Source of the DNA: a virus
Taxonomy: Duplodnaviria; Caudoviricetes
Reading direction: 5' to 3' (one strand)
DNA length: 64,000 nt
IMG/VR virus record: IMGVR_UViG_3300029959_000704
Span: 1 to 64,000 of that record
In this document: positions 1 through 64,000 of the stretch, piece after piece
Numbering within the stretch: position 1 is the first letter of the stretch
Layout of the letters: each line of letters begins with the position of its first letter
Made by a program: the position numbers and the translations under genes
Notes under the pieces: model-generated
The model's input: only the letters and a program-made list of their open reading frames with translations
Databases searched by the model: none
Told to the model about the DNA's origin: nothing

Positions 1-305
1 CTTAATGCATGGTCTGCAGCTTCCCATTTTTCCATAAAAGCTGCAGACCATGCATTAAGATCTGGAGATTTAGTATTCTCTCTAATCTCTTCACGAGTCT
101 CATTAAGTTCTTTAGCGATCTTGCTTGAAAGCCTTTTTACCGGATACACCTTTTCAAACAATTCTGTAGGAATTTCCTTATGAACTATGATAAGGTTATT
201 TAGAGCCCCATTGATATCCAAAATTTCAATTTTTGATTTTAATTGAGCTGGCTTTTCAGCTTTAATTACATTCTCTTCCAATACTTTTTTACTAATCTTT
301 TCCAT
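1..305 (-). CDS. Hypothetical protein, 3'-truncated by the window edge (not in ORF track)
   Basis: Manual translation from ATG at 305 (MEKISKKVLEENVIKAEKPAQL...WEAADHAL) is open to position 1, with an AT-rich upstream region. Confidence 0.7.
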   Translation of the reverse strand, partial: MEKISKKVLEENVIKAEKPAQLKSKIEILDINGALNNLIIVHKEIPTELFEKVYPVKRLSSKIAKELNETREEIRENTKSPDLNAWSAAFMEKWEAADHAL

Positions 306-344
306 GTTATTTATTTTTAATTATTTATGACCTCTAGCAAGTCA

Positions 345-1727
345 TTATAAAATTGGTTCTTGTATAATTCCATATGAATTTAATCTAAAATACCCACATG
401 TTCCTACAGGATCTTCCGGATAACCTTCACTAAGAATATAATATCCTGCAGTTGGGAAATCTAATGATGGAAATTGTCCTGTATATATTTTTAAATCCTC
501 TTGATCTTGATATAAAGTGCCTATTGGATTAATAAATCCATTTGCAACAGCATTATCATAAGCTATAGATTTTCTACTCTCATTAGTAGTACTACTTCCC
601 ATAAATCCATAGTAGTAAATAGGAGCTCTTAATTGAGCTAAATTATATCCACCAGTTGGATTATCAATAGTAGGTTCATCCCAAGCATCAATAAGACCTC
701 CAGCTATAACATGTACATATCCTCTTCTATTATTAAGCACATCTGTAAACATATAATATCCTGGAGCTGCTGGAATAGTCATACCTTGATTTGTAGCTAA
801 CATGGACATACTAGTATTAATGTCAGCAGGATTACCTGTTATAGCATCTTTCCAAATAAGAGTAGTTGTATTAAACCATCTATTGGAACCTAAACTAGTA
901 GCGGCTTCAATAAGAGTTTCTCCAAAAGACACTTCCCTTTCATAGGGCAACATCATTACCTCCCACATTTGCTCATAATAACCACCCTCTTCATTTTCTG
1001 TAAAAATCCTTGTTAAATATTTATTAGGAGCAATTAAAGGATAGTTAAGATCAAGTGGAATAGGAGTTCTATCTAAAGTTCTAACTGTATTAATACCCAT
1101 ACTTTCTTGATATACAGTTGTATAATCAGTTTCTGAATAATTTACAGGATTTTCAGGATGTTCAGTACCATTAGCTCTCATCATGAATCCCCATTTATTC
1201 TGTCCTGAATAAAATGCAGATTCTATAATTGCTGATAATTTTACACCATGATTAATAAGATCTGGCTCCACATTAGGAGAATATGGTCCTAAGGTTATCT
1301 CTCCTATATTATTTAAACCAGCATCATTGAAATATTGATAATATTTTACATTTCCAAGAGCATCTTTTACCATATCAACCATACCAGAATATCTATTCTT
1401 GGTAATAGCATTAAATACTCTGTGATACTTGACATTTGGACCAATAGGATTTCCATCTACATCACATTCAATTTGCCCAATAAAACCGGTAATACCATCT
1501 GCTTTAATAGATTCTAATCTATCTAATTTAAAAATTTTCTTTACTTTAGCTACAGCTGCAGATTGATCGGATCCTACTATATCAGAATCTAAGAAATATC
1601 CATTTCTTCCAGATGTAATCCGGATAAACTTGGCTACTGCAAACTCTCTTTCGATAGGTGTTAAATCTGCTTTAGTTCCACTAAGCCATATATTATATGC
1701 TCCATACGCTGTTTTAGGTGCTCCCAT
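345..1727 (-). CDS. Putative virion/tail-associated protein
   Basis: 460 aa, Tyr/Gly/Asn-rich, located in the tail gene block. No family recognised. Confidence 0.5.
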   Translation of the reverse strand: MGAPKTAYGAYNIWLSGTKADLTPIEREFAVAKFIRITSGRNGYFLDSDIVGSDQSAAVAKVKKIFKLDRLESIKADGITGFIGQIECDVDGNPIGPNVKYHRVFNAITKNRYSGMVDMVKDALGNVKYYQYFNDAGLNNIGEITLGPYSPNVEPDLINHGVKLSAIIESAFYSGQNKWGFMMRANGTEHPENPVNYSETDYTTVYQESMGINTVRTLDRTPIPLDLNYPLIAPNKYLTRIFTENEEGGYYEQMWEVMMLPYEREVSFGETLIEAATSLGSNRWFNTTTLIWKDAITGNPADINTSMSMLATNQGMTIPAAPGYYMFTDVLNNRRGYVHVIAGGLIDAWDEPTIDNPTGGYNLAQLRAPIYYYGFMGSSTTNESRKSIAYDNAVANGFINPIGTLYQDQEDLKIYTGQFPSLDFPTAGYYILSEGYPEDPVGTCGYFRLNSYGIIQEPIL

Positions 1728-1743
1728 AATAAAAAAATTTTTA

Positions 1744-1773
1744 CAAAGTTATTATTTAATTTTTAATTAACAA
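1744..1773 (-). promoter_or_regulatory. Bacteroidota sigma-type promoter
   Basis: TAACTTTG (-7 element, 1751-1744) with a partial -33 (TTG) 19 nt upstream, just before the ATG at 1727. Confidence 0.55.
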
Positions 1774-1800
1774 TAAAATACAACTATTCTTACTATTTTA

Positions 1801-3090
1801 CTAATAATTTAGTGTTATAAACTCTGAATCACTAAATCCAGGATAACCATCCATACCTTGAGTAATCATGTACATTCCTGGTAAGGCTGTATAATTACCT
1901 GCAGAATCTTGATAATATGTGTAATTAGTAGAATTATAATAAATAGAACCTGTTTGTCCACTGTAGTAACAATTATTTTTATCCTCAGTTAAATCAAAAG
2001 TTAGATAATTATAATCTACAAATCCATAATAAGGAACCTCACTTAAAGGTACACTATAAGCAGCTTGACTTACTGTTATATTCACAGAAGATAATTGTCC
2101 AATAGGGTCAGAAACTGTTATAGTGCCAGACCTTGCACCTCCAGAATTAGAAGCAACTGTAAATGTTACTGAACCAGTTCCTTCACCTGTACCTCCTCCT
2201 GTTATAAATGCACCTGAAGCAACTTGTACAGACCATTTTACTGAAGATGTAATATTGACAGTTATATTATTTTGACTAGCACTAACTGAAAAAGATGCTG
2301 GAGATATATTTCTAGTTGTATTTTTATATCTTTCACCCTCTTCTATAATTACTCCATTACTTATTCTTTTGAATCTATAAGTAAGCCAATCTCCTTCTAA
2401 ATCCCAATTCTGCACATAAGTTCCATTAGCCTTAGCACCCCAAGTCCCCATAGCTTGATTAAAAGATACATGCCATTCTCCAGTAGAAGAGTTTTTATAT
2501 ATAGAACCTAGATTAGCTGTCCAACCATTATTAGTATCTAAATAAGATACTATAGAGGCTAAATCTGCATTAACATCACTAGTTTGATAGCAATATGGTC
2601 CCCAAGTTTCTTCTATATATGATGGAACATAAATTTGATAATTACCATCAACAGTTCCATAAGTATTAGTAGTCCAATATGCCCATGCAGAACCTGTATA
2701 GAACATAAAATAACCTACTCCTACAGAGTTATTATTTGTATTGTATAAAGAAGTTCCATTCCTTACTTGAGCAAAAGCAGTCCCATCAAAAGCATAATCA
2801 ACGAATAAAAATGTAGAAAAATCTGCATTGTAAGCATTGTAAGGACTGGAGCCATATTTAAAAGATATAGCTGACCTATATCCCTCATGTGCAGGCAATC
2901 TATTATCTGCTGATAAAGCATAATCTCCATTAAATACTGCATTATACTTGGTAGCAATCTGCCCTTTGTCATAACATCTCTTGTCATCTAATCCAAAGGG
3001 AGATTGTCCAGATTTTAAAGCACCATGTAATTTATTTTCAATTTGACCTCCATCTAGAAGTTCATCATTTCTAGTTATTACTTGTGACAT
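1801..3090 (-). CDS. BACON-domain virion protein
   Basis: Segment ISPASFSVSASQNNITVNITSSVKWSV...GSVTFTVASNSGGARSGTITVS...ITVSQAA matches the BACON Ig-like pattern (W, N-x-x-x-x-R-x-G-T-I-T-V, terminal Q). Confidence 0.8.
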   Translation of the reverse strand: MSQVITRNDELLDGGQIENKLHGALKSGQSPFGLDDKRCYDKGQIATKYNAVFNGDYALSADNRLPAHEGYRSAISFKYGSSPYNAYNADFSTFLFVDYAFDGTAFAQVRNGTSLYNTNNNSVGVGYFMFYTGSAWAYWTTNTYGTVDGNYQIYVPSYIEETWGPYCYQTSDVNADLASIVSYLDTNNGWTANLGSIYKNSSTGEWHVSFNQAMGTWGAKANGTYVQNWDLEGDWLTYRFKRISNGVIIEEGERYKNTTRNISPASFSVSASQNNITVNITSSVKWSVQVASGAFITGGGTGEGTGSVTFTVASNSGGARSGTITVSDPIGQLSSVNITVSQAAYSVPLSEVPYYGFVDYNYLTFDLTEDKNNCYYSGQTGSIYYNSTNYTYYQDSAGNYTALPGMYMITQGMDGYPGFSDSEFITLNY

Positions 3091-6000
3091 AATTGTGCTC
3101 TTAATTGTTTAACTTCTAATTCTAATTCAAATACTTTTTTAGCTAAAGAATCTTGCCTTTGTGCTAATTCTTGAATAGCTTTAATAGCTATTACACCTAT
3201 TCTTGGATATTCCAAAGCTAAATAACCTTTAGAATCCTTACCAACCAAAGGATTGAAGTACTGTTCAAATTCTTGAGCTGACATACCAAGAATAATTTTT
3301 GAACCACCTTTCTCAGTGTAATAGAATGTCTTAAAGTTTTTAATAGTATCCAATACATTACCTAACGGCTGAATTACATTTTTCAACCTCATATCTGAGG
3401 TATGGTAAAAAGCGGCTGCTGATAATCCACCAGAATCTGATAAATACATTTTTGCGGAAGTATTAAATCTCAGTTCAAGAGTAGTTCCATTAGGTATAGC
3501 TTCCCAGTTGTCTCCGATTTTTACGGAAGATGCAGACCAGCTTATATCGGTTCTATTAGCATTCCCTGCGTGATACATTATATTTGAGTTAAAATATATA
3601 TTAGCTAAAGTATAAGGTATTGCTAATCCATTAGAAGGAATCGTACTAGCACTCTCAGAGCCTCCTTTTACCATACACCAAGTATCTGCTGGGTTCACCC
3701 CAATTAACCACTGTCCAGACTGCGTTCCTGTTGTGTTTGCTGTATTTACCTTAAATTGCACATTAGACCACCCGCTATAAGCCCCAATTCTAATTCCCTC
3801 TGAATACGAACCCGTAGTTGGTTGAATAGTGAGTAGGCCATTAAAATACCCTGTACCATTTACCTTTAGTTTGTGATTTATACTTCCCGAATATCCTATT
3901 GCTACATTTCCACCTAAAGGTTGAAATATGAGGTCATAAATTGACTGTCCTCCATCAAATCTTTGTGATTGAAACCATGTATTTCCATCTCCTGTAACTC
4001 CGATTGCTGTACCATAAGAAAAGTATCCCGAAACCCCAAGAGACATACTTGAAATACTACCTAGAGATGGAGATGTAAGTGCATCACCTATAATTGAACC
4101 ACTCCTACCTTTAAAGTAAGAAGTTGTCTCGATTACACCACTACTCCATAAACCATCTCTAAAGTAAGCGTTTCCCGCTACTGCAAACTTTTCACTTCTT
4201 CCAAAATATCCAACTCCTACATTACCATTACCAATATTAAGAGTGCCCATATAATCTGTGCTTGCAGACCTTGTTCCAAATGATAGGTGAGCATAGCCCA
4301 ACCCCTCCTGCCTTATCCCTATGTAAGCAGAATAAACAGAGGGTTCTAGGTGAGTTAATATAAGAGATTTTGGGCTATCATAAGTTCCTCCTCCCGAAAT
4401 ATATGTACTGCCGCCACTAATTGAAATCGGACTATTCCCAAACGCCCCACTTGTCTTATAAGGGATATATCCTGTTGAAAGGTTAGTGAAAGTTGCGTTG
4501 GTGGCTTGGATAGTTGAGGCAAAAGTGGCTGAGTTATTCGCTTTTGATATAGTTAAAGCATCTGTGCCTGTACCTTCATTATAAATTATGTAGTTATTTG
4601 AGGAGAGGTTTTCCCTCATTCCTACGAACCATTGATACTCATTCGCCGTCCAATAGTTTATGCCACAGTAATTATTTGTAGCAGCCCTATTAAAAATTAA
4701 TCCGGTTGTATTCCTATCAATTTGTATTCTTCCATTAATTTTTATGCTTGCTGATTGAGCGACAGAATCTTGATTTTGTATATAATTAGCAGAACCACTT
4801 GAGGGGGCGGCGTAGGAGGTATAGTTGCCGGCATGTAGTACTGCTTGGTAACTGGCCCCGTTATAAACCCTTAAATCAATCCCACTATCTGCTCCAGTAG
4901 CATTTTTCGAATAAAATCGTAACTGGTTGGCGGCGTAGTGATAGTACTGAGCGGCCCTTGCAATATCATTGTCCTCAGCATATAAAAACGCGTCGGAGTA
5001 GGCCAACTCCCACCGTAATTTACTTGCTTGAAATAACCGTAATTTTCCGCTTAAGTCCCCCCCACTCAAAGGCAAATAAGCAGTTGAGGTGTAAGCATTA
5101 GAGCCTAGACCTAAATCAGATTTGATGGTTGCTATGTTGCCTGTGTGGTAAAGTTTAGCTCTCCAACTTATGTTATCACTATAACCACCACCAATAGTTG
5201 CGTTAGGTGTACTATAATCTAATGCTAAGAATCCGTGAGTATCGCTGCCAGCCCAAACAATAGCTGTACCGTAAGAACTGTTATATCCTGAAAGAAGTGT
5301 TGGTACATCATCCCATCTCCAAGCCTTAATTTGCCAACCAATTGTTGCTGCACCAAAAATGCTTGTTCTAAAATTAGTAGTTGCTACAGTGCTAGTTAGA
5401 GCCGAAAGCCCATCGGATAATAAGTAAAGACCACCAACAGGAATATAAGTTCCATTGTGATTATGACTTGTTAAAGCGTAAGAATTATTATCGTAACTCA
5501 CACCAGTACCATTCATACGAACTAATCCTGTGCCGTTGAGTTGATTTTGTTTTGTAGCTAAAGCATCAGCAAGGTCTACAACCTCTGTCATATCTACAAA
5601 ACTGTTGTACCACTTGCCAGTAGATGCATTATACATCATTACATGGCCTGATTGAAGACCTGTAAATGTAGTATCCATGATATGGGACATATAAGTAGAA
5701 TGAGGATTTCCTGTTAATAAAGAATGAGCATATCCAGCCTGATAATTAGTTTTCTCTGTAAGAGTTATATGTAGGAAATTATTATCTCCATTTAAAGCTC
5801 TTAATTGAGAGTGTCTAATTCTATTTGGGTTATTAAGATATGCTGCATATCCATCACCTAATTGATAAGTGATATTTACAATCCCAACATGTGTTGTTCT
5901 AACAAGAATTCTAGCACCCATTCTATCTGTAGGGCTTACATCAAAAATAGGTTGTGTAGAATCAAATTTTATATAACCGTTAGCAGTATTGTTTATGTCA

Positions 6001-9000
6001 GAACTCCAAGAAGTAAATAAGTTAGTTTCTACACCATTAGTAGCTCTTTTAAAGTATTGTACTCCTATTTGAGTAATACCTACAGCAATATCTACATTTC
6101 CATAAAATGCAAATGACCATAAACCACCAGGAAAGTCCTCTACATCAACTCCTGTTGGATAAAGGTAAGTAGCTACCAATTTATCTCCATCAGTAACTTG
6201 TACTGCTGTAGAAACATTAGTAGTAGTTGAGTCTGCATTATAACTAAGAGTATAATATCCTCCTATATCAGAAGGAATACTTGAGAAATACAAGTTATTA
6301 GCAAAACCTCCTACAGGTGGTTCCATCAATTGGAATGTATTATCATCTCTTAAAAATCTACCCTCAGTTGTTTCTACAAAAGCAAGAGCATTCTGTTTAG
6401 CATTCCAAGTTGAAATATATGTAGGAGTAAGAAATTTTCTATCAACTGTTTCAAGAACTCTATCTGCACCAAGACTTCCTTGAATAAAACTAAAGTCAAT
6501 TAATCCATTAGTAAATTCTCCAAGAGCATTGCTATAATAAAGTAATTGTTTATCTGCTCTTGCAATAAGAGTTACATCTGATAAATCATTTAAACTTCCT
6601 ACAGTACCGGCCTCTGGATCTACTACAGAATAACCATTCTCTAATGCATAAATACTTACTGCATTATTAGGAATACCTGCATAAGCTACTTTAGGAATTA
6701 AAATAGCTCCCATTGACAAGATACCATTTCCAGTAAGATGTCCTACATCAACTAGATCACCTGACACATTGGCAGTTCCATCAAAAGATTTACCCCATAA
6801 TGTTCTAGGAGTAAATAATTTAGTTGCTGACAATACATTTTTTAAACTATCAGCTGTATTATCAACATTAGATAATCCTACATCTGATTTAGTAAGAGTG
6901 ACGGCTCCAATTCTCCCATTAACAGAAGTTACTGCATCAGTATTATCTACTTTTGCCCATCCTGCAGCTCCATTAGAAATTAACCAGTCTCCTACTTTAA
7001 GTTCTATTCCAGAAACTGTTATATCTGCTTGTGCTATAAAATAGTATCCAGAATAATCTGTAGCTGATAGAGTATTAATATTTAATCCATTAAGAGCAGC
7101 TACTGGAGATGTTATAAGTCCATTGACATCGAAAGTGCCTCCCCATTTTACTTGACCTAAAATAGAGTCTGGTATAAATGCATAATCAATTTTTCCTGTA
7201 AGATTTAAACCTACATATCCACCTGGTTGATTTTTATTAGCTGCATCTTCTTTAGCATTCCAAAATGCTATTTGAGAATCACTTACAAATCTGGTTGTAT
7301 TAGTAGTAGTTATCCTAGATGAATCCAGATTACCTGAAATCATATTGAATAGTAATGGTCCATTTACATAAGCAGAGTTAATAAGATTATAATAAAGTAT
7401 ATCATTTTGATTTGGAAGTACATTAATTACATCTAATAAATCATTAAGTACTGTAACAGCAGTTCCTCCACCAGGCTCTTCTAAACTATATCCATTTTCT
7501 AACGCAAATAACCCAACCTCATTGTTTAGTAAATCTACCGGTAGTTCTTTTGGAATTGATAAAGATTTAGATCTTAATACTCTAGCTTTCCAATCTACAG
7601 TAAATAAATTAGAATTAGCATCATGCCAGTATTTGCTAGCGTCTATTCCACCAAGTTTCTCAGAGTCAGCTGCTAAATTTACTTTTACATTTTTAATTGT
7701 ATTTTCATCATAATTCCATTTAGCATTCCATTCAGCTATTTGAGTAATAGTTACAAACCTCCTTAAGTCATTAGTAGCTACTAAATCAGCACTTAAAGAA
7801 TCCCCAAACATGTTAAAACTCAATGTTTTATTTATCCATTTTTGAGTAGCAAATACATATAAAAGAGCTTGATTTTCTAGAGGAGTATCTATTAATACAT
7901 CTTCTAAACCAATAAGAGTTCCAGAACTTCCTTGTGGATCTACTAATGTGTAGCCATTCTCTGTAGCATAAATTGCAACCTCATTGTTTTCTAATGCTAT
8001 AGGTTCATCTTTAGGAATTAGTAATACATTTGATTTTAATCTATCCGCAGTTAAATCTAAAGGGGTTCCATTATCAAGACCGAATTTTGGATGATATTTT
8101 GATAATGCTTCAGTCTTTGTAAGGTAATTCGACATATTTAAATTACCTAAGAGAGTATCTACTTCTCCTTTATTATAAATAGATTCATTAGAGAATATAC
8201 CATTACGATACATAATAGTTTGTCCATTCAACCAAGTAAGAGCACTTATATCAGATAAGTCTGCAAATTCTGAAATTGAAGTTTCCGGATCAACTATCGA
8301 ATATCCATTTTCTTTAGCAAATATAGCTACTCCAGCATCAGGAGGAATAAATTCTCCTGTTGGAATAAACAATACTTTACTATATAATCTTCTAGCTCTA
8401 AAATCAATCAAATCACTACCCCCATAAGGATGATAATTTGTTGATAATCCTAAAAATAAAGTATCTACTTGATCCTTAGTGTATGCTGGTTTATTAACGA
8501 AGTTAAGACCTTCTTTAAATAAACTATCTCCATTAGCTTGATTGGCTAATAATACATCGTCTAAATCATCTAAAATTGATACACCCCCAGCACCTGGGTC
8601 TTCAAGAGTGTAACCATTTTCCAGAGCGTATATACCTACTTCATTATTTGCAATAGTAGGAACTGTCTTTGGTAAAAGTAAATTTACTGATTTGAGAGTT
8701 TTAGCTGTTAAATCAAGATTAATATTACCTTTATATGGATGAAATGTTCCTGAAATAGATAATATTGTATTTTTATATTTTTGAGTAGCTTTATCCCATA
8801 TGATAGCAGCTCCATCTTCCGGATCTGCTGTAAGAGCTTCATCAAGCTCTCTCATTTTTAATTGTACATTAGCTACTCCATTTTGATCCATTACTAAAGT
8901 AGAACCTAATTTAATACCTCCGAAAGAGGTAGAAGTAGCTGCTGGTATATATTTAGGTAAGATTACTCCAAAAGCATCAGCTCCTGGTAATTTAATAGTC

Positions 9001-9512
9001 TCTAGTTCAGGTAATAAAGAGTCGTCTATTTTATTACTAATAGAAGTCTCTAAACTATTTAAGGTTTCTTGTAGGTTATTAACATCTTCAATATAAATTT
9101 CAGGTAAGGAATCTCCAAATCCATAAATAGCCCAGAGAGCTGGAGCTGAAAATACACTCCAAATATTATTAGATTTGACTCTCATACATACCCATTCATA
9201 CTTTGCTACAGCTGTTACTCCTAAAGGTCTATTACTCCAAGTTTCTGGAATAGCATCTCCTGTTGATTCAGGTGTAATAGGGGCTATTGAATCAGCAGTT
9301 CTTTTAAAAATAAATTGAGGAGTATCTCCTGATACACCATCATCCCCTTTAGGTCCATGACTTAAAGATTCTAACCACTCCTCTTCAGTACCTTCAAACC
9401 CGTTATTTAAAGCAATTTGATATGCTGAATCTCCCTGAGGCCCTTTTATCATAGGGATGGTTTGCCAAACTAAGTCTGACTTTACTTTAATAGCTATTAG
9501 ACAAATATGCAT
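3078..9512 (-). CDS. Long tail fibre/spike with C-terminal peptidase S74 intramolecular chaperone
   Basis: 2144 aa. N-terminal KGPQGDSAYQIALNNGFEGTEEEWL motif, five internal ENGY repeats, and C-terminal SDMRLK...GMSAQE...LEYPRIGVIAIKAIQEL plus coiled coil. Start codon uncertain. Confidence 0.88.
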   Translation of the reverse strand: MHICLIAIKVKSDLVWQTIPMIKGPQGDSAYQIALNNGFEGTEEEWLESLSHGPKGDDGVSGDTPQFIFKRTADSIAPITPESTGDAIPETWSNRPLGVTAVAKYEWVCMRVKSNNIWSVFSAPALWAIYGFGDSLPEIYIEDVNNLQETLNSLETSISNKIDDSLLPELETIKLPGADAFGVILPKYIPAATSTSFGGIKLGSTLVMDQNGVANVQLKMRELDEALTADPEDGAAIIWDKATQKYKNTILSISGTFHPYKGNINLDLTAKTLKSVNLLLPKTVPTIANNEVGIYALENGYTLEDPGAGGVSILDDLDDVLLANQANGDSLFKEGLNFVNKPAYTKDQVDTLFLGLSTNYHPYGGSDLIDFRARRLYSKVLFIPTGEFIPPDAGVAIFAKENGYSIVDPETSISEFADLSDISALTWLNGQTIMYRNGIFSNESIYNKGEVDTLLGNLNMSNYLTKTEALSKYHPKFGLDNGTPLDLTADRLKSNVLLIPKDEPIALENNEVAIYATENGYTLVDPQGSSGTLIGLEDVLIDTPLENQALLYVFATQKWINKTLSFNMFGDSLSADLVATNDLRRFVTITQIAEWNAKWNYDENTIKNVKVNLAADSEKLGGIDASKYWHDANSNLFTVDWKARVLRSKSLSIPKELPVDLLNNEVGLFALENGYSLEEPGGGTAVTVLNDLLDVINVLPNQNDILYYNLINSAYVNGPLLFNMISGNLDSSRITTTNTTRFVSDSQIAFWNAKEDAANKNQPGGYVGLNLTGKIDYAFIPDSILGQVKWGGTFDVNGLITSPVAALNGLNINTLSATDYSGYYFIAQADITVSGIELKVGDWLISNGAAGWAKVDNTDAVTSVNGRIGAVTLTKSDVGLSNVDNTADSLKNVLSATKLFTPRTLWGKSFDGTANVSGDLVDVGHLTGNGILSMGAILIPKVAYAGIPNNAVSIYALENGYSVVDPEAGTVGSLNDLSDVTLIARADKQLLYYSNALGEFTNGLIDFSFIQGSLGADRVLETVDRKFLTPTYISTWNAKQNALAFVETTEGRFLRDDNTFQLMEPPVGGFANNLYFSSIPSDIGGYYTLSYNADSTTTNVSTAVQVTDGDKLVATYLYPTGVDVEDFPGGLWSFAFYGNVDIAVGITQIGVQYFKRATNGVETNLFTSWSSDINNTANGYIKFDSTQPIFDVSPTDRMGARILVRTTHVGIVNITYQLGDGYAAYLNNPNRIRHSQLRALNGDNNFLHITLTEKTNYQAGYAHSLLTGNPHSTYMSHIMDTTFTGLQSGHVMMYNASTGKWYNSFVDMTEVVDLADALATKQNQLNGTGLVRMNGTGVSYDNNSYALTSHNHNGTYIPVGGLYLLSDGLSALTSTVATTNFRTSIFGAATIGWQIKAWRWDDVPTLLSGYNSSYGTAIVWAGSDTHGFLALDYSTPNATIGGGYSDNISWRAKLYHTGNIATIKSDLGLGSNAYTSTAYLPLSGGDLSGKLRLFQASKLRWELAYSDAFLYAEDNDIARAAQYYHYAANQLRFYSKNATGADSGIDLRVYNGASYQAVLHAGNYTSYAAPSSGSANYIQNQDSVAQSASIKINGRIQIDRNTTGLIFNRAATNNYCGINYWTANEYQWFVGMRENLSSNNYIIYNEGTGTDALTISKANNSATFASTIQATNATFTNLSTGYIPYKTSGAFGNSPISISGGSTYISGGGTYDSPKSLILTHLEPSVYSAYIGIRQEGLGYAHLSFGTRSASTDYMGTLNIGNGNVGVGYFGRSEKFAVAGNAYFRDGLWSSGVIETTSYFKGRSGSIIGDALTSPSLGSISSMSLGVSGYFSYGTAIGVTGDGNTWFQSQRFDGGQSIYDLIFQPLGGNVAIGYSGSINHKLKVNGTGYFNGLLTIQPTTGSYSEGIRIGAYSGWSNVQFKVNTANTTGTQSGQWLIGVNPADTWCMVKGGSESASTIPSNGLAIPYTLANIYFNSNIMYHAGNANRTDISWSASSVKIGDNWEAIPNGTTLELRFNTSAKMYLSDSGGLSAAAFYHTSDMRLKNVIQPLGNVLDTIKNFKTFYYTEKGGSKIILGMSAQEFEQYFNPLVGKDSKGYLALEYPRIGVIAIKAIQELAQRQDSLAKKVFELELEVKQLRAQLCHK

Positions 9513-9531
9513 GGTATGTTATATTAGCTTG

Positions 9532-10098
9532 TTAGTTCTGTAGCAATAATAGCCACTCTTCTTCTGTTCCTGTAAAACCATTAATTTGAGCCACTTGATA
9601 AGCAGACAAACCTTGATCTCCTTTATCTCCTTTAAGACTATCCAGGAAGTCTTGTACAGTTCCGGAATTTCCTGCATCTAACCAAAGTTGGTATAGAGAA
9701 TTTTGTTGTACTTTTTGATCAACATATTCTTTTAATGCATCTAAAGCATCTGTTACAGCTTTTTGACTTATTGCATTTACAGGATCTGTTCCTAATGAAT
9801 TTTTAATTTCCAGTATTGTACCAGGAGCTTCATCCGGATCTACCCAGACTAATACATCTTCATCTGCAGGTTCTGCATTTTGCATTACTACACCTGATGG
9901 ACCAGTATCTCCTTTGGTACCTACAAGAGGTTGCCAAGTTCCTGAGTTATCTCCTTTATCAATCCATACTAAAAATTGCACTCCTTGCTCAATAGAGGTT
10001 GGAAGTTTTAACCATAATACATTAGTTGTATTTTGTGGTGGGGGAACTGAGTCTACCCAAACTTCTCCAAGGCCTGATATATATCTATATAATCCCAT
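9532..10098 (-). CDS. Collagen-like tail fibre accessory protein
   Basis: GTKGDTGPSG and KGDKGDQG triplets and the SAYQVAQINGFTGTEEEWL motif; lies between portal and tail fibre. Confidence 0.65.
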   Translation of the reverse strand: MGLYRYISGLGEVWVDSVPPPQNTTNVLWLKLPTSIEQGVQFLVWIDKGDNSGTWQPLVGTKGDTGPSGVVMQNAEPADEDVLVWVDPDEAPGTILEIKNSLGTDPVNAISQKAVTDALDALKEYVDQKVQQNSLYQLWLDAGNSGTVQDFLDSLKGDKGDQGLSAYQVAQINGFTGTEEEWLLLLQN

Positions 10099-12473
10099 TA
10101 TTTAGTAGTTGTTTTAGGTTTACTTTGAATTGCCTTTAATTTAAGGGCACTTTCAGTAGCTAATTTCTCCCGATCAAATGCAAGCCTTTCATTAAATTGT
10201 CTAATATTTTCCATAAGTTTAGCTTTTTCTGAAGGATCAATTTCTTCAATACCATCTTCTTGAGTTTCACTGGTTCCTTTAATATTAGCAATTAATAATT
10301 TGGTTTCATTATCTCTTATATTTCTAGCATCCTCTGCAGCCATTTTTTCATATTCAAATTCAAGTTTAGCTTGCTCTATTTGTTGTTTAGCTTGAAGTTC
10401 TGCTTGTTGATTTTGAGCATTTCTTTCTTGAATAAGTTGTTCATCTTTTTCAATAATTCTTTGAATCTCAGCCATAGAAGGTGTGGTAAGTACTTTAAGA
10501 ATTGAAGAGAATTGCATATTACCACTTTGAATAGCAGCGTGTGCAATTTCTTTTAATGTTCCTTCAAGATTTGAAGTTTCTGGTGAACCATCTACTACAA
10601 TGCCATAATCTGCTTCTGCAAATTCATCACCATCTATATCAACAATTTCTGAAGTACTATCTGATAAAATATATTGGAATTTCTTTGAACCTCCTTTTAA
10701 AGCTACTTTAGATGTTTCTAAGAGACATTCTAAAGCTCTCTTTTTTACGTCATCATGCACTGCAAATAAAGATCTTGTAATATGTGATGATTGAAGATTA
10801 GATCTTTCTACACCACCTACAGTTTCTCTATTAGAAATTTGACCTTCCCTTTGTTTTGATATACCTATGGCTTCAGACATTTCCATCTTGATAAGCTCAA
10901 GTAAATTGACGTGTTGTTGAATATAATTACCGGTTTCTGCATCAATGGCACCTGAGGATTGATTATTCATCATACCAGCAAGTTTACCAGTAGCTTGTCC
11001 TTTATTACCTTCTTTAAATGAGTCTGTTACAGCTATATGATTTATTTTAGCATAATGAAGCCACTTTTCAATGGTCCAACCTTTTGGTACAAGTGCTAAA
11101 TCTAACTTAAGAATTTTACCCCAGTTAGCAGCAATAGCTTTATTCAACCTATCATGAAGTACATCATATAAATAAGCAAATGGCTTCATATGATCTACAA
11201 GAGAGAATGGCTTAGAATCATTTAAATTATACATAGATCCTACAAAACCAAAATGACATCTTGATGGATTAGATAGTCTGTTATACTGTACTAATCTCGG
11301 ACGCATGTTAACATATACTTTTTGTCCTACCTTTGTACCTTCCCAAGCCTCATTCACCCAAAAGATTTGTTCTTCTTCACCAGCTTCTTCATTAATTCTA
11401 TAATTTTCACCATAAAATTCATAATTAGCTTCACCTGTTTCAGGATCATAAAATTTAACTTTCTTAATTTTACGACGACTTTTCCAATAAACTCTTAATA
11501 CTCTAATATTACCATTATTGTCAAAATAATTAGTACCAATGCCTGAAGTAGATTGTCCAAATAAAACAAAGTTATCAATCACTGCTCCAGCACCATTTTC
11601 AGAGGTATCTACATCAGCCATATTAATAAAACCATCTGTTTCACTTATATTATACATTTCAGTTTGTTCTGTAGTAGGGAGATTTTCAATATACTCCATG
11701 TCCTTTTTTGTAAGGACATCATAAAATGTATCAATAATTTTACCTGGAGACCAATAGTCTATATAGATTAACATATCTGCATCTTCAATCCTTGTTGAAT
11801 ACCCATTTCTAAATACATGGAGTTTCATAGGATTAACTCTTTCAAATGTAGGCTCCCCGCCTACTATATCACATTGATAAATTTCCTCTCCAACAATAAG
11901 AGCATCCATAAAACCTAAATTAAACTTAAGATTTACAGATAGTTCTTTTATATAATGATTTAATAAATAATTTGCACGCTGTTCTCTAAGATCTTGCCAT
12001 TCATAATTATAATGGTATTGGATTCGATCAATCTCTTTTTGCATCTCCTCTTCAGAAAGATTTTGATCTTCAACAAGTTGTTGTAAGTGTTGAAAGATAG
12101 CCTCCTTTTTATTCCTCTCTATCTCTGAGACAGCAGTAGGATTAGTTACAATAGCTCGGAAGTTATAGCGTCTTTCAAGTTCTTCACCTTGTAAAACTTT
12201 TAATTTTGAGTTAATTATAGGATAGTGTTGAATTTTGCTTGGTACATAACTGGCTTGAACTTGTTCTGGATTTAATACAAGAGCAACATCTTCCATATCA
12301 AGAATACCATTTACTAAATTATAATTAACCCTCTTACGAAGGATTGACTTTCTTACTGTATTATCATAAAAGAATGTACGCTTGTCAGCCCATTCTAAAT
12401 GACTTAATCTCCACTCTTTAGTTTTTTTACTAAATGGGAGTTGTTGAGGAGGAAGGTTTTTAAATGTTAACAT
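10098..12473 (-). CDS. Portal protein (crAss-like)
   Basis: 791 aa directly downstream of terL. Starts with PPQQLPFSKKTKEW and has an acidic coiled-coil C-terminus, as in crAss-type portals. Confidence 0.88.
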   Translation of the reverse strand: MLTFKNLPPQQLPFSKKTKEWRLSHLEWADKRTFFYDNTVRKSILRKRVNYNLVNGILDMEDVALVLNPEQVQASYVPSKIQHYPIINSKLKVLQGEELERRYNFRAIVTNPTAVSEIERNKKEAIFQHLQQLVEDQNLSEEEMQKEIDRIQYHYNYEWQDLREQRANYLLNHYIKELSVNLKFNLGFMDALIVGEEIYQCDIVGGEPTFERVNPMKLHVFRNGYSTRIEDADMLIYIDYWSPGKIIDTFYDVLTKKDMEYIENLPTTEQTEMYNISETDGFINMADVDTSENGAGAVIDNFVLFGQSTSGIGTNYFDNNGNIRVLRVYWKSRRKIKKVKFYDPETGEANYEFYGENYRINEEAGEEEQIFWVNEAWEGTKVGQKVYVNMRPRLVQYNRLSNPSRCHFGFVGSMYNLNDSKPFSLVDHMKPFAYLYDVLHDRLNKAIAANWGKILKLDLALVPKGWTIEKWLHYAKINHIAVTDSFKEGNKGQATGKLAGMMNNQSSGAIDAETGNYIQQHVNLLELIKMEMSEAIGISKQREGQISNRETVGGVERSNLQSSHITRSLFAVHDDVKKRALECLLETSKVALKGGSKKFQYILSDSTSEIVDIDGDEFAEADYGIVVDGSPETSNLEGTLKEIAHAAIQSGNMQFSSILKVLTTPSMAEIQRIIEKDEQLIQERNAQNQQAELQAKQQIEQAKLEFEYEKMAAEDARNIRDNETKLLIANIKGTSETQEDGIEEIDPSEKAKLMENIRQFNERLAFDREKLATESALKLKAIQSKPKTTTK

Positions 12474-12496
12474 ATTAATGCAATTTTATTTATTCG

Positions 12497-12504
12497 CAAA
12501 AATA
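12497..12504 (-). promoter_or_regulatory. Possible -7 promoter element for the portal gene
   Basis: TATTTTTG 23 nt upstream of the portal ATG; no clear -33 element. Confidence 0.35.
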
Positions 12505-12535
12505 ATAAATAATTACTATAAAGTAATCATTATTA

Positions 12536-14836
12536 TTAAGATTGTAATACTTGTTTACTCATTCTGTTATGATATGAGTCTGGTCTTTCTGAAATATAAT
12601 TGTTTTTAAAGAAGTCGTCATCACCTAAATAATCCGCATCTCTTTCAGCAGCTGCCTCAGAGGGACTTTGTACTCCAAGTAGTCTGAGTTTATCTTCTCT
12701 TAATAACATTAACATTCCTAAAGCGTCATGCCGGTCAAAGTTTCCATCAGGATTCCATAAAGAAAGTTCTCTTAATAAAGCTTTAAATGGTATAAAAGTA
12801 AGGTTTTTAACTACTATTTCTACATCATCTCCTTCTTCATCTACAGTCCAAGTACTGACTGGTTTTAATAACCAATCACGGATACTCCTTCTAGCATAAG
12901 CATTAATAGGATCAGTAGCATTAATACCTTTAGCTTTATTTCCATATAATTGTCCTTTAACCATATCTTTATCTCTAAGGAACTCTAATGTATCAGATAA
13001 TAAATATAATGCATTATGTTGACTGAAGTATTTAAATAATCCTTTCTTATTATTCTCATAATTACATTCAGCATTATAGAATAATAAAGCTCTTCTACAA
13101 TTTTCATAGAAATCATCTGCGAATGTTGGACGACCTACATATTCAAATACAAGCTTATCTGTCCATAAATCCAGTATATATAAGGCACCTAATGATAAAG
13201 TATTAGATGCATCATCGTCATATGGGTCAATACCGGCAATATATCTACCCCATGGTATTCTTCCATTTGAATCAGTTTGTGGCATATCACTTATACATAT
13301 AGAACCTTCTAATTTATTATCTTTATGAGGGAAATCTTTGATTAAATCTGAAATTCCATCTGGAGAAAATGTGATCTCTCCATTAGTAGCTTGTAATTTT
13401 CCAACCCACATGTTATCCCAGTGACTAGTATTAGAATCTATGTTATTAATAACATCAACAAGATCTGCTACTGGATATAAAGTACTATCTCTTCTCATAA
13501 TAGCTTCTTGTAGAGTAATCGGCATTTCAGCCTTTCTTCTAGTGATAGCCATTGGGTCCGAAGAGTTATATTTAATAATACTTCTCGCTTTAATTTCTGA
13601 TACTAAAGCTCCTACTACATCAGATACTCCATCTTTATTATAGAATCCTTTTCTATTTAAGTAAGCACCTAAGAATAGAATAGTTGTACTTTTACCTCTA
13701 GTATTCTTATCAAATACATTAGGCAATCCATATACATGATAACCTCGTGGGTTATAGAGTAACTCTAAGGCTCCTGAAAAGTCTGAACCCTCTGTTCCAC
13801 CGGTACCAATAGCTAGTCTTCTACCAAAAGAATAATCTCCCTCTCTTACGTTATATTCAGATGTAACCCAGGTCTCAAGGAATTTAGGGAATGATCCAAA
13901 CTCTTCATAAATAACTTCATGAGATCGTTTACCACGGACTTTATCTGGATTATCTCTAGCTGATAAACCAAGAATTTCATTTAGAGTCCCTTTCTCAATA
14001 CCTGATATTGCATCTACATAACCCATTTTCCAACTCATTTCACCTGGACTATTCTTAATCCTGGCTGATGGAAATTGTGTATTTTCTGCTAAGAAGTCAA
14101 TCATATTTATGAACTTATTTAAAATACCATCTTTATTAAGGTATTCCTTTTCATAAGCCACTACTAAACCTTTAACTTTTTTTCTAACTTTTTTAGACGC
14201 ACCTATAGTAAAGATTCTTGCTAATACAGAGGCCATATAGTATGATTTACCAACACCACGTCGTGCAATAGTTACAGCATCTTCTCCACCTTTAAAGTCA
14301 TTATAAATTCCTCCTTTCTTAGCTTGTTCCATATAATGTGCCCAAAAGTAAGTAGCTTCCCATACTTCAGGAAAGTCTTCCACACGATCGGCTTGTGAAG
14401 TATTACCAATAATTTCTGATAATAAGATTGGTGTATAATTCCAATAGAAATATAACTCACCTGGAATCCACTCTCCATCAGATTCTCTTACATATCCTTC
14501 CCAACATCTATTTAATTCTTGTTGTAAGAACCTACCATATTCACTATTAGGATTTCCATTAGGCCTAAGATTAGTATACATACCATGCTTCTTAAAGAAA
14601 TTACCGGCAGGTCTGAAGTAATCCATATCTTCAAGTAAGTGTGGCTTACAGATATCAACTATAATCCTACCTTTAGAATCTCTTTCAAGGTCTTTAGCAC
14701 GAGGTCTCTCTTTAGCTATACAGCGTTTAATAAATTCTACATTATTGATATAGTCATAAAAAGAGTCTTGCTCCTCTTTGGTAAGAGAAGCAATTAACTC
14801 ATCAGTTATAGGAGTTTGAAATTCATTTAATTCCAT
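12536..14836 (-). CDS. terL: Terminase large subunit
   Basis: Walker A ARRGVGKS, Walker B IYEEFG, and RNase H-like nuclease motifs AGIDPYD and FDRHDA; adjacent to the portal. Confidence 0.93.
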   Translation of the reverse strand: MELNEFQTPITDELIASLTKEEQDSFYDYINNVEFIKRCIAKERPRAKDLERDSKGRIIVDICKPHLLEDMDYFRPAGNFFKKHGMYTNLRPNGNPNSEYGRFLQQELNRCWEGYVRESDGEWIPGELYFYWNYTPILLSEIIGNTSQADRVEDFPEVWEATYFWAHYMEQAKKGGIYNDFKGGEDAVTIARRGVGKSYYMASVLARIFTIGASKKVRKKVKGLVVAYEKEYLNKDGILNKFINMIDFLAENTQFPSARIKNSPGEMSWKMGYVDAISGIEKGTLNEILGLSARDNPDKVRGKRSHEVIYEEFGSFPKFLETWVTSEYNVREGDYSFGRRLAIGTGGTEGSDFSGALELLYNPRGYHVYGLPNVFDKNTRGKSTTILFLGAYLNRKGFYNKDGVSDVVGALVSEIKARSIIKYNSSDPMAITRRKAEMPITLQEAIMRRDSTLYPVADLVDVINNIDSNTSHWDNMWVGKLQATNGEITFSPDGISDLIKDFPHKDNKLEGSICISDMPQTDSNGRIPWGRYIAGIDPYDDDASNTLSLGALYILDLWTDKLVFEYVGRPTFADDFYENCRRALLFYNAECNYENNKKGLFKYFSQHNALYLLSDTLEFLRDKDMVKGQLYGNKAKGINATDPINAYARRSIRDWLLKPVSTWTVDEEGDDVEIVVKNLTFIPFKALLRELSLWNPDGNFDRHDALGMLMLLREDKLRLLGVQSPSEAAAERDADYLGDDDFFKNNYISERPDSYHNRMSKQVLQS

Positions 14837-14838
14837 AA

Positions 14839-15411
14839 TTATTCTTCATCTGTTATAAATGTGTCAAATCCATCTTCAAGAACTTTTTTGGCTTTATTAG
14901 CTCTCATCTTTCCAGCCTCTTCAATTTCTTGGATAATTAATCTTTCTGCTGCAGCAATCTCTTTAATAAGTTTTGGAATATCTTTAGCAGCTGATATCAC
15001 TGAGTTTATTGTATACTTAGGCCTTCCTTTATCATCTGTTGCTCCTAAATCCATAGTTTCAAAAAACTTTTTGGTCTTATCAATAGCTGATCTTAACCCT
15101 TTAAGCAATTCTGAATATGTAGTTCTAGTAAGTATTTGATAAACTTCAATTGCAACTTTAACAAGTTCATCTGGTTTCCAATCTTTTGGAAGTCCTTCTT
15201 GCTTGATAATTAAAGCACTTCTTTCAGCATCTTCTACTATATAACTATAATCACTCCTTGGATCATACATAAAGTAGATGTATGCTAATTCAAGCATAGC
15301 TATTTCTTTTGTTGGAGTTTTATCTCTCTCTACAATATCCCGGAAAGCCTTTATTGCAAATGCTTCAGGAGATATATCAAGTTTATAACCTTCATATATA
15401 AATAGTTTCAT
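14839..15411 (-). CDS. Conserved helical protein upstream of terL (terminase small subunit candidate)
   Basis: 190 aa, predicted helical, 2 nt from the terL start. The function is a positional inference only. Confidence 0.45.
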   Translation of the reverse strand: MKLFIYEGYKLDISPEAFAIKAFRDIVERDKTPTKEIAMLELAYIYFMYDPRSDYSYIVEDAERSALIIKQEGLPKDWKPDELVKVAIEVYQILTRTTYSELLKGLRSAIDKTKKFFETMDLGATDDKGRPKYTINSVISAAKDIPKLIKEIAAAERLIIQEIEEAGKMRANKAKKVLEDGFDTFITDEE

Positions 15412-15412
15412 A

Positions 15413-15862
15413 TTAATTAAGTATTAACTTTGATTTCATTGGTACAGTTGCTAGTCCTGATAGGTTAACTTCTATTTCAATCTCTTCAAAATCTCTTACG
15501 ATAAATTCAACATCTCCCTCATCAATAAATAGCATTTCCTGACTTTCTATCTTTATCATAGGTACTTCATAAGATAGAATAGCATTATAGTTCTCATCCA
15601 TATCTGCAGCAGTAGAATTCTTATGGTATTTTGTTTTTCCATATCTACTTAAGTTAAGAGATACTTTATCTCCTGGTTTCACAAATCTTACAGATGTTCC
15701 TATTTCAACTATAGTCTGTATATCTTTTAGACTTCCTGCTTTTTTAGGATCAATAAGACCATTAGCGTCTACTGAATCTGCTTCATTATATCTATCTGAT
15801 GTAGTAATGATTCTTGTGAATAGAGGTGATACTCCTTTAATTATTAGTTTCTTTGTTTTCAT
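15413..15862 (-). CDS. GroES/Cpn10-like co-chaperonin
   Basis: PLFTRIIT, GLID, IVEIG, VKPGDKV and LFIDEGDVEFIV parallel the GroES motif order. Confidence 0.7.
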   Translation of the reverse strand: MKTKKLIIKGVSPLFTRIITTSDRYNEADSVDANGLIDPKKAGSLKDIQTIVEIGTSVRFVKPGDKVSLNLSRYGKTKYHKNSTAADMDENYNAILSYEVPMIKIESQEMLFIDEGDVEFIVRDFEEIEIEVNLSGLATVPMKSKLILN

Positions 15863-16127
15863 TCTTCTTATTTATATTTTCTTTTTTTATTCTTGTATGT
15901 ACTACTCTATTCCAATTAGAATAGAATTTACCTAGGAAAGGTACATTAATACTTACACGATATTTTTCTAAATCTTCGGGAGTCTTCAACTCCTCAAAAG
16001 GTATGTTTGCAAATACCTCTCTACTAAACTGGAAGAAGCTTCTGTAAGCAACTAATACAACCTCTTTTGGTATATTTAATTCCTTAGAAACTTCTCCAGC
16101 TATTTTGTCAAGATTCTTATTAAGCAT
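15837..16127 (-). CDS. IHF/HU-like DNA-binding protein
   Basis: Pattern IAGEVSKELNIPKEVV...INVPFLGKF matches the HU/IHF fold. Confidence 0.7.
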   Translation of the reverse strand: MLNKNLDKIAGEVSKELNIPKEVVLVAYRSFFQFSREVFANIPFEELKTPEDLEKYRVSINVPFLGKFYSNWNRVVHTRIKKENINKKNENKETNN

Positions 16128-16129
16128 CT

Positions 16130-16531
16130 TTAATCAAATTCAAATAAAAAGACCAGCTTATAACTAGTAGCATCACCCTTTAAATTAGGAATGTACTTCT
16201 TGTCGATCCTGTTATTAACAATTATCCCAGCCTTTTTAAGCTTTGTAACTATCACATGAAAGTGTGTAGCTGATAAGTTTAACTCTTCTCTTATTTGTTT
16301 TCTGATCTCAGTACCTAATAAAGTTTGGTCAAGTAGATTACTATCAATAATACTCTTTGATAGTTCTAATCTTTTCTGTAGAAAAGCAGCTAAAACCTCT
16401 ATTTCTTTAGAGGTGAGCTTATGCATTGGTCTCATAAGCTCTAACCATATTCTAAAGAAGTTCTTCCGCTTGTCTCTTAAATTAGTAGGAACCCTAGCTA
16501 TATTTAAGTTACCATTGTCAGAAAGTTTCAT
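16130..16531 (-). CDS. Winged helix-turn-helix protein
   Basis: LTSKEIEVLAAF...IREELNLSATHFHVIVTKLKKAGII. Confidence 0.6.
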   Translation of the reverse strand: MKLSDNGNLNIARVPTNLRDKRKNFFRIWLELMRPMHKLTSKEIEVLAAFLQKRLELSKSIIDSNLLDQTLLGTEIRKQIREELNLSATHFHVIVTKLKKAGIIVNNRIDKKYIPNLKGDATSYKLVFLFEFD

Positions 16532-16534
16532 GAT

Positions 16535-16861
16535 TTACTCTTGTTTAGCAGGTTCAGCTGCCGGCTCTGGTTTAGTTTCTACAGGTTGCAATGCTTCTTG
16601 CACAAGCTCAATCATTTGATTTACAAATGCTTCATGGAACTTATCTGAATGTTCCAGTACTTTAAAAGCAAATCCAAGTACTTGAATCCTCTCACCTCTT
16701 GCAAGTTCTTGCATTTGATTTTGCATTTGTTGCATTCTTTGAGCATACATTTGAGTTTGTTGGTGTAGCTCATTAGCTACCTGAGTAAGTTCTTCATAAC
16801 TCAGTTTCTTTTGCTGTGGTTGTTCCGCTTGTTTAGGAACAAATTTTTTACTATCTCCCAT
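16535..16861 (-). CDS. Hypothetical coiled-coil protein
   Basis: 108 aa, Gln-rich heptads, tight spacing within the operon. Confidence 0.65.
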   Translation of the reverse strand: MGDSKKFVPKQAEQPQQKKLSYEELTQVANELHQQTQMYAQRMQQMQNQMQELARGERIQVLGFAFKVLEHSDKFHEAFVNQMIELVQEALQPVETKPEPAAEPAKQE

Positions 16862-17111
16862 GCTTTGTTTGTTTTTTAGTTAAGTAAGAATGGCCATATC
16901 TAGCTTGATATAATTTATCCCATTCCTGTATATTAGCTCTCTCTATATCTGCAGAACAACAACTATCACAAAAGTAAAGGTCTTCTTCAGTAGATCTTAT
17001 CCTTAAAGATAGACAATCTGCACAATAATACACGTCAATTGAGTTTATCTCTTCTTGAGAATATTCTTTCTTATCCGGAAGATGACTCTCTTCATTTGCG
17101 ATCTTTGTCAT
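16851..17111 (-). CDS. Small Zn-binding protein
   Basis: CADC and CDSC pairs. Confidence 0.65.
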   Translation of the reverse strand: MTKIANEESHLPDKKEYSQEEINSIDVYYCADCLSLRIRSTEEDLYFCDSCCSADIERANIQEWDKLYQARYGHSYLTKKQTKHGR

Positions 17112-17123
17112 ACTGTATTAGTT

Positions 17124-17573
17124 TTAATTAATTGGTATTCCTAAATATTCCATCCTACATTCCAATATTGTTAAGTAGGATTCCATGTAAGAACATTGTT
17201 TTCTTAAAAACTCTTGTTCTGTAAGATCTATTGCATCAAATACTTCTCTTGTATCCATAAAGATTTTGAGTTTTTCAAGTTTGTTTTTAAGTTCAAAATG
17301 TTCAGTTTTTAACCTATCTTTAAAAGTCTCTTCAGTCTTGAATTGTTTTAAATGATCTTTCCTACTAATAAAGATAGCATTATGGTCCATTACTAGTTCT
17401 TTTGCATCTAATTCAATGTGTCTAAAAGGAAACCATTTGGTGTCTCCATTTTCGAATGTGACTTTATATCCAAATGCTTTGCTAGGATCACTAGAAAAAT
17501 AATTTGCATCTTTTGCATCTTCTATTCCAGTAGTTTCAACTTTTTTAACCTTTAATGCGATATACTCTTGCAT
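17124..17573 (-). CDS. Hypothetical protein with crAss001_48-like C-terminal domain
   Basis: TFKDRLKTEHFELKNKLEKL...LRKQCSYMESYLTILECR resembles that family (from recollection, not searched). Confidence 0.55.
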   Translation of the reverse strand: MQEYIALKVKKVETTGIEDAKDANYFSSDPSKAFGYKVTFENGDTKWFPFRHIELDAKELVMDHNAIFISRKDHLKQFKTEETFKDRLKTEHFELKNKLEKLKIFMDTREVFDAIDLTEQEFLRKQCSYMESYLTILECRMEYLGIPIN

Positions 17574-17590
17574 AATAATTAGTTTTTAAT

Positions 17591-17665
17591 TGGTAGCGGG
17601 GAGAGGATTTGAACCCCTGAACTTGGGATTATGAGTCCCATATGTTACCACTACACCACCCCGCT
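17591..17665 (-). tRNA. tRNA with CAT anticodon (Met; Ile2 not excluded)
   Basis: Acceptor AGCGGGG/CCCCGCT, anticodon arm TGGGA-CTCATAA-TCCCA, T loop TTCAAAT, encoded CCA. Confidence 0.92.
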
Positions 17666-17680
17666 GTTTTAAATTCAATA

Positions 17681-17712
17681 CAAAGATATGCTAAAAATAA
17701 TTACTATCCAAA
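17681..17712 (-). promoter_or_regulatory. Bacteroidota consensus promoter driving the tRNA and the morphogenesis operon
   Basis: TTTG (17712-17709), 20-nt spacer, TATCTTTG (17688-17681). Confidence 0.8.
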
Positions 17713-17884
17713 TTTTTAGTAATAATTTTTAGTTTTTTATTAAGTATATAGGTTAAATGAATAGAAATACAGATGTATAACCTATGGTATCATAAGTTAT
17801 ACTTATTTAAATATCAATACTTTAGAATGATTTATACTTACTATAGAATTATTAGTTAAGTATAAGAGATAATTAATTATATAA

Positions 17885-18136
17885 AAGTACCCTAGAGGCT
17901 CTCACTCTTCTCACCATTTTAATGTGTGGTTTCACTTTAGAAAAGGACTTCACGTCTCTATTAGTATTCCCTATTAAATAGGGCCCCTTCACTAGTATTC
18001 CCCTTTGCGATGATACGCTCTAGCCTAGAGGGTTTATTCTCCTTTTCCTAAAGATGATCTTTAATTGGGTAATTATCAACCACCTATCATAATTCCAAGC
18101 CTTTTACCTTACTAGAGTAGTACCTGGATGAATGAC
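17885..18136 (-). ncRNA. Candidate ~250-nt structured ncRNA with its own promoter
   Basis: No ORF of 60 aa or more; less AT-rich than the flanks; long-range stem 17936-17948/18040-18053; hairpins at 17969-17983 and 18018-18030; begins just downstream of a perfect promoter. Confidence 0.5.
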
Positions 18137-18141
18137 GGTGG

Positions 18142-18173
18142 CAAATATAGGTATAAAAAATTTATAAACCAAA
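18142..18173 (-). promoter_or_regulatory. Bacteroidota consensus promoter
   Basis: TTTG (18173-18170), 20-nt spacer, TATATTTG (18149-18142). Confidence 0.78.
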
Positions 18174-18324
18174 TGATGTTTTTTCTAAAAAAATTTTTTA
18201 TAAAAAAAATTTGAAAAAGTTTTTGTTGTCATAAGCGTTGGATACCTAACCAACCACCCCCCACTTAATTGTGGCGAGGGGGAGGTCCCCCCTTGTTATT
18301 ATTAACTCTTAACAATTACAGATC

Positions 18325-18627
18325 ATGGCAACAACAGCTACTTTCAAACCTAATTCTACCGTTACAGTAGACGCTCTCAAAATTCAGGAAGGATTCAGTG
18401 CTTCTGAAAAAGCACTTGACATCATTCAGAACCCTAAGACTGGTAAGGTATTCTTCCAGGTTGGCTCAGTTAGAGGAGCTGTCACTTCAAAACTGACACC
18501 TCAGCAACTTGCAGCAACATATGCAGAAAATCCTCGCCTTGTTTGTGTGAGCGTGCTCTCAACAGCAGACGGTGACATTCCGGTTCTCCACAAACGTGGT
18601 GAAAACAATGTTATGGTTACATTCTAA
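18325..18627 (+). CDS. First gene of the plus-strand block; small beta-rich protein, paralog of 22800..23084
   Basis: 100 aa followed by a strong terminator. Shares T.D.(L/I)K..EG, G.VT and VLH....EN.(V/I)..F with 22800..23084. Confidence 0.8.
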   Translation: MATTATFKPNSTVTVDALKIQEGFSASEKALDIIQNPKTGKVFFQVGSVRGAVTSKLTPQQLAATYAENPRLVCVSVLSTADGDIPVLHKRGENNVMVTF

Positions 18628-18638
18628 CCATACAGACC

Positions 18639-18662
18639 AAAGGGGCTTCGGCCCCTTTTTTT
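18639..18662 (+). terminator. Intrinsic terminator
   Basis: AAAGGGGC-TTCG-GCCCCTTT followed by a T run. Confidence 0.92.
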
Positions 18663-19099
18663 AACCTATTGTTTATTTAAGAATTACCATTCAAGAATTA
18701 CAATAGATTATATAAGTATTCCCTATCTATTTATTTAAGTAGATAGAGAGTATTATCTTAGTAGAACAGTTGTGATAAACTCTTCTATTTAACACCTATT
18801 TAATAATATTATATTGAAGGTACAATTTTGTTAAATTTCATTAGGTGTTATTCAATGATTAGAATTCATTGTTATTAAGTCGTCCATATGTATTAATTAA
18901 CTATAGTATTTCGAACATATTAATAGCATGGTTAATATATATGGATTGACTTAATTTATTGTTGATCAATTAATTACTTAAAGAGTTAATGATTGAAAGA
19001 GTTAGATAATAACAAACCTCACCCTTTCACCTATTTTACAGATGACCCCAATTTTACAAGTTAACTATTATTTATAACAATATAATCCCATTAGGTATT

Positions 19100-19513
19100 A
19101 TGATAACATTAACAAAAGAACTTCAACTAATTATTATTAGGGAAGCTATTCGTTTACTAAAAGAGAAAATTGCTGATAAAGAAGGTGCTTATAGTCTATG
19201 TAATATATTAGATGAAGTCTTTTTTACAATAAGGTTCTCTCGTACTTATTCAGAGTGGAAAGAAGAGATGAATTCTTTTGCAGAATACCTTCTGGATAAC
19301 TCTATTGTTCCCTGGGGAGCCGAAATAAACAAAGCTGGTAGACATTCCATTGAATTATTTAATTATGAGAATGCTAATAAATTCATTAAAGATGCTAACC
19401 TTCCTGTATATCTGTTCTCAAATAAACTAGGATATTGGTTTTGGGCAGATGATTATAAATCCAGAATATTATTCTTAGAGTATATACAGTCTAAACTTAG
19501 AGAGCAATTATAA
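19100..19513 (+). CDS. Hypothetical protein, paralog family A (copy 1)
   Basis: TL.KELQL.II.EAI.LL, SLC, SI.LFNYE.A and WF...R..FL motifs shared with its neighbours. Confidence 0.8.
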   Translation: MITLTKELQLIIIREAIRLLKEKIADKEGAYSLCNILDEVFFTIRFSRTYSEWKEEMNSFAEYLLDNSIVPWGAEINKAGRHSIELFNYENANKFIKDANLPVYLFSNKLGYWFWADDYKSRILFLEYIQSKLREQL

Positions 19514-19514
19514 C

Positions 19515-19919
19515 ATGAAAACACTTCCAAAAGAAATTCAGCTTCTTATAATTAAAGAAGCAATTAGACTCTTGAATGAGGCTATTCTTGATAAAGATGA
19601 TCACTTTAGTCTATGTAGAATATTTGATGATGCTTTTAATAATGTTAGATACGATAATGGAGGTATTGTCTATAATGCATTGACTGATTTTAGAAATGAT
19701 TTAGTAGGAACTACATTAAATGAAATACAAGCGATAAAACATTCAGGTAGATATTCAGTTCCATTATTAAATTATGAAGAAGCATTAAATTTCTTAATAG
19801 ACAATAATCTTCCTAAACATGATAATGCTTCTAGAGCAGGTTTTTGGTTTAAGAAAGATGATTATATGATAAGAATGCAATTCCTACAACATATTAAATA
19901 TAAACTTATTATTCAATAA
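19515..19919 (+). CDS. Hypothetical protein, paralog family A (copy 2)
   Basis: Same motifs as copy 1. Confidence 0.8.
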   Translation: MKTLPKEIQLLIIKEAIRLLNEAILDKDDHFSLCRIFDDAFNNVRYDNGGIVYNALTDFRNDLVGTTLNEIQAIKHSGRYSVPLLNYEEALNFLIDNNLPKHDNASRAGFWFKKDDYMIRMQFLQHIKYKLIIQ

Positions 19920-19923
19920 TACT

Positions 19924-20361
19924 ATGAAAGCATTACCATTACAATTACAATTAGCTCTTATTGATAAGACTATTCAACTCATGAAGAGTGATTTTATTCC
20001 ATATAGTATATGTGCTGTATTATATGATGCATACATAGAATTTAAGACAGAAGCAGATTCAAAAGATCAGAAACTAATCAATAAGTTTGAAAGAGATTAT
20101 AAAAGATCACTAATTCCTTGGGGTACCACAGCTATTGAAAGAAGAGCTCTTCCTTTATTTACATTTGGACATGCTATGCAGTTTCTAAAAGACTCTAATT
20201 TAAGCAAATATGATGGAGCTAATGAACATCTGTTTTGGTTTAAATGTGATGACCTAAATATAAGAATTAAGTTTCTTAATTATCTGAGATCTAAGATTAT
20301 TAACCAAATAAAAGAAGAAAATGGAAACATTACCATTGAAGATTCAATTAATGATAATTGA
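19924..20361 (+). CDS. Hypothetical protein, paralog family A (copy 3)
   Basis: LPLQLQLALI, SIC, LPLFTF, FWF...IRIKFLNY. Confidence 0.8.
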   Translation: MKALPLQLQLALIDKTIQLMKSDFIPYSICAVLYDAYIEFKTEADSKDQKLINKFERDYKRSLIPWGTTAIERRALPLFTFGHAMQFLKDSNLSKYDGANEHLFWFKCDDLNIRIKFLNYLRSKIINQIKEENGNITIEDSINDN

Positions 20362-20707
20362 TGAAGCAATAAAAATACTACCATCTGATTTAGGTCTTTG
20401 TAGTGCCATAGATACTGCATTTAATAAACTAATGTTTCATTCAGAATTAAGTATTGGAATGTGTCTTAATAATTTTCGTCATAGCCTTATTAAAGATGGG
20501 GTTAGTGAAATTTATGCAAGAAATCATGCTGGAAAAAAGTCAATACCTCTTTTTAATTTTGAAGAGGCTACAACATTTAGAATTAGCAGAAATCACATCT
20601 ACAAAAATTCTAGTTTAGGATGGTTCTGGTTTAGACCAGGAGAGCTTCAAATAAGATTAGATTTCTTGGAATACTTAAAAGAAAAAATCAAACAACAAAT
20701 GGGATAG
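20321..20707 (+). CDS. Hypothetical protein, paralog family A (copy 4)
   Basis: TLPLKIQLMIIDEAI, GLC, SIPLFNFEEA, FWF...IRLDFLEY. Confidence 0.8.
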   Translation: METLPLKIQLMIIDEAIKILPSDLGLCSAIDTAFNKLMFHSELSIGMCLNNFRHSLIKDGVSEIYARNHAGKKSIPLFNFEEATTFRISRNHIYKNSSLGWFWFRPGELQIRLDFLEYLKEKIKQQMG

Positions 20708-20728
20708 TTCTATAAGATCTAATCCCTA

Positions 20729-20803
20729 TGGACATAGTTCAACAAGTAGAACGCAACCATGAGTGTATGTGTTGAAATATAGGTTCGAATCCTAATTGTC
20801 CAG
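20729..20803 (+). ncRNA. tRNA-like element 1 with non-canonical anticodon arm
   Basis: Acceptor TGGACA/TGTCCA, D arm GTTC/GAAC, T arm TAGG-TTCGAAT-CCTA. The CAAC/GTTG stem encloses 13 nt rather than 7; no CCA. Confidence 0.65.
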
Positions 20804-21167
20804 CTATAATTTAAAATATTATAATGTCTCTCTTATAATAGTATTAAAACCTTGACAAGGTTTAACTTAATGTTGATTATGAGACTTGATAAAGCGGTTA
20901 TGACTTAGAAGCCAATTGTGATAATAATCCACAGAAAAGATAAGTCTATAATGTTTTAAATAAAAGTATAAAGTGTTACTAGCCATAGATAGGTATCAAG
21001 TAACATAGAGAACGATTAATATCGTGCCTACTAACACTTTATACTGCTCCCTTAATATCCTCATACCTTAATCGGGTACCTCCTTTTTTACTCTACTCAT
21101 TGTCTTAAGGCTGATTAGTATGAGGATATTATTTATTGAAATTACCAACAATCTTATATTTATTATT

Positions 21168-21635
21168 ATGAAAAACTTTATTTTATTAAGCATCATTGCT
21201 ATTATTTCATTTAGTTGTAACCCTCCTAAGAGGGAAGTAGAAAAACCTATTGATCATACAACTCAATTTGCTGTATCTTCTGTCTATATGATGATGGAAG
21301 GTGGAGAAATGGAGGAGTATTCAGATCAGCCGTTCTTGACCGTCACTCTTGACACATTGAATAAGTCATTCTCATTTGATGGAGGAGAAGGAGGAATTAA
21401 GTACATTACATACACAGGATTTAAAGAAGTTGATACTAAAAACTCTGATAAATTCTATAAAACTGATGGTACTGATCACCTGAATAATAATCTCACTCTT
21501 TCTATGCTATTTCAACAATACAAACCTTATATCTCATTAAGGATACAGATCGAAGAATTGATCTTTATATATGTATTATATCCTATGCAAGAAATGAATG
21601 ACGATGGGTACACAAAATTGGCCGGATTATTATAA
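21168..21635 (+). CDS. Predicted lipoprotein
   Basis: Start moved to ATG 21168; MKNFILLSIIAIISFSC is a signal peptide with lipobox Cys. Confidence 0.75.
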   Translation: MKNFILLSIIAIISFSCNPPKREVEKPIDHTTQFAVSSVYMMMEGGEMEEYSDQPFLTVTLDTLNKSFSFDGGEGGIKYITYTGFKEVDTKNSDKFYKTDGTDHLNNNLTLSMLFQQYKPYISLRIQIEELIFIYVLYPMQEMNDDGYTKLAGLL

Positions 21636-22224
21636 ATTTAGAGTAAATAGTCTATACTACGAAGCTTATTTTGCTGAGAAGTATGGACTATTTATTGATA
21701 TGATTTGTAAAAGACTAGATGAAGGAGATATTACCACAATTATTGAAGAAGGATGTGGTATAGGAAGTATAACAAAGCAATTATTTCCTAAATTTCCTAA
21801 TATTAAGTACAAACTAAGAGATAAGGATGTTGGCATGCTTGTATTAGCAGAGAAAAATCTATCTTGTTATATTGATAGAGATCTTTATCCTAAAAATGGG
21901 GCATTATTAGCAGGATCAGATAATATATCATTTACTGTTTATGATATTTTCAATAGTAATGGCATACCAGTAACACCTAATGCTCTTACCATTACCCATG
22001 GAGTTTTAGAACATTTTGGTGATTATTCTATTGAATTAGCTATATTTAATATGAACCGCTATTCAAGAACACAACTTCATTATGTCCCATTAAATGGTTA
22101 TAATACTCCTTCTTTTGGTGATGAAAGATTACTACCAGCAAGTCACTGGATAGATCTCCTTGGTTTACATAAACCTAATTATATAATAAAAGATAATAAA
22201 GATTTATTCTTTCAAATTGGTTAA
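21598..22224 (+). CDS. Class I SAM-dependent methyltransferase
   Basis: Motif I IIEEGCGIG, acidic end of strand 2 (RDKD), THGVLEHF. No DPPY/NPPY or PC motif. Confidence 0.8.
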   Translation: MTMGTQNWPDYYKFRVNSLYYEAYFAEKYGLFIDMICKRLDEGDITTIIEEGCGIGSITKQLFPKFPNIKYKLRDKDVGMLVLAEKNLSCYIDRDLYPKNGALLAGSDNISFTVYDIFNSNGIPVTPNALTITHGVLEHFGDYSIELAIFNMNRYSRTQLHYVPLNGYNTPSFGDERLLPASHWIDLLGLHKPNYIIKDNKDLFFQIG

Positions 22225-22435
22225 AATTATGGCTAAATTTAACTTTTCAAATTACAAAGATTGTGTTAAACAACTTAAAAAACAAGGTATTACACATCTT
22301 GGTTGGATAGAAGATGGTATTAAATTACCTACAGGAGTAAGATTCACTGAAGTCTTCTCAAATAAAAATAATTCTGAATGTATATTTCTGTCAGAAGAGC
22401 AAAAGCTTTGCTATTCTGCAGACCTTTCAGAATAA
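22217..22435 (+). CDS. Hypothetical protein
   Basis: 72 aa, translationally coupled to the methyltransferase. Confidence 0.6.
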   Translation: MVKIMAKFNFSNYKDCVKQLKKQGITHLGWIEDGIKLPTGVRFTEVFSNKNNSECIFLSEEQKLCYSADLSE

Positions 22436-22752
22436 TAATTTTTTCCGAATCCTTTTTAAATGTTTATACATTTTTGCATAGCACATTTAGTAGGACTCAA
22501 GTAGCTATTGCAGTGAAAACTAGTCTCGAAGCTTGGAAAATACACGTGTCTGAAATTTAAAGAGATACTTCGGAAAATCCTTTAAGTAATGCATTAGAGA
22601 TAACAATTAGATTTTTAATTGAAATTTAGGGGAAATTGTTTGTCAAAGGGTTAGACATTCTAATGCATTACTTATTCATTTACCTATTCCTATTATATAT
22701 TGAGTTTTTTGTTAATTCACTACAGTATATAATAACAAGAATAGGCTAAAAC

Positions 22753-22783
22753 AGGTATCCTATATTAATAGTATAGGATACCT
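22753..22783 (+). terminator. Strong hairpin (terminator or processing/stabilising stem)
   Basis: 12-bp perfect stem AGGTATCCTATA/TATAGGATACCT with a T-rich tail. Confidence 0.6.
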
Positions 22784-22799
22784 TTAATTTTAAAATAAT

Positions 22800-23084
22800 A
22801 TGATACTAAACACATATACAATTGATGAAATTAAAAGGGCTGAAGGATTAAATCCTGATGAACCTTGCTTTAATATCCATAAATCTAAAACTGATAATGG
22901 ACATTTTTGGACTTGCGGTAATTCAAAAGGTCCAGTGACTCAACAAGTAGATATACAGGAGGTAATAGATGCTATTCCTAATGTAGCTATTTCTGAAATA
23001 GTAGATGAGATTACCGGTGATGTAGTTTTAGTATTACATATTATTTCATCTAGATCTGAAGAAAACACTATTGTTAAATTTTAA
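22800..23084 (+). CDS. Paralog of 18325..18627
   Basis: Shared motif order (see 18325..18627). Confidence 0.75.
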   Translation: MILNTYTIDEIKRAEGLNPDEPCFNIHKSKTDNGHFWTCGNSKGPVTQQVDIQEVIDAIPNVAISEIVDEITGDVVLVLHIISSRSEENTIVKF

Positions 23085-23095
23085 TATTTAAAGCA

Positions 23096-23332
23096 ATGAA
23101 AAATTTCTTGCTGTCTAAAACTTTTTTATGGATAAGTGTACTTATCTATGTAATTTTTGTACATAATGTTGCCTCTGCTTGGGCTAAATTAAGTGGAGAG
23201 TTTTCTTACCTGCAATTATTGTTTGCCTATCTGTTCTATGGAGCAGTATTTATGGTCTTATTAGCAGTAAGACATCATTACAGAATTAAAAATAACTTTA
23301 ATAACATTTCAAAAAATGGAAAACGAAATTAA
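23096..23332 (+). CDS. Small membrane protein
   Basis: Two hydrophobic helices. Confidence 0.7.
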   Translation: MKNFLLSKTFLWISVLIYVIFVHNVASAWAKLSGEFSYLQLLFAYLFYGAVFMVLLAVRHHYRIKNNFNNISKNGKRN

Positions 23333-23906
23333 ACAACTCTCTGCTGAAGAAGAAGCCCAGAAAGCTAAAATTGAAGAATTACAGAATATTCTCATAGAGC
23401 TTCTTATCAAACCAATCCAAGAAATGCGTGATGATATACATGCTCGTATTCAGGATGTGGATAATAAATTTGGAGTTTTGGTCACTATCATTTCTGAAAA
23501 CACAATGTCTTCAGCTATGATTGGTAATGGTCATATCCTAGCTAATGGAATGATGCACATTCTTTGTGATCCAAACAATTCTGCTATGGGTGCTGAAGTG
23601 TTCCTAGCACTTTCAGATCAAGAGCATGTTACTGAAAAGGCTCTAATGTTGGCTCGTATGAAAGCTATTGCTACTATGCTTGGAAGAGATGTCTTTGAAG
23701 ATATGGATATAGCACAGAGTGGATCTAAAGAAGCTATGGAAAAACTCACAAAAGACATTGCAGATGCTCCTATTCTAGGTCAAGAAGAATCTTTGGAACC
23801 AGAAGGGTCAGCTTTGAAATCAAAGGCCAATCAATCAGCAGTAGCTATGATGATAGGAGCATTACTTGGAAATGCATTGAATTCTAAAAAGAACGAGAGG
23901 AGCTAA
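23316..23906 (+). CDS. Hypothetical protein
   Basis: 196 aa, helical, overlaps the upstream stop. Confidence 0.7.
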   Translation: MENEIKQLSAEEEAQKAKIEELQNILIELLIKPIQEMRDDIHARIQDVDNKFGVLVTIISENTMSSAMIGNGHILANGMMHILCDPNNSAMGAEVFLALSDQEHVTEKALMLARMKAIATMLGRDVFEDMDIAQSGSKEAMEKLTKDIADAPILGQEESLEPEGSALKSKANQSAVAMMIGALLGNALNSKKNERS

Positions 23907-23918
23907 TTCGCAATCTAG

Positions 23919-23949
23919 GATATCCTCAATGTAAAAAGTTGAGGATATC
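23919..23949 (+). terminator. Strong hairpin
   Basis: 11-bp perfect stem GATATCCTCAA/TTGAGGATATC just after a stop codon. Confidence 0.6.
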
Positions 23950-24057
23950 TTACTATATATATGGCAATCCAGCCGAACATCAAACAAGCCTATGGATTTA
24001 GGCGATCTATTATTACGTGACATATTGTCATGAAAAACACATTTAATTTTTTAAAAA

Positions 24058-24408
24058 ATGAACAAATTTCAAAGCGTCCTTAAACAGTCTTCAAAAGACA
24101 TTAAAGAGAACAGAGCGAGAATCGCAAGTGAAAATGCAAAAGATGCTGCAGAAGAACTCGTAAGAAGCATTCGTAAAGAGGTAAGAGCCCTTGAATCTGA
24201 CCTTGATAGATTAACTGACCTTAACAGGGACAGTGAGCTTTCACTTAAAGTATTGAAGGATGACTTCGATGCTTCAAAGTGGATTATGCAGATCCAAATT
24301 TGCAAGGTTCGCCTGGCAAATAAAAGAATTGAACTTGCTCTTGCTGAGGAAACTTACACTGAGTGGTTCGGAGAAACTGAGGAAAAATCTGGTAAATCAG
24401 GTAAATAA
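24058..24408 (+). CDS. Hypothetical coiled-coil protein
   Basis: 116 aa, heptad pattern, AT-rich leader. Confidence 0.75.
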   Translation: MNKFQSVLKQSSKDIKENRARIASENAKDAAEELVRSIRKEVRALESDLDRLTDLNRDSELSLKVLKDDFDASKWIMQIQICKVRLANKRIELALAEETYTEWFGETEEKSGKSGK

Positions 24409-24410
24409 TC

Positions 24411-25208
24411 ATGGAACCAATGAAAGTATACCTATCTGTCTCATATTCAGCAGATAGGGAGCTTGTTCAAAAAGTTACACAAGACTTAAATAGTCTTGAG
24501 AATGCAGTAATTTTAAGATATAATAATCCTTACAACAGTTGGAATATGTCAGATACAGCAAGACTTAAATCTGCTGATATTATGGTTGTTATTCCTCCTA
24601 AATTCCAAGAGAATTTCGACTGGAGTTGTGGTAGATATGTTGGGAAAGGACAACATAATGAAATTACTACATTTAACAAAGAGAATAGCATATACTTGGT
24701 TCAACAAACACCTGAACAGAAAAAGAATCCAAATCTTTATTATTATCATAGGATAGTATGCATGAAAACCCTACTTCCTAATGAAGATGGATACAATTTT
24801 TCAACCAGGTGTGGTTATATTCCATTAGCTGCTTCAGCTACCTTACTTGAAATACAGAAAAAAGTTATGGCCTCAAGAGATTCAAACCTTCCTCAGGAAG
24901 CACTGGATGCAATAAATGAAGCTAAAGCTGCATGTTCTACTTCAAATACAAAACCTTCAAAAAGATTCCAACAAGAGTCTAATGAAGATCTTGCAAGTGC
25001 TCTTAATGAGTTAGCTGCTTCTAAAATAGCAGTCTCAGGAAGTGTACTATTTAAAGAAGAAACTACTGGCTCTGCTTCTAACATGCGATTCAAAAAAGAC
25101 TACGCTATAGCCGCTTGTGTTACAGTTTCTGATGACGAATTGATTCCAATTCCATTAGACGCTGAGATACCAATGCTGGCTTTATATCCTGTTATATGTA
25201 AAGTATAA
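24411..25208 (+). CDS. Hypothetical protein with possible TIR / nucleoside-deoxyribosyltransferase-like N-terminal domain
   Basis: KVYLSVSY-helix-VILRY-LKSADIMVVIPP-VGKGQHNEI resembles the flavodoxin-like TIR/NDT motif order. Confidence 0.4.
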   Translation: MEPMKVYLSVSYSADRELVQKVTQDLNSLENAVILRYNNPYNSWNMSDTARLKSADIMVVIPPKFQENFDWSCGRYVGKGQHNEITTFNKENSIYLVQQTPEQKKNPNLYYYHRIVCMKTLLPNEDGYNFSTRCGYIPLAASATLLEIQKKVMASRDSNLPQEALDAINEAKAACSTSNTKPSKRFQQESNEDLASALNELAASKIAVSGSVLFKEETTGSASNMRFKKDYAIAACVTVSDDELIPIPLDAEIPMLALYPVICKV

Positions 25209-25215
25209 CAAGGTC

Positions 25216-25288
25216 TGAGAGATGGTGTATTGGTGCACGGTTTAAATATTTATTTATACAGGAGAGGGTTCGAATCCCTCTCTCTTTA
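25216..25288 (+). ncRNA. tRNA-like element 2 with non-canonical anticodon arm
   Basis: Acceptor GAGAGA/TCTCTT, D stem GTGT/GCAC with GG loop, perfect T arm GAGGG-TTCGAAT-CCCTC. The 20-nt AT-rich anticodon arm has no 7-nt loop; no CCA. Confidence 0.7.
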
Positions 25289-25313
25289 CTATTAATTTAA
25301 AACTAATTTAATT

Positions 25314-25877
25314 ATGAAAATCAGTTTAAAAAGAGCTCATGCTCTTCAACAAGAGATTAAGAATCTCATTCAGGAAAAAAATCAGGAGATATCTCCTAAT
25401 ATATCTTTTTCAGATGACTCTATTAATCCAAGAGAGCTTCTGTCGGCTAAAAGAGATTCAGTATTAGAAGCTGTAATAGCTGTAGCAGATCTTTATGGAA
25501 CACTTCAGATTGTTAGAAGTCTTGTTAAAAAAGCTAATCTTGAAGTAGATGAACTCTTATCAATTCAGGCTTTTCTTACAAATAAAGCAGAATTACTTCA
25601 GAGGGTAATCAACTTTGGATTTGGTAAATATTCAATAGAAACTATTGAAAGTAAAATTGCCAAACTTAACGATAAGGACTACAGACAGTATGGTTCTTCA
25701 ATATTTGTAGAAACTGCTCTTTTGGAATCAGATAATAAGGCTTTTAAAACGCAATTATCTCAGACAAAGAAGTCCATTCAAACTACAAAAGAAAAAATTG
25801 CCGAATTAAATTTAACAACACAAATTGAAATACCAGAATCTGCCGCTGGTATTTTGCAAAAGTATGACCTCTTGTAG
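25314..25877 (+). CDS. Hypothetical coiled-coil protein
   Basis: 187 aa starting MKISLKRAHALQQEI; helical. Confidence 0.75.
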   Translation: MKISLKRAHALQQEIKNLIQEKNQEISPNISFSDDSINPRELLSAKRDSVLEAVIAVADLYGTLQIVRSLVKKANLEVDELLSIQAFLTNKAELLQRVINFGFGKYSIETIESKIAKLNDKDYRQYGSSIFVETALLESDNKAFKTQLSQTKKSIQTTKEKIAELNLTTQIEIPESAAGILQKYDLL

Positions 25878-25889
25878 GTAATACTTTAT

Positions 25890-26090
25890 GGAAAAGAAGG
25901 TGAAGCATCATTTTTATAATGATTCACTATGAAACTACTTTTTATGTAGTTTAGTAATAATAATGCAAAGATGTGTTTTCCGGCGAGAAGATTTTGTATT
26001 TTGCTCCGGAAGAATATATCACATTTGAAATTTGTTGATTGCTTAATGTACATTACATATTGTTTTCAATACCTTCTTTTCCTTTTTTAT
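25890..26090 (+). ncRNA. Candidate ~200-nt multibranch structured RNA
   Basis: Perfect 12-bp closing stem 25890-25901/26071-26082 followed by a T run, with three internal hairpins. Confidence 0.5.
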
Positions 26091-26184
26091 TTAATTTAGT
26101 AATAATTACTCTCTTTATTTATAAATTTTTTATTTAGTATTGTGTTATTTTCATATAAATAAAGAGAGTTTAATAATATTTGTT

Positions 26185-26610
26185 ATGTTTATCTTTAATA
26201 AAAAGAAACAGAGACTAAAAGAACTTAGATTAACTTTGTTAATATTAAACTTAATGTTGTCTCATCTTATCTACCTTAGAAATTCTAAGATATCTTCATT
26301 ATCTGTACGCCAATCCACGGGATTATGTAATATTTACCATGAAGTTATTAATCAAATAAAATACATTCTAACAGAAAAAAGTATGGATATTTTAAGTTTC
26401 AATGGTTTCCAAAGATTACTTGATCCTTATACAACTAGACATTACGCAATTGAGAATTTTAAAGCAAATTCAATATCTAGTTTTTGGTGGGATAGAAAAG
26501 ATATATATACCCGTATAGACTTCTTGCGACATATTATTTACCAAATTGAAGATGAAGTATCTCAATTAGAATGTAAATATAAAGCAAATAATTATGGAAA
26601 ATACATTTAA
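26185..26610 (+). CDS. Hypothetical protein, distant member of paralog family A
   Basis: Start moved to ATG 26185; GLC and FWW...TRIDFL motifs. Confidence 0.65.
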   Translation: MFIFNKKKQRLKELRLTLLILNLMLSHLIYLRNSKISSLSVRQSTGLCNIYHEVINQIKYILTEKSMDILSFNGFQRLLDPYTTRHYAIENFKANSISSFWWDRKDIYTRIDFLRHIIYQIEDEVSQLECKYKANNYGKYI

Positions 26611-26824
26611 ATTATTAACAGCTGAACAAGCTAAAGAAATTAGTACAAAAGCCAATAATCCTGAATTAACAGTTATACTTAATAGTATCAAAGAAAAGGC
26701 TGAGAAAAGTTCTAGAACTTATCATCATTACGCAAGGCTTTCTGAATCTACTATAATTTTTTTAAATGAATTAGGATATAAAATTCATGAATTTGAATCT
26801 ACTCATTTTAAAATATACTGGTAA
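26594..26824 (+). CDS. Hypothetical protein, tandem pair B (copy 1)
   Basis: LLTAEQAKEI...ILNSIK...LGYKI...IYW. Confidence 0.75.
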   Translation: MENTFKLLTAEQAKEISTKANNPELTVILNSIKEKAEKSSRTYHHYARLSESTIIFLNELGYKIHEFESTHFKIYW

Positions 26825-26850
26825 TAATGTTAACTTTTAATAAATAAGTA

Positions 26851-27072
26851 ATGGAAGAATTATTAACAGCTAATGAAGCAAGAAAGCTTACTACAGATTC
26901 TGAAAAAGCAGAATTATTTATTATTTTAAATGGAATAAAAAATGCTGCAAAATTAAGTTTACCATTCTATACATATGATAAAGAACTTAATAATTCTATT
27001 ATCAATGATTTACAAAATTTAGGGTATAGAATTACTTATATAGAAACTCCAAAATACATTATATCCTGGTAA
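26851..27072 (+). CDS. Hypothetical protein, tandem pair B (copy 2)
   Basis: LLTANEARKL...ILNGIK...LGYRI...ISW. Confidence 0.75.
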   Translation: MEELLTANEARKLTTDSEKAELFIILNGIKNAAKLSLPFYTYDKELNNSIINDLQNLGYRITYIETPKYIISW

Positions 27073-27074
27073 CT

Positions 27075-27386
27075 ATGGAAAGAATTAAACCAAGACCTAT
27101 TCATATACTACTTAAAATAGTTATTGATAATTTCAGAGCTCATTTTGAAGATGGGCTTTGTCATACTTTTAGATCCATGCAAGAGTGGAATGTGATTAAT
27201 CATACAGAATGTGTTGAGCTAGATGTTTTCTTGAGATCACACAAGTCAACTAATTCAAAAAAGAAAAAATGGCCTTATTTTTGGGAAGTAAACAGACCTT
27301 TTCCAAGAAAAGCTTGGTTATGGAAACATTACATTCTTCAATCAATAAAATTTAAACTTGAAAATAAAAGGGGTAAAGTTTTTTAA
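27075..27386 (+). CDS. Hypothetical protein, distant member of paralog family A
   Basis: GLC and YFW...PRKAWL motifs. Confidence 0.65.
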   Translation: MERIKPRPIHILLKIVIDNFRAHFEDGLCHTFRSMQEWNVINHTECVELDVFLRSHKSTNSKKKKWPYFWEVNRPFPRKAWLWKHYILQSIKFKLENKRGKVF

Positions 27387-27454
27387 AAATTAAACTAATG
27401 AGTTTGTGTTATAATTTTAAGAAAATCCTTTATTCCTTTTTACTTTTTATAAAC

Positions 27455-28440
27455 TAATCCGGGAAAATCGGATGGAGGTGTGGGTTAAAACCACCATAGA
27501 ATACAGAAGTCCATTGTCGTATTTAGATATTATATGGAATAGAATATCTCTAGTTTATAATTTAGGCTAAACATTGATGCCTCGGTAAATACCCATGCAA
27601 AATACTTATCGTGTACACGAAAAAGATACAAGTATTTACCCAAAGATACTAATCCTGAATTGACAGGAGATTAAAGGCAAACGTGATATGAAGTATTAGA
27701 GAAATGGGGTTACTATCAAGAGAATGTAATCCCGCCAGGCTACCCATCTGGTCTATCAGTAGATAATTCTATTCGCCTATAAGAAATTAATGGAGTAATC
27801 CTAGATGTGTTGTTGTTAGGTTAACCTAACCAGTTAGAAATAGCTGCCCTTGAGAAAGGAAGAAGCCCTTTAGTAGAATGTTTCCTCCCCATAGTACAAC
27901 TACTACAACACAAATGAGTTCTCAGCGAAAAAGATGATTAAGAATCGGTTATCTAAAGTTTAGGCTAAAGAGCCATACATCATATAATCATCTGACCCTA
28001 CTCTTACTACCTACCCTATGATTAGGGTTGTAGAGAGAAGTAAGATAAGAGGGTGCTAATAGATAGAGATGCTATAATCTTTGAATCAAGACTTGAAAAA
28101 TGGTTCCGCCTCAGTATTCACGGCGAAATGGAATACCTTGGGTCAAAGAAAACTACACATTTTCTCCAAGTAGTGTTGATGCTTTTAATAGGGGATGCCC
28201 AACAGGTTTTGTATAAGTAGAAAACCGATATGACTACTCACTTGTAATCTCAAAGTGGGGGGAGAATAAGTTGCTTGAAATGATACACAGCAGCTAAAAA
28301 TCCTGGACCGGTATACAAACACCGGTATATGAAATGACTCTAATAGTTTGCCAGGTGTAAAAGGAGTAAAGTGGCTATAAAATAGTTTACAAAGTGCCAT
28401 ACTTAGGGGTGAAATGAAAATACAACTAGTCCCCTTTTTT
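27455..28440 (+). ncRNA. Large (~1 kb) structured ncRNA candidate, GOLLD-like by size and context
   Basis: About 1 kb with no credible ORF, many helices and GNRA tetraloops, a 3' pseudoknot and a terminal stem plus T run; lies among tRNA-like genes. The family assignment is unverified. Confidence 0.7.
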
Positions 28441-28463
28441 ATTAAAATTAATAATATTTAATT

Positions 28464-29153
28464 ATGTGGAGTATATTTAACTTATTTAAAAGTAAAAAAC
28501 CTGTTAAGAAACAATTAACAGAGGAACAGCTTGAGATTATTAAATTGGAAATCCAGACTATCAACAAAAAATGCGAAGCCATAGCTGATTCCAAAAGTAA
28601 AGACTCTCGTGATAGGCATGAAAAAGAAAATTCAACTTGCCCTAAATGCAAAGCTACCCAAACAATAGATAAATTTAAAAGAACAAAAGGTGCAATATCT
28701 GGACGCTTTAGTGGAACTTCTGGTTTATTTGGAGGATCTTCTTATGGAAGTATTTATGGTGAACTTGATACTTTAGAGGTAAACCAATGTCGTATTTGTG
28801 GCAATGAATGGAAGAAAACTAAGCCATTTTACTGGAGTATGAGAGAGATTAGAACAGATCATCTAAACGTATTAAGAAGGCTACTTAAAGATTATAAAGA
28901 GGCTAGAGAATGTAAATTTGATAAATCTAATTTAGAAGAAATTTATAAATCTCGTGAAGAAAAGGTTGAAGCTTTCCTAAAACAAATAGAGGACTCTTAT
29001 TGTAAAAAAGAAACTATTCAAATATGGGAAGGATTTCATATTGAAACTATTAAGGAGTTGATGAAATCTGAGGAAGAGTATGCGCAAATAAAGTGGGAGG
29101 AAAATTATGATGAAGGAACTCTTCTATCATTAGGACTTTGTAAATTTAATTAA
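28464..29153 (+). CDS. Hypothetical Zn-ribbon protein
   Basis: CPKC and CRIC pairs separated by a Gly-rich insert. Confidence 0.7.
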   Translation: MWSIFNLFKSKKPVKKQLTEEQLEIIKLEIQTINKKCEAIADSKSKDSRDRHEKENSTCPKCKATQTIDKFKRTKGAISGRFSGTSGLFGGSSYGSIYGELDTLEVNQCRICGNEWKKTKPFYWSMREIRTDHLNVLRRLLKDYKEARECKFDKSNLEEIYKSREEKVEAFLKQIEDSYCKKETIQIWEGFHIETIKELMKSEEEYAQIKWEENYDEGTLLSLGLCKFN

Positions 29154-29161
29154 TTTAATAT

Positions 29162-29386
29162 ATGAATAATCCTAGATTTGAAGCTTTAAAAAGAGAAGCT
29201 AATGAAATTGAAAAGCAACTTAAAAACCAAGGTTGTTGTGGAGCTGAAATAGAAATAATTGGAGCTTTGCTTTTTGTTAAATATCAAGGTAAAGAAAAAG
29301 AATTGTCAAAATTACTTGAAAATACTACTGAATTACTACAAAAAGCTAAAGACTTATTACAAGAATTAAGAGCTTTAAAAAAGTAA
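29162..29386 (+). CDS. Hypothetical protein
   Basis: 74 aa, operon spacing. Confidence 0.6.
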   Translation: MNNPRFEALKREANEIEKQLKNQGCCGAEIEIIGALLFVKYQGKEKELSKLLENTTELLQKAKDLLQELRALKK

Positions 29387-29394
29387 AATAAAAT

Positions 29395-29556
29395 GGTCAG
29401 GTGCCGGAGTGGTTCAACGGAGGTGTGGATAAAGCCAATAAGGATGGGGTTGTGAATAATATAATAGTAATCTCCTAGCTCAAGGCAAAAACTACCTAGT
29501 ACTCTAACAGCTAGACGTAATAGTACTACACAGGTTCAAATCCTGGACTGGCCCCA
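29395..29556 (+). ncRNA. tRNA-like element 3 with ~108 nt between the D and T arms
   Basis: Acceptor GGTCAG/CTGGCC, D arm CCG-GAGTGGTTCAA-CGG, T arm CAGG-TTCAAAT-CCTG; ends in CCA. Confidence 0.7.
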
Positions 29557-29581
29557 AATACTAATTTTAATTATTTTGAAA

Positions 29582-29803
29582 ATGAAAATTACAGAAATTA
29601 ACAAAAAGACTTTGATTAAAGCCGAATTACCAGATGGAGTTTATATTGGTAAATGGTGTGGATATCAGATTGAAGTTGAGCATGAAAAAGAAACATACTT
29701 TCTTAATACTGAACAAGGTGTTAAAGGTATTAATATTGGTGTTGCAGTAGAAGTTATAAACGGAGAAGCTACTTTTGAACTCCTGAGAAACTACACCAGT
29801 TAA
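29582..29803 (+). CDS. Hypothetical protein
   Basis: Start moved to ATG 29582; 73 aa. Confidence 0.65.
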   Translation: MKITEINKKTLIKAELPDGVYIGKWCGYQIEVEHEKETYFLNTEQGVKGINIGVAVEVINGEATFELLRNYTS

Positions 29804-29834
29804 GGCTATACTTTAAATAAAAAAATGGTTGCAA

Positions 29835-29920
29835 CTGCGGTTCAGTAATAGGTGAAAGTTTTTTATAAACCAAACATAACTATTTGAACAAAAGTAGGAA
29901 TAAACGCAGATAGTCCTATA
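29835..29920 (+). ncRNA. Candidate pseudoknotted RNA
   Basis: Interleaved pairings CTGCG/CGCAG and TAGGA/TCCTA around a GTTCA/TGAAC helix. Confidence 0.4.
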
Positions 29921-29929
29921 CTATTTTTT

Positions 29930-30056
29930 AGTCAGGTGGCGAATTGGTAGAGCACCACATTAGATAATATTGGGGAGAAATGCCTATAAACATTATGATA
30001 ATAAGATGCATATAAAACATAATGATGGCTTGCAGGTTCAACTCCTGTCCTGACTA
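29930..30056 (+). ncRNA. tRNA-like element 4 with ~77 nt between the D and T arms
   Basis: Perfect 7-bp acceptor AGTCAGG/CCTGACT, Leu-like D loop AATTGGTAGA, T arm GCAGG-TTCAACT-CCTGT, discriminator A. Confidence 0.75.
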
Positions 30057-30080
30057 CAAACAATTAAAAAATTAAATTCT

Positions 30081-30275
30081 ATGTCAAAAACTATCGCTGC
30101 TACAGGAGGAACTTCATTAGGAACTCTCCTTACTGTTGTATTTATTATTTTAAAATTGACCAATGTAATTAACTGGTCATGGTGGTGGGTATTATCACCA
30201 ATTTGGATATCTTTTAGTTTATCAATTCTTATAATTATAGGAATTATATGGTTTATTCACAGATTTCAAAAATAA
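30081..30275 (+). CDS. Small membrane protein (WSWWWV motif)
   Basis: Two transmembrane helices; LKLTNVINWSWWWVLSPIWI is a common phage small-membrane pattern. Confidence 0.8.
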   Translation: MSKTIAATGGTSLGTLLTVVFIILKLTNVINWSWWWVLSPIWISFSLSILIIIGIIWFIHRFQK

Positions 30276-30281
30276 AATCTT

Positions 30282-30440
30282 ATGAGAACAGTTTTATTTA
30301 TAGGTATGTTAGCTATTGCTAATGCTATTTCTCCTGATGCACCAGATCTCGTATTAAAAGCAGATTTATATATGGTTATCACTATAATAGCATTATTTAG
30401 TGATTTAGCAGAACTTTATTACAAAAGCCGTAAAAAATAA
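30282..30440 (+). CDS. Small membrane protein (52 aa, not in ORF track)
   Basis: MRTVLFIGMLAIANAISPD...YYKSRKK; its stop overlaps the next ATG. Confidence 0.6.
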   Translation: MRTVLFIGMLAIANAISPDAPDLVLKADLYMVITIIALFSDLAELYYKSRKK

Positions 30441-31111
30441 TGGAAAGATTACATCTTACTATTAATATGAATACTGGTGCTAAGTTATTTTTCACTTCAG
30501 ATTTACATTTAGGTCATAATAATATAATTTCATTTTGTCAGCGTCCTTTTAAAGATGTAGAAATTATGAATGAAGCTTTAATTGCTAATTGGAACGAAGT
30601 CGTGGCTCCTGGAGATATTGTATTTGCATTAGGAGATATATTTTGGAATCATAATACAAAATTTATGAAAGAAGTTTATGCGAGATTAAATGGTACTATT
30701 TATTTTATACCAGGAAATCATGACTCAAATGATGCATATAAACAAAAGTTTCCTAATGTAACTGTATTAAGTGATGTTGTAACTTTATTTCTTATACTTC
30801 ATGATGAAATAGAAGAAGTAACTTATAATTATCAAATACAATTAAGTCATATTCCATTAATGACTTGGCCTCAAAGAATTAAAAGAAATTGCTTTCATTT
30901 ACATGGGCATGTTCATACTATGTTAGTAGGACATAATACAGGTTGTGATGCAAATATTCCTAAATGGCCTAATCAATACGATATCGGAGTAGACTTTAAT
31001 AATTATGCTCCAATTGAAATTAGAGATATCTTAGCAAAATTAAATCTATCACCTGGAAGCTCTGTAAAAGAATTATCAAAAGAAGTTCTTGAAAGAAACT
31101 TATCAGAGTAA
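30440..31111 (+). CDS. Calcineurin-like metallophosphoesterase
   Basis: SDLHLGH, GD, GNHD, H and HGHVH motifs. Confidence 0.9.
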   Translation: MERLHLTINMNTGAKLFFTSDLHLGHNNIISFCQRPFKDVEIMNEALIANWNEVVAPGDIVFALGDIFWNHNTKFMKEVYARLNGTIYFIPGNHDSNDAYKQKFPNVTVLSDVVTLFLILHDEIEEVTYNYQIQLSHIPLMTWPQRIKRNCFHLHGHVHTMLVGHNTGCDANIPKWPNQYDIGVDFNNYAPIEIRDILAKLNLSPGSSVKELSKEVLERNLSE

Positions 31112-31117
31112 ATGTAT

Positions 31118-31206
31118 GCCTCAGTGGTGGAATAGGTAGACACGAAGGACTTAAAATCCTTTTCTCAGCAATGAGAGTGCAGGTTCAATTCCTGTTTGAG
31201 GTACCA
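31118..31206 (+). tRNA. tRNA-Leu (TAA)
   Basis: Acceptor GCCTCAG/TTGAGGT, anticodon arm AAGGA-CTTAAAA-TCCTT, long variable arm, T loop TTCAATT, discriminator A, CCA. Confidence 0.92.
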
Positions 31207-31453
31207 AATATTGTCAAAATATTGTATTCTAAACTATAAATGAAAATTTATAAGTAGTCCATAAATTTTAAAAATACAGTCTAAGCAACTGTAAACAACC
31301 CTAAAAACAACAAATATATGGAATTTTCCCCAACAACAAGTGCTTCTGATAGTACACAATGTTTTATTAATTTAAAAATTAATTCGGTAAAAAAATAACA
31401 CTCGTTGCGGGACGGGCAATTTTTCCCCTTAAAATAACCAATAACTTAATATT

Positions 31454-31612
31454 ATGTCTAACACTAGTAGCCCAAAAGCAATTCTCATTATGACTGTAAG
31501 TGCAGAAGGTCATATAACCTATCGTAGAAAAGAAAGGAAAAGAATCTCATCTGCAGCTAAAAATTTATTCACTAACAAATCTTTATTTAAAGAGCAGTAT
31601 GGACAACATTAA
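31454..31612 (+). CDS. Small basic hypothetical protein (52 aa, not in ORF track)
   Basis: MSNTSSPKAILIMTV...EQYGQH; overlaps the next start. Confidence 0.45.
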   Translation: MSNTSSPKAILIMTVSAEGHITYRRKERKRISSAAKNLFTNKSLFKEQYGQH

Positions 31613-31958
31613 AAAGAGGCGTAAAAACATTCAATGGACTCCTCAGAATTGTAAACTTGTGCTAAGGATTATAGAAAAAAACTCTAGTAATCTACAAGTA
31701 GGTTTTGACTTAGCAGCTAAGAGACTTTCCAAAATGTATGGAATAGATATAAGCTCCTCAGCTGTAAGTGCAGCCTATTACTCTAATAAAACATTACTGT
31801 CTTATAAAAAGATGCCAGTAATGACTCCAATTGTATGTGTAGTTGGGAATAAAATTATAGAATCTAATGATTTGCAAAAGAATAAATCAGAGGATTCTAA
31901 AACTCCTTCTACTGTAAATCTACTCTCAAAATTATATGCTTTCTTTAAAAAAAATTAA
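31599..31958 (+). CDS. Hypothetical protein, possible helix-turn-helix
   Basis: WTPQNCKLVL...FDLAAKRL...SSSAVSAAYY. Confidence 0.6.
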   Translation: MDNIKKRRKNIQWTPQNCKLVLRIIEKNSSNLQVGFDLAAKRLSKMYGIDISSSAVSAAYYSNKTLLSYKKMPVMTPIVCVVGNKIIESNDLQKNKSEDSKTPSTVNLLSKLYAFFKKN

Positions 31959-32100
31959 AGATGTCTTGAGTACTCTTTTTAATGCCTTATGTGATTTGTC
32001 AGATATTATATTTGGTATTATTTTAATTTTACTATTTATAGCTGCAATAATTGCTATAATTTCACCATTCATTTATCCATATTTTATTAACCTTAATTAA
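31936..32100 (+). CDS. Small membrane protein (54 aa, not in ORF track)
   Basis: MLSLKKIKDV...IIFGIILILLFIAAIIAII; one long transmembrane segment. Confidence 0.5.
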   Translation: MLSLKKIKDVLSTLFNALCDLSDIIFGIILILLFIAAIIAIISPFIYPYFINLN

Positions 32101-32112
32101 AATTTTTTTATT

Positions 32113-32562
32113 ATGAATCCAATCATTTTTCTATTAGGATTTTTTGTAATCCTTTTCATCATTTTCTTCGTAGTGTCTATTAAATTGACCGAAAAGAACA
32201 CCCGTCTTGCTACAATTGCTTCAAAATTTGAAGGAGATGTAAAGAGTTTGTCAGCTACTTTGACAGATGTGCAAAACAAATTCAAAGAGTCAATTCAAGA
32301 AGTTTCCCGGTTGTCTACAGAGTGTGCTAAGCATGAACGAACTGCCAGCCAGTATAAAATTGAACTTGAAGAACTACAAAACTCTTTAAAAACTGCACCG
32401 GACGAGTCAACTTCAGATAAAGAAGAAGCTTCTACTTTAGACCGATTAAGAGCTGAATCTGATGCACCTACTACTGAAAATACGGATCCAGTAGAATCAG
32501 TTAAACCTGTAGTTACCAAACCCGGAAAATTTCCTAAAAGGAAGTATAACCGTAAAAAATAA
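32113..32562 (+). CDS. Membrane-anchored coiled-coil protein
   Basis: N-terminal transmembrane segment, coiled coil, basic tail. Confidence 0.75.
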   Translation: MNPIIFLLGFFVILFIIFFVVSIKLTEKNTRLATIASKFEGDVKSLSATLTDVQNKFKESIQEVSRLSTECAKHERTASQYKIELEELQNSLKTAPDESTSDKEEASTLDRLRAESDAPTTENTDPVESVKPVVTKPGKFPKRKYNRKK

Positions 32563-32569
32563 CTAAAAA

Positions 32570-32602
32570 ATAAAGGCTCTCTTTCATATAGAGAGCCTTT
32601 AT
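32570..32602 (+). terminator. Intrinsic terminator-like hairpin
   Basis: 13-bp perfect stem ATAAAGGCTCTCT/AGAGAGCCTTTAT just after a stop codon. Confidence 0.7.
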
Positions 32603-32613
32603 CCTTTATTATT

Positions 32614-32802
32614 ATGGAAAACACTAATCTATCTAAACAAGATATAGAGATTTTATCTCCGGCTCAGATTGAAGCTGCTCTTATGTCAATAATAGCAACA
32701 AATGAAGATATATCTTCTGCAGATTTGAAAGCTAAATTTAATGAGCTCTACCCTGGTCAAAAGGATAGAGTTATTTCAACAATTATAAATCAACTACTCT
32801 AA
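32614..32802 (+). CDS. Hypothetical protein
   Basis: 62 aa; its stop overlaps the next ATG. Confidence 0.6.
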   Translation: MENTNLSKQDIEILSPAQIEAALMSIIATNEDISSADLKAKFNELYPGQKDRVISTIINQLL

Positions 32803-33227
32803 TGGTAATACTTGTAGATTTTGATGGGACTTGTGTTACTCACGAGTTTCCAAATGTGGGAGAAGAGATTGGAGCAGCCCCAATTCTTAAGGAACTTGTT
32901 AAAAATGGTCATAAAATAGTATTATTTACTATGAGATGTGATCACGACTTTACCCCTCAAGGTAATCAACCTGAAAATGACTATCCAGCCAGTACCTATT
33001 TAACTGATGCAGTAAATTGGTTCAAAAAACATAATATATCCCTTCACGGGCTTAATACTAATCCAGGCCAAGAGAAATGGACAAGTAGTCCCAAAGCTTA
33101 CGGAGATTTAATCATTGATGATACAGCCCTTGGTTGCCCATTATTATATGATAAAAAAATATCTTCAAGACCTTTTGTTAATTGGGCTGAAGTACATAAT
33201 ATACTTCAAGAAAGAAAAATTCTTTAA
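32802..33227 (+). CDS. HAD-family hydrolase (cap-less)
   Basis: DFDGT motif I, FT-R motif II, K...IIDD motifs III and IV. Confidence 0.85.
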   Translation: MVILVDFDGTCVTHEFPNVGEEIGAAPILKELVKNGHKIVLFTMRCDHDFTPQGNQPENDYPASTYLTDAVNWFKKHNISLHGLNTNPGQEKWTSSPKAYGDLIIDDTALGCPLLYDKKISSRPFVNWAEVHNILQERKIL

Positions 33228-33237
33228 TACTTACTAT

Positions 33238-34470
33238 ATGGAGAAGAAAAAAATATCTGCAATAATGGTAGCAGACTCTATCAGTCCTCAAGGGCATAGG
33301 ATTACTACCTTTCTATTAACATACCCAAGAATGGTACACAGTGACTTTATGTCTCATAGAATGTTCAGTAGAAACACTGCATCTTCCAGAGCTATTCCAT
33401 TTGAGAAAATGCTTAAAATGGTAGTTGAGGATCCCTTCATCCCTATTGCATTTCAAAAGGACCATAAAGGAATGCAAGGTACTGAATATCTTGATCCCAA
33501 TAAGAAAATCTCCTGGAATGAAATTTTTCCCATTATTATAGAAGCAATTAAAAGAAACTTCTACAATAAAGAGACAAATGAACTGAATCCAGAATGGGGA
33601 GATATTCTAGTCATATTTAACTCTACAGTAACTCCATTATTCATTCCTATGGAAAGACATGGAGGTTATACTCCTATTGAATGGTGGTTAAAAGTTAGAG
33701 ATTTGGTAGTAAGTTCTGCTCTACTTATGTCTATAATGGGAGTAAGTAAACAACTTTGTAATAGATTACTTGAACCATTTATGTGGCATACGGCACTTCT
33801 TACTGCAACCGAGTTTGATAATTTCTTTGAATTAAGATGTCCAAAGTATTTAGACCCATCTGGAGAATCTTTTAAGAGTAAAAAAGACTATAGGACTAGT
33901 TCAAAATGGTCTTGTTGGGAAGGAAATGAAGATGATGTAACTGGTTGGTTAGAGTGTGATGACTCTCAAGCAGAAATTCATATACAAGCACTTGCAGAAG
34001 CAATGTGGGACGCTATGAATGAATCTACTCCCAAAGAATTAAAAGCCGGTGAGTGGCATATTCCTTTTGGGGACAAGTTTGATATTCAGGCATTTGAGGC
34101 TAATGAGGGAATAGAAGTTCCTTTAGAGCAAATACTAAGCTTAAAATTAAAAATATCAACAGCAAGATGTGCTAGATTATCGTATATGACTTTTGATGGG
34201 GAAGTTGATTATAAAAAGGATATTGAACTCCATGACAGGTTATTAGAAAGTAGGCATATGAGTCCATTTGAACATTGTGCTGTCGCCATGAGTGATACCG
34301 AGTATGAATTGTTCGTAAAAGGACGGGGAAAAACTTACAGATCAGGGGAATGGGAAACATACGACTCTGATAAACCTGACTACCAACTTCACTTCAAACC
34401 TGAAGATAAAGGATGGTGTAATAACTTTAAAGGTTTTATTCCTTATAGATATTTGATTGAAAATAAGTAA
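33238..34470 (+). CDS. thyX: FAD-dependent thymidylate synthase with insertions
   Basis: Start moved to ATG 33238; SHRMFSRNTASSR (variant of the RHRxxSxxxxSxR signature), KQLCNRLLEP, TARCARLSY, HMSPFEH. Confidence 0.88.
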   Translation: MEKKKISAIMVADSISPQGHRITTFLLTYPRMVHSDFMSHRMFSRNTASSRAIPFEKMLKMVVEDPFIPIAFQKDHKGMQGTEYLDPNKKISWNEIFPIIIEAIKRNFYNKETNELNPEWGDILVIFNSTVTPLFIPMERHGGYTPIEWWLKVRDLVVSSALLMSIMGVSKQLCNRLLEPFMWHTALLTATEFDNFFELRCPKYLDPSGESFKSKKDYRTSSKWSCWEGNEDDVTGWLECDDSQAEIHIQALAEAMWDAMNESTPKELKAGEWHIPFGDKFDIQAFEANEGIEVPLEQILSLKLKISTARCARLSYMTFDGEVDYKKDIELHDRLLESRHMSPFEHCAVAMSDTEYELFVKGRGKTYRSGEWETYDSDKPDYQLHFKPEDKGWCNNFKGFIPYRYLIENK

Positions 34471-34472
34471 TT

Positions 34473-34820
34473 ATGAATAAAACATTGGAACAAGAGATTA
34501 ACTATGTGATTAATCCAGAATCTGAAACACTTTTAATATGCACAACTAAAACAACTAGACTAGAAATACATGCAGTAACTCTTCTAGAGGTAGCAGCTAC
34601 AATTACTGATTCTTTTGGAAATATATATATGAAGTTTTCTATTTCTTTTGAGCATCTAACATCTGAAATTAATCATCAAATGACAGAAGAGCAACTTTAT
34701 GAAAAACTTAAATATAATATACTCCGATGGGTAGTATTTGGTAAAACAGGTTCTACTATACTTTCCTTACAAGATGCAATAAAATGTGCACGAGTACTTA
34801 CTTATAATAAATGTCACTAA
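34473..34820 (+). CDS. Hypothetical protein
   Basis: 115 aa, tight operon spacing. Confidence 0.65.
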   Translation: MNKTLEQEINYVINPESETLLICTTKTTRLEIHAVTLLEVAATITDSFGNIYMKFSISFEHLTSEINHQMTEEQLYEKLKYNILRWVVFGKTGSTILSLQDAIKCARVLTYNKCH

Positions 34821-35170
34821 TGGAAGAACAACTTATATCATTTGAAACAGCTAAAATAGCAAAAGACAAAGGATTTACTTATGCATATCAGTTTTATAAT
34901 GCTAGTGGTAAATTACAAGACTTTGGTATGGTAGGGGGTTGGACAAATTGTAATGAGAAGAATTACGCAGCTCCTACTCAATCATTTCTCCAAAAATGGC
35001 TGAGGGAAAAGCATCAGATTCATATAGCGATTACTTCAATAAGTCAAGAATCTTGGCAATATCACGTTACTTTAATTGGAGAAAAACTTGGAGATAGATA
35101 TGATGAAGATTATGTAACTTATGAAGACGCTCTTGAAGATGGACTTGTTAGGGCCCTTAAACTTATTTAA
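34811..35170 (+). CDS. Conserved hypothetical Bacteroidota-phage protein
   Basis: ISFETAKIAKDKGF...APTQSFLQKWLREKH...TYEDALEDGL pattern. Confidence 0.75.
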   Translation: MSLMEEQLISFETAKIAKDKGFTYAYQFYNASGKLQDFGMVGGWTNCNEKNYAAPTQSFLQKWLREKHQIHIAITSISQESWQYHVTLIGEKLGDRYDEDYVTYEDALEDGLVRALKLI

Positions 35171-35181
35171 TAATTAAACTT

Positions 35182-35499
35182 ATGAAAATAATTATACGAA
35201 AAGTTCCATATAAATGTCCTATTTGTAATGGAGCAAAAGAAGTTCATCATACTTTATATGATACTGCATTTCATCCAAGAATGACTGCTGACTCTACAAG
35301 AGTATCTTGTAAATCTTGCTATGGTACCGGACTAGTTTATGGAGATGAAAAAACTATTATGGATATTCCAGACGCACCTATGGGTGATGTAGAATCTACT
35401 GAATTCGATAAAAAAATCGACATTATTTTAGAAAAATTTGAAAACATATTAACTAATTCTGCTGAGGTGAGAAAACATCGTTTTACTACAAAGGATTAG
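35182..35499 (+). CDS. Zn-finger (CxxCxG) protein
   Basis: CPICNG and CKSCYG. Confidence 0.7.
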   Translation: MKIIIRKVPYKCPICNGAKEVHHTLYDTAFHPRMTADSTRVSCKSCYGTGLVYGDEKTIMDIPDAPMGDVESTEFDKKIDIILEKFENILTNSAEVRKHRFTTKD

Positions 35500-35519
35500 T
35501 ATAACTAATAATTTAAATT

Positions 35520-36068
35520 ATGAATAGTTCCCCTAGATCTTTACTAGAGCTGTTGAGGCTTGTAGTAAATAATATTGATATTAAATCTCAATTATCACTG
35601 CAAGCTACAGTGGCTGTACTTTTTTTAAGTTCTACTATAACTACCAAAGAAAAAGAGATTTTAGATAGTTACTTTTTAAGTAGTATTGCTATCAATTATG
35701 CAAGTAATCATCCTGTAACTGGACTTGATAAAGGTGTTTTATCTTTTAAAATAAAAAATCTTGAAGAGGAACTACTTAGTAGAAAACGTTCTATAAAGAA
35801 ATTTCCTTGGCTATTTGCATCCTTATTAGGATGTGCAGCAATGGTTTTTATCATAGGATTTTTCTATATAAAGACTATGAATTCTATCGCAAATATAGTT
35901 ATTGATTACCATAAAAATAACTCTTGGGTTGCATTTGGATCTTTAGTAGTACTTTTCTTTAGTTATGTAAGTTTCCTTATTATGTTAATGAATAATATGG
36001 GAAGATTACTTAAAAAACTTTCAAATTATATTGAAAAATATTTTGATAAAAAAGTTACAAAGTTATGA
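35520..36068 (+). CDS. Membrane protein
   Basis: Two C-terminal transmembrane helices. Confidence 0.65.
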   Translation: MNSSPRSLLELLRLVVNNIDIKSQLSLQATVAVLFLSSTITTKEKEILDSYFLSSIAINYASNHPVTGLDKGVLSFKIKNLEEELLSRKRSIKKFPWLFASLLGCAAMVFIIGFFYIKTMNSIANIVIDYHKNNSWVAFGSLVVLFFSYVSFLIMLMNNMGRLLKKLSNYIEKYFDKKVTKL

Positions 36069-36385
36069 GCATACAGACTAGATTTAATCAAGAACTTTAT
36101 CTTGATGGTAAATTTCGAAATAAAGCTCAATTGGAAGAAGCTATATCAGATGCACAAGAAACTCTTGGTAAAATTCATACTACATTATCAATGATGTCTA
36201 TTTCGGAACCTTCTCATTTAGTTGAGAAAAATCAAGATATTGTATATGGTATTTCAACAAGAGTTTCTGAAATTCTGAGAGATTATAAAGGAATTAGTGA
36301 AGAATTATTTAAACTAGTTTTATACAAGGAAGCTATTGAAGCAGGTACTGCTACATATTATTCCGGTAAGTTAGAAGATCTTTAA
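36065..36385 (+). CDS. Hypothetical protein
   Basis: 106 aa, ATGA-coupled to the upstream gene. Confidence 0.7.
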   Translation: MSIQTRFNQELYLDGKFRNKAQLEEAISDAQETLGKIHTTLSMMSISEPSHLVEKNQDIVYGISTRVSEILRDYKGISEELFKLVLYKEAIEAGTATYYSGKLEDL

Positions 36386-36401
36386 TCTTAAACAATTAAT
36401 T

Positions 36402-36629
36402 ATGAAAAAATTAATAATTTTATTACTGCTTTTAGTGCTAACTTCATGTAGCAATATTAATGAAGATAACACAAAAAAGTGGATAGAAAATGCTCAAAAA
36501 CCCATTCTTTGTAGACAATATGGTACAACAAACGGATTTAATCAAGTACTATATACACTTATAGATGCAGATGGAAATGTTTATTCTACTGGAAGGATTT
36601 ATTTTAATTTACCAGATACTCTAAAATAA
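36402..36629 (+). CDS. Small lipoprotein
   Basis: MKKLIILLLLLVLTSC lipobox. Confidence 0.8.
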   Translation: MKKLIILLLLLVLTSCSNINEDNTKKWIENAQKPILCRQYGTTNGFNQVLYTLIDADGNVYSTGRIYFNLPDTLK

Positions 36630-36638
36630 ATAATTATT

Positions 36639-36800
36639 ATGAAAGAGGAAGAAAAAGAATCTTGTGTTAATTGTGGGAAATTAACACAATATACAAAAAA
36701 CACTCCCATTGAATTGAGGTATGATTACATTGAAAATGGAGGTCAACTTTGTACAGAATGTGCAAATAAACTTAATATTAATCATGGGAAGAGTAAATGA
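36639..36800 (+). CDS. Small Zn-binding protein (53 aa, not in ORF track)
   Basis: MKEEEKESCVNCGK...GQLCTECANKL; two CxxC pairs. Confidence 0.7.
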   Translation: MKEEEKESCVNCGKLTQYTKNTPIELRYDYIENGGQLCTECANKLNINHGKSK

Positions 36801-36983
36801 AATGATGGTCAGACAGTTATTTCAAAATATGTCTGATTGCTATGCTGATACAGGTAGATTTGAAAAGATGGAAGTTATACAGAAGGACCTGTTATTCAAG
36901 CTATGACTGAAGATAGATTTGTAGAAGCTTTACAAGAGCTTACATTATTACCTAAAAAGAAACCTAAAACTCCAAAACCATGA
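36784..36983 (+). pseudogene. Small gene apparently broken by a single-base frameshift
   Basis: MGRVNEMMVRQLFQNMSDCYADTGRFE continues after a -1 shift at the A run 36863-36866 as DGSYTEGPVIQAMTEDRFVEAL..., ending at TGA 36983, which overlaps the next ATG. Confidence 0.55.
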
Positions 36984-37198
36984 GTATATTAAGAAATATA
37001 GCTAAAAAAGGTGGACTTCTTTGGGCATTTGTAGCTATTATACCTTTCGCAACTATTGCTGGAAAGATATTTAGATCTCTTGCAGAACAGGGAGTGTGCA
37101 TACCGGAATCAATCAGATTGATGATAGTAATTCCCCTCTTTTTAATTCAATTATTTGGATTATTTTTATTATTCAAATATAGAAATGAAATCATATGA
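36980..37198 (+). CDS. Small membrane protein
   Basis: Two transmembrane helices. Confidence 0.7.
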   Translation: MSILRNIAKKGGLLWAFVAIIPFATIAGKIFRSLAEQGVCIPESIRLMIVIPLFLIQLFGLFLLFKYRNEII

Positions 37199-37473
37199 AA
37201 ACAATTGAAGAAGCAGCACAAGAAATATTCTCAAAGAGAGCCAATCAGAGCAAATATGATATATCAAACGCGTTTAAAGATGGGGTAGCATTTGCAGAAG
37301 AGTGGCTTAAAGTAGATGATGAGATGCCGCCATCAAGCGATGACTTATTGGCTAAGTCCCCTGAGGGCATTATTCACTTAACAAATTGGCGGCCCGCTTA
37401 TAACATATTTTGTTGTCAGAATAAATATGAAAGTACGATTGGGTGGACTTGGCGACCTATTAATAGAAAATAG
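37195..37473 (+). CDS. Hypothetical protein
   Basis: KTIEEAA...FKDGVAFAEEWLKVDDEMP...WTWRPI, a common phage pattern. Confidence 0.7.
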   Translation: MKTIEEAAQEIFSKRANQSKYDISNAFKDGVAFAEEWLKVDDEMPPSSDDLLAKSPEGIIHLTNWRPAYNIFCCQNKYESTIGWTWRPINRK

Positions 37474-37474
37474 T

Positions 37475-37846
37475 ATGAAAAATCCAAGAGTAGAAATAAC
37501 ACCATTTTTTGTTAGTGATAATACTTCAACAGATGGTTTTAACATTTGGAACAGTAGTACTTTATTTAAAGCAGCTCAAGGACTAAAGCCTTATGATTTA
37601 CAATTAGCTGCTTTAGATCTTGATATTAACTTTGCTAATGCTAATACCATTTATAATTTTTTATTTCAAGCTAAAAGAGTATTAGAAGCTGATTTAGACT
37701 ACCCTATTATTCAAGCTCCAAGTGGGCGTATAATGGATGGTCATCATAGAATTATAAAAGCAATTTTAGAAGGAAGGACTACAATTAAAGCTGTTAAACT
37801 TCCAGTATTACCTAAGGCGGATAGATTTAACATAGAGGAGGAGTAA
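37475..37846 (+). CDS. ParB/sulfiredoxin-like N-terminal domain protein
   Basis: Start moved to ATG 37475; DLDYPII...IMDGHHRIIKA. Confidence 0.8.
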   Translation: MKNPRVEITPFFVSDNTSTDGFNIWNSSTLFKAAQGLKPYDLQLAALDLDINFANANTIYNFLFQAKRVLEADLDYPIIQAPSGRIMDGHHRIIKAILEGRTTIKAVKLPVLPKADRFNIEEE

Positions 37847-37848
37847 TT

Positions 37849-38376
37849 ATGGCAAAAATCGTAATAGATATTGAAAATTGTAAACAATGTCCTCTTTTTT
37901 ATACAACTAATCAATATAGTACTGATGGATTCGATCGTATGGAGGATTGGATGTGTAAAAAAGCTAATAAAAAGATTAGAGGAGCTGTAGAATGGCATGA
38001 AGAAAAGGATATTAAAATTCCTGATTGGTGCCCTTGTATAGAATCTACTACACCAAAAGATGCTACTCCTCAAGCATCTTCTAATATCTCTAATTATCAT
38101 CAAGTTGTTCCGATGACTAGAAGAGAATTGAGAGAATATTATGATAAACTTAAAAAAGAAGATCTCATTGAAATGCTTATTGCTAACAATGCCGCTTGGA
38201 ATCTTGTAAGAGATATAAAGCCTGCAACTACAGGTTGTATTCATACATGGTTTTCATTACCAAGTCTTCCTAAAGGAGTATTTGTATGGCAATGTTTTTA
38301 TTGTGGAGCCATAATGAAATCAAATGGAAGTGAGTGTCAAAGTGCAGCATCTTATTCAAATCTTTTAAAGAAATAA
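37849..38376 (+). CDS. Cys-rich hypothetical protein
   Basis: CKQCP, CPC, CIH and CFYC. Confidence 0.65.
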   Translation: MAKIVIDIENCKQCPLFYTTNQYSTDGFDRMEDWMCKKANKKIRGAVEWHEEKDIKIPDWCPCIESTTPKDATPQASSNISNYHQVVPMTRRELREYYDKLKKEDLIEMLIANNAAWNLVRDIKPATTGCIHTWFSLPSLPKGVFVWQCFYCGAIMKSNGSECQSAASYSNLLKK

Positions 38377-38377
38377 C

Positions 38378-38716
38378 ATGGAAAATGAGATAATTTTAAA
38401 AATATCACTATTTTTAATAATATTGATATTAGTATTAATAGTGCCTTTAATATGGTCTACTAGAAGAATGTTTAAAAAACAAAGACAAGATGAAAGTCTT
38501 TTCAAAGATAGATTATGGCCTCTTGCTGTAAATGCTGCTACTTTAGCAGAATGCACTGAAGCTTGGGATACTCTTGTGGAAAATTGTCTTACAAAAGATA
38601 ATTTTATTAAGGTAACTGTAGCTTATAGAGCAGATTATTATGCAGTAAAATTTTATTTAAAAGGTAAGCTAGATATATTAAAAAAATTAAATAATGAAAC
38701 TATTAGCAATAAGTGA
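38378..38716 (+). CDS. Membrane-anchored hypothetical protein
   Basis: N-terminal transmembrane segment. Confidence 0.7.
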   Translation: MENEIILKISLFLIILILVLIVPLIWSTRRMFKKQRQDESLFKDRLWPLAVNAATLAECTEAWDTLVENCLTKDNFIKVTVAYRADYYAVKFYLKGKLDILKKLNNETISNK

Positions 38717-39431
38717 TATTCATGGGGAGCAATTTTGGATAAAAGTTGTTGAAGATGAAGATCCGGATATCTTAGTATTATTAGGAGATTATTTTGATTC
38801 ATATACTTTATCTGCTGCTGAACAATTATATATCTTTAATAAAATAATTGAGTTGAAAAAGAGACGTTCTAAAAAAGGTAAAAAAACTTATTTACTAATT
38901 GGTAATCACGACTTTCATTATTTTCCAGAAATTGGTTATAATGGGACAAGTGGATATCAATTCAGAGCTAAAGCTGCTTTAGAAGATATCATTAGACAAA
39001 ATAGAGATCATTTTCAAGCAGCTTATCAGCATAATAATTATTTATTTACCCATGCTGGAGTTTCTAAAACTTTCTTAGATAATTGTTTAGAAGTATATGA
39101 TGAGAAAAATATCGCAGATTTTATAAATAAATTATTTATTCAAAATCCTAAAGTATTTAAATTTAATGGCTTTAATTCTTATGGGGATGATCCTTGTCAA
39201 ACTCCTATTTGGATAAGACCAAATTCTCTAATAAGAGATACAAAAGATACTTTTTTATGGAATAATTTTATTCAAGTGGTAGGACATACTTCTATGGATG
39301 GTATTATAGATAAACTTTCTCCTGAAATAAATGATCACTTTATTTTCTTAGATGGTAAATCAGAACGAAGGTATCTTTTATTAATTGATGATACTCAAAA
39401 AATAAATTTTTATGATAAAACCAACAATTAG
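38694..39431 (+). CDS. Metallophosphoesterase (second)
   Basis: SDIHG, GDYFD, GNHD, THAG and GHT. Confidence 0.9.
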   Translation: MKLLAISDIHGEQFWIKVVEDEDPDILVLLGDYFDSYTLSAAEQLYIFNKIIELKKRRSKKGKKTYLLIGNHDFHYFPEIGYNGTSGYQFRAKAALEDIIRQNRDHFQAAYQHNNYLFTHAGVSKTFLDNCLEVYDEKNIADFINKLFIQNPKVFKFNGFNSYGDDPCQTPIWIRPNSLIRDTKDTFLWNNFIQVVGHTSMDGIIDKLSPEINDHFIFLDGKSERRYLLLIDDTQKINFYDKTNN

Positions 39432-39999
39432 ATTGATAATAGGAGTAATAGGTTCTGGAAAAGATTATGCTGCAGAACAATTTATGTTAGCTCATCCTAA
39501 ACTAGAATATCTTATTCCTCATCATATCAAAATCAGTGAGAAGATGGTATTATTAGCTGAAAAAGTCTACCAAGCAGACTTCTCAACAATTGAGAAATAC
39601 ACTGAATGGAAGAAAATTCTTAAAAATCGTGAAGGCCTTGTCAGACTTGCTGAAAGTGCTAAAGATATTTTTGGAGAAGATTTTTGGTTAAATCATACTT
39701 TAGTAGACATTGATAGAATTCTGCAAATGGAGACATCCAATTTGTTATGCCCGATCTTTGCTATATCAGACTTTAGATTTCCATTTGAATTTTATAGAGT
39801 TAGAGAGTATTGCCAACAGCGAAACATTAACCTTGAAATTCAATTTGTAAATTATAAATCGGATAGATACCAACTTAGAAAAGATCAACCAGGGGAACTA
39901 TTAGCTATTTATTTAGTAGAAAATGGTTACAATCCTTCAATATGGACACCTCTGGAATTTAGTAATATCCTTAAAAATTATACAACCTTACATCCATGA
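39412..39999 (+). CDS. P-loop kinase, dNMP-kinase-like
   Basis: IIGVIGSGKD and ISDFRFPFE (DxRF motif of phage dNMP kinases). Confidence 0.75.
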   Translation: MIKPTIRLIIGVIGSGKDYAAEQFMLAHPKLEYLIPHHIKISEKMVLLAEKVYQADFSTIEKYTEWKKILKNREGLVRLAESAKDIFGEDFWLNHTLVDIDRILQMETSNLLCPIFAISDFRFPFEFYRVREYCQQRNINLEIQFVNYKSDRYQLRKDQPGELLAIYLVENGYNPSIWTPLEFSNILKNYTTLHP

Positions 40000-40424
40000 A
40001 AAAACTCTTAATTACAATTGCTCACAAAATTAAAAATGCAGAAGGAAACTTTTGGAGAGAAGCATACATGTTCGTTGAAGTTACCATTAAATATGGTATA
40101 ATCCATTTTCCTGAAGGTCTCACTATTGATGAAGAAGAGGCCAGAGCATACGCTGCTAAAGCAAAAATTCCACTTGCAACTTATCTTGAGAGATTCATTA
40201 TGAATACTCCTGAGGTATTGGATGTTTGTAAGAAACATAGAGTTGGATATACCAGACCGGTAGAGCCAAAATCTCCGGATATTCCTACAAGTGCTGAAAT
40301 TGAAGCACACAGATGGACTAAATTTATCATTTCAACATTGCATAAAAAGAAAGATTTTGAAAATGCAAAAAGAATTGCTAGATATGGTACATTCCAATTC
40401 CCAAAACCTAAATCGGTTAAATGA
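39996..40424 (+). CDS. Hypothetical protein
   Basis: 142 aa, coupled at both ends. Confidence 0.7.
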   Translation: MKKLLITIAHKIKNAEGNFWREAYMFVEVTIKYGIIHFPEGLTIDEEEARAYAAKAKIPLATYLERFIMNTPEVLDVCKKHRVGYTRPVEPKSPDIPTSAEIEAHRWTKFIISTLHKKKDFENAKRIARYGTFQFPKPKSVK

Positions 40425-41617
40425 GAGAAAGTTATTTAGAAACAATTCTTGAGGCCTCTGAGTCAGAAAAGAATATGTTACTATCCTGGGCTACAGGTGT
40501 TGGAAAAAGCTTAGCCGCTATTTCTATTCAAAATAAAATGGATGCTCAGTCCACTTTAATATGTGTAGCAGAAACAGCTCACATAAATAACTGGATAGCT
40601 GAGTATAAAAAACATGGTTTTGAACATCTTTTAGCTACAACAACTATAATTTGTTACAGTTCCTTACATAAGTATCAACATTCAAGCTTTGATTTATTGA
40701 TTAATGATGAGTGCCACCATATTACAGAATTACGTGCCTCTTATTTTGATACAATAAAAGCTAAAAAAATAGTTAATCTAAGTGCCACCGTGCATTTTGG
40801 AGAGAAAATTTCCTTAGCAAGTTTATGGGGACCTTTGTATGAGCATATTGTAACTTTAAATGAAGCAATTGCAGTAGGTATTGTTCCACCTCCTACTATT
40901 TATTTAATACCTATGGAGCTTCAAAATATTGAGAGAGATTGTACAATTAATTTCCCTCGAACAAAAGAACCTACTTCTGAAGTAGAATGTATTTATCCTC
41001 AAAGAAAGAATTTTATCTTTGGAGCTGAATACAAAAAGTCCTTAATTAAAATTAAGGCAACCCAAAGAGAATTATATACTTTCTATACTGATCAAATGGC
41101 ATATTATAAAGATAGATATCTTACTAATCATGCAATGTTTGATCAAATTAACTGGTTAAGACACGGCTCTGAAAGAAAAAGAGCTTTAGCTAATATGAAA
41201 TATGAAGCTATTCAAAAGGTCGTAGAACTAGTTAATAAAAGAAGATATATTTGTTTTTGTGGATCAATTAACCAAGCTGAAAAACTTGGAACTAATAATG
41301 TACTTCATTCTAAATTGACTAAAAAACAACAAGAAGGAGTAATTACAAAATTTCAAGAAGGTCAGTTTAACAGTCTTTTCGCAGTTGACATGTTGAAAGA
41401 GGGTGTAAATTTAAAGGATATTGAAGTGGGCATTATTGCTCAATTAGATGGGAAAGAAAGGAGCTTTATTCAAAAAATGGGTAGAGCTCTTAGAAATCCT
41501 GTTAATCCCGAAGTTTACATTATCTATTTTAAAGAAACTCAGGATGAAGAGTATTTAAAAAATGTCCTTGCAGAAGTTAATCCCGATTATGTAAAAGTCT
41601 TAAATATATGGGAGTAA
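40421..41617 (+). CDS. SF2 helicase
   Basis: TGVGKS, DECHH, LSAT, EGVN and QKMGRALR. Confidence 0.9.
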   Translation: MRESYLETILEASESEKNMLLSWATGVGKSLAAISIQNKMDAQSTLICVAETAHINNWIAEYKKHGFEHLLATTTIICYSSLHKYQHSSFDLLINDECHHITELRASYFDTIKAKKIVNLSATVHFGEKISLASLWGPLYEHIVTLNEAIAVGIVPPPTIYLIPMELQNIERDCTINFPRTKEPTSEVECIYPQRKNFIFGAEYKKSLIKIKATQRELYTFYTDQMAYYKDRYLTNHAMFDQINWLRHGSERKRALANMKYEAIQKVVELVNKRRYICFCGSINQAEKLGTNNVLHSKLTKKQQEGVITKFQEGQFNSLFAVDMLKEGVNLKDIEVGIIAQLDGKERSFIQKMGRALRNPVNPEVYIIYFKETQDEEYLKNVLAEVNPDYVKVLNIWE

Positions 41618-42183
41618 GGATAAATTTCGCACATTTGTCTAAATATGAGATAACTCAAAAAGAATATTATCTTGTATTAGCAATTCATGCAAATCCTAAT
41701 TTTCCTCAAGCAGGAAGCCCTCAGATATTTCAAAATCTTATTGATAAAGGTTTCATAGTTTGTTCCAATTCAATGCTTAATTTAACAGTTAAGGGTCGAA
41801 AACTTATTAAACATACAGCATATGCAGTAGAAGATACTGAGTATACTGTATCTATTGAGGATTTGGCCACTAAGTTAAGAGCATTATTTCCGGAGGGAAA
41901 GAAAGGTCAAACTCCATATTATTGGAGAGGTAATAGTAAAGAAATTGAAGAGAAATTGACAAATTTCTTTAAAAAGAATCCTACTTATACAGAGGAGCAA
42001 GTCATTGCTGCTACTCAGCGATATGTAAATTCATACACTTCAACTGGAGATTTAACTTTTATGCAATTACTCAAGTACTTTATAGAAAAAGATGGTAATA
42101 GTTCTCTATTAACATTCTTAGAAAACTATACAGAAGAGGAGGCAATTGTGAAAACCGGTGATTGGACAAGCAATTTGATATAG
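41608..42183 (+). CDS. Putative replication initiator / helicase loader
   Basis: Winged-HTH-like N-terminus; directly upstream of dnaB. Inference from position. Confidence 0.5.
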   Translation: MGVRINFAHLSKYEITQKEYYLVLAIHANPNFPQAGSPQIFQNLIDKGFIVCSNSMLNLTVKGRKLIKHTAYAVEDTEYTVSIEDLATKLRALFPEGKKGQTPYYWRGNSKEIEEKLTNFFKKNPTYTEEQVIAATQRYVNSYTSTGDLTFMQLLKYFIEKDGNSSLLTFLENYTEEEAIVKTGDWTSNLI

Positions 42184-42184
42184 T

Positions 42185-43426
42185 ATGTCGAAAAAGATTT
42201 ATGAAAGAGTCCTGGAGGACTTAATTGAGAGACGACAAAGAATTATTAATGGAGAGATAAACTGTATACCATCACCTTTTCCAAGGTTTAGGAATACTTT
42301 TGTAGGATTGGAGAGAGGTAAATACATAATTGTAACTGCATCAACTAAAGTAGGTAAAACCCAAATAGCTGATTATTTATTCTTATATAACTCACTCTTT
42401 TACGCCTATAATAACAGAGATAAACTCAAAGTTAAAATATTCTATTTTAGTCTTGAAATGTCTGCAGTAGAAAAATACAGGCAACTCATGTCACACTTGT
42501 TGTATATTATAAGTCAAGGTAAGATTCGAATAGATCCTAAGAATTTAAGATCTGTAAATGAGAATTATCCTTTACCTGAATCTATAATAGAATTACTTCA
42601 AACTGATTTATACAAATCAGTATTGGACTTTTTTGAACAACATGTTGTGATATTAGACTCTATCAGAAATCCTTATGGGATTTATAAATGGTGTAAGGAT
42701 TACGCTATACAAAATGGAGTAACTCATACTAAAAATTATGATTTCTTGGATAAACATGGGAATGTTACAAAAACTCAAGAAGTCAGAGACTATTATGAGC
42801 CTAATGACCCAAAAGAACAAGTTATTATTATGGTAGACCACTATAGACTCTTTACTCCTGAAAAAGGTAAGGATTTATATGCTACTATAGTAAACTGGTC
42901 TGCTAATTTTGCACTTGATCTTAAAAACAATTATGGATTCACCATTATTGGTATTCAGCAACAAGCTCCTTCTCAAGAATCAAATGAGAATCAAAAGCTT
43001 AATAAATTGAAGCCTACTATTGATGGATTAGGTGATTGTAAAGCAACAGCTCAAGATGTGGATTTGATATTAGGTTTATATACTCCAGCTCGCTATAATA
43101 TTAGAGAGTATGAAGGGTATGATATCACACGATTTAGAGATCACATAAGATTTCTAGAAGTAATGGGTGGTAGAGAAGGTGGTGGAGGAGATATATGTCC
43201 ATTATATTTTGATGGAGCAGTAAATTTCTTCCAGGAACTTCCATTACCTACCGACAAAGCCGCTTTGGAGCCATTCTATAATAGAGTGAGCTCATTGCGT
43301 ATTTATAGTTCCATAGAAGGAACAGTTAATTTAGTAACCGTAAAATTGAATGAAAGTATTAGTACTAGCAAAATCTGGTTTCGGAAAATCTTCCAGTCTT
43401 GGAGAAATTCCAGAATTAGGGATTAA
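42185..43426 (+). CDS. dnaB: Replicative SF4 helicase
   Basis: ASTKVGKT, FSLEMS, IMVDHY, IQQQ and DVDLILG. Confidence 0.88.
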   Translation: MSKKIYERVLEDLIERRQRIINGEINCIPSPFPRFRNTFVGLERGKYIIVTASTKVGKTQIADYLFLYNSLFYAYNNRDKLKVKIFYFSLEMSAVEKYRQLMSHLLYIISQGKIRIDPKNLRSVNENYPLPESIIELLQTDLYKSVLDFFEQHVVILDSIRNPYGIYKWCKDYAIQNGVTHTKNYDFLDKHGNVTKTQEVRDYYEPNDPKEQVIIMVDHYRLFTPEKGKDLYATIVNWSANFALDLKNNYGFTIIGIQQQAPSQESNENQKLNKLKPTIDGLGDCKATAQDVDLILGLYTPARYNIREYEGYDITRFRDHIRFLEVMGGREGGGGDICPLYFDGAVNFFQELPLPTDKAALEPFYNRVSSLRIYSSIEGTVNLVTVKLNESISTSKIWFRKIFQSWRNSRIRD

Positions 43427-43685
43427 AGGCTTAAATCCTTCTGAAACTTATTTAATTAGTTGTGTTCAAAAACCTTTACCATTTAGAGGATATTTAAATA
43501 AGTATAAGGAAACAACTTTTGAAAAGATTGCAGAAGGCAATCGAATTATTACTACTGATGCTCCAACTGTAGCAAAGATAGTAACCACATTGGCAACAAG
43601 TCCTTATAAGAATATTGTCATTGATGACTTGAACTATATTAGTCAAGATTATTATATGAAAAATGCTCTTAAAGGAGGATGGGAT
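43350..43685 (+). CDS. AAA/P-loop ATPase (Sak4-like), exon 1
   Basis: Walker A AKSGFGKS and Walker B IVIDD; ends ...LKGGWD at the splice site. Confidence 0.85.
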
Positions 43686-43748
43686 AGAGTGAGTGTCCCT
43701 GCATAGAGTAATCTATGTGAAAACAATTGGGTAAAAACGGTGAAGAGA

Positions 43749-43780
43749 TTTGCATTTATTAAAAATTATTTATATATTTG
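43749..43780 (+). promoter_or_regulatory. Intron-internal Bacteroidota promoter for the endonuclease
   Basis: TTTG (43749-43752), 20-nt spacer, TATATTTG (43773-43780), upstream of ATG 43807. Confidence 0.8.
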
Positions 43781-43806
43781 CCAACCAAATAATAAATATT
43801 TTTAAT

Positions 43807-44520
43807 ATGAGAAGTTTTATTCCTAATAAAAAAGAACATAATAGCGACTATTTTAAAATCATAGATTCTGAAACTAAAGCCTATATTTTAGGTTATTTAG
43901 TTGCAGATGGCTCTATAGAAGAATCTGTTAGAAAAGATAGGCCTAGTAAACTAATTCGTTTACGATTTGGATGTGTCACAGATGATGATGAGATATTAAA
44001 ATTAATTCAAAAAGAAATTGCTCCTAATAATAAACTAAGATATTATCAACCATCTGGAAATAGAAAACAAACAACTATTCTTCAGATATGTGATAAAGAG
44101 TTGATTAAAGACTTGAAAGAATTATATAATATTAAATCTAGAAAAACATATGATGCCACATTTGAATTTCCAAATATTCAAAAATCTTATGAAAGACATT
44201 TTATAAGAGGTTTTATAGATGGGGATGGGTCTATTGGTGATAGACATTTCAGTATGATTTGTAATTCACCTAAATTTGCAGAACAAATTAAAAATAAATT
44301 TTTAGAAATTATTCCAAATCTAAAATGGGTAATTTATAAAGAGAATAGAAAATTTACTCCGTATTGGAGTTTACACTTTAGTTTTAATAATTCTATAAAA
44401 AAAGTAATCTTTGATTATTTATATAAAGATGCTAATACATTCTTAACTAGAAAAAGAAATAAAGCTCTTAATGCCGTGCTAAACGCAGATATTAAAAAAT
44501 CTGCACAGTGTAACGCATAG
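43807..44520 (+). CDS. LAGLIDADG homing endonuclease (two motifs)
   Basis: AYILGYLVADGSI and HFIRGFIDGDGSI; start moved to ATG 43807. Confidence 0.92.
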   Translation: MRSFIPNKKEHNSDYFKIIDSETKAYILGYLVADGSIEESVRKDRPSKLIRLRFGCVTDDDEILKLIQKEIAPNNKLRYYQPSGNRKQTTILQICDKELIKDLKELYNIKSRKTYDATFEFPNIQKSYERHFIRGFIDGDGSIGDRHFSMICNSPKFAEQIKNKFLEIIPNLKWVIYKENRKFTPYWSLHFSFNNSIKKVIFDYLYKDANTFLTRKRNKALNAVLNADIKKSAQCNA

Positions 44521-44668
44521 ATACTGAACCTACTATAAAGTAGAATATAATGTATCCACGAGTATCCAACTCCATATTTTATATGGATGAAAACTTATGC
44601 TGAACTATACTAACAATGCAAGAAAGTATAGAACTTAGGGATAAAAAACCCTAAGGATAACAAAATTG

Positions 44669-45043
44669 ACCCCAAAACAAATAGGTTACCATATGGGTTT
44701 AATCTTTGAAGCAATTGATAAGATCCCTGATACCAAAAATATCATTGTATTTGCTCATTATGAGGAATATAAGGATAAAAATGGAGATAGTATCTCTTAT
44801 AGGTATAAATCAACTGGTAACATGGTTGATACTTATATAACTCCGGAAGGTAAATTTGAGATCGTTTTATTTGGTCGTACCAGATTTGATGAAACTCTTA
44901 AAAAATCCATTCGAGAATTTGTTACCAATGATGATGGACAGTATCCAGCAAAATCACCTTTTGGAATGTTTCCAGATCTGTATATACCTAATGACTTAGG
45001 TGTAGTTGCAGAACTTGGAGAGATTTATAATAAAGGACAATAA
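44669..45043 (+). CDS. AAA/P-loop ATPase, exon 2
   Basis: TPKQIG...VFAH...TPEGKFEIVLFG...YPAKSPFG; the spliced product is 236 aa. Confidence 0.85.
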   Translation, partial: TPKQIGYHMGLIFEAIDKIPDTKNIIVFAHYEEYKDKNGDSISYRYKSTGNMVDTYITPEGKFEIVLFGRTRFDETLKKSIREFVTNDDGQYPAKSPFGMFPDLYIPNDLGVVAELGEIYNKGQ

Positions 45044-45057
45044 TACATTTTTAAAAA

Positions 45058-45405
45058 ATGGCAAATACAAGATTCCTTGAGGCTCAAAAAGCTCGTTTTG
45101 AAAAGAGCAAAGAGCCTGTAATTAAAAAGAGAGATAGAGCAATTGAAAAGTTCAAAAAAATTGCTAAAGAGTTTACTGCTGAATGCAGATACTATGAAGC
45201 TCAATTAGCCGCAATTGATCAAGCCATTGCTTCTCTTGAGTATACTGAAGATGCTGGCGAAATCTCTGCCCCTTCAGTAACTCCTGCAGCAGCTGCCCCT
45301 CCTATACCAGCAGCATTTAGTGCTGGTCCGGAGAATGAGAATATTGAATTTGATAATGATACAGAGGGAGTGCCAGATAATGACACTGAATCTGCAGATT
45401 TTTAG
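45058..45405 (+). CDS. Hypothetical coiled-coil protein with acidic tail
   Basis: 115 aa. Confidence 0.7.
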   Translation: MANTRFLEAQKARFEKSKEPVIKKRDRAIEKFKKIAKEFTAECRYYEAQLAAIDQAIASLEYTEDAGEISAPSVTPAAAAPPIPAAFSAGPENENIEFDNDTEGVPDNDTESADF

Positions 45406-45440
45406 ATCGAACAAATTGACAAAAAAGTTTTTAACATCAT

Positions 45441-46436
45441 ATGAAAAAGAGAAATAAAATTGCATTGATGGCTATCGCCAGTGGAAATGATACTCCTGAG
45501 AATATTGCAAGTAAGAGATATGTAGGTATTGCTGCATGTACACTTCTTGCAATCAACCCTAATAAAGAAGAATTGAGTAAATTATTTGCTACCGAATCTG
45601 GTCCTGCAAATATTGAAAAAGAACCTGAGTATACCGGGGAAGATTCAACAGGAATAAAATATGCCAGGATTGATATGTATCTGCAAACAATTCCAGAAAA
45701 ATCTAATGGTATTACAACTATTATAAAAGTTGGTTATTTCATAAGAAATACTAGCCGTTCTAATAGAGATAATACTAAGATTCAAGTAATCAATGCTTAC
45801 GGTGACGCAGCATGGTTTACAAAAGAACAATTTGAGACCAAAACTCCTCCTGAGAATATGTCTAGCTATCAAACTGCAGGTTTAAGACCAGCATTTGCCG
45901 GTGAAGAAGAATTGACTAAGTTTATTAAGAGATTCTTGAATATTCCGGCATACTCTTACAGAAAAAGTGATGGTACAATTGTTACAGTTCCAGATCCGGT
46001 ACAAGCTGAATGCCAACTTTCAAAAATTCCATCTTATTTTAATGGAGATATGTCAGAAATTAAAAAAGCTCTGATGGCCAGAAAAAATAACAGATTGAAA
46101 CTTTTGTTTGGAGTTAAGACTACTCTTGATAATAAATCTTATCAAGATTGTTTTGTTCAACATCCAGTTAGTTATTTGACAAACGATTATAAGAAGCTTA
46201 TTGAAGCTTTGACTAAGACTAAGTCAGATAATGGGTATTCAATGACAGACTTTGGTACCTCCCCTTATGTATTCCAGGAATGGAAACCTACTCCTACAAA
46301 TGCAGAAAGTATTACAGCTCCTGCAAATCCTTTCGGAACAGTTCCACAAGCACAAACTGCCCCTCAAACTCAGCCACAAGCTATTCCTTGGGGAGCAACA
46401 ATGCCTGCACCAACTGACCCTGACGATCTACCGTAG
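45441..46436 (+). CDS. Putative ssDNA-binding protein
   Basis: Beta-rich core with a Pro/Gln/Ala linker and acidic DPDDLP tail; lies between the ATPase and primase. Confidence 0.6.
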   Translation: MKKRNKIALMAIASGNDTPENIASKRYVGIAACTLLAINPNKEELSKLFATESGPANIEKEPEYTGEDSTGIKYARIDMYLQTIPEKSNGITTIIKVGYFIRNTSRSNRDNTKIQVINAYGDAAWFTKEQFETKTPPENMSSYQTAGLRPAFAGEEELTKFIKRFLNIPAYSYRKSDGTIVTVPDPVQAECQLSKIPSYFNGDMSEIKKALMARKNNRLKLLFGVKTTLDNKSYQDCFVQHPVSYLTNDYKKLIEALTKTKSDNGYSMTDFGTSPYVFQEWKPTPTNAESITAPANPFGTVPQAQTAPQTQPQAIPWGATMPAPTDPDDLP

Positions 46437-46441
46437 TAGTT

Positions 46442-47449
46442 ATGATTGCAGGAGGCTCTCCCACAGTAGAGTCCTTGAGCAATATTTTATCACAAACTAC
46501 TGAAGTAGAACTACTATATTATTATTTAGGTATTTCAAAATTACCCATATTGATTAATAGTCCTCTTAGACCTGATACCAAACCATCTTTTGGATTTACT
46601 AGTCCTGATGGACTGAAGGTTTATTACAGAGATTTTGCCACAGGAGAATCTGGAGGACTATTTAATCTATTTATGGAATTATGGAAACTATCTTTTAAAG
46701 AAGTACTAATTAAAATTGCTCAGGATTTACCAAATATAGTAGCATCAACTAAATCAATCCATGTATCTGAATATGATAAAAATAGGAAATCCTTCAATCA
46801 TCGAAGTGACAGTACCCTTAAATTCAAAATAAGAGATTGGAAATCACATGATTTAGAGTATTGGGAAGGTTATGGAATATCCAAACCTTGGTTAGAATTT
46901 GGGAATGTCTATCCTATATCACATATATTTGTTTATAAAGAGGGTCAAGAATATATCTTACCAGCTGATAAGTATGCATATGTTTATATAGAACATAAAG
47001 ATAACCAACCTTCTTTCAAAATTTATCAGCCATTTAGTCAAATATGTAAATGGCGGAGTCAACATGATCACTCAGTGTGGGATTTATGGGCTCAATTACC
47101 TTTAACAGGAGATAATTTAATTATTACAAGTTCAAGAAAAGATGCTCTTTGTGTCTGGGAAAACACATTAATACCTTCTTGTAGCTTGCAAGCAGAATCT
47201 TATCTTCCTAAAGAACAGGTAATTTCAGAACTTAAAAAAAGATTTAAAAATCTTTATATCTTATATGATAATGATTATGATAAATTGAAAAATTATGGCC
47301 GAATTTATGGCCAAAAAATAGCAGATGCATTTGGATTAATACAGATTGAAATTCCTGAAGGGATGTCATCTAAAGATCCATCTGATCTAGCAAAAAACCA
47401 CGGTAGATTGGCCGTTAAAGAAACAATATTTAATTTAATAAAACATTAA
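46442..47449 (+). CDS. DNA primase (TOPRIM)
   Basis: SPLRPD..PSF, TSSRKDA, ILYDNDYD and KDPSD. Confidence 0.85.
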   Translation: MIAGGSPTVESLSNILSQTTEVELLYYYLGISKLPILINSPLRPDTKPSFGFTSPDGLKVYYRDFATGESGGLFNLFMELWKLSFKEVLIKIAQDLPNIVASTKSIHVSEYDKNRKSFNHRSDSTLKFKIRDWKSHDLEYWEGYGISKPWLEFGNVYPISHIFVYKEGQEYILPADKYAYVYIEHKDNQPSFKIYQPFSQICKWRSQHDHSVWDLWAQLPLTGDNLIITSSRKDALCVWENTLIPSCSLQAESYLPKEQVISELKKRFKNLYILYDNDYDKLKNYGRIYGQKIADAFGLIQIEIPEGMSSKDPSDLAKNHGRLAVKETIFNLIKH

Positions 47450-47453
47450 AATT

Positions 47454-48092
47454 ATGTCACAAATTCAAAGAAGTGTAGAAGTTTATGTATCATCAAGCAG
47501 AGCCCGTAAAGTAATTACAAGTAACGCAACAACATGGGGACAACTTCGTAATGATATCCTTGCAGCAACAAATCTTCCATCATCAGATCTTTCATCAGAT
47601 AACAGTAAGATTTTTGAAGGTAATCAAAGAGTAGAGCTTGTATCAGATGAGACTCAACTTCCTACAAACATTCGTCTTGAGGACGGTACTACAACTAATA
47701 ACCTTCTGATTGTTATTACTCCTAAAGCTAAAGTAAAATCAGGTGCAGTTCGCCCCCGTACAGAAATTTATGCTGAGCTGAACCAGCTCTTCACTGCTTA
47801 TGGTGAGACTGCTAGAAATTTTTTTTCCGGATACACAAGAATCTCAAGTGAAGATCTTGAGAGGTCAATAGTCGCTTTTAAAGCCAGACTGCGTCCTGCA
47901 CAACAAGTTCAGCCAGTTCAAGCAGTTGCTATCACAGCATCTAGTATTATGATGATTAAGACTGCTTTTAATTTGTTAGCTCAAGCTACAGAACTGATTA
48001 AAGGTTCAGGACTTACATCAGATATCGTTGATATAAAAGTGGATACTGATGTAGCCAGACTTGAAGCTATTGCTCAATCACTAAACCGATAA
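47454..48092 (+). CDS. Putative ubiquitin-like (beta-grasp) protein with C-terminal extension
   Basis: The N-terminal ~97 aa has a strand-strand-helix-strand pattern ending KAKVKSG, followed by a helical extension. It is the first gene before E2, JAB and E1. Confidence 0.6.
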   Translation: MSQIQRSVEVYVSSSRARKVITSNATTWGQLRNDILAATNLPSSDLSSDNSKIFEGNQRVELVSDETQLPTNIRLEDGTTTNNLLIVITPKAKVKSGAVRPRTEIYAELNQLFTAYGETARNFFSGYTRISSEDLERSIVAFKARLRPAQQVQPVQAVAITASSIMMIKTAFNLLAQATELIKGSGLTSDIVDIKVDTDVARLEAIAQSLNR

Positions 48093-48098
48093 AAAATT

Positions 48099-49337
48099 AT
48101 GTCAGGTATTGATACACAAAACAATATCGAAAATACAGTAACCAAAGGTAAGGGGGATAATACTCCCTTACCTTCTCTTACTGCAAAAGAGATAATAACA
48201 AAAGTATTTACAGATTATTATGGAGAAGATCGAATAGATGTAAGATCTTATATAGGTAGAGAAAGACAAATTATAGTATTAATTCATTTTCCACAAATTA
48301 CTATATCCAATTCATATAAGAAATCTCATATTATAAAAGATTTATATGTAAAATATGTATTTTTAGAAGATGGGTCTTTACTAGATGGTCCTCTCTACGC
48401 AAGAAGTACTTTTTCTTCTGCAGAATTTCTATCAAATTATGAACATTCTCATGTATCTTTAAATCCAAGAGATCATATAATGTTAAATGGAACTTCTACA
48501 GGAATACAAAATGCATCAATAAGATTTTCTGGAGTTTGCTTAGGATCCGGTCCTATTAATAATACTATTTCGAACCTTCGTCATATGTTTGATTATGAGG
48601 GAGTACGAATTGATTTCAAATCTTCAATATATAAAATTAATTTATTAACCTTATGTATTGAGACAGATAGGAATGTAAGGTGGGAATCTGTAGAAGGTGG
48701 GCCATATAGAAGATTTGCTAATATAGCTTTTAATCAAAGCTCTTCATCTTCTAATATTCCCAGAACTAATACATCATTGAGTTCTTCAGGACTTCTTCAA
48801 ATAGCTCACGCTGATTCAAACAGAAATCTTTCCTTTATAAGAACATATTCTCTTCATAAATTAATCAAGTATATTCTAACAGAGATATTTAAAAAAGATG
48901 GGGTTACTTTCACATCTTGTTTATTTAAAAATGATAGATATTTTATGCAACCTACTTTTGATATGAATTTGTTAGAAGCAATTATTATCAAAACTCTTAC
49001 AGATATTGGGGATTCTATTCTTACAAATAGTTTATTAGGAACATTAGTTTCTGATGATGATGCATCAACTCCACCAACATTTGTAGAATTGTCAAGTACA
49101 TTAAATAGATTTAGTGTAGTTCCTGCAGGATCATTTAATTCAATTATGACATATGAAACTAGTGCTGTCTTTAAGAAAAAGAAGATAGTTTGCACAATAT
49201 ATCCTGTAAATGGCAATGTAAGTACTTCTACAACTGCACGACCAAGATTGCAGTTAGATCAATTGAGAGTTAGGCCTAATTTTTTAACATATATTAACGC
49301 CGTGGCTCCTCATTTTTATACATCAACTAACTTATAA
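48099..49337 (+). CDS. Prokaryotic E2-like (UBC-fold) protein
   Basis: HSHV (116-119) followed by GVCLG (Cys147), resembling the HPxV...CxG signature of E2 enzymes; WES..G.PY further on. Confidence 0.65.
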   Translation: MSGIDTQNNIENTVTKGKGDNTPLPSLTAKEIITKVFTDYYGEDRIDVRSYIGRERQIIVLIHFPQITISNSYKKSHIIKDLYVKYVFLEDGSLLDGPLYARSTFSSAEFLSNYEHSHVSLNPRDHIMLNGTSTGIQNASIRFSGVCLGSGPINNTISNLRHMFDYEGVRIDFKSSIYKINLLTLCIETDRNVRWESVEGGPYRRFANIAFNQSSSSSNIPRTNTSLSSSGLLQIAHADSNRNLSFIRTYSLHKLIKYILTEIFKKDGVTFTSCLFKNDRYFMQPTFDMNLLEAIIIKTLTDIGDSILTNSLLGTLVSDDDASTPPTFVELSSTLNRFSVVPAGSFNSIMTYETSAVFKKKKIVCTIYPVNGNVSTSTTARPRLQLDQLRVRPNFLTYINAVAPHFYTSTNL

Positions 49338-49343
49338 ATTAAT

Positions 49344-50660
49344 ATGGGACGACCTAAAAAAAATTATATAGCATCTATGGTTACTATACAAAATACTACT
49401 GAACCAAAAGTAGTTCCCGAAACACCCGCAGTAGAAGCTAAACCTATAGCTCCTCCAAGACCAGTTATTAAACCAATTGCTGGAGATTTTCAATTAAAGA
49501 TTTCTACTGCAGCTTTACAAAAAATTGAATATCTATGTGATGCCTTTCCAACAGTAGAATGGAGTGGCACATTATATTATAAAGTCATTGGAGATATCAA
49601 TGATGAAAATTTCTCAGTAGAAGTAGTGGACTTATTCCTACAGGACATAGGTACAGCTACATATACAGAGTATGAATTCAGTGAAGAATATGCAGGCTTT
49701 ATGGCTGCTCATCCTGAATTACGTGGAAATGACATTTATGAAGGACATATTCATAGCCATAATAATATGGCAACTTTCTTCAGTGGAACTGATGACGGAG
49801 AATTAATTGATTCTGCCGTTTTAAGAAAGAATATCCTTTCATTAATAGTAAACAATGCTGGTGTTTATACAGCAGCATTAGGAACACTTGCTGAAGCTGA
49901 AGTAAAGCAAATTACTTCTTATAAATATCCATTATTCTCAGGGGAAGAAATTTCTTTTCAATCAGATGTATCTAAAGTAATGCCGGTAGTCTTTAAGAAG
50001 ATGGCTGTAATTATCAAAGAGGCTCCTGAAAAGACCCTAAGAGGAATGTTTTCTTCTATAATTTCTGGAATTAAAGCCAGGAAGGAGGTTAATTCAAAAA
50101 AGAATTACTCGGGGTTTTCAAGAAATTATGGTGTTTATGGAGGCACTTCTTTCGATGATAGCTTCGATGAGGATTATCCCAAACAACCTTACACACCTCC
50201 AACAATCTTTCAACCCCATCAATACCCTTCGAATTCACAAGAAAGCCTTAAAAAAGGAGAGGCTAAAAAAAAGGAAGGAGTTAAAGAATACGAAGCACAA
50301 GCGATATTACTAATTACAAAAGCAGTAGCTTGTGCAAAATATTTTAAAGGAACTTTATCAGAGGCACTTCGTACTATACCAATTAGTACAAATGTTTCAG
50401 ATTATGAAATTGAAGCAGCAAATTCTTTTGATGATATTTTAGGATATGTTATAGAGACTACCTCTACTGTCAAAACCCAATTAACTATCCGGATTATGGC
50501 AGAAAAGATTTGTAGTGCAGCTAATGATTATTTATCAGACAATTCATTAAAATATAATCCTTATGTAAAAGTGATCCATAAATTCATACAGGATAATATG
50601 TCTATAGATGATATGCCTGATACTACCTCAGAAGCTATTAGCAACTTAAATAAACAATAA
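49344..50660 (+). CDS. JAB/MPN+ metalloprotease
   Basis: E72 (EWSG) plus H137-x-H139-x7-S147-x2-D150 (HSHNNMATFFSGTD). Confidence 0.9.
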   Translation: MGRPKKNYIASMVTIQNTTEPKVVPETPAVEAKPIAPPRPVIKPIAGDFQLKISTAALQKIEYLCDAFPTVEWSGTLYYKVIGDINDENFSVEVVDLFLQDIGTATYTEYEFSEEYAGFMAAHPELRGNDIYEGHIHSHNNMATFFSGTDDGELIDSAVLRKNILSLIVNNAGVYTAALGTLAEAEVKQITSYKYPLFSGEEISFQSDVSKVMPVVFKKMAVIIKEAPEKTLRGMFSSIISGIKARKEVNSKKNYSGFSRNYGVYGGTSFDDSFDEDYPKQPYTPPTIFQPHQYPSNSQESLKKGEAKKKEGVKEYEAQAILLITKAVACAKYFKGTLSEALRTIPISTNVSDYEIEAANSFDDILGYVIETTSTVKTQLTIRIMAEKICSAANDYLSDNSLKYNPYVKVIHKFIQDNMSIDDMPDTTSEAISNLNKQ

Positions 50661-50662
50661 TT

Positions 50663-52228
50663 ATGCAGGATAACGGATTAAACTTAGGAAGGCTTCCAGC
50701 AGATGTTCAGGAAGCCTTAAGAGAAACTTTTGGATCTGATTTTGATAATGCATCTACTTTAACAGATTTATTTAGAGAGCAAGACACTCTCAATGAACAA
50801 GGACAAGTAGTTGCACAACCAATTCCTGAACCTGTAGTTCCAGAGCCTATACAAGCAACAGAAGCTACCTTTCCTACCGGTTGGGTTGTTTCTGGACCAG
50901 ATGAACAAGATCCTAATATACATCATGGTATGGTTAATATACAAGCTAGGGAAAGGGGTGCAAATGAATTTGGGAGAGTATTAGTAAATGCAGCAGAAGA
51001 AGTAATGAATGGAAGACCTTTGCCTTGGGGCGGAGATGGAGCAGTTGGTATTCTACAAGCAGATGATTTAACTAGAGCAAGAGAAATACTTGATGAACTT
51101 ACTAGTGATACATCAAATGCAGATATGATAGGAAGTCCCTCTGACTCACTTCAAGCTGGTTTAGGTATTTTAGAACAAGTACAAGTTGTTCCTGCTGAAG
51201 TCCCTGATACTCCTTCACAATCAATACCTACAGCTCCAAGAAGAAGACGAACTCCTTCAAGGGCTACTGCAAGAGTAGTTACTCCTGTGCCATCTGAGGA
51301 AATTATAAATTTGGAATCTCCATCAGAGACTCCAGCTCAGGAATCTCCTCAACCGGTAAATACAATTAAAGCAGAAGAGGAAAATATCATACCTTTAGAA
51401 TCTTTTTATATAGCTCCTGCTACTAGTACTCCTACAGAAGAAAGTCCTATAAAAACATTAGTAGCAGATGCTTTACGAAATAGTGCTACCACTATGGAAG
51501 AAGTGTCTAAAGCTAAATTAGTATCTGAAAGTGAGTTAAGATATAGTGATGCTCCTTGGTATAATGATCTTAAAAATTATACTTATGATATTACTATAAT
51601 TGGAGCAGGAGGTATTGGATCTTGGGTGGCTTTATTGTTATCAAAATTTGGAATCATGATGAGACTTTATGATTTTGATCGTTTTGAAAAAGTAAATCAA
51701 GCCGGACAAATATTTCTTGCAAATGATGTAGGACTTCCTAAAACATTAGCAGTATCTAAATTATTAAGTGCTGTAAATGGCAACTCTCCTTTAAATACTT
51801 ATGGTAGATGGGATCCTGGAGATCCATTGTCTCCTATAACTATTGTTGCTGTTGATAATATGTCAGTAAGAAAACGAGTATTTGAAGATTGGTCTCGTAA
51901 ATATTCTACAAGAGATAAAGCTCTATTTATAGATGCTAGATTAGCTGCAGAATTGTATCAAATTTATACAGTTAAAGGTACACTATCTGGACCTAATGCA
52001 CTTGCTAGAGATAGATATCTCAAAGAATTCTTTACTGATGATCAAGCTGATGCAACTTTGTGTTCTTATAAACAGACTGCATACGTAGCAGCAATGTTAG
52101 CTGGTAGAATTATAAATAATATTGTTAACCATTTCTCAAATACCCAGCCAGATCTTTTACCAAGATTGGTACCATTCTTCATAGAATATGATGCTAATGG
52201 ATTTGAGAGAATAATACCTTATGCATAA
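50663..52228 (+). CDS. ThiF/E1-like adenylyltransferase with long low-complexity N-terminus
   Basis: GAGGIG (314-319), DFDRFEKVNQAGQ, PK, AVDN..RK, DARLAAE, and a candidate catalytic Cys in CSYKQT. Confidence 0.9.
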   Translation: MQDNGLNLGRLPADVQEALRETFGSDFDNASTLTDLFREQDTLNEQGQVVAQPIPEPVVPEPIQATEATFPTGWVVSGPDEQDPNIHHGMVNIQARERGANEFGRVLVNAAEEVMNGRPLPWGGDGAVGILQADDLTRAREILDELTSDTSNADMIGSPSDSLQAGLGILEQVQVVPAEVPDTPSQSIPTAPRRRRTPSRATARVVTPVPSEEIINLESPSETPAQESPQPVNTIKAEEENIIPLESFYIAPATSTPTEESPIKTLVADALRNSATTMEEVSKAKLVSESELRYSDAPWYNDLKNYTYDITIIGAGGIGSWVALLLSKFGIMMRLYDFDRFEKVNQAGQIFLANDVGLPKTLAVSKLLSAVNGNSPLNTYGRWDPGDPLSPITIVAVDNMSVRKRVFEDWSRKYSTRDKALFIDARLAAELYQIYTVKGTLSGPNALARDRYLKEFFTDDQADATLCSYKQTAYVAAMLAGRIINNIVNHFSNTQPDLLPRLVPFFIEYDANGFERIIPYA

Positions 52229-53247
52229 TGTTAACACAATCTTCATTATTAATCGCTACTTACTATCCTTCTGCAAGAAGTTTGCTGATATTAGATAATA
52301 CATCTATTACTGCCGCAATGGATAGAACTCTTACATTGCAATTACCTCCTATAAAAATAAATTTAGGAGATCCAAAAGGTCTTATACCTATATGTTATCC
52401 ACTTACTTTTGGCTCTATATTAGGAAGTAATCCTAATAAAGATGTATTTCTATCAATTCCTTTTGCTGTACCAGTCTCTTCACTAGTTTCAGAACCTGGA
52501 GATTTAGGATGTTTATCAAGAGGAGTAGGTAAAGGAAGAGTATTTAACAATACAAGGACTTTGCATAATATATTTAGGAATACCTTACCTCTAGGTCTAT
52601 CAACCATACTGTTAGGAGAACATGTATATTATGCAGGAAAAGGTTGCATCTTTGATAAGGATTTAAATCCTATAGTAATGAGCTATGTAACAACTTCTTT
52701 TGTAAAGAAAGTTATAGCTGGTGCTTATACAAGTTCTGCAGGAAATGTAACTGTATCTCCTTCTGGGTATATTAATACAGCTATAAGTGATATAGAAAAT
52801 ATGGCATTAGTGGAAGAGTTACATATTAAAGTAAAATCTAATTACTCAATAGCTTCTTCTGGAATTCATATAAGTCTTAAAAATTGGATTAATAAATTCC
52901 TAGGAGTAATAAATGATGAGATTTCTTCCGGTAGTAAGATTAAAGTAGAGTTGGTAAATGAATTTCCTTTTAGAGAATATGGCTTAAATATTCCATATTT
53001 AGAAAAAAGGTATATCGCTAATTATGGTCAAATAACAAAGCCTGATTTTCTCTATAAAGAGATAGTAAAAAATATTTTATCAACACATGACACAGTCTCC
53101 ATTGAAGAGCTACGAGAGGTTTTTAACCCAGACAGAGATGCAAGAATATTTGAACAGGATCTCCTTACAGATAATGCAGACACTTCCGAGTATATCTGGC
53201 GTAAAATCTCTACAAATCTTGACTCCTCCAATACAAGCTCAGTTTAG
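52228..53247 (+). CDS. Hypothetical protein coupled to the E1 gene
   Basis: 339 aa; its ATG overlaps the E1 stop. Confidence 0.75.
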   Translation: MLTQSSLLIATYYPSARSLLILDNTSITAAMDRTLTLQLPPIKINLGDPKGLIPICYPLTFGSILGSNPNKDVFLSIPFAVPVSSLVSEPGDLGCLSRGVGKGRVFNNTRTLHNIFRNTLPLGLSTILLGEHVYYAGKGCIFDKDLNPIVMSYVTTSFVKKVIAGAYTSSAGNVTVSPSGYINTAISDIENMALVEELHIKVKSNYSIASSGIHISLKNWINKFLGVINDEISSGSKIKVELVNEFPFREYGLNIPYLEKRYIANYGQITKPDFLYKEIVKNILSTHDTVSIEELREVFNPDRDARIFEQDLLTDNADTSEYIWRKISTNLDSSNTSSV

Positions 53248-53785
53248 AGCATTTGAGCTATGTCCTGTAGATATACTTAAGATTGTGATAGTTGGTCAAG
53301 ACCCCTATCCACAACCAGGATATGCTACAGGACTAGCTTTTGCTAATCCTAAAAATACACCAATAATTAGCCCTTCTTTAAAATTAATTAAAGATAGGAT
53401 TGAGAAAGATTTTACACACTTGTATTCTCAACCTACTACTTTTGATATAACTTTAGAGTCTTGGGCTAGTCAAGGTGTATTACTTTTAAATAGTGCCTTA
53501 ACTGTTTTAAAAAATCAACCTGGTAGCCATTCAGATATATGGAATCCATTCATTTCTACCTTATTAACTAGACTTAGTAATGAGGGAGGGCTGATATTCC
53601 TTTTATTTGGAGCTACTGCAAGTAATATGAAATGTTTTTTAAATCCAAAAAATAATCATATATTTGCATATAAACATCCAGCCTATTATGCTAGAATCGG
53701 ACAAGAACTTGAATGTGACGGTTTTATAAAAGCTAAAGCTCTCTTGCAAGAGAGAGGGCAGGATATACATTTTTTAAACACCTAG
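53087..53785 (+). CDS. ung: Uracil-DNA glycosylase, family 1
   Basis: GQDPYP, GLAF, GVLLLNSALT and HPA. The start may be ATG 53138. Confidence 0.92.
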   Translation: MTQSPLKSYERFLTQTEMQEYLNRISLQIMQTLPSISGVKSLQILTPPIQAQFRAFELCPVDILKIVIVGQDPYPQPGYATGLAFANPKNTPIISPSLKLIKDRIEKDFTHLYSQPTTFDITLESWASQGVLLLNSALTVLKNQPGSHSDIWNPFISTLLTRLSNEGGLIFLLFGATASNMKCFLNPKNNHIFAYKHPAYYARIGQELECDGFIKAKALLQERGQDIHFLNT

Positions 53786-53787
53786 TT

Positions 53788-54234
53788 ATGGCAAATAAGT
53801 ATAACAACAAACAGATTCTTTTTGAAGGAATTAATTTTAAAAGTCTTTTAGAGAAGAGGACATATGAAATTTTAAAAGAGGCAGGCTTTAGACCTTTATA
53901 TGAACCTTCTGCATATTCACTATTAAAACCATTTTCTTTAGGAGAGTCTGTTAAGTTATACAAACCATCTGGTAAGGAAAAGACTTTATCTTTATATAAA
54001 AGGAGTATTCAAGGTATTACTTACACACCTGATTTTGTTTTTGAATACAAAGGTCACTTAGTATTTTTTGACACAAAAGGTAAAGTAAATGATACTTATC
54101 CTTTAAAGTTAAAAGCTTTTCTTTCTTTACAAGTAAAGACCTCAAAATTGCCGGTATTGTTTTTTGAGCCACACTCATTACGACAAGTAAAGCAAACAGT
54201 TGAGATCTTAAAAAACCTTCCATACCATAAATAA
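53788..54234 (+). CDS. PD-(D/E)XK endonuclease, resolvase-like
   Basis: FKSLLE...YTPDFV...DTKG. Confidence 0.8.
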   Translation: MANKYNNKQILFEGINFKSLLEKRTYEILKEAGFRPLYEPSAYSLLKPFSLGESVKLYKPSGKEKTLSLYKRSIQGITYTPDFVFEYKGHLVFFDTKGKVNDTYPLKLKAFLSLQVKTSKLPVLFFEPHSLRQVKQTVEILKNLPYHK

Positions 54235-54235
54235 T

Positions 54236-54520
54236 ATGGGAAATTCTAATCTAGAAAGATTATTAGGAGCATCTTTTCCTGATAAACATATGGGCAGAAC
54301 AGTTCGTGGTTTATATATGAAAGGCTCCTTTCATACTTTGCAAAGTATAGTTAAGCAAGAAATTAAAGCTTGCGCATCCTCTATTGAATCAGATGAATTC
54401 AAAGACAAACCTACCTCAGTACAAAAATGCTTAGATAGACTTGATAATTTAGAATTGCTGAATGTAGAGATTTCCTATTTATTAAATTCTCGTCCAGAAG
54501 AAGAGGATTTTCAGGATTAA
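54236..54520 (+). CDS. Hypothetical protein
   Basis: 94 aa. Confidence 0.7.
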   Translation: MGNSNLERLLGASFPDKHMGRTVRGLYMKGSFHTLQSIVKQEIKACASSIESDEFKDKPTSVQKCLDRLDNLELLNVEISYLLNSRPEEEDFQD

Positions 54521-54533
54521 TATTAAACTTGTT

Positions 54534-55565
54534 ATGACAAAAAAATCCTTAAAGAGTATCTCTTGGGATGTAACTGAAGAGCAGTATCGATCAGATCCTG
54601 CTTTTTCTTATTCTCAAATAGCTACTTTTTTTAGAAAAGGGCCTGCATCTTTAATTAAGCAGGATAAAGAAGACACAGCTTCTTTAAGAGGGGGATCTTT
54701 AGTGGATACACTATTGACGGCTCCGGAAGAATTTAATGATAAATTCTTCGTATCATCTGTTCCAACACCGTCTGAAAATACGGTTGCTGTTTTAAATGAA
54801 ATTTTAAAGCAAGGAATAGATACAAAAATTGATCTAGAGCATATTCCTGATAATGTAAAATTACAAGCTATGAACAAGCATGGATTTTACAATTACTGGA
54901 AAGATCCTACTAGATTAAATAAACTAAATACTGATGGTTATGAGTATTATAGACTCTTGGCCTTAGGTACGATTAAAACTATTGTAAGTACAGATGAAAA
55001 AGCAAAAGCTGATTTATGTGTACAAGCAATTATGGGTAATCCGACTACAAGCGTGTACTTTACAAACAATCCGTTTGATAAAGATACCGAAAATTTATAT
55101 CAGTTAAAGTTCAAAACCAATTTTTCAGGACAAGATGTTAGATGTATGTTTGACATTATAAGAGTTGACCATAAGAACAAGTTAATCTTTCCAAGAGACT
55201 TGAAAACTACCGGTGAAAATGAAGAGCATTTTGAACATTCTTTCCTTAAATGGTGTTACTTTATACAAGGTGAATTATATACAGCTATCTTAAAACAAAT
55301 TTTGTCAAATGATGAGTATTATAAAGATTTCACTGTAATGCCATTTGGATTTCTAGTAGTTAATAAAGATAATCTATCTCCGATGGAGTGGATTATTACA
55401 GAGGAAACATCTGCAGCTTTAAGCAATGCAGGTTATCCAACTACTTGGGAATTAATTTCAGAAATGCGATGGCACTTTTTATCAGGTGTTTTTAAGTATA
55501 AAAAAGATACTTATGAGAGCAACTTTAGTAAAACATTAACTCTTAAATTCTTGAAAAATGAATAG
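54534..55565 (+). CDS. PD-(D/E)XK exonuclease (RecE/ExoVIII-like)
   Basis: SYSQI, GSLVDTLL, RCMFDII, DLKTT and YFIQGELY. Confidence 0.8.
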   Translation: MTKKSLKSISWDVTEEQYRSDPAFSYSQIATFFRKGPASLIKQDKEDTASLRGGSLVDTLLTAPEEFNDKFFVSSVPTPSENTVAVLNEILKQGIDTKIDLEHIPDNVKLQAMNKHGFYNYWKDPTRLNKLNTDGYEYYRLLALGTIKTIVSTDEKAKADLCVQAIMGNPTTSVYFTNNPFDKDTENLYQLKFKTNFSGQDVRCMFDIIRVDHKNKLIFPRDLKTTGENEEHFEHSFLKWCYFIQGELYTAILKQILSNDEYYKDFTVMPFGFLVVNKDNLSPMEWIITEETSAALSNAGYPTTWELISEMRWHFLSGVFKYKKDTYESNFSKTLTLKFLKNE

Positions 55566-58095
55566 TTTAAATTTATTAACTGAACAAGAAAGAATAGATC
55601 TCCTTAAATATTTTGAAGGAGATGAATTAGCAGCTATTGTATGGTTAGACAAATATGCATTAAAAGATGAAGATGGTTCAGTAATTGAAACCCTTCCATC
55701 AGATATGCATTGGAGAATGGCTAAACAGTTTGCTAAAGCTGAACTTAATAATCCAAAAATTCCATTTTATAAAAGAAAGAAATTATCTAAATATGGCAGA
55801 GAAAGATTCTCTAGTAGATATACCGCACAAGATTTCTATACACTATTAGAAAATTTTAAAGGTATTATTCCTGGTGGGTCTATGATGTCTAATCTTGGTA
55901 ATCCAGGCTATGGATCAACTTCAAATTGCTTTTTTGTAGCATTAGAAGATGACTCCATGGAAGCTATCTTTAAAGTAGGAGCTCAATTAGCTTCAATCTT
56001 TAAATATAGAGGGGGTTGTGGAATAAATATTTCTAAATTAAGACCTGCAGGTGCCAATGTACATAACAGTGCAAAGACATCTTCCGGTGCTGTAAGTTTT
56101 GCACCTTTATTTAGTGAAGTTGCAAGAGTTGTAGGACAAGAAGGGCGTAGGGCTGCATTGATGGTATCAATAAGTAGTGATCACCCAGATGTTTTAGAAT
56201 TCATTAGAGCTAAACAAAATCAAGCTGCAGTAACTACAGCAAATATTTCTGTCCAAATGTCAGATGAATTTATGATGGCTGCCCTGAGAAATAGAGACTA
56301 TTTCTTAAGATGGTCTAAAAAAGATGGAACTGATTTTGAACCAGCTGAATATGGGATAGAATTATCAGACCTTGAGTATGATAAATTAATGTATTTCCCT
56401 GAATTTGACATCTATATTAAAAAAGTAAAAGCTAAAGAAATCTATGATGAATTAGTTAAAAATGCACATGCTACAGCTGAGCCTGGTATTCTATTTTGGA
56501 ATACAACTCTTGACTATAGTTTAAGTGCATATTATCCTCAATATAGAGAACAAGGTACGAATCCTTGTGGAGAAATTCCATTAGCTGATAAAGATGCATG
56601 CAGATTATTTGCATTAAACCTGAGTACTATACTTCATTCTGATTTATATATGATGGCTTATGAACAATTAGTTATGGCAGACTTATCAATTGATATAGAA
56701 GATAAAAGGATACAAGCTATACTTGATAAAATTGGAGATAAAAAATCAATTGAGTATCAACTATGGAAAGGTATCAAAGAAACTGCTATAAGTGGTAGAA
56801 GAGTTGGTTGTGGCATTACAGGTCTTTTTGAAGTAATTTCAAGAAAACTTAAAAATACTTTACAAAATGAAGAAGATGTTATTAGATTAGTGGATGCTAT
56901 CTTTAAAACAAAGATGGAGGCTGAACTAGATGCTACAATTGACTTAGCAATTTTGAAAGGAACTTTTAAAGGCTATACTTCTAAAGAGTGTGGTGGAATG
57001 ATTGATCTCATACGAGAACATTTTCCAGAACAACACAAGAGGATGCAAAAATATGGCAGACGAAATGTATCATTTAGTACTATAGCTCCTACGGGAACTA
57101 TAAGCGTATTAACGGGTACCACTTCAGGTATTGAACCATTATTTGCACCTTATTATATCAGGAGAAAAAAAGTAACTACTACATCTACTAAAGTAGATAA
57201 TATAGATGTAGATGGAGAAAAGTTTACTAATCATTATGTTGTACATAAAGGTCTTATTCAGTATGCTAAAATGCGTGGATATGAAATTAATGAATCAACT
57301 AATTGGGAAAAAATCTTCAATGAATCTTATTATAAAAATTGGACTTCTGCAGATATAAATCCTGATTTACGGATTAAAATACAATCAGTAGCTCAAACTT
57401 ATACTACACATAGTATAAGTTCAACTTTAAATCTACCAGAATCTACGCCAATTTCTACTGTAGAAGACATCTTTAATTCAGCTTTTGTAAATAATCTAAA
57501 AGGTGTCACTATCTACAGAGAGGGTAGTAGAAGTGGAGTCTTGGTTACTCAAGACTCAAAACCAAAAGTGGATTTTCCACAACACGACGCTCCTAAAAGG
57601 CCTCAAACCTTACAAGGAGAATTGCATATTGCAAAAGCTCAAGGAGAAACATACGCAGTAATTATAGGTTTACTGGAAGGTAAACCATATGAAGTATTTG
57701 CAGCATTATCTCAAGACTATAAACCTCAGAAGGGACAGATTGTGAAGATTAAAAGAGGTGTTTATAGATGGATTGGTGCCGATGGAACAATAATTGAAAA
57801 TCTTAATATACTTTCAGAATTTTCTACTGAAAGAATGTTAACTTTAACAATATCAATGTTACTAAGACATGGTGCTAAAATTCCTTTTGTAATTAATGTA
57901 ATTAAAAAAGCAGATGGTAATATTAGCTCCTTTACTTCGACCATCTGTAGAGTACTATCAAAGTATGTACAAAAAGAAGAGACTGGTGAAACTTGTCCAG
58001 AATGCGGAGAAAAATTAATCAGAGAAGCAGGTTGTACTAAATGTACAAACTGTTCTTATTCAATATGTATGATTGCGTATGAAATTGAAAATTAA
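55558..58095 (+). CDS. nrdJ: Ribonucleotide reductase, class II (B12-dependent)
   Basis: PGGS, SNCF, GGCG, TNPCGEIPL, AC, TIAPTGT and a C-terminal Zn ribbon. No ATP cone and no beta-subunit gene nearby. Confidence 0.88.
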   Translation: MNSLNLLTEQERIDLLKYFEGDELAAIVWLDKYALKDEDGSVIETLPSDMHWRMAKQFAKAELNNPKIPFYKRKKLSKYGRERFSSRYTAQDFYTLLENFKGIIPGGSMMSNLGNPGYGSTSNCFFVALEDDSMEAIFKVGAQLASIFKYRGGCGINISKLRPAGANVHNSAKTSSGAVSFAPLFSEVARVVGQEGRRAALMVSISSDHPDVLEFIRAKQNQAAVTTANISVQMSDEFMMAALRNRDYFLRWSKKDGTDFEPAEYGIELSDLEYDKLMYFPEFDIYIKKVKAKEIYDELVKNAHATAEPGILFWNTTLDYSLSAYYPQYREQGTNPCGEIPLADKDACRLFALNLSTILHSDLYMMAYEQLVMADLSIDIEDKRIQAILDKIGDKKSIEYQLWKGIKETAISGRRVGCGITGLFEVISRKLKNTLQNEEDVIRLVDAIFKTKMEAELDATIDLAILKGTFKGYTSKECGGMIDLIREHFPEQHKRMQKYGRRNVSFSTIAPTGTISVLTGTTSGIEPLFAPYYIRRKKVTTTSTKVDNIDVDGEKFTNHYVVHKGLIQYAKMRGYEINESTNWEKIFNESYYKNWTSADINPDLRIKIQSVAQTYTTHSISSTLNLPESTPISTVEDIFNSAFVNNLKGVTIYREGSRSGVLVTQDSKPKVDFPQHDAPKRPQTLQGELHIAKAQGETYAVIIGLLEGKPYEVFAALSQDYKPQKGQIVKIKRGVYRWIGADGTIIENLNILSEFSTERMLTLTISMLLRHGAKIPFVINVIKKADGNISSFTSTICRVLSKYVQKEETGETCPECGEKLIREAGCTKCTNCSYSICMIAYEIEN

Positions 58096-58582
58096 ATATA
58101 AAGTAACAACTCCTGAATGTGCCCCGGTGATTAACGAACAAGGTGAATGGTTTGATTTAACTGTATCAGAAAACAGTATATTTCCAGCACCTTTTCTTGA
58201 CCAAACCGGTAAAGTACAGTTTAGACAGAATTTAGTAAAACTAGGAATTGCAATGGAATTACCTAAAGGTGTTGAAGCCTTGATAGTTCCTAGAAGTAGT
58301 ACTTTCCATAAGAAAGGATTGCTTCAAACTAATTCTCCTGGTATAATAGATTCATCTTATTCAGGCAATGAAGATGAATGGAAGTTCCCAGCCATTTCAT
58401 TCAGAGCTGGTATTATAAATAAGGGAGACAGAATCTGTCAGTTCCGACTACAACCATCACAAAGAGCATCTATTTGGACCAAACTCAAGTGGCTATTTAT
58501 TACAAATATTGAATTTGTAGAAGTAGAGTCACTTGAAAAACCCAATCGTGGAGGATTCGGTTCCACAAAAGGATATAAATAG
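58073..58582 (+). CDS. dut: Trimeric dUTPase
   Basis: PRSS, GIIDSSYSG, RICQ and RGGFGST. Confidence 0.92.
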   Translation: MRMKLKIKYKVTTPECAPVINEQGEWFDLTVSENSIFPAPFLDQTGKVQFRQNLVKLGIAMELPKGVEALIVPRSSTFHKKGLLQTNSPGIIDSSYSGNEDEWKFPAISFRAGIINKGDRICQFRLQPSQRASIWTKLKWLFITNIEFVEVESLEKPNRGGFGSTKGYK

Positions 58583-58590
58583 ATAAGTGT

Positions 58591-59142
58591 ATGACTATAT
58601 ATGAATTTATGCTTGGAGCTGCAGCTTTAGTACTACTATTAATTACTTTAATATATAACAAAAAAGAAGACATTTCTAAAAAACCTTATACAGTTTCTTT
58701 TAAGAACATTTATAAGGGAACAAAAGTGCCTTTAATTAGGTTAAAATTTAAAGGAAAGTTCTATTATTTTTTAGTAGATACAGGAGCAAATACAAGCATA
58801 ATTGACTCCAGATTTTATGAGACCCTTCCAGCTGAAATTAAAAACTTGGCAATGGAAGAAGATGTACAAATTACCGGTATAGGTGATAGTATTGATACAA
58901 TTGATGGTAAAGAAAAAGTTGTTAGAAGGCAATCACAAACGCAATCAATAGCTTTGGATTTATCATTTGGTCCATATAAATACAAAAATACAATATTCAT
59001 CATTGCGGATCTGAGGGCTCCATTTTCGCAACTTGAAAGAGTTACACAAGAACCTGTTGTAGGATTACTTGGAACAGATTTCATAAAAAAATACAAGTGG
59101 ATTATTGATTTTGAATCAATGTTCATTAGTATGCCGAACTAA
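58591..59142 (+). CDS. Retropepsin-like aspartic protease with N-terminal membrane anchor
   Basis: FLVDTGA and GLLGTDF; hydrophobic N-terminus. Confidence 0.85.
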   Translation: MTIYEFMLGAAALVLLLITLIYNKKEDISKKPYTVSFKNIYKGTKVPLIRLKFKGKFYYFLVDTGANTSIIDSRFYETLPAEIKNLAMEEDVQITGIGDSIDTIDGKEKVVRRQSQTQSIALDLSFGPYKYKNTIFIIADLRAPFSQLERVTQEPVVGLLGTDFIKKYKWIIDFESMFISMPN

Positions 59143-59153
59143 CAAACAAAAAT

Positions 59154-61190
59154 ATGAGATATTTAGTTACAAATCAACCAGCTTTATTTGATAATTCAAA
59201 TATAGAAGAGTTGTATGACTATCATATAATATCTCCTCAGGAATGTTTACGACGTATTGATTCTCTTACATTAATTGGATTAGACACTGAAACTAAAGGA
59301 TTTGATCCATATACAAAATCACTTTTGTGCTTTCAACTAGGTGATAAAGATAATCAATATGTCGTAGATATGACTGTAGATATTCAGCTATTTAAGAATT
59401 TTCTTGAAGATACAAAGAGAACATTTATATTGCATAATGCTAAATTTGACTTAAGATTTTTCCTTCATTTACGTATTGTAATTACTAATGTATTTGATAC
59501 TTACTTGGCAGAAAAGATTCTATATCTTGGATATCCTCCTGGAGTACATGAGATGAGTTTGAAAGCTTGTTGTGAAAGATATCTTAATGTGACCCTAGAT
59601 AAAGAGATTCGAGGTGTTATACATAGAGAAGGATTAAGTGCTAGAGTGATTAAATATGCAGCTGATGATGTTAAATATATAGTTGAGCTATATGCCGAGC
59701 AAATGAAAGCTCTTGCCGAAAAAGACCTTATTAAGGCTATTGAGGTAGAGAATAAGTTTGTTGTAGTACTTGCTTATATAGAATATTCAGGAATAAAATT
59801 GGATATTCAAAAATGGAAAGATAAAATGGCTACAGATAAAGCTGCTTTTGATAAAGCTAAAGAAACTTTAGATACTTGGGTTTTACAAAATGCAGATGAT
59901 GAATTTATTTCACAAGACTTACAAGGAGATCTATTCTTAGGATATTCTCCAAAGAAATGTGGAATATCTTGGTCTTCTCCAAAACAAGTTATTCCTCTAT
60001 TTGAATCACTTGGATTTAATCTTATAGTTAAAGATAAAAAGACTGGTATATTGAAAAAGTCAGTAGAGGCTAAAGTAATTGAACCTCAATTGAAAATTTC
60101 ACCATTAGCTTCTTTATATCTGGATTATAAACAAGCTGAGAAAGTTATATCTACTTATGGACAGACATTTCTTGATCAGATTAATCCGGTATCAGGACGA
60201 ATTCACACTCAATACAATCAACTTATGGATACAACCAGATTAAGTTCTGGTGGTAAAAATAAAGATACTGGTGAGGAGTATATTAATCTTCAGAACATTC
60301 CTTCAGATGAAATTACTAGAGCTTGCTTTGTATCATCACCTGGACACGTGTTAATTGATTGTGATTATACTGCTCAAGAAGATTTGATATTTACAGAATT
60401 GAGTAAAGAAACTAAGCTGATTGAATTCTATAATAGTAAGGAGAAGAGGGATGGCCATAGTTTTGTAGCAAAAATGTGTTTTCCAAAAGACTTAGATGGA
60501 GTACCTGAGTTAGAAGTAAAAGGGAAATTTCCTAAATTAAGATCTGATGCAAAGAAAGCTAAATTTGCGATACATTATGGTGGAAATGGTTCTACTATTG
60601 CAAGAAATCTTAGTTTACCTCTTGAATTAGGAAATGCTATTGAAAAATCTTACTTAACAAGTTTTCCAGGTATTCATAATTACTTTAAACAAGTTAAAAA
60701 AGAAGCTTGGGAAAGAGGTTATATATTATTATCACCTATTACAAAACATAAGCATTATATCTACAATTGGAAAGAATTGCAGGATACTCAAAAATCTATG
60801 GATCAGACTTTCTGGGAATTATATAGAACTGAAAAACAACTTGACTCTCCATTATTTAAGAATGAACTTAAACCAATGGTTACTCAATTTGTACAACAAA
60901 AAGGTTCTATAGAAAGACATGCTATGAATTATCCAGTGCAGGGTAGTTCTGCAATTATGACTAAAGTAGCGGGAGTATTTTTCTTCAATTACTTAAAGCA
61001 AAATAATTTACTATTCAAAGTATGGATATGTAATGCAGTTCATGATGAATTATTAGTAGAAGCTCCGGAAGATATAAAAGATTCTGTAGCTAATGCTTTA
61101 CAATGGTCCATGGAATATGCTGGCACCATATTTTGTAAAGTAGTTAAACTAAAAGCTGTTCCTGAAATGGCTACTTATTGGATACATTAA
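59154..61190 (+). CDS. polA: DNA polymerase family A with 3'-5' exonuclease
   Basis: Exonuclease motifs LDTET, HNAKFD, YAADD; polymerase motifs A DYTAQE, B RSDAKKAKFAIHYG, C VHDE. Confidence 0.95.
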   Translation: MRYLVTNQPALFDNSNIEELYDYHIISPQECLRRIDSLTLIGLDTETKGFDPYTKSLLCFQLGDKDNQYVVDMTVDIQLFKNFLEDTKRTFILHNAKFDLRFFLHLRIVITNVFDTYLAEKILYLGYPPGVHEMSLKACCERYLNVTLDKEIRGVIHREGLSARVIKYAADDVKYIVELYAEQMKALAEKDLIKAIEVENKFVVVLAYIEYSGIKLDIQKWKDKMATDKAAFDKAKETLDTWVLQNADDEFISQDLQGDLFLGYSPKKCGISWSSPKQVIPLFESLGFNLIVKDKKTGILKKSVEAKVIEPQLKISPLASLYLDYKQAEKVISTYGQTFLDQINPVSGRIHTQYNQLMDTTRLSSGGKNKDTGEEYINLQNIPSDEITRACFVSSPGHVLIDCDYTAQEDLIFTELSKETKLIEFYNSKEKRDGHSFVAKMCFPKDLDGVPELEVKGKFPKLRSDAKKAKFAIHYGGNGSTIARNLSLPLELGNAIEKSYLTSFPGIHNYFKQVKKEAWERGYILLSPITKHKHYIYNWKELQDTQKSMDQTFWELYRTEKQLDSPLFKNELKPMVTQFVQQKGSIERHAMNYPVQGSSAIMTKVAGVFFFNYLKQNNLLFKVWICNAVHDELLVEAPEDIKDSVANALQWSMEYAGTIFCKVVKLKAVPEMATYWIH

Positions 61191-61191
61191 T

Positions 61192-61410
61192 ATGCTTACA
61201 ATACATTCATCCTTAACGCTTATTGAAAAAGGTGAACTCCCTATTATATTACAAACGAGAATTGTAACTATATTAGGGTTTTTACCTATTTATAAAAATA
61301 TTCGGGAAACTCAAGCTAATATAGCACAAAGTGACCCAGAAACTCAACCTCCTACAGTTAAAAAAATTGGATACTCTAACAATGTAGAAATAAAAGAACC
61401 AAATGACTAG
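61192..61410 (+). CDS. Hypothetical protein
   Basis: 72 aa, tight spacing. Confidence 0.5.
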   Translation: MLTIHSSLTLIEKGELPIILQTRIVTILGFLPIYKNIRETQANIAQSDPETQPPTVKKIGYSNNVEIKEPND

Positions 61411-61717
61411 TATTACTTATACCCAATTTAAAGAGCAATTTAAGCCTGTTAAAAACCCTATAAATCCAGTAGGTCCTTATGAAGGGACTCTATTTGATAA
61501 GGGAAATCCAGCCTTAATAGCTGCTAATCTTCAGATAAAAAGAGTCTGGAGTGTTATCCAAAAAACTGAAATTCTGGCCGATGTAGATTCTACTGAAGTA
61601 GTAACTTGTTATCTTACTACAGGAGTAGTTGTAAATCCAGGATTACTTGGATATATGGTAACAGAATTACCATACATTGACCCTAATACGACAGTTACAG
61701 GAGTCCCTGTAATTTAA
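61403..61717 (+). CDS. Hypothetical protein
   Basis: 104 aa; last gene before the terminator. Confidence 0.7.
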   Translation: MTSITYTQFKEQFKPVKNPINPVGPYEGTLFDKGNPALIAANLQIKRVWSVIQKTEILADVDSTEVVTCYLTTGVVVNPGLLGYMVTELPYIDPNTTVTGVPVI

Positions 61718-61724
61718 GACAACG

Positions 61725-61756
61725 ATAGCCTGTACTAAACATACAGGCTATTTATT
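61725..61756. terminator. Terminator between convergent modules
   Basis: 10-bp stem ATAGCCTGTA/TACAGGCTAT followed by TTATT. Confidence 0.7.
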
Positions 61757-61802
61757 GTCCTTATAAAAAATTTGTCCCTCTGGTTGTCCTTATAAAAAAT
61801 TT
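61755..61802. repeat. 19-bp direct repeat, two copies
   Basis: TTGTCCTTATAAAAAATTT at 61755-61773 and 61784-61802. Confidence 0.9.
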
Positions 61803-61806
61803 AATC

Positions 61807-63999
61807 TTAATTATTAAATTGTTTATCTGTATATGTATAAACTCTTCGTGCTTGACTAAATCCAGGAGTAATGATACCAGTTTGTTTCACAAAATCTTCC
61901 CAACTAGAATCGTCCCAAGTCATTAAAAAGTTAGCTGCATCATATCCCCAAGTACCAATATGTTTTAAATACTGAGAAACTGGTAATAAATTCTTATTTA
62001 ATTTATCATATTCAACAGGATTAGCAAACATTAAAATATCAGTTTTAAGACGATTACCAAGATTTAATAAAGCAATGGCAGCTCTCTTTTTGTCATCATC
62101 TAAATCAGGCATAGCTGCTAATAATAATAACTTAGTCAAATATAACTGAATTACTAAAGATAATTCAACAATATTAGCTCTCATATTACGAGCATCTAAT
62201 TCAGTCATTCTATCATCAAAAGCTCTGATAGGTTTGTATCCAGTTTTTAACCTACCATCTTTAGTATAGGCCTCCCTATATGAAACCCTATTACCATTAG
62301 GATCAATAGCATATTTATATTGAGGTATAAATAAAATTTTTCGAATCAACATTTTAGTAGCATATAAACTATTCTCTAATGCAGTATAAGTTACATCAGG
62401 ATTTTGGTTATTTTGACTGGCTTTCCATACAGATCCATAAGATCTCCAACGACCTTTGGTTTTAATACCTAATAGTTTATCATCCTTTTCAGCCCCCCAT
62501 CTACGCATAAACATCTCAGGCATCCAAGTTCTATATTGAAACATCATTCTACCTATAGCAAACTTTTTACCATAAACTGGAGAATTTACATTATAGTTAC
62601 CATGGGTTTGATTTATCAACTGAGATACCTGCACTTGGTAAGCACTAATAGCCTCTTCATTAGTCATATCTTTAGATAAAAGATATCCTTCTTTAACATC
62701 ACCATCTTCATTAAAAGCTTCCCACATAGAGATGTCCTCTCCTGCAGCATTATAAGCTGTTTTACTTCTCATTAATGCATATGCTAATGGAAGTTGATTC
62801 ATCATTTCAGTTTTTTCAGTAATTTTAAATGGAGATAATGCTCTAAAGTTTTTCCAAAAATCAGATGTATTATTATACAATTCATTCTGAGCTTTTTGAG
62901 TAATATTTAATTTTCTATCTAAATTAATTACTTTTTTACCTATTTTAGTAGTTTTATTACCTATAATAGACATTACATCTTTATAAGCAAGAGATAAAGC
63001 TTTTGGATTAATTAAAGATGCTTCAGCTGATCTAGTGGCATTTTCCATAGAACCTACCATTAAGTTAACAACACCGGCAATTACATTATAACCCATACCT
63101 ACCAATTGACCATATTTTAAGAATCCATCTCCAATAGAAGACATACTTATAGTAGTTTGTAAAGATTTAGATTCCCTTTCAAATAATTCTTTATTTCTTT
63201 TATATTGTGCTTCAGATATTAAACCTTTATCAAAATTTTGTTGGTTATGTTCTAAAGCTACTTTTAGTCTTTCAAATTCCTTTTCATATCCTTTTACAAC
63301 AACCTCTTTAATCTTACCTTCTACAGCATGTCTAGGCATCCCATAAAATATATCAGTAGTATAAGACATTAATTCACTAATATTTTTTAATCCTTGCTGA
63401 GTTAAAGGTTGACCATAAATATCTACAGACCCCCTGGTACCAGCAGGTTTAACTGCTCCTTTTTGTAAAACAGCTACTTGAGCTAGATTTAATACACTGG
63501 AAACAGCCGATTTATTTTTATAAGCCATGGCAGACCCAATATAAACTTTCATAATACTATTGATATCCCAAGATTTTTCTTGAGCTACTTCATCTCTAAT
63601 ATCGCTACGCCATTTCAAAATCATTGCTCTAGAAGGTTCTCCTCCATTAGTACGAACATGCTCAGCAATTTTAGCCTGTAATCTAGTATTAATTATTTTA
63701 GCAGTTTTATCTTTAAAAGCCATACTAGCAGATCTATTTATGGAACCAGTACTTAAATCCTCCTCACCAAATTCTATTTCAGATTGTATACTTTCTGTAA
63801 ATATACTTTGAACTAATTGCATTACACCGGAAGCTCCTACTTTTAATCCATCGTTAGCATACATTCCTAATAATTTATTTTTAATATATGGAAGACTATT
63901 AATTTGTAATTGTCTCCTATCCTCCTCAGGTAAATAAGATCTTACCTCTGCTAAAGTTTTAATAATTTCATTATAATATTCAAATAATTCTGGGTCAGC
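61807..63999 (-). CDS. C-terminal part of a very large virion (cargo/ejection-type) protein, 5'-truncated
   Basis: The frame is open past 63864 to the window edge (ADPELFEYY...KLLG then MYAN). Helical, with GRMMFQYRTW near the end. Position and type suggest a crAss giant virion protein. Confidence 0.7.
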   Translation of the reverse strand, partial: ADPELFEYYNEIIKTLAEVRSYLPEEDRRQLQINSLPYIKNKLLGMYANDGLKVGASGVMQLVQSIFTESIQSEIEFGEEDLSTGSINRSASMAFKDKTAKIINTRLQAKIAEHVRTNGGEPSRAMILKWRSDIRDEVAQEKSWDINSIMKVYIGSAMAYKNKSAVSSVLNLAQVAVLQKGAVKPAGTRGSVDIYGQPLTQQGLKNISELMSYTTDIFYGMPRHAVEGKIKEVVVKGYEKEFERLKVALEHNQQNFDKGLISEAQYKRNKELFERESKSLQTTISMSSIGDGFLKYGQLVGMGYNVIAGVVNLMVGSMENATRSAEASLINPKALSLAYKDVMSIIGNKTTKIGKKVINLDRKLNITQKAQNELYNNTSDFWKNFRALSPFKITEKTEMMNQLPLAYALMRSKTAYNAAGEDISMWEAFNEDGDVKEGYLLSKDMTNEEAISAYQVQVSQLINQTHGNYNVNSPVYGKKFAIGRMMFQYRTWMPEMFMRRWGAEKDDKLLGIKTKGRWRSYGSVWKASQNNQNPDVTYTALENSLYATKMLIRKILFIPQYKYAIDPNGNRVSYREAYTKDGRLKTGYKPIRAFDDRMTELDARNMRANIVELSLVIQLYLTKLLLLAAMPDLDDDKKRAAIALLNLGNRLKTDILMFANPVEYDKLNKNLLPVSQYLKHIGTWGYDAANFLMTWDDSSWEDFVKQTGIITPGFSQARRVYTYTDKQFNN

Positions 64000-64000
64000 T

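What the first reader, a model, noticed from the sequence alone, without database searches (positions are those of the whole stretch)
27455..28440. About 1-kb densely structured non-coding RNA candidate
Seen in sequence: the longest non-coding stretch of the block is less AT-rich than its flanks and full of helices. Examples: GGTAAATAC/GTATTTACC (27584/27632), GTGTTGT/ACAACAC (27807/27905) enclosing CAGTTA-GAAA-TAGCTG and CCTT-GAGA-AAGG GNRA hairpins, a long hairpin at about 27995-28054, CCTGG/CCAGG (28302/28351), interleaved GTAAA/TTTAC and GTGGC/GCCAT pairings (a pseudoknot, 28366-28400), and a terminal stem plus T6. Established: GOLLD and ROOL are large ornate RNAs found in phages, often near tRNAs, with unknown function. 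Inference: this is a GOLLD-class or new giant RNA in a crAss-like phage, longer than the roughly 800 nt typical of GOLLD.
Basis: partly seen in the sequence, partly recalled or inferred. Interest (0 to 1): 0.8.

Follow-up and report, generated by a model that had tools for sequence, protein, structure and literature searches.

The report
Two conserved structured phage RNAs
The gene-free kilobase is not one giant RNA. It holds two adjacent, conserved, folded non-coding RNAs of unknown function between unstructured spacers, and the larger one belongs to a widespread uncatalogued phage family whose copy in a cultured crAss-like phage lies in a region reported as very highly transcribed.

Summary
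The stretch is non-coding, richer in G+C than its flanks, and partly structured. It is composite.

Module A (27560-28061) belongs to a family with seven collinear near-invariant blocks separated by variable inserts. I collected 81 distinct full-length members from IMG/VR and metagenomes. On 77 of them, 57 pairs are 92% paired and 41 pairs change on both sides. The covariation score is 0.213, against 0.106 when shuffled (0/500) and about 0.05 when slid.

Module B (28056-28266) is a second conserved RNA. Elsewhere it sits inside dense phage tRNA arrays. A and B adjoin only here and in one other contig.

The flanks (27455-27559 and 28267-28440) have no homologs and fold no better than shuffles.

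Rfam 15 gives no hit, although its GOLLD model scored 165 bits on a control phage. None of the A or B motifs occurs in published GOLLD/ROOL alignments.

Family A is present in Cellulophaga phage phi14:2, directly after g004. That is inside an intergenic region reported to be transcribed above most protein genes, early and persistently.

Verdict: a real RNA and a new family of the GOLLD/ROOL kind. It is neither GOLLD nor a single 1-kb molecule. This scan has already met family A on other genomes.

The parts
27407..27415 (+). TGTTATAAT, a match to an extended -10 (TGnTATAAT), 21 nt after the stop of the upstream ORF. A possible promoter only.
   Evidence: Read from the sequence. The consensus scan does not list it because there is no -35 element. 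No Bacteroidetes-type TTTG..TAnnTTTG motif lies here. Inference only.
27455..27559 (+). 5' spacer or leader. It is not conserved and folds like shuffled sequence.
   Evidence: z is -0.67, and 49 of 200 shuffles fold as well. nhmmer finds no homolog in 1.4 Mb of family loci.
27560..28061 (+). Module A: a member of a widespread uncatalogued phage RNA family, the same family as the sequence after g004 in Cellulophaga phage phi14:2.
   Evidence: Seven collinear blocks are shared with most homologs. The family HMM hits 27562-28060 at E=3.6e-56.
27562..27584 (+). H1 hairpin, with the near-invariant loop TAAACATTGA (block B0).
   Evidence: 5 of 5 pairs change on both sides in the family. In the window the stem is AGGC/GCCT.
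27584..27640 (+). H2 (GGTAAATAC/GTATTTACC), enclosing a variable hairpin.
   Evidence: 6 of 6 pairs change on both sides and 93% are paired. One pair is GC in 35 members and AU in 27.
27641..27669 (+). Block B1: the most conserved segment, with hairpin H3 (CCTG-AATTGA-CAGG).
   Evidence: The 20-mer at 27648-27667 is identical in 26 IMG/VR contigs and at least 119 metagenome contigs.
27670..27791 (+). H4 (ATTAA/TTAAT), closing the main variable region. Member L117 holds a tRNA-like insert here.
   Evidence: 5 of 5 pairs change on both sides. The L117 insert scores 31 bits against the Rfam tRNA model.
27792..27801 (+). H5: GGA-GTAA-TCC, a GNRA-tetraloop hairpin.
   Evidence: 3 of 3 pairs change on both sides and 99.6% are paired. 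The loop stays GNRA (GTAA, GAAA or GTGA).
27806..27912 (+). H6 (TGTGTTG/CAACACA). It encloses two window-specific hairpins (27815-27846), H7, and a variable hairpin.
   Evidence: 7 of 7 pairs change on both sides and 99.6% are paired. The insert hairpins have z -3.66.
27850..27855 (+). Loop UUGAGA of H7, the 5' half of a candidate pseudoknot with 27920-27925 (UCUCAG).
   Evidence: 95.2% paired. Five pairs vary on one side only and one pair changes on both sides. This is compatible with pairing but does not prove it.
27903..27927 (+). Block B3 (ACAACACAAATGAGTTCTCAGC): a junction strand and the 3' half of the candidate pseudoknot.
   Evidence: k-mer conservation. About eight members carry an optional hairpin, NNNN-UAUCC-GNRA-GGAC-NNNN, after AAATGAG.
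27932..27992 (+). H9 (GATGATTA/TAATCATC in the window, GTAGTTAA/TTAACTAC in the consensus), with a variable apex.
   Evidence: 8 of 8 pairs change on both sides.
27995..28054 (+). Closing helix of module A (blocks B4 and B5: ACCCTACTCTTA... / ...AAGAGGGT).
   Evidence: 7 pairs counted, 95.7% paired, 2 changing on both sides.
28056..28266 (+). Module B: a second conserved structured RNA, about 215 nt. In other phages it sits inside tRNA arrays.
   Evidence: nhmmer hit to L173 at E=5e-13. 53 IMG/VR contigs match a 19-base pattern. The family HMM hits 28065-28264 at E=1e-42. 7 of 29 predicted pairs change on both sides.
28267..28440 (+). 3' spacer or tail with a weak terminal hairpin and a T6 run (28436-28441). 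Not conserved.
   Evidence: z is -0.61 for 28267-28410 and +0.08 for 28360-28445. No homolog. No tRNA even with relaxed ARAGORN settings. Not listed by the terminator scan.

Best explanation
Positions 27560-28266 of the + strand encode two adjacent structured non-coding RNAs. They belong to two separate families that ride in phage tRNA/tmRNA islands.

SHOWN
- Module A folds into about ten covariation-supported helices. These include multi-helix junctions, a GNRA hairpin and a candidate pseudoknot, built around seven near-invariant strands with variable inserts between them.
- Module B is a smaller fold of the same style.
- In other phages both modules start within a few bases of a tRNA 3' end, and they are co-oriented with tRNA and tmRNA genes.
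- The family-A sequence of phi14:2 lies in a region reported as abundantly transcribed.

INFERRED (about 0.55)
- The RNAs are transcribed with neighbouring small RNA genes and trimmed by the host tRNA-processing nucleases.
- They accumulate as stable trans-acting RNAs through infection.

INFERRED MORE WEAKLY (about 0.3)
- The target is a conserved part of the host translation system (ribosome, tRNA or tmRNA pathway), bound by the invariant loops and junction strands.
- The RNA may act as an RNA-only assembly, as GOLLD and ROOL do.

The outer 27455-27559 and 28267-28440 are spacer, or leader and tail.
For: - Non-coding.
- Family A size: 26 viral and at least 119 metagenome contigs share an exact 20-mer, giving 81 distinct full-length members of 268-1003 nt.
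- Structure of A: 57 pairs, 92.1% paired, 41 pairs and 262 cells changed on both sides. The covariation score is 0.213, against 0.106 shuffled (0/500) and 0.043-0.063 slid.
- Strand: 221 G-U cells against 65 A-C cells, and 61 of 62 nearby tRNA/tmRNA genes lie on the same strand. The GNRA loops read correctly only on the + strand.
- Processing context: A starts 3-10 nt after a tRNA 3' end in 5 loci. A tRNA or tmRNA follows within 5-59 nt in 4 loci, and 165 nt downstream in a fifth. B starts directly after a tRNA, and a tRNA starts about 26 nt after the matched B pattern.
- Spread: A occurs in crAss-like contigs whose portal is only 24-46% identical to the window's, and in complete 130-180 kb phages without that portal. 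The core is therefore conserved far beyond the proteins.
- Expression: A lies at 2908-3362 of phi14:2, 4 nt after g004. The g004-g005 junction is reported as transcribed rightward above most protein genes, from 40 min and without a later drop (bioRxiv 10.1101/2020.03.07.982082).
- Module B.
Against: - There are no transcript data for this phage, so the ends, and whether A and B are one or two molecules, are unknown.
- The window has no tRNA directly abutting A or B. The nearest are 2.3 kb upstream and 2.8 kb downstream, so processing by tRNA enzymes is inferred from other members.
- No partner has been identified. The most frequent neighbouring protein (24 loci, the homolog of phi14:2 g004, function unknown) is absent from the window.
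- The mapping of family A onto the published lncRNA rests on coordinates. The paper gives none, and I could not see g005 in the record.
- The translation target and any multimer formation are argued by analogy only.
- Covariation for B is modest: 7 of 29 pairs.
Confidence: 0.6

Rival explanations
1. One giant RNA of about 1 kb (27455-28440), of the GOLLD class or larger. A and B would be its domains and the flanks part of the fold.
For: - A and B abut without a recognisable terminator between them.
- The same A-then-B order recurs in L173.
- GOLLD is also bipartite, with tRNAs in its linker (PMC12286853).
- A's 3' junction (AAATGAG..CTCAGCA plus a hairpin) resembles B's 5' junction (AATGAG..CTCAGCA plus a hairpin).
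Against: - A and B occur apart in nearly all loci. B was found in 3 of 148 A loci, one of those only partially (L129). A was found only as fragments in 2 of 53 B loci.
- The flanks are unconserved and fold like shuffles.
- There is no match to the GOLLD model or its motifs.
Confidence: 0.12
2. An anti-defence decoy. The RNA rides with phage tRNAs and sequesters or misdirects host nucleases that attack tRNAs, or other RNA-sensing defences.
For: - It is located in tRNA/tmRNA islands.
- Member L117 carries an embedded tRNA-like insert.
- Both conserved loops contain AUUGA, the complement of the common T-loop core UCAAU (my reading; not tested).
- Expression in phi14:2 is early and sustained.
Against: - No defence or counter-defence gene is consistently adjacent.
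- The tRNA-like insert is present in few members.
- Near-invariance across phages of very different hosts fits a universal target better than a lineage-specific defence.
Confidence: 0.12
3. A ribozyme or mobile intron-like element, for example a self-splicing or self-cleaving RNA, or an RNA-processing catalyst for the neighbouring tRNA/tmRNA genes.
For: - It has a large, compact-looking architecture: invariant junction strands, a GNRA loop, a candidate pseudoknot and modular optional inserts.
- Identical 20-35-nt blocks occur in unrelated phages, as horizontal spread would produce.
Against: - No Rfam group I, group II, RNase P or small-ribozyme hit even at E<=10.
- It sits between genes, not inside them. 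It begins 3 nt after intact tRNAs, so there are no exons to join.
- No homing endonuclease or reverse transcriptase lies nearby.
Confidence: 0.08
4. Not an RNA gene. The stretch would be a DNA-level element (origin, packaging or protein-binding site) or a decayed or recoded protein gene.
For: - The folding z-score is as strong on the - strand.
- In the one distant relative of the downstream protein (L002), a 390-aa ORF lies two genes upstream of that protein's gene.
Against: - Compensatory changes keep the helices, with a G-U over A-C bias of 221 to 65.
- There is no tblastx or blastn similarity to the L002 ORF.
- There is no long ORF under three genetic codes.
- The stretch is co-oriented with tRNA genes.
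Confidence: 0.03

Closest known systems
The abundant 'long non-coding RNA' of the g004-g005 junction of Cellulophaga phage phi14:2 (Drobysheva et al., bioRxiv 10.1101/2020.03.07.982082)
   Same: Same sequence family. All blocks are present at 2908-3362 of NC_021806, on the same strand, in a crAss-like phage. It gives the family its only expression data: high, early and persistent.
   Different: - About 455 nt in phi14:2, against 502 nt here.
- phi14:2 has a tmRNA 670 nt downstream and no module B. The window has module B and no tmRNA.
- The paper did not define a fold, a family or a function.
GOLLD RNA (Rfam RF02032)
   Same: It is a large, elaborately folded phage RNA of unknown function. It lies beside or among tRNA genes, has a conserved core plus variable regions, and sometimes has a tRNA embedded (PMC12286853; one search shows a tRNA inside the phiCbK copy).
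   Different: No sequence or model similarity. The helices and motifs are different. Family A is essentially absent from cellular genomes: about 3 real hits among one genome for each of 185,579 species.
ROOL RNA (Rfam)
   Same: Same kind of RNA, in the same genomic neighbourhood (phages and tRNA islands), and abundant when measured (PMC12286853).
   Different: No Rfam hit, and no A or B motif in the published ROOL alignment. ROOL is typical of prophages of Firmicutes. Family A is found in lytic-type environmental and crAss-like phages.
The 'new phage RNA' reported earlier in this scan (e1-5680392, with e1-5680409, e1-5862293 and e1-5940145)
   Same: These notes share short words and the named motifs ACAACACAAATGAG, TAAAGATAC and UUGAGA/UCUCAG with module A. 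They give the same description: uncultured phages, among tRNA genes, absent from the catalogue.
   Different: Those cases are tandem or duplicated copies on other genomes. Here there is a single copy, fused to a different module (B).
tmRNA
   Same: It is a frequent co-oriented neighbour of family A: 10 of 148 loci, 55 nt downstream in L138 and directly after A in L123 and L191. It is likewise a structured RNA processed by tRNA enzymes.
   Different: Neither ARAGORN nor Rfam detects a tmRNA anywhere in the window. A and B have no tRNA-like acceptor/T-arm pair and no tag reading frame.

Membership tests
GOLLD (RF02032) | Match to the Rfam covariance model at or near its gathering score (150 bits) | tested here: not met
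   No hit at gathering score or at E<=10 on 27300-28550, and none in 17+7+12 homologous loci. Positive control: phiCbK scores 165.3 bits.
GOLLD (RF02032) | Shares the universally conserved 3'-domain sequence | tested here: not met
   None of 18 motif strings from A or B (8-17 nt) occurs in the GOLLD Stockholm alignment or sequence table of PMC12286853. That file was truncated when stored.
GOLLD (RF02032) | Phage-borne, next to tRNA genes, tRNA sometimes inside a variable linker | tested here: met
   The family context is co-oriented tRNA/tmRNA genes (61 of 62). L117 has a tRNA-like insert. In the window itself the nearest tRNAs are 2.3-2.8 kb away.
GOLLD / ROOL | Forms RNA-only multimeric cages | not testable with these tools
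   Needs cryo-EM or native gels of in vitro transcripts.
ROOL | Match to the Rfam model or to the published alignment motifs | tested here: not met
   No Rfam hit. No motif in the ROOL Stockholm alignment.
Uncatalogued family A (phi14:2 lncRNA family) | Seven collinear conserved blocks B0-B5 in order, with variable spacers | tested here: met
   All blocks lie at 27565-28060. The family HMM aligns positions 3-423 to 27562-28060 at E=3.6e-56.
Uncatalogued family A (phi14:2 lncRNA family) | The covariation-supported helices can form in this sequence | tested here: met
   The window is row 1 of alignment A1. H2, H4, H5, H6, H9 and the closing helix pair in it, several through changes relative to the consensus (for example GATGATTA/TAATCATC). 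H1 keeps only 3-4 pairs.
Uncatalogued family A (phi14:2 lncRNA family) | Expressed as an abundant stable RNA | not testable with these tools
   Known only for phi14:2, from the literature. No RNA run is on record for this phage.
Uncatalogued family B (tRNA-array module) | Conserved blocks (GGGATGCC..CAGGTTTT..AAAACCGA.AT.ACTACTCAC..AATCTCA..GTGGGG) and the 5' three-way junction | tested here: met
   HMM hit at 28065-28264, E=1e-42. The window replaces GAGT/ACTC with ATAG/CTAT in the first hairpin. The 5' AATG/CATT closing pairs are not kept in the window.
Group I/II introns, RNase P RNA, tmRNA | Match to the Rfam models; for tmRNA also detection by ARAGORN | tested here: not met

The most novel reading that the evidence does not exclude
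Families A and B are new classes of large phage RNA with an active role of their own. A would either assemble into an RNA-only higher-order particle, as GOLLD and ROOL do, or act catalytically, on a universal component of host translation or tRNA metabolism. This would explain why a 20-35-nt core is identical in phages whose proteins have diverged to 24-46% identity.
Probability: 0.2. Interest if true: 0.9.

Novelty: new variant of a known kind. Interest (0 to 1): 0.7.

Why it matters
GOLLD and ROOL showed that phages carry large RNAs that build cages of unknown purpose. Few such families are known, and none is tied to a convenient lytic model.

Family A adds a third family, unrelated in sequence. 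It is spread through marine, freshwater, groundwater and wastewater phages, including crAss-like ones. It has a cultured representative (phi14:2 on Cellulophaga baltica), and published RNA-seq already points to very high expression there. That makes its function directly testable by deletion, pull-down and cryo-EM.

Family B adds a further unnamed occupant of phage tRNA arrays. In phi14:2's original GenBank annotation the A region was covered by small spurious antisense ORFs.

Tried and rejected
- Alternative genetic codes (TAG=Q, table 4): no long ORF.
- blastn of the stretch against GenBank phages: no match. A consensus-like member later found phi14:2. The equivalent search with module B found nothing.
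- Flanking proteins as a route to homologs. The 229-aa downstream protein has one 38% relative, whose contig lacks A and B. Scans with the phosphoesterase and the 229-aa protein found nothing.
- Thirty portal-related crAss-like genomes (50-60% identity): only chance 15-mers inside ORFs.
- L003 is 100% identical and so is useless for covariation.
- Genome-collection scan with an 18-mer: 22 hits, of which about 17 are expected by chance and only 3 are real. My first impression of presence in Streptococcus and other genera was wrong.
- RNase P, group I/II intron, SRP and tmRNA likenesses that I considered by eye are not supported by Rfam.
- My first register for the outer part of the closing helix was wrong (41% paired), so I dropped it.
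- The candidate pseudoknot is compatible but unproven. RNAalifold's long-range UGAGUA/UACUCA closure of B is invariant and not kept in the window.
- Sequencing runs: no RNA holder listed. The laid wastewater runs labelled RNA-Seq are marked 'probably DNA'. I used them only to discover the conserved blocks, not as evidence of expression.
- Neighbour-protein clustering found no universal partner. The commonest neighbour has no Pfam domain and no informative Atlas match.
- Two supplement searches could not be done as intended: PMC10690425 holds no supplementary text, and the GOLLD and ROOL alignment files are truncated.

Full report
**1. What is in the stretch**

The window is part of an 81-kb IMG/VR virus record. 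It has crAss-like features: a P22-type portal, a BACON-domain protein, a 2144-aa ORF, ribonucleotide reductase and a family A DNA polymerase.

Between the ORFs at 27075-27386 and 28464-29153 no frame exceeds 71 aa under table 11, TAG=Q or table 4. G+C is 36-38% against 21-30% around it. The 986-nt stretch folds better than dinucleotide shuffles on both strands, with z = -2.5 (+) and -3.6 (-). Local 150-nt windows average only about z = -1 on the + strand.

Rfam 15 gives nothing here, either at gathering scores or at E<=10 with lax filters.

**2. Finding relatives**

The usual routes failed:
- GenBank phages by blastn.
- The flanking proteins.
- Thirty crAss-like genomes whose portal is 50-60% identical.
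- A second contig, which is 100% identical.

The lead came from laying public runs on the stretch. Wastewater contigs matched only three short segments (27634-27668, 27788-27814, 27905-27930), always in the same order, with unrelated letters of different length between them.

An 18-mer scan of one genome for each of 185,579 prokaryotic species gave 22 hits. About 17 are expected by chance, and only three hits (contigs binned into MAGs) carry the other blocks. The element therefore belongs essentially to phages.

Its carriers include crAss-like contigs whose portal is only 24-46% identical to the window's. They also include complete 130-180 kb phages without that portal.

**3. Module A (27560-28061)**

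Seven blocks are shared in order by most members:
- B0 (27565-27578)
- B1 (27640-27668)
- B2 (27789-27814)
- CCCTTGAGAAAGGAA (27847-27861)
- B3 (27903-27926)
- B4 (27993-28006)
- B5 (28047-28060)

The 81 distinct full-length members measure 268-1003 nt from B0 to B5, with a median near 450.

On the tool's own MAFFT alignment of 77 members (A1), I wrote the helices from the consensus and counted them. The results are:

| Measure | Value |
|---|---|
| Pairs | 57 |
| Cells paired | 92.1% |
| Pairs changed on both sides | 41 |
| Cells changed on both sides | 262 |
| Covariation score | 0.213 |
| Score, shuffled | 0.106 (0 of 500 shuffles reach the observed score) |
| Score, partners slid by 1-3 columns | 0.043-0.063 |

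An unbiased mutual-information scan put the same pairs on top.

G-U cells outnumber A-C cells 221 to 65. Of 62 tRNA or tmRNA genes within 2.5 kb, 61 lie on the same strand. The RNA is therefore read from the window's + strand.

The CAGTTA-GAAA-TAGCTG hairpin belongs to a window-specific two-hairpin insert that L167 shares.

The supposed CCTT-GAGA-AAGG tetraloop hairpin is better read as a TTCC/GGAA stem with a 9-nt loop. Its UUGAGA can pair with UCUCAG at 27920-27925. The pairing is 95% kept, but almost only through one-sided changes, so it remains a candidate.

**4. Module B (28056-28266)**

The sequence after A matched one other A-bearing contig, L173, at E=5e-13. A 19-base pattern from it then found 53 IMG/VR contigs, many of them 100-260 kb.

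In those contigs the module is about 215 nt long. It starts directly at the 3' end of a tRNA, and another tRNA starts about 26 nt after the matched pattern, all within dense tRNA arrays. Rfam has no match.

RNAalifold on 32 members predicts 29 pairs, and 7 of them change on both sides. One pair is GC in 19 members and AU in 13. In its first hairpin the window replaces GAGT/ACTC with ATAG/CTAT.

HMM searches show that A and B are neighbours only in the window and in L173, with a partial case in L129. Each occurs once in the window. They are separate modules that happen to be fused here.

Their junction motifs look alike: AAATGAG..CTCAGCA plus a hairpin in A, and AATGAG..CTCAGCA plus a hairpin in B. 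This may mean shared ancestry. I did not test it.

**5. The flanks**

The three flanking pieces fold like shuffled sequence:
- 27455-27559: z = -0.67
- 28267-28410: z = -0.61
- 28360-28445: z = +0.08

The CCTGG/CCAGG hairpin reaches z = -1.76. None of these has a homolog. The terminal stem has 5 bp with a 23-nt loop and is not called by the terminator scan. Relaxed ARAGORN settings find no tRNA.

A TGTTATAAT at 27407-27415 could be an extended -10 promoter. This is my reading only.

**6. Comparison with known families**

The Rfam search works as a test. The GOLLD model RF02032 scores 165 bits on Caulobacter phage phiCbK, with a tRNA inside the match. It scores nothing on A or B loci.

None of 18 A/B motif strings occurs in the GOLLD or ROOL alignments, or in the sequence table, of the cryo-EM paper (PMC12286853). 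Those alignment files were truncated when stored.

The likeness to GOLLD and ROOL is one of kind: large phage RNAs of unknown function, in tRNA islands, with a conserved core and variable regions, and occasionally an embedded tRNA (L117).

A survey of 10,006 candidate viral structured RNAs reports elements averaging 67 nt and does not describe this family.

**7. A cultured carrier and expression**

A consensus-like member hits Cellulophaga phage phi14:2, a crAss-like phage (Crassvirales, Steigviridae). Locus L132, from the IMG/VR scan, has the same 100,418-bp length as this genome.

Family A lies at 2908-3362 of NC_021806 on the + strand, 4 nt after g004 (2194-2904). A tmRNA lies at 4031-4500, before g006 (4602). 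The original GenBank annotation covers A with three 34-39-aa antisense ORFs, which RefSeq removed in 2020.

Drobysheva et al. (bioRxiv 10.1101/2020.03.07.982082) made the following report. [quoted passage not shown] They are present from the earliest time point and do not decline. Their function 'remains to be determined'.

By position, the first is family A and the second is most likely the tmRNA. This mapping is my inference, because the paper gives no coordinates. I found no later paper on these RNAs in the held library.

**8. How it probably works**

Shown:
- Two conserved folds on the + strand.
- Co-orientation with tRNA/tmRNA genes, and direct abutment to them in other phages. A starts 3-10 nt after a tRNA in five loci.
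- Extreme conservation of single-stranded junctions and loops across very different phages.
- The family-A sequence of phi14:2 lies in a region reported as highly and persistently transcribed.

Inferred:
- The RNAs are made as part of small-RNA polycistrons and cut out by host tRNA-processing nucleases.
- They act in trans as stable RNAs.
- Because the invariant parts are conserved far beyond any phage protein, the target is likely a universal host component. The company A keeps points to the translation apparatus.

None is excluded. A DNA element or a decayed gene is essentially excluded by the covariation and the G-U bias.

**9. Novelty**

Both families are absent from Rfam 15. Family A has been seen as an unnamed abundant transcript in one paper. 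This scan has already noted it on other genomes, where one follow-up called it a new phage RNA in tandem copies.

This window adds a single copy fused to module B, the definition of module B, and the link to phi14:2.

Noticed in passing
L337 (NC_021806.1) 4031-4500, + strand: Cellulophaga phage phi14:2 carries a tmRNA (ARAGORN tag GSSVQKLAMVA*; Rfam 46 bits against a 47-bit cut-off on L132). The record shown has no annotation for it. It probably accounts for the second 'long non-coding RNA' of the g005-g006 junction in the 2020 preprint.
   Followed up: partly
L219:500-519 and 1821-1840 (- strand): Two copies of the family-A 20-mer lie 1.3 kb apart on one 2.5-kb metagenome contig, so the copies are in tandem. 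Earlier notes of this scan reported the same on other genomes.
   Followed up: no
L117:2233-2301 (- strand): The smallest family-A member carries a tRNA-like sequence (D-loop-like and GTTCGAATC T-loop-like; Rfam tRNA 31 bits) inside the variable region between blocks B1 and B2. L138 and L116 have T-loop-like or D-loop-like strings at the same place.
   Followed up: partly
L116, L139, L157, L170, L171, L181, L205, L224 (alignment A1, columns about 627-776): An optional inserted hairpin, NNNN-UAUCC-GNRA-GGAC-NNNN with a covarying outer stem, sits exactly between AAAUGAG and UUCUCAGC in about eight members.
   Followed up: no
L132:1056-1763 (phi14:2 g004) and 26 relatives in 24 loci: A 210-345-aa protein of unknown function (weak match to phrog_15656; N-terminus MKxIHILPTDKPSRL) is the most frequent co-oriented neighbour of family A, often within 10-800 nt. 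It is absent from the window. It has no Pfam domain, and the Atlas model has low confidence.
   Followed up: partly
window 28464-29153: The downstream 229-aa protein has two CxxC pairs (CPKC and CRIC), so it is probably a zinc ribbon. Only one relative (38% identity) was found among 5.8 billion clustered proteins.
   Followed up: partly
window 25216-25289 and 20729-20803: ARAGORN calls a tRNA-Asn with the unusual anticodon ATT at 25216, which Rfam does not report. Rfam calls a weak tRNA (31.8 bits) at 20729, which ARAGORN does not.
   Followed up: no
L002:4064-5177: The only contig encoding a relative of the downstream protein has its own 1.1-kb stretch without a called gene. It contains neither family A nor family B.
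   Followed up: partly
L183:2484-3084 (- strand): This family-A member has the 5' hairpin block (TAAACATTGA) twice in tandem.
   Followed up: no

Follow-up and report, generated by a model that had tools for sequence, protein, structure and literature searches.

What kind of gene, if any, keeps the ends and the elbow of a leucine tRNA and carries something else in the place of its anticodon? This question is raised by positions 29930-30056 (plus strand) of a 64-kb window, which is the whole stretch of DNA analyzed here and covers the opening 64 kb of a phage record in IMG/VR (81,291 bp, 78% complete, GC content about 31-32%). A sequence-only reading of the window had described a tRNA-like element with a perfect acceptor stem and a 77-nt insert at this position, and had suggested that the encoded RNA might be chargeable yet unable to decode, or else that the insert is an intron.

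The source phage encodes a family A DNA polymerase, a DnaB-type helicase, a ribonucleotide reductase, ThyX, a P22-like portal protein and a 2144-aa ORF. Its terminase is 50-56% identical to the terminases of cr108_1, IAS virus and Bacteroides phage DAC15 (Crassvirales, Steigviridae, Asinivirinae), and based on this identity the phage is classified as crAss-like and its host is presumably a member of the Bacteroidota. A search with neighboring proteins recovered no close relative of the phage. The element is located in a 277-nt gap between two co-oriented ORFs, and neither a promoter nor a terminator belonging to the element could be convincingly identified. The real tRNA-Leu(UAA) gene of the phage follows 1.1 kb downstream, separated from the element by, among others, a metallophosphoesterase gene (Table 1). 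A CCA-adding enzyme was not found in the phage.

Table 1. Coordinates of the element, its parts and its surroundings in the 64-kb window (R1: family covariance model described in the text).
Feature	Position	Strand	Description or basis
tRNA-length element	20729-20803	+	good T arm, aberrant anticodon region; Rfam score 31.8 bits
tRNA-length element	25216-25288	+	good T arm, aberrant anticodon region; Rfam score 32.4 bits; called Asn(att) by ARAGORN
Module GTGTTGT ... CCCTTGAGAAAGG ... ACAACAC	27807-27911	+	
Second tRNA-shaped shell	29395-29554	+	GGTCAGG acceptor, Ser/Tyr-like D arm, ~110-nt insert
Upstream ORF	29576-29803	+	
U at -1	29929	+	just 5' of the predicted RNase P cut; read from sequence
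Acceptor stem, 5' strand AGTCAGG	29930-29936	+	7/7 Watson-Crick pairs with 30049-30055
U8, G9, leucine-type D arm with G18G19, position 26	29937-29954	+	D arm at 29939-29953; R1 and Rfam alignments
Insert	29955-30031	+	77 nt; replaces anticodon and variable arms
Helix closing the insert	29955-29962/30020-30028	+	8 pairs and one bulged A
Alternative internal hairpin CATTATG/CATAATG	29991-29997/30018-30024	+	
T arm GCAGG/TTCAACT/CCTGT	30032-30048	+	5-bp stem; sequence, R1 alignment
Acceptor stem, 3' strand CCTGACT, and discriminator A73	30049-30056	+	CCTGACT at 30049-30055, A73 at 30056
3' trailer CAA	30057-30059	+	CCA not encoded
Downstream ORF	30081-30275	+	
Metallophosphoesterase (phrog_547)	30440-31111	+	between element and tRNA-Leu
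tRNA-Leu(UAA)	31118-31203		

Anatomy of the element

It is confirmed that the element combines the ends and the elbow of a tRNA-Leu with a 77-nt insert that replaces the anticodon and variable arms. The seven acceptor pairs read from the sequence are all present, as are the leucine-type D loop with its G18G19 and the discriminator A, and the T arm, which had been called nearly identical to that of the tRNA-Leu(UAA) downstream, agrees with it in 16 of 17 bases. U8 and A14 are also found. Both structures that had been drawn for the insert, a closing stem and an alternative internal hairpin, could be reproduced (Table 1). The 50-nt frame has a GC content of ~54% (hand count) within a genome of 31% GC, which argues that it has resisted AT drift. 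The D arm is less well preserved. Its G18G19 are kept, its stem consists of two Watson-Crick pairs plus a tandem G.A/A.G where the family has a 3-bp stem, and R1 and Rfam alignments reveal one missing base and a changed 3' strand relative to the consensus of the family described below.

No 5-bp stem with a 7-nt loop exists between the D and T arms. This agrees with the earlier idea of a tRNA-Leu-like RNA unable to decode, and the same loss defines the family to which the element belongs. The Rfam tRNA model (RF00005) aligns to the element from end to end (model positions 1-71), treating the anticodon arm as a 65-nt local insertion, and yields 28.2 bits compared with a gathering score of 29 (E-value 0.031 in 20 kb, 5e-4 in 300 nt). 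If a canonical tRNA is defined by the gathering score together with a 5-bp anticodon stem and 7-nt loop, the element is not one. ARAGORN did not call it at default settings and gave it a score of 95.3 once the threshold was lowered and introns were allowed. The fold of the whole RNA is no better in energy than that of shuffled sequences (z about -0.2), and folds compatible with a cloverleaf come within 1-3 kcal/mol of the lowest energy.

The insert sits at the usual site of anticodon-loop introns and is closed by a helix, as would be expected if an intron-bearing tRNA gene were spliced to give a working tRNA. We nevertheless consider splicing extremely improbable. Group I and group II introns are longer than the 77 nt of the insert, no Rfam intron model, group I included, matches it, and neither the splicing endonuclease (PF01974) nor RtcB (PF01139) was found in the phage record, whose host is of bacterial type. 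Further, removal of the insert leaves no anticodon loop, and alignments of the family contain no conserved anticodon-arm exons on either side of the inserts. The proposal of an intron was thus not borne out.

A family of tRNA-framed RNAs in phages

A pattern search of IMG/VR for the T loop followed by CCTGACT-A, in which the T stem was left free, returned at least 120 phage contigs. Among the matches listed, contigs often carry 2-6 copies, and most of these matches have an AGTCAGG partner 67-190 nt upstream. Counted over all fetched loci and allowing up to two differences from the AGTCAGG heptamer, 221 unique elements were identified in the collected loci. The exact acceptor pair AGTCAGG/CCTGACT together with A73 is present in 148 unique elements of these loci. 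The T stem strand CCTGT is found in more than 90% of elements and the D arm is of the classical tRNA-Leu type. The T arm of element 29930-30056 conforms to the family pattern RCAGG/TTCRANT/CCTGT, and its particular variant (GCAGG/TTCAACT/CCTGT) was tallied in two unique family elements, itself included.

A covariance model, R1, was built from 45 members with a structure comprising only the acceptor, D and T pairs. It scores the element at 59.7 bits (E-value 1.2e-11 in the 64-kb window), compared with 35.9 bits for the tRNA-Leu and 34.7 bits for the tRNA-Met of the same phage. Because of this difference, the element is a true member of the AGTCAGG-frame family and not a chance match. The sequence-only reading had named a lack of homologs that retain the scaffold as grounds for giving up its proposal; hundreds of homologs retain it.

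In sequence, the frame hardly changes between very different phages. Since the proteins of the source phage are almost never shared with the other frame-bearing loci, this conservation extends over very distant phages. Judged by sequence, the family is phage-specific. A 24-mer from the 3' part of the frame was found in 18 of 185,579 species genomes, all 18 being MAG contigs, half of which are labeled Bacteroidota, and none of 50,697 GenBank phage records contained both halves of the frame. Genes annotated as tRNA-Leu gave the best GenBank matches to the consensus 5' half alone, in confirmation of a D arm of leucine type. Changes in the acceptor stem are compensatory (AGCCAAG/CTTGGCT, TGTAAGG/CCTTACA, AGTTAGA/TCTAACT and AGCAAGG/CCTTGCT), and the helix is therefore selected at the RNA level. 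The real tRNA-Leu(UAA) genes of family-bearing phages carry related acceptor stems, which points to a phage tRNA-Leu as the likely ancestor of the frame. A minority of AGTCAGG frames have apparently normal anticodon arms for Lys (UUU), Ile or Ser (loci L011, L067, L114 and L034), so that one top half serves both decoding tRNAs and non-decoding RNAs. Rfam has no dedicated family for these RNAs, and a full-text literature search found no published description of the AGTCAGG-frame family. Standard tRNA finders miss many of its members or call them aberrant tRNAs, and they are overlooked in annotation; the family explains many of the "odd tRNA" or "pseudo-tRNA" calls in phage contigs.

No gene was consistently found as a conserved partner beside the frames, the commonest neighbor protein being a terminase (13 of 136 loci). 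Phosphoesterases related to the metallophosphoesterase downstream of the element occur near frames in 13 of 136 loci and fall into two clusters. Conservation at the level of sequence suggests a partner that reads sequence, and together with the leucine identity elements and the lack of a consistently adjacent phage-encoded partner gene it would suit a decoy or sponge, the top half of which mimics tRNA-Leu to occupy a host factor without feeding translation. Candidate targets would be LeuRS, a leucyl-tRNA-using transferase, a tRNA-modifying enzyme or a defence toxin attacking acceptor ends. However, such a role leaves the conservation and covariation of some inserts unexplained, and a single copy makes a weak sponge. 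We regard it as quite unlikely for this element.

An R1 scan of the 81-kb record detected no second family member, and the same scan of three reference Crassvirales genomes returned only ordinary tRNAs. An ortholog of the exact element was not found; its 3' 25-mer matched only a different, 67-nt member, located on an IMG/VR contig (L002, identical to metagenome contig L141) and on metagenome contig L142. Element 29930-30056 is a lone, diverged and partly eroded family copy in a Crassvirales genome. Could it be a decaying relic, that is, a former family member or duplicated tRNA-Leu gene fallen into disuse in this crAss-like phage? Its single copy, its weakened D stem and its absence from the three reference Crassvirales would fit, as would an insert that is below the genome in GC and has neither fold signal nor homolog. 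On the other hand, in a genome with a strong AT bias the acceptor has kept all seven of its pairs and the T stem all five, the T loop, G18G19, A73, the U at -1 and the C at +1 are likewise intact, and on R1 the element scores above the working tRNAs of the phage. Decay is hence a reading to which we assign a low probability.

Additional RNA features were observed in the source phage and in other family loci. A second tRNA-shaped shell lies a short distance upstream of the element (Table 1). With only 24.2 bits on R1, and with a 3' 23-mer that has no exact match in IMG/VR, it is placed outside the AGTCAGG family. Two tRNA-length elements with aberrant anticodon regions bring the total in this one phage to four anticodon-less shells of different frames. 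The window further contains a module bounded by GTGTTGT and ACAACAC, and the same module also follows a frame element on the minus strand of metagenome contig L142 (at about 3400-3330). Its core, CCYTGAGAAAG, is present in 10 of 140 loci, in 9 of them within 300 nt of an AGTCAGG frame on the same strand.

Flanks and predicted maturation

Family members resemble the ordinary tRNAs of the same phage loci in their flanks. Of 194 family members, 152 have a T at -1, as have 162 of 241 ordinary tRNAs, and CAA is the commonest trailer (87 of 194 and 108 of 241, respectively). About 95% of family members have a C at +1 and only 2% encode CCA. Element 29930-30056 has a U at -1, a C at +1 and no encoded CCA, all three being common to the family and ordinary tRNAs. 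This common signature is the best available indirect evidence that the element may mature through the tRNA pathway.

Inserts of the family and of element 29930-30056

Family inserts are 17-174 nt long (median 52). No common motif could be found among them, and 179 of the 221 are singletons as judged by blastn. They are weakly structured (mean z -0.96), and their GC content is on average 4.6% above that of their own locus. In the few groups of inserts that can be aligned, hairpins are kept by compensatory changes, and members of one such group differ by a clean 41-nt hairpin insertion. Because these hairpins covary, at least some inserts are functional RNA. A general closing helix is not enriched across family inserts, though element 29930-30056 has one.

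Two candidate roles of the inserts were rejected. A role as guide or antisense RNAs finds no backing, exact antisense matches within ~7 kb being no better to their own locus than to unrelated ones. A peptide-coding or tmRNA-like role was discarded as well, small ATG frames being present in 16.7% of family inserts and in 18.4% of shuffled ones. Rfam models detected only tRNAs, tmRNA and one group I intron in 18 family-rich loci, with no non-tRNA match inside an insert. Contig L017 carries a group I intron match (7609-7837, 97.8 bits) that abuts a tmRNA match (7832-8193), together spanning 7609-8193 on the minus strand, and contig L022 has a tmRNA match at 1088-1533.

The insert of element 29930-30056 lies at the unpromising end of the family range. 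It is AT-rich, with a GC content of 0.29 versus 0.32 for the genome, and shows no fold signal over its 77 nt (z about -0.15 compared with shuffles). No homolog or complement was found in the window or in ~140 loci; the matches within the window are 11-12 nt long and at chance level. Its closing helix, which is matched by 2.1% of shuffled inserts and thus modestly unusual, competes with the internal hairpin. The insert also contains an 11-codon ATG frame. In this copy the insert would represent a passenger arm whose role may be minimal.

An insert that resembles filler would be expected if the frame were only RNA punctuation, namely a cleavage signal for RNase P and RNase Z between the genes of a polycistronic early or middle transcript, with the excised RNA left jobless and its middle free to drift. 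The four tRNA-shaped shells and the tRNA-Leu lie within a few to ~130 nt of co-oriented ORFs, and the absence of a common motif, the many singletons and the weak folding of family inserts fit this explanation as well. Any acceptor would serve RNase P, however, and yet the sequence of the frame hardly varies across very different phages. Moreover, hairpins in some inserts are kept by compensatory change, and in some other phages family elements sit within long tRNA arrays, where more cut sites add nothing. We therefore view punctuation alone as unlikely.

Proposed function

The reading we favor, with modest confidence, takes element 29930-30056 to be a genuine gene whose RNA product is small, shaped like a tRNA and unable to decode. 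The element, a diverged member in single copy of a large family specific to phages, would undergo tRNA-type processing. It would be co-transcribed with its tightly packed plus-strand neighbors. Host RNase P would then cleave 5' of A1 and an RNase Z-type activity 3' of A73, and the host CCA-adding enzyme would finish the 3' end. The intact acceptor/T minihelix and D/T elbow are predicted to confer tRNA-like stability on the product of ~130 nt, which may persist as a tRNA-shaped RNA unable to read codons. The frame would represent the selected working part, a handle for processing, stability and recognition. The single copy, the eroded D stem, the AT-rich insert without fold signal and the absence from three Crassvirales count against a real gene and fit a decaying copy or an insert that is mere filler.

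The anticodon arm is dispensable for leucylation by LeuRS, for which A73, the major identity element, and the U8-A14, G18-U55 and G19-C56 core are critical (PMC2377443). The nucleotides of this leucine identity set are all found in the sequence of the element, its D stem being weak and its insert bulky. It is plausible that the element is chargeable by LeuRS, and host LeuRS may leucylate the RNA, the anticodon arm being unnecessary. However, the core that LeuRS recognizes could be disturbed by the weakness of the D stem and by the bulk of the insert. If family RNAs are processed, and perhaps charged, like tRNAs while carrying other cargo, they would provide a phage-wide route to small RNAs.

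More tentatively, we hypothesize that phages, including freshwater Bacteroidota phages, this crAss-like phage and perhaps T5, make use of an unchanging tRNA-Leu top half as a natural chassis for expression. Small RNAs placed in the anticodon position would be excised, CCA-tailed and stabilized by the tRNA machinery of the host, and maybe leucylated, and inserts would be exchangeable modules (sponges, aptamers or anti-defence decoys) with fast turnover in an arms race. This is a possibility that we put forward with considerable reservation.

Comparison with known systems

RNA1 and RNA2 of phage T5 are the closest known relatives. RNA1 (T5s03, NC_005859 30501-30644, 144 nt) and RNA2 (T5s06, 32959-33083, 125 nt) are located among the T5 tRNA genes and annotated as "tRNA-like stable RNA with unknown functions". 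In architecture and size they agree with the element, having an acceptor helix, a canonical T arm and ~70-80 nt in place of the anticodon arm. If the T5 type is defined by acceptor, D and T arms around a non-anticodon domain of 70-80 nt near phage tRNA genes, element 29930-30056 belongs to it. RNA1 aligns to R1 end to end with 28.4 bits and has a leucine-type D arm, an insert of ~80 nt and the T loop TTCAACT, which is also that of the element. For RNA2, a full-length alignment of 22.3 bits was obtained when the filters were switched off; the printed alignment reached 20.1 bits and has gaps in the acceptor columns. The RNA2 sequence nevertheless forms seven acceptor pairs, and its T arm is the same as the GCAGG-type variant of the family. 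Both T5 RNAs differ from the family in their acceptor sequences and, in the case of RNA1, in having a U as discriminator, and no likeness between the inserts is evident by eye. Since neither scores higher on R1 than ordinary T5 tRNAs, both fall outside the AGTCAGG sequence family. The host of T5 is Escherichia and not a member of the Bacteroidota.

RNA C and RNA D of phage T4 are processed together with tRNAs. We know of no indication that a complete D/T elbow around an exchangeable middle is retained in them. They are small stable RNAs, also named species 1 and 2, that are encoded with tRNA genes and whose function is still unknown (PMC9697503).

Compared with class II bacterial and phage tRNA-Leu (RF00005), the element is alike in its D arm, T arm, A73 and U8 and differs in having neither an anticodon stem-loop nor a regular variable arm. 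tmRNA likewise joins a tRNA-like acceptor/T domain to non-tRNA sequence between the two halves and can be charged in the absence of an anticodon. The element is far smaller, is of leucine-type rather than alanine-type identity and has no tag reading frame. No Rfam tmRNA match reached the gathering score in the window, where a single sub-threshold match (10.2 bits) lies outside the element.

In the engineered "tRNA scaffold" of Ponchon and Dardel, a cargo RNA reportedly replaces the anticodon arm and is processed and stabilized by the enzymes that act on tRNAs. That scaffold is man-made, whereas the arrangement seen here is natural and phage-borne. If the chassis hypothesis is true, these RNAs would foreshadow the engineered scaffold in nature and make up a new class of regulatory RNA in phages. 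Stable, tRNA-linked RNAs without known function have been on record in T5 and T4 for decades. Element 29930-30056 links a crAss-like phage to hundreds of tRNA-framed RNAs that have one constant frame and many different middles. This combination, in which selection keeps the frame, offers a comparative handle on the old question posed by T4 and T5.
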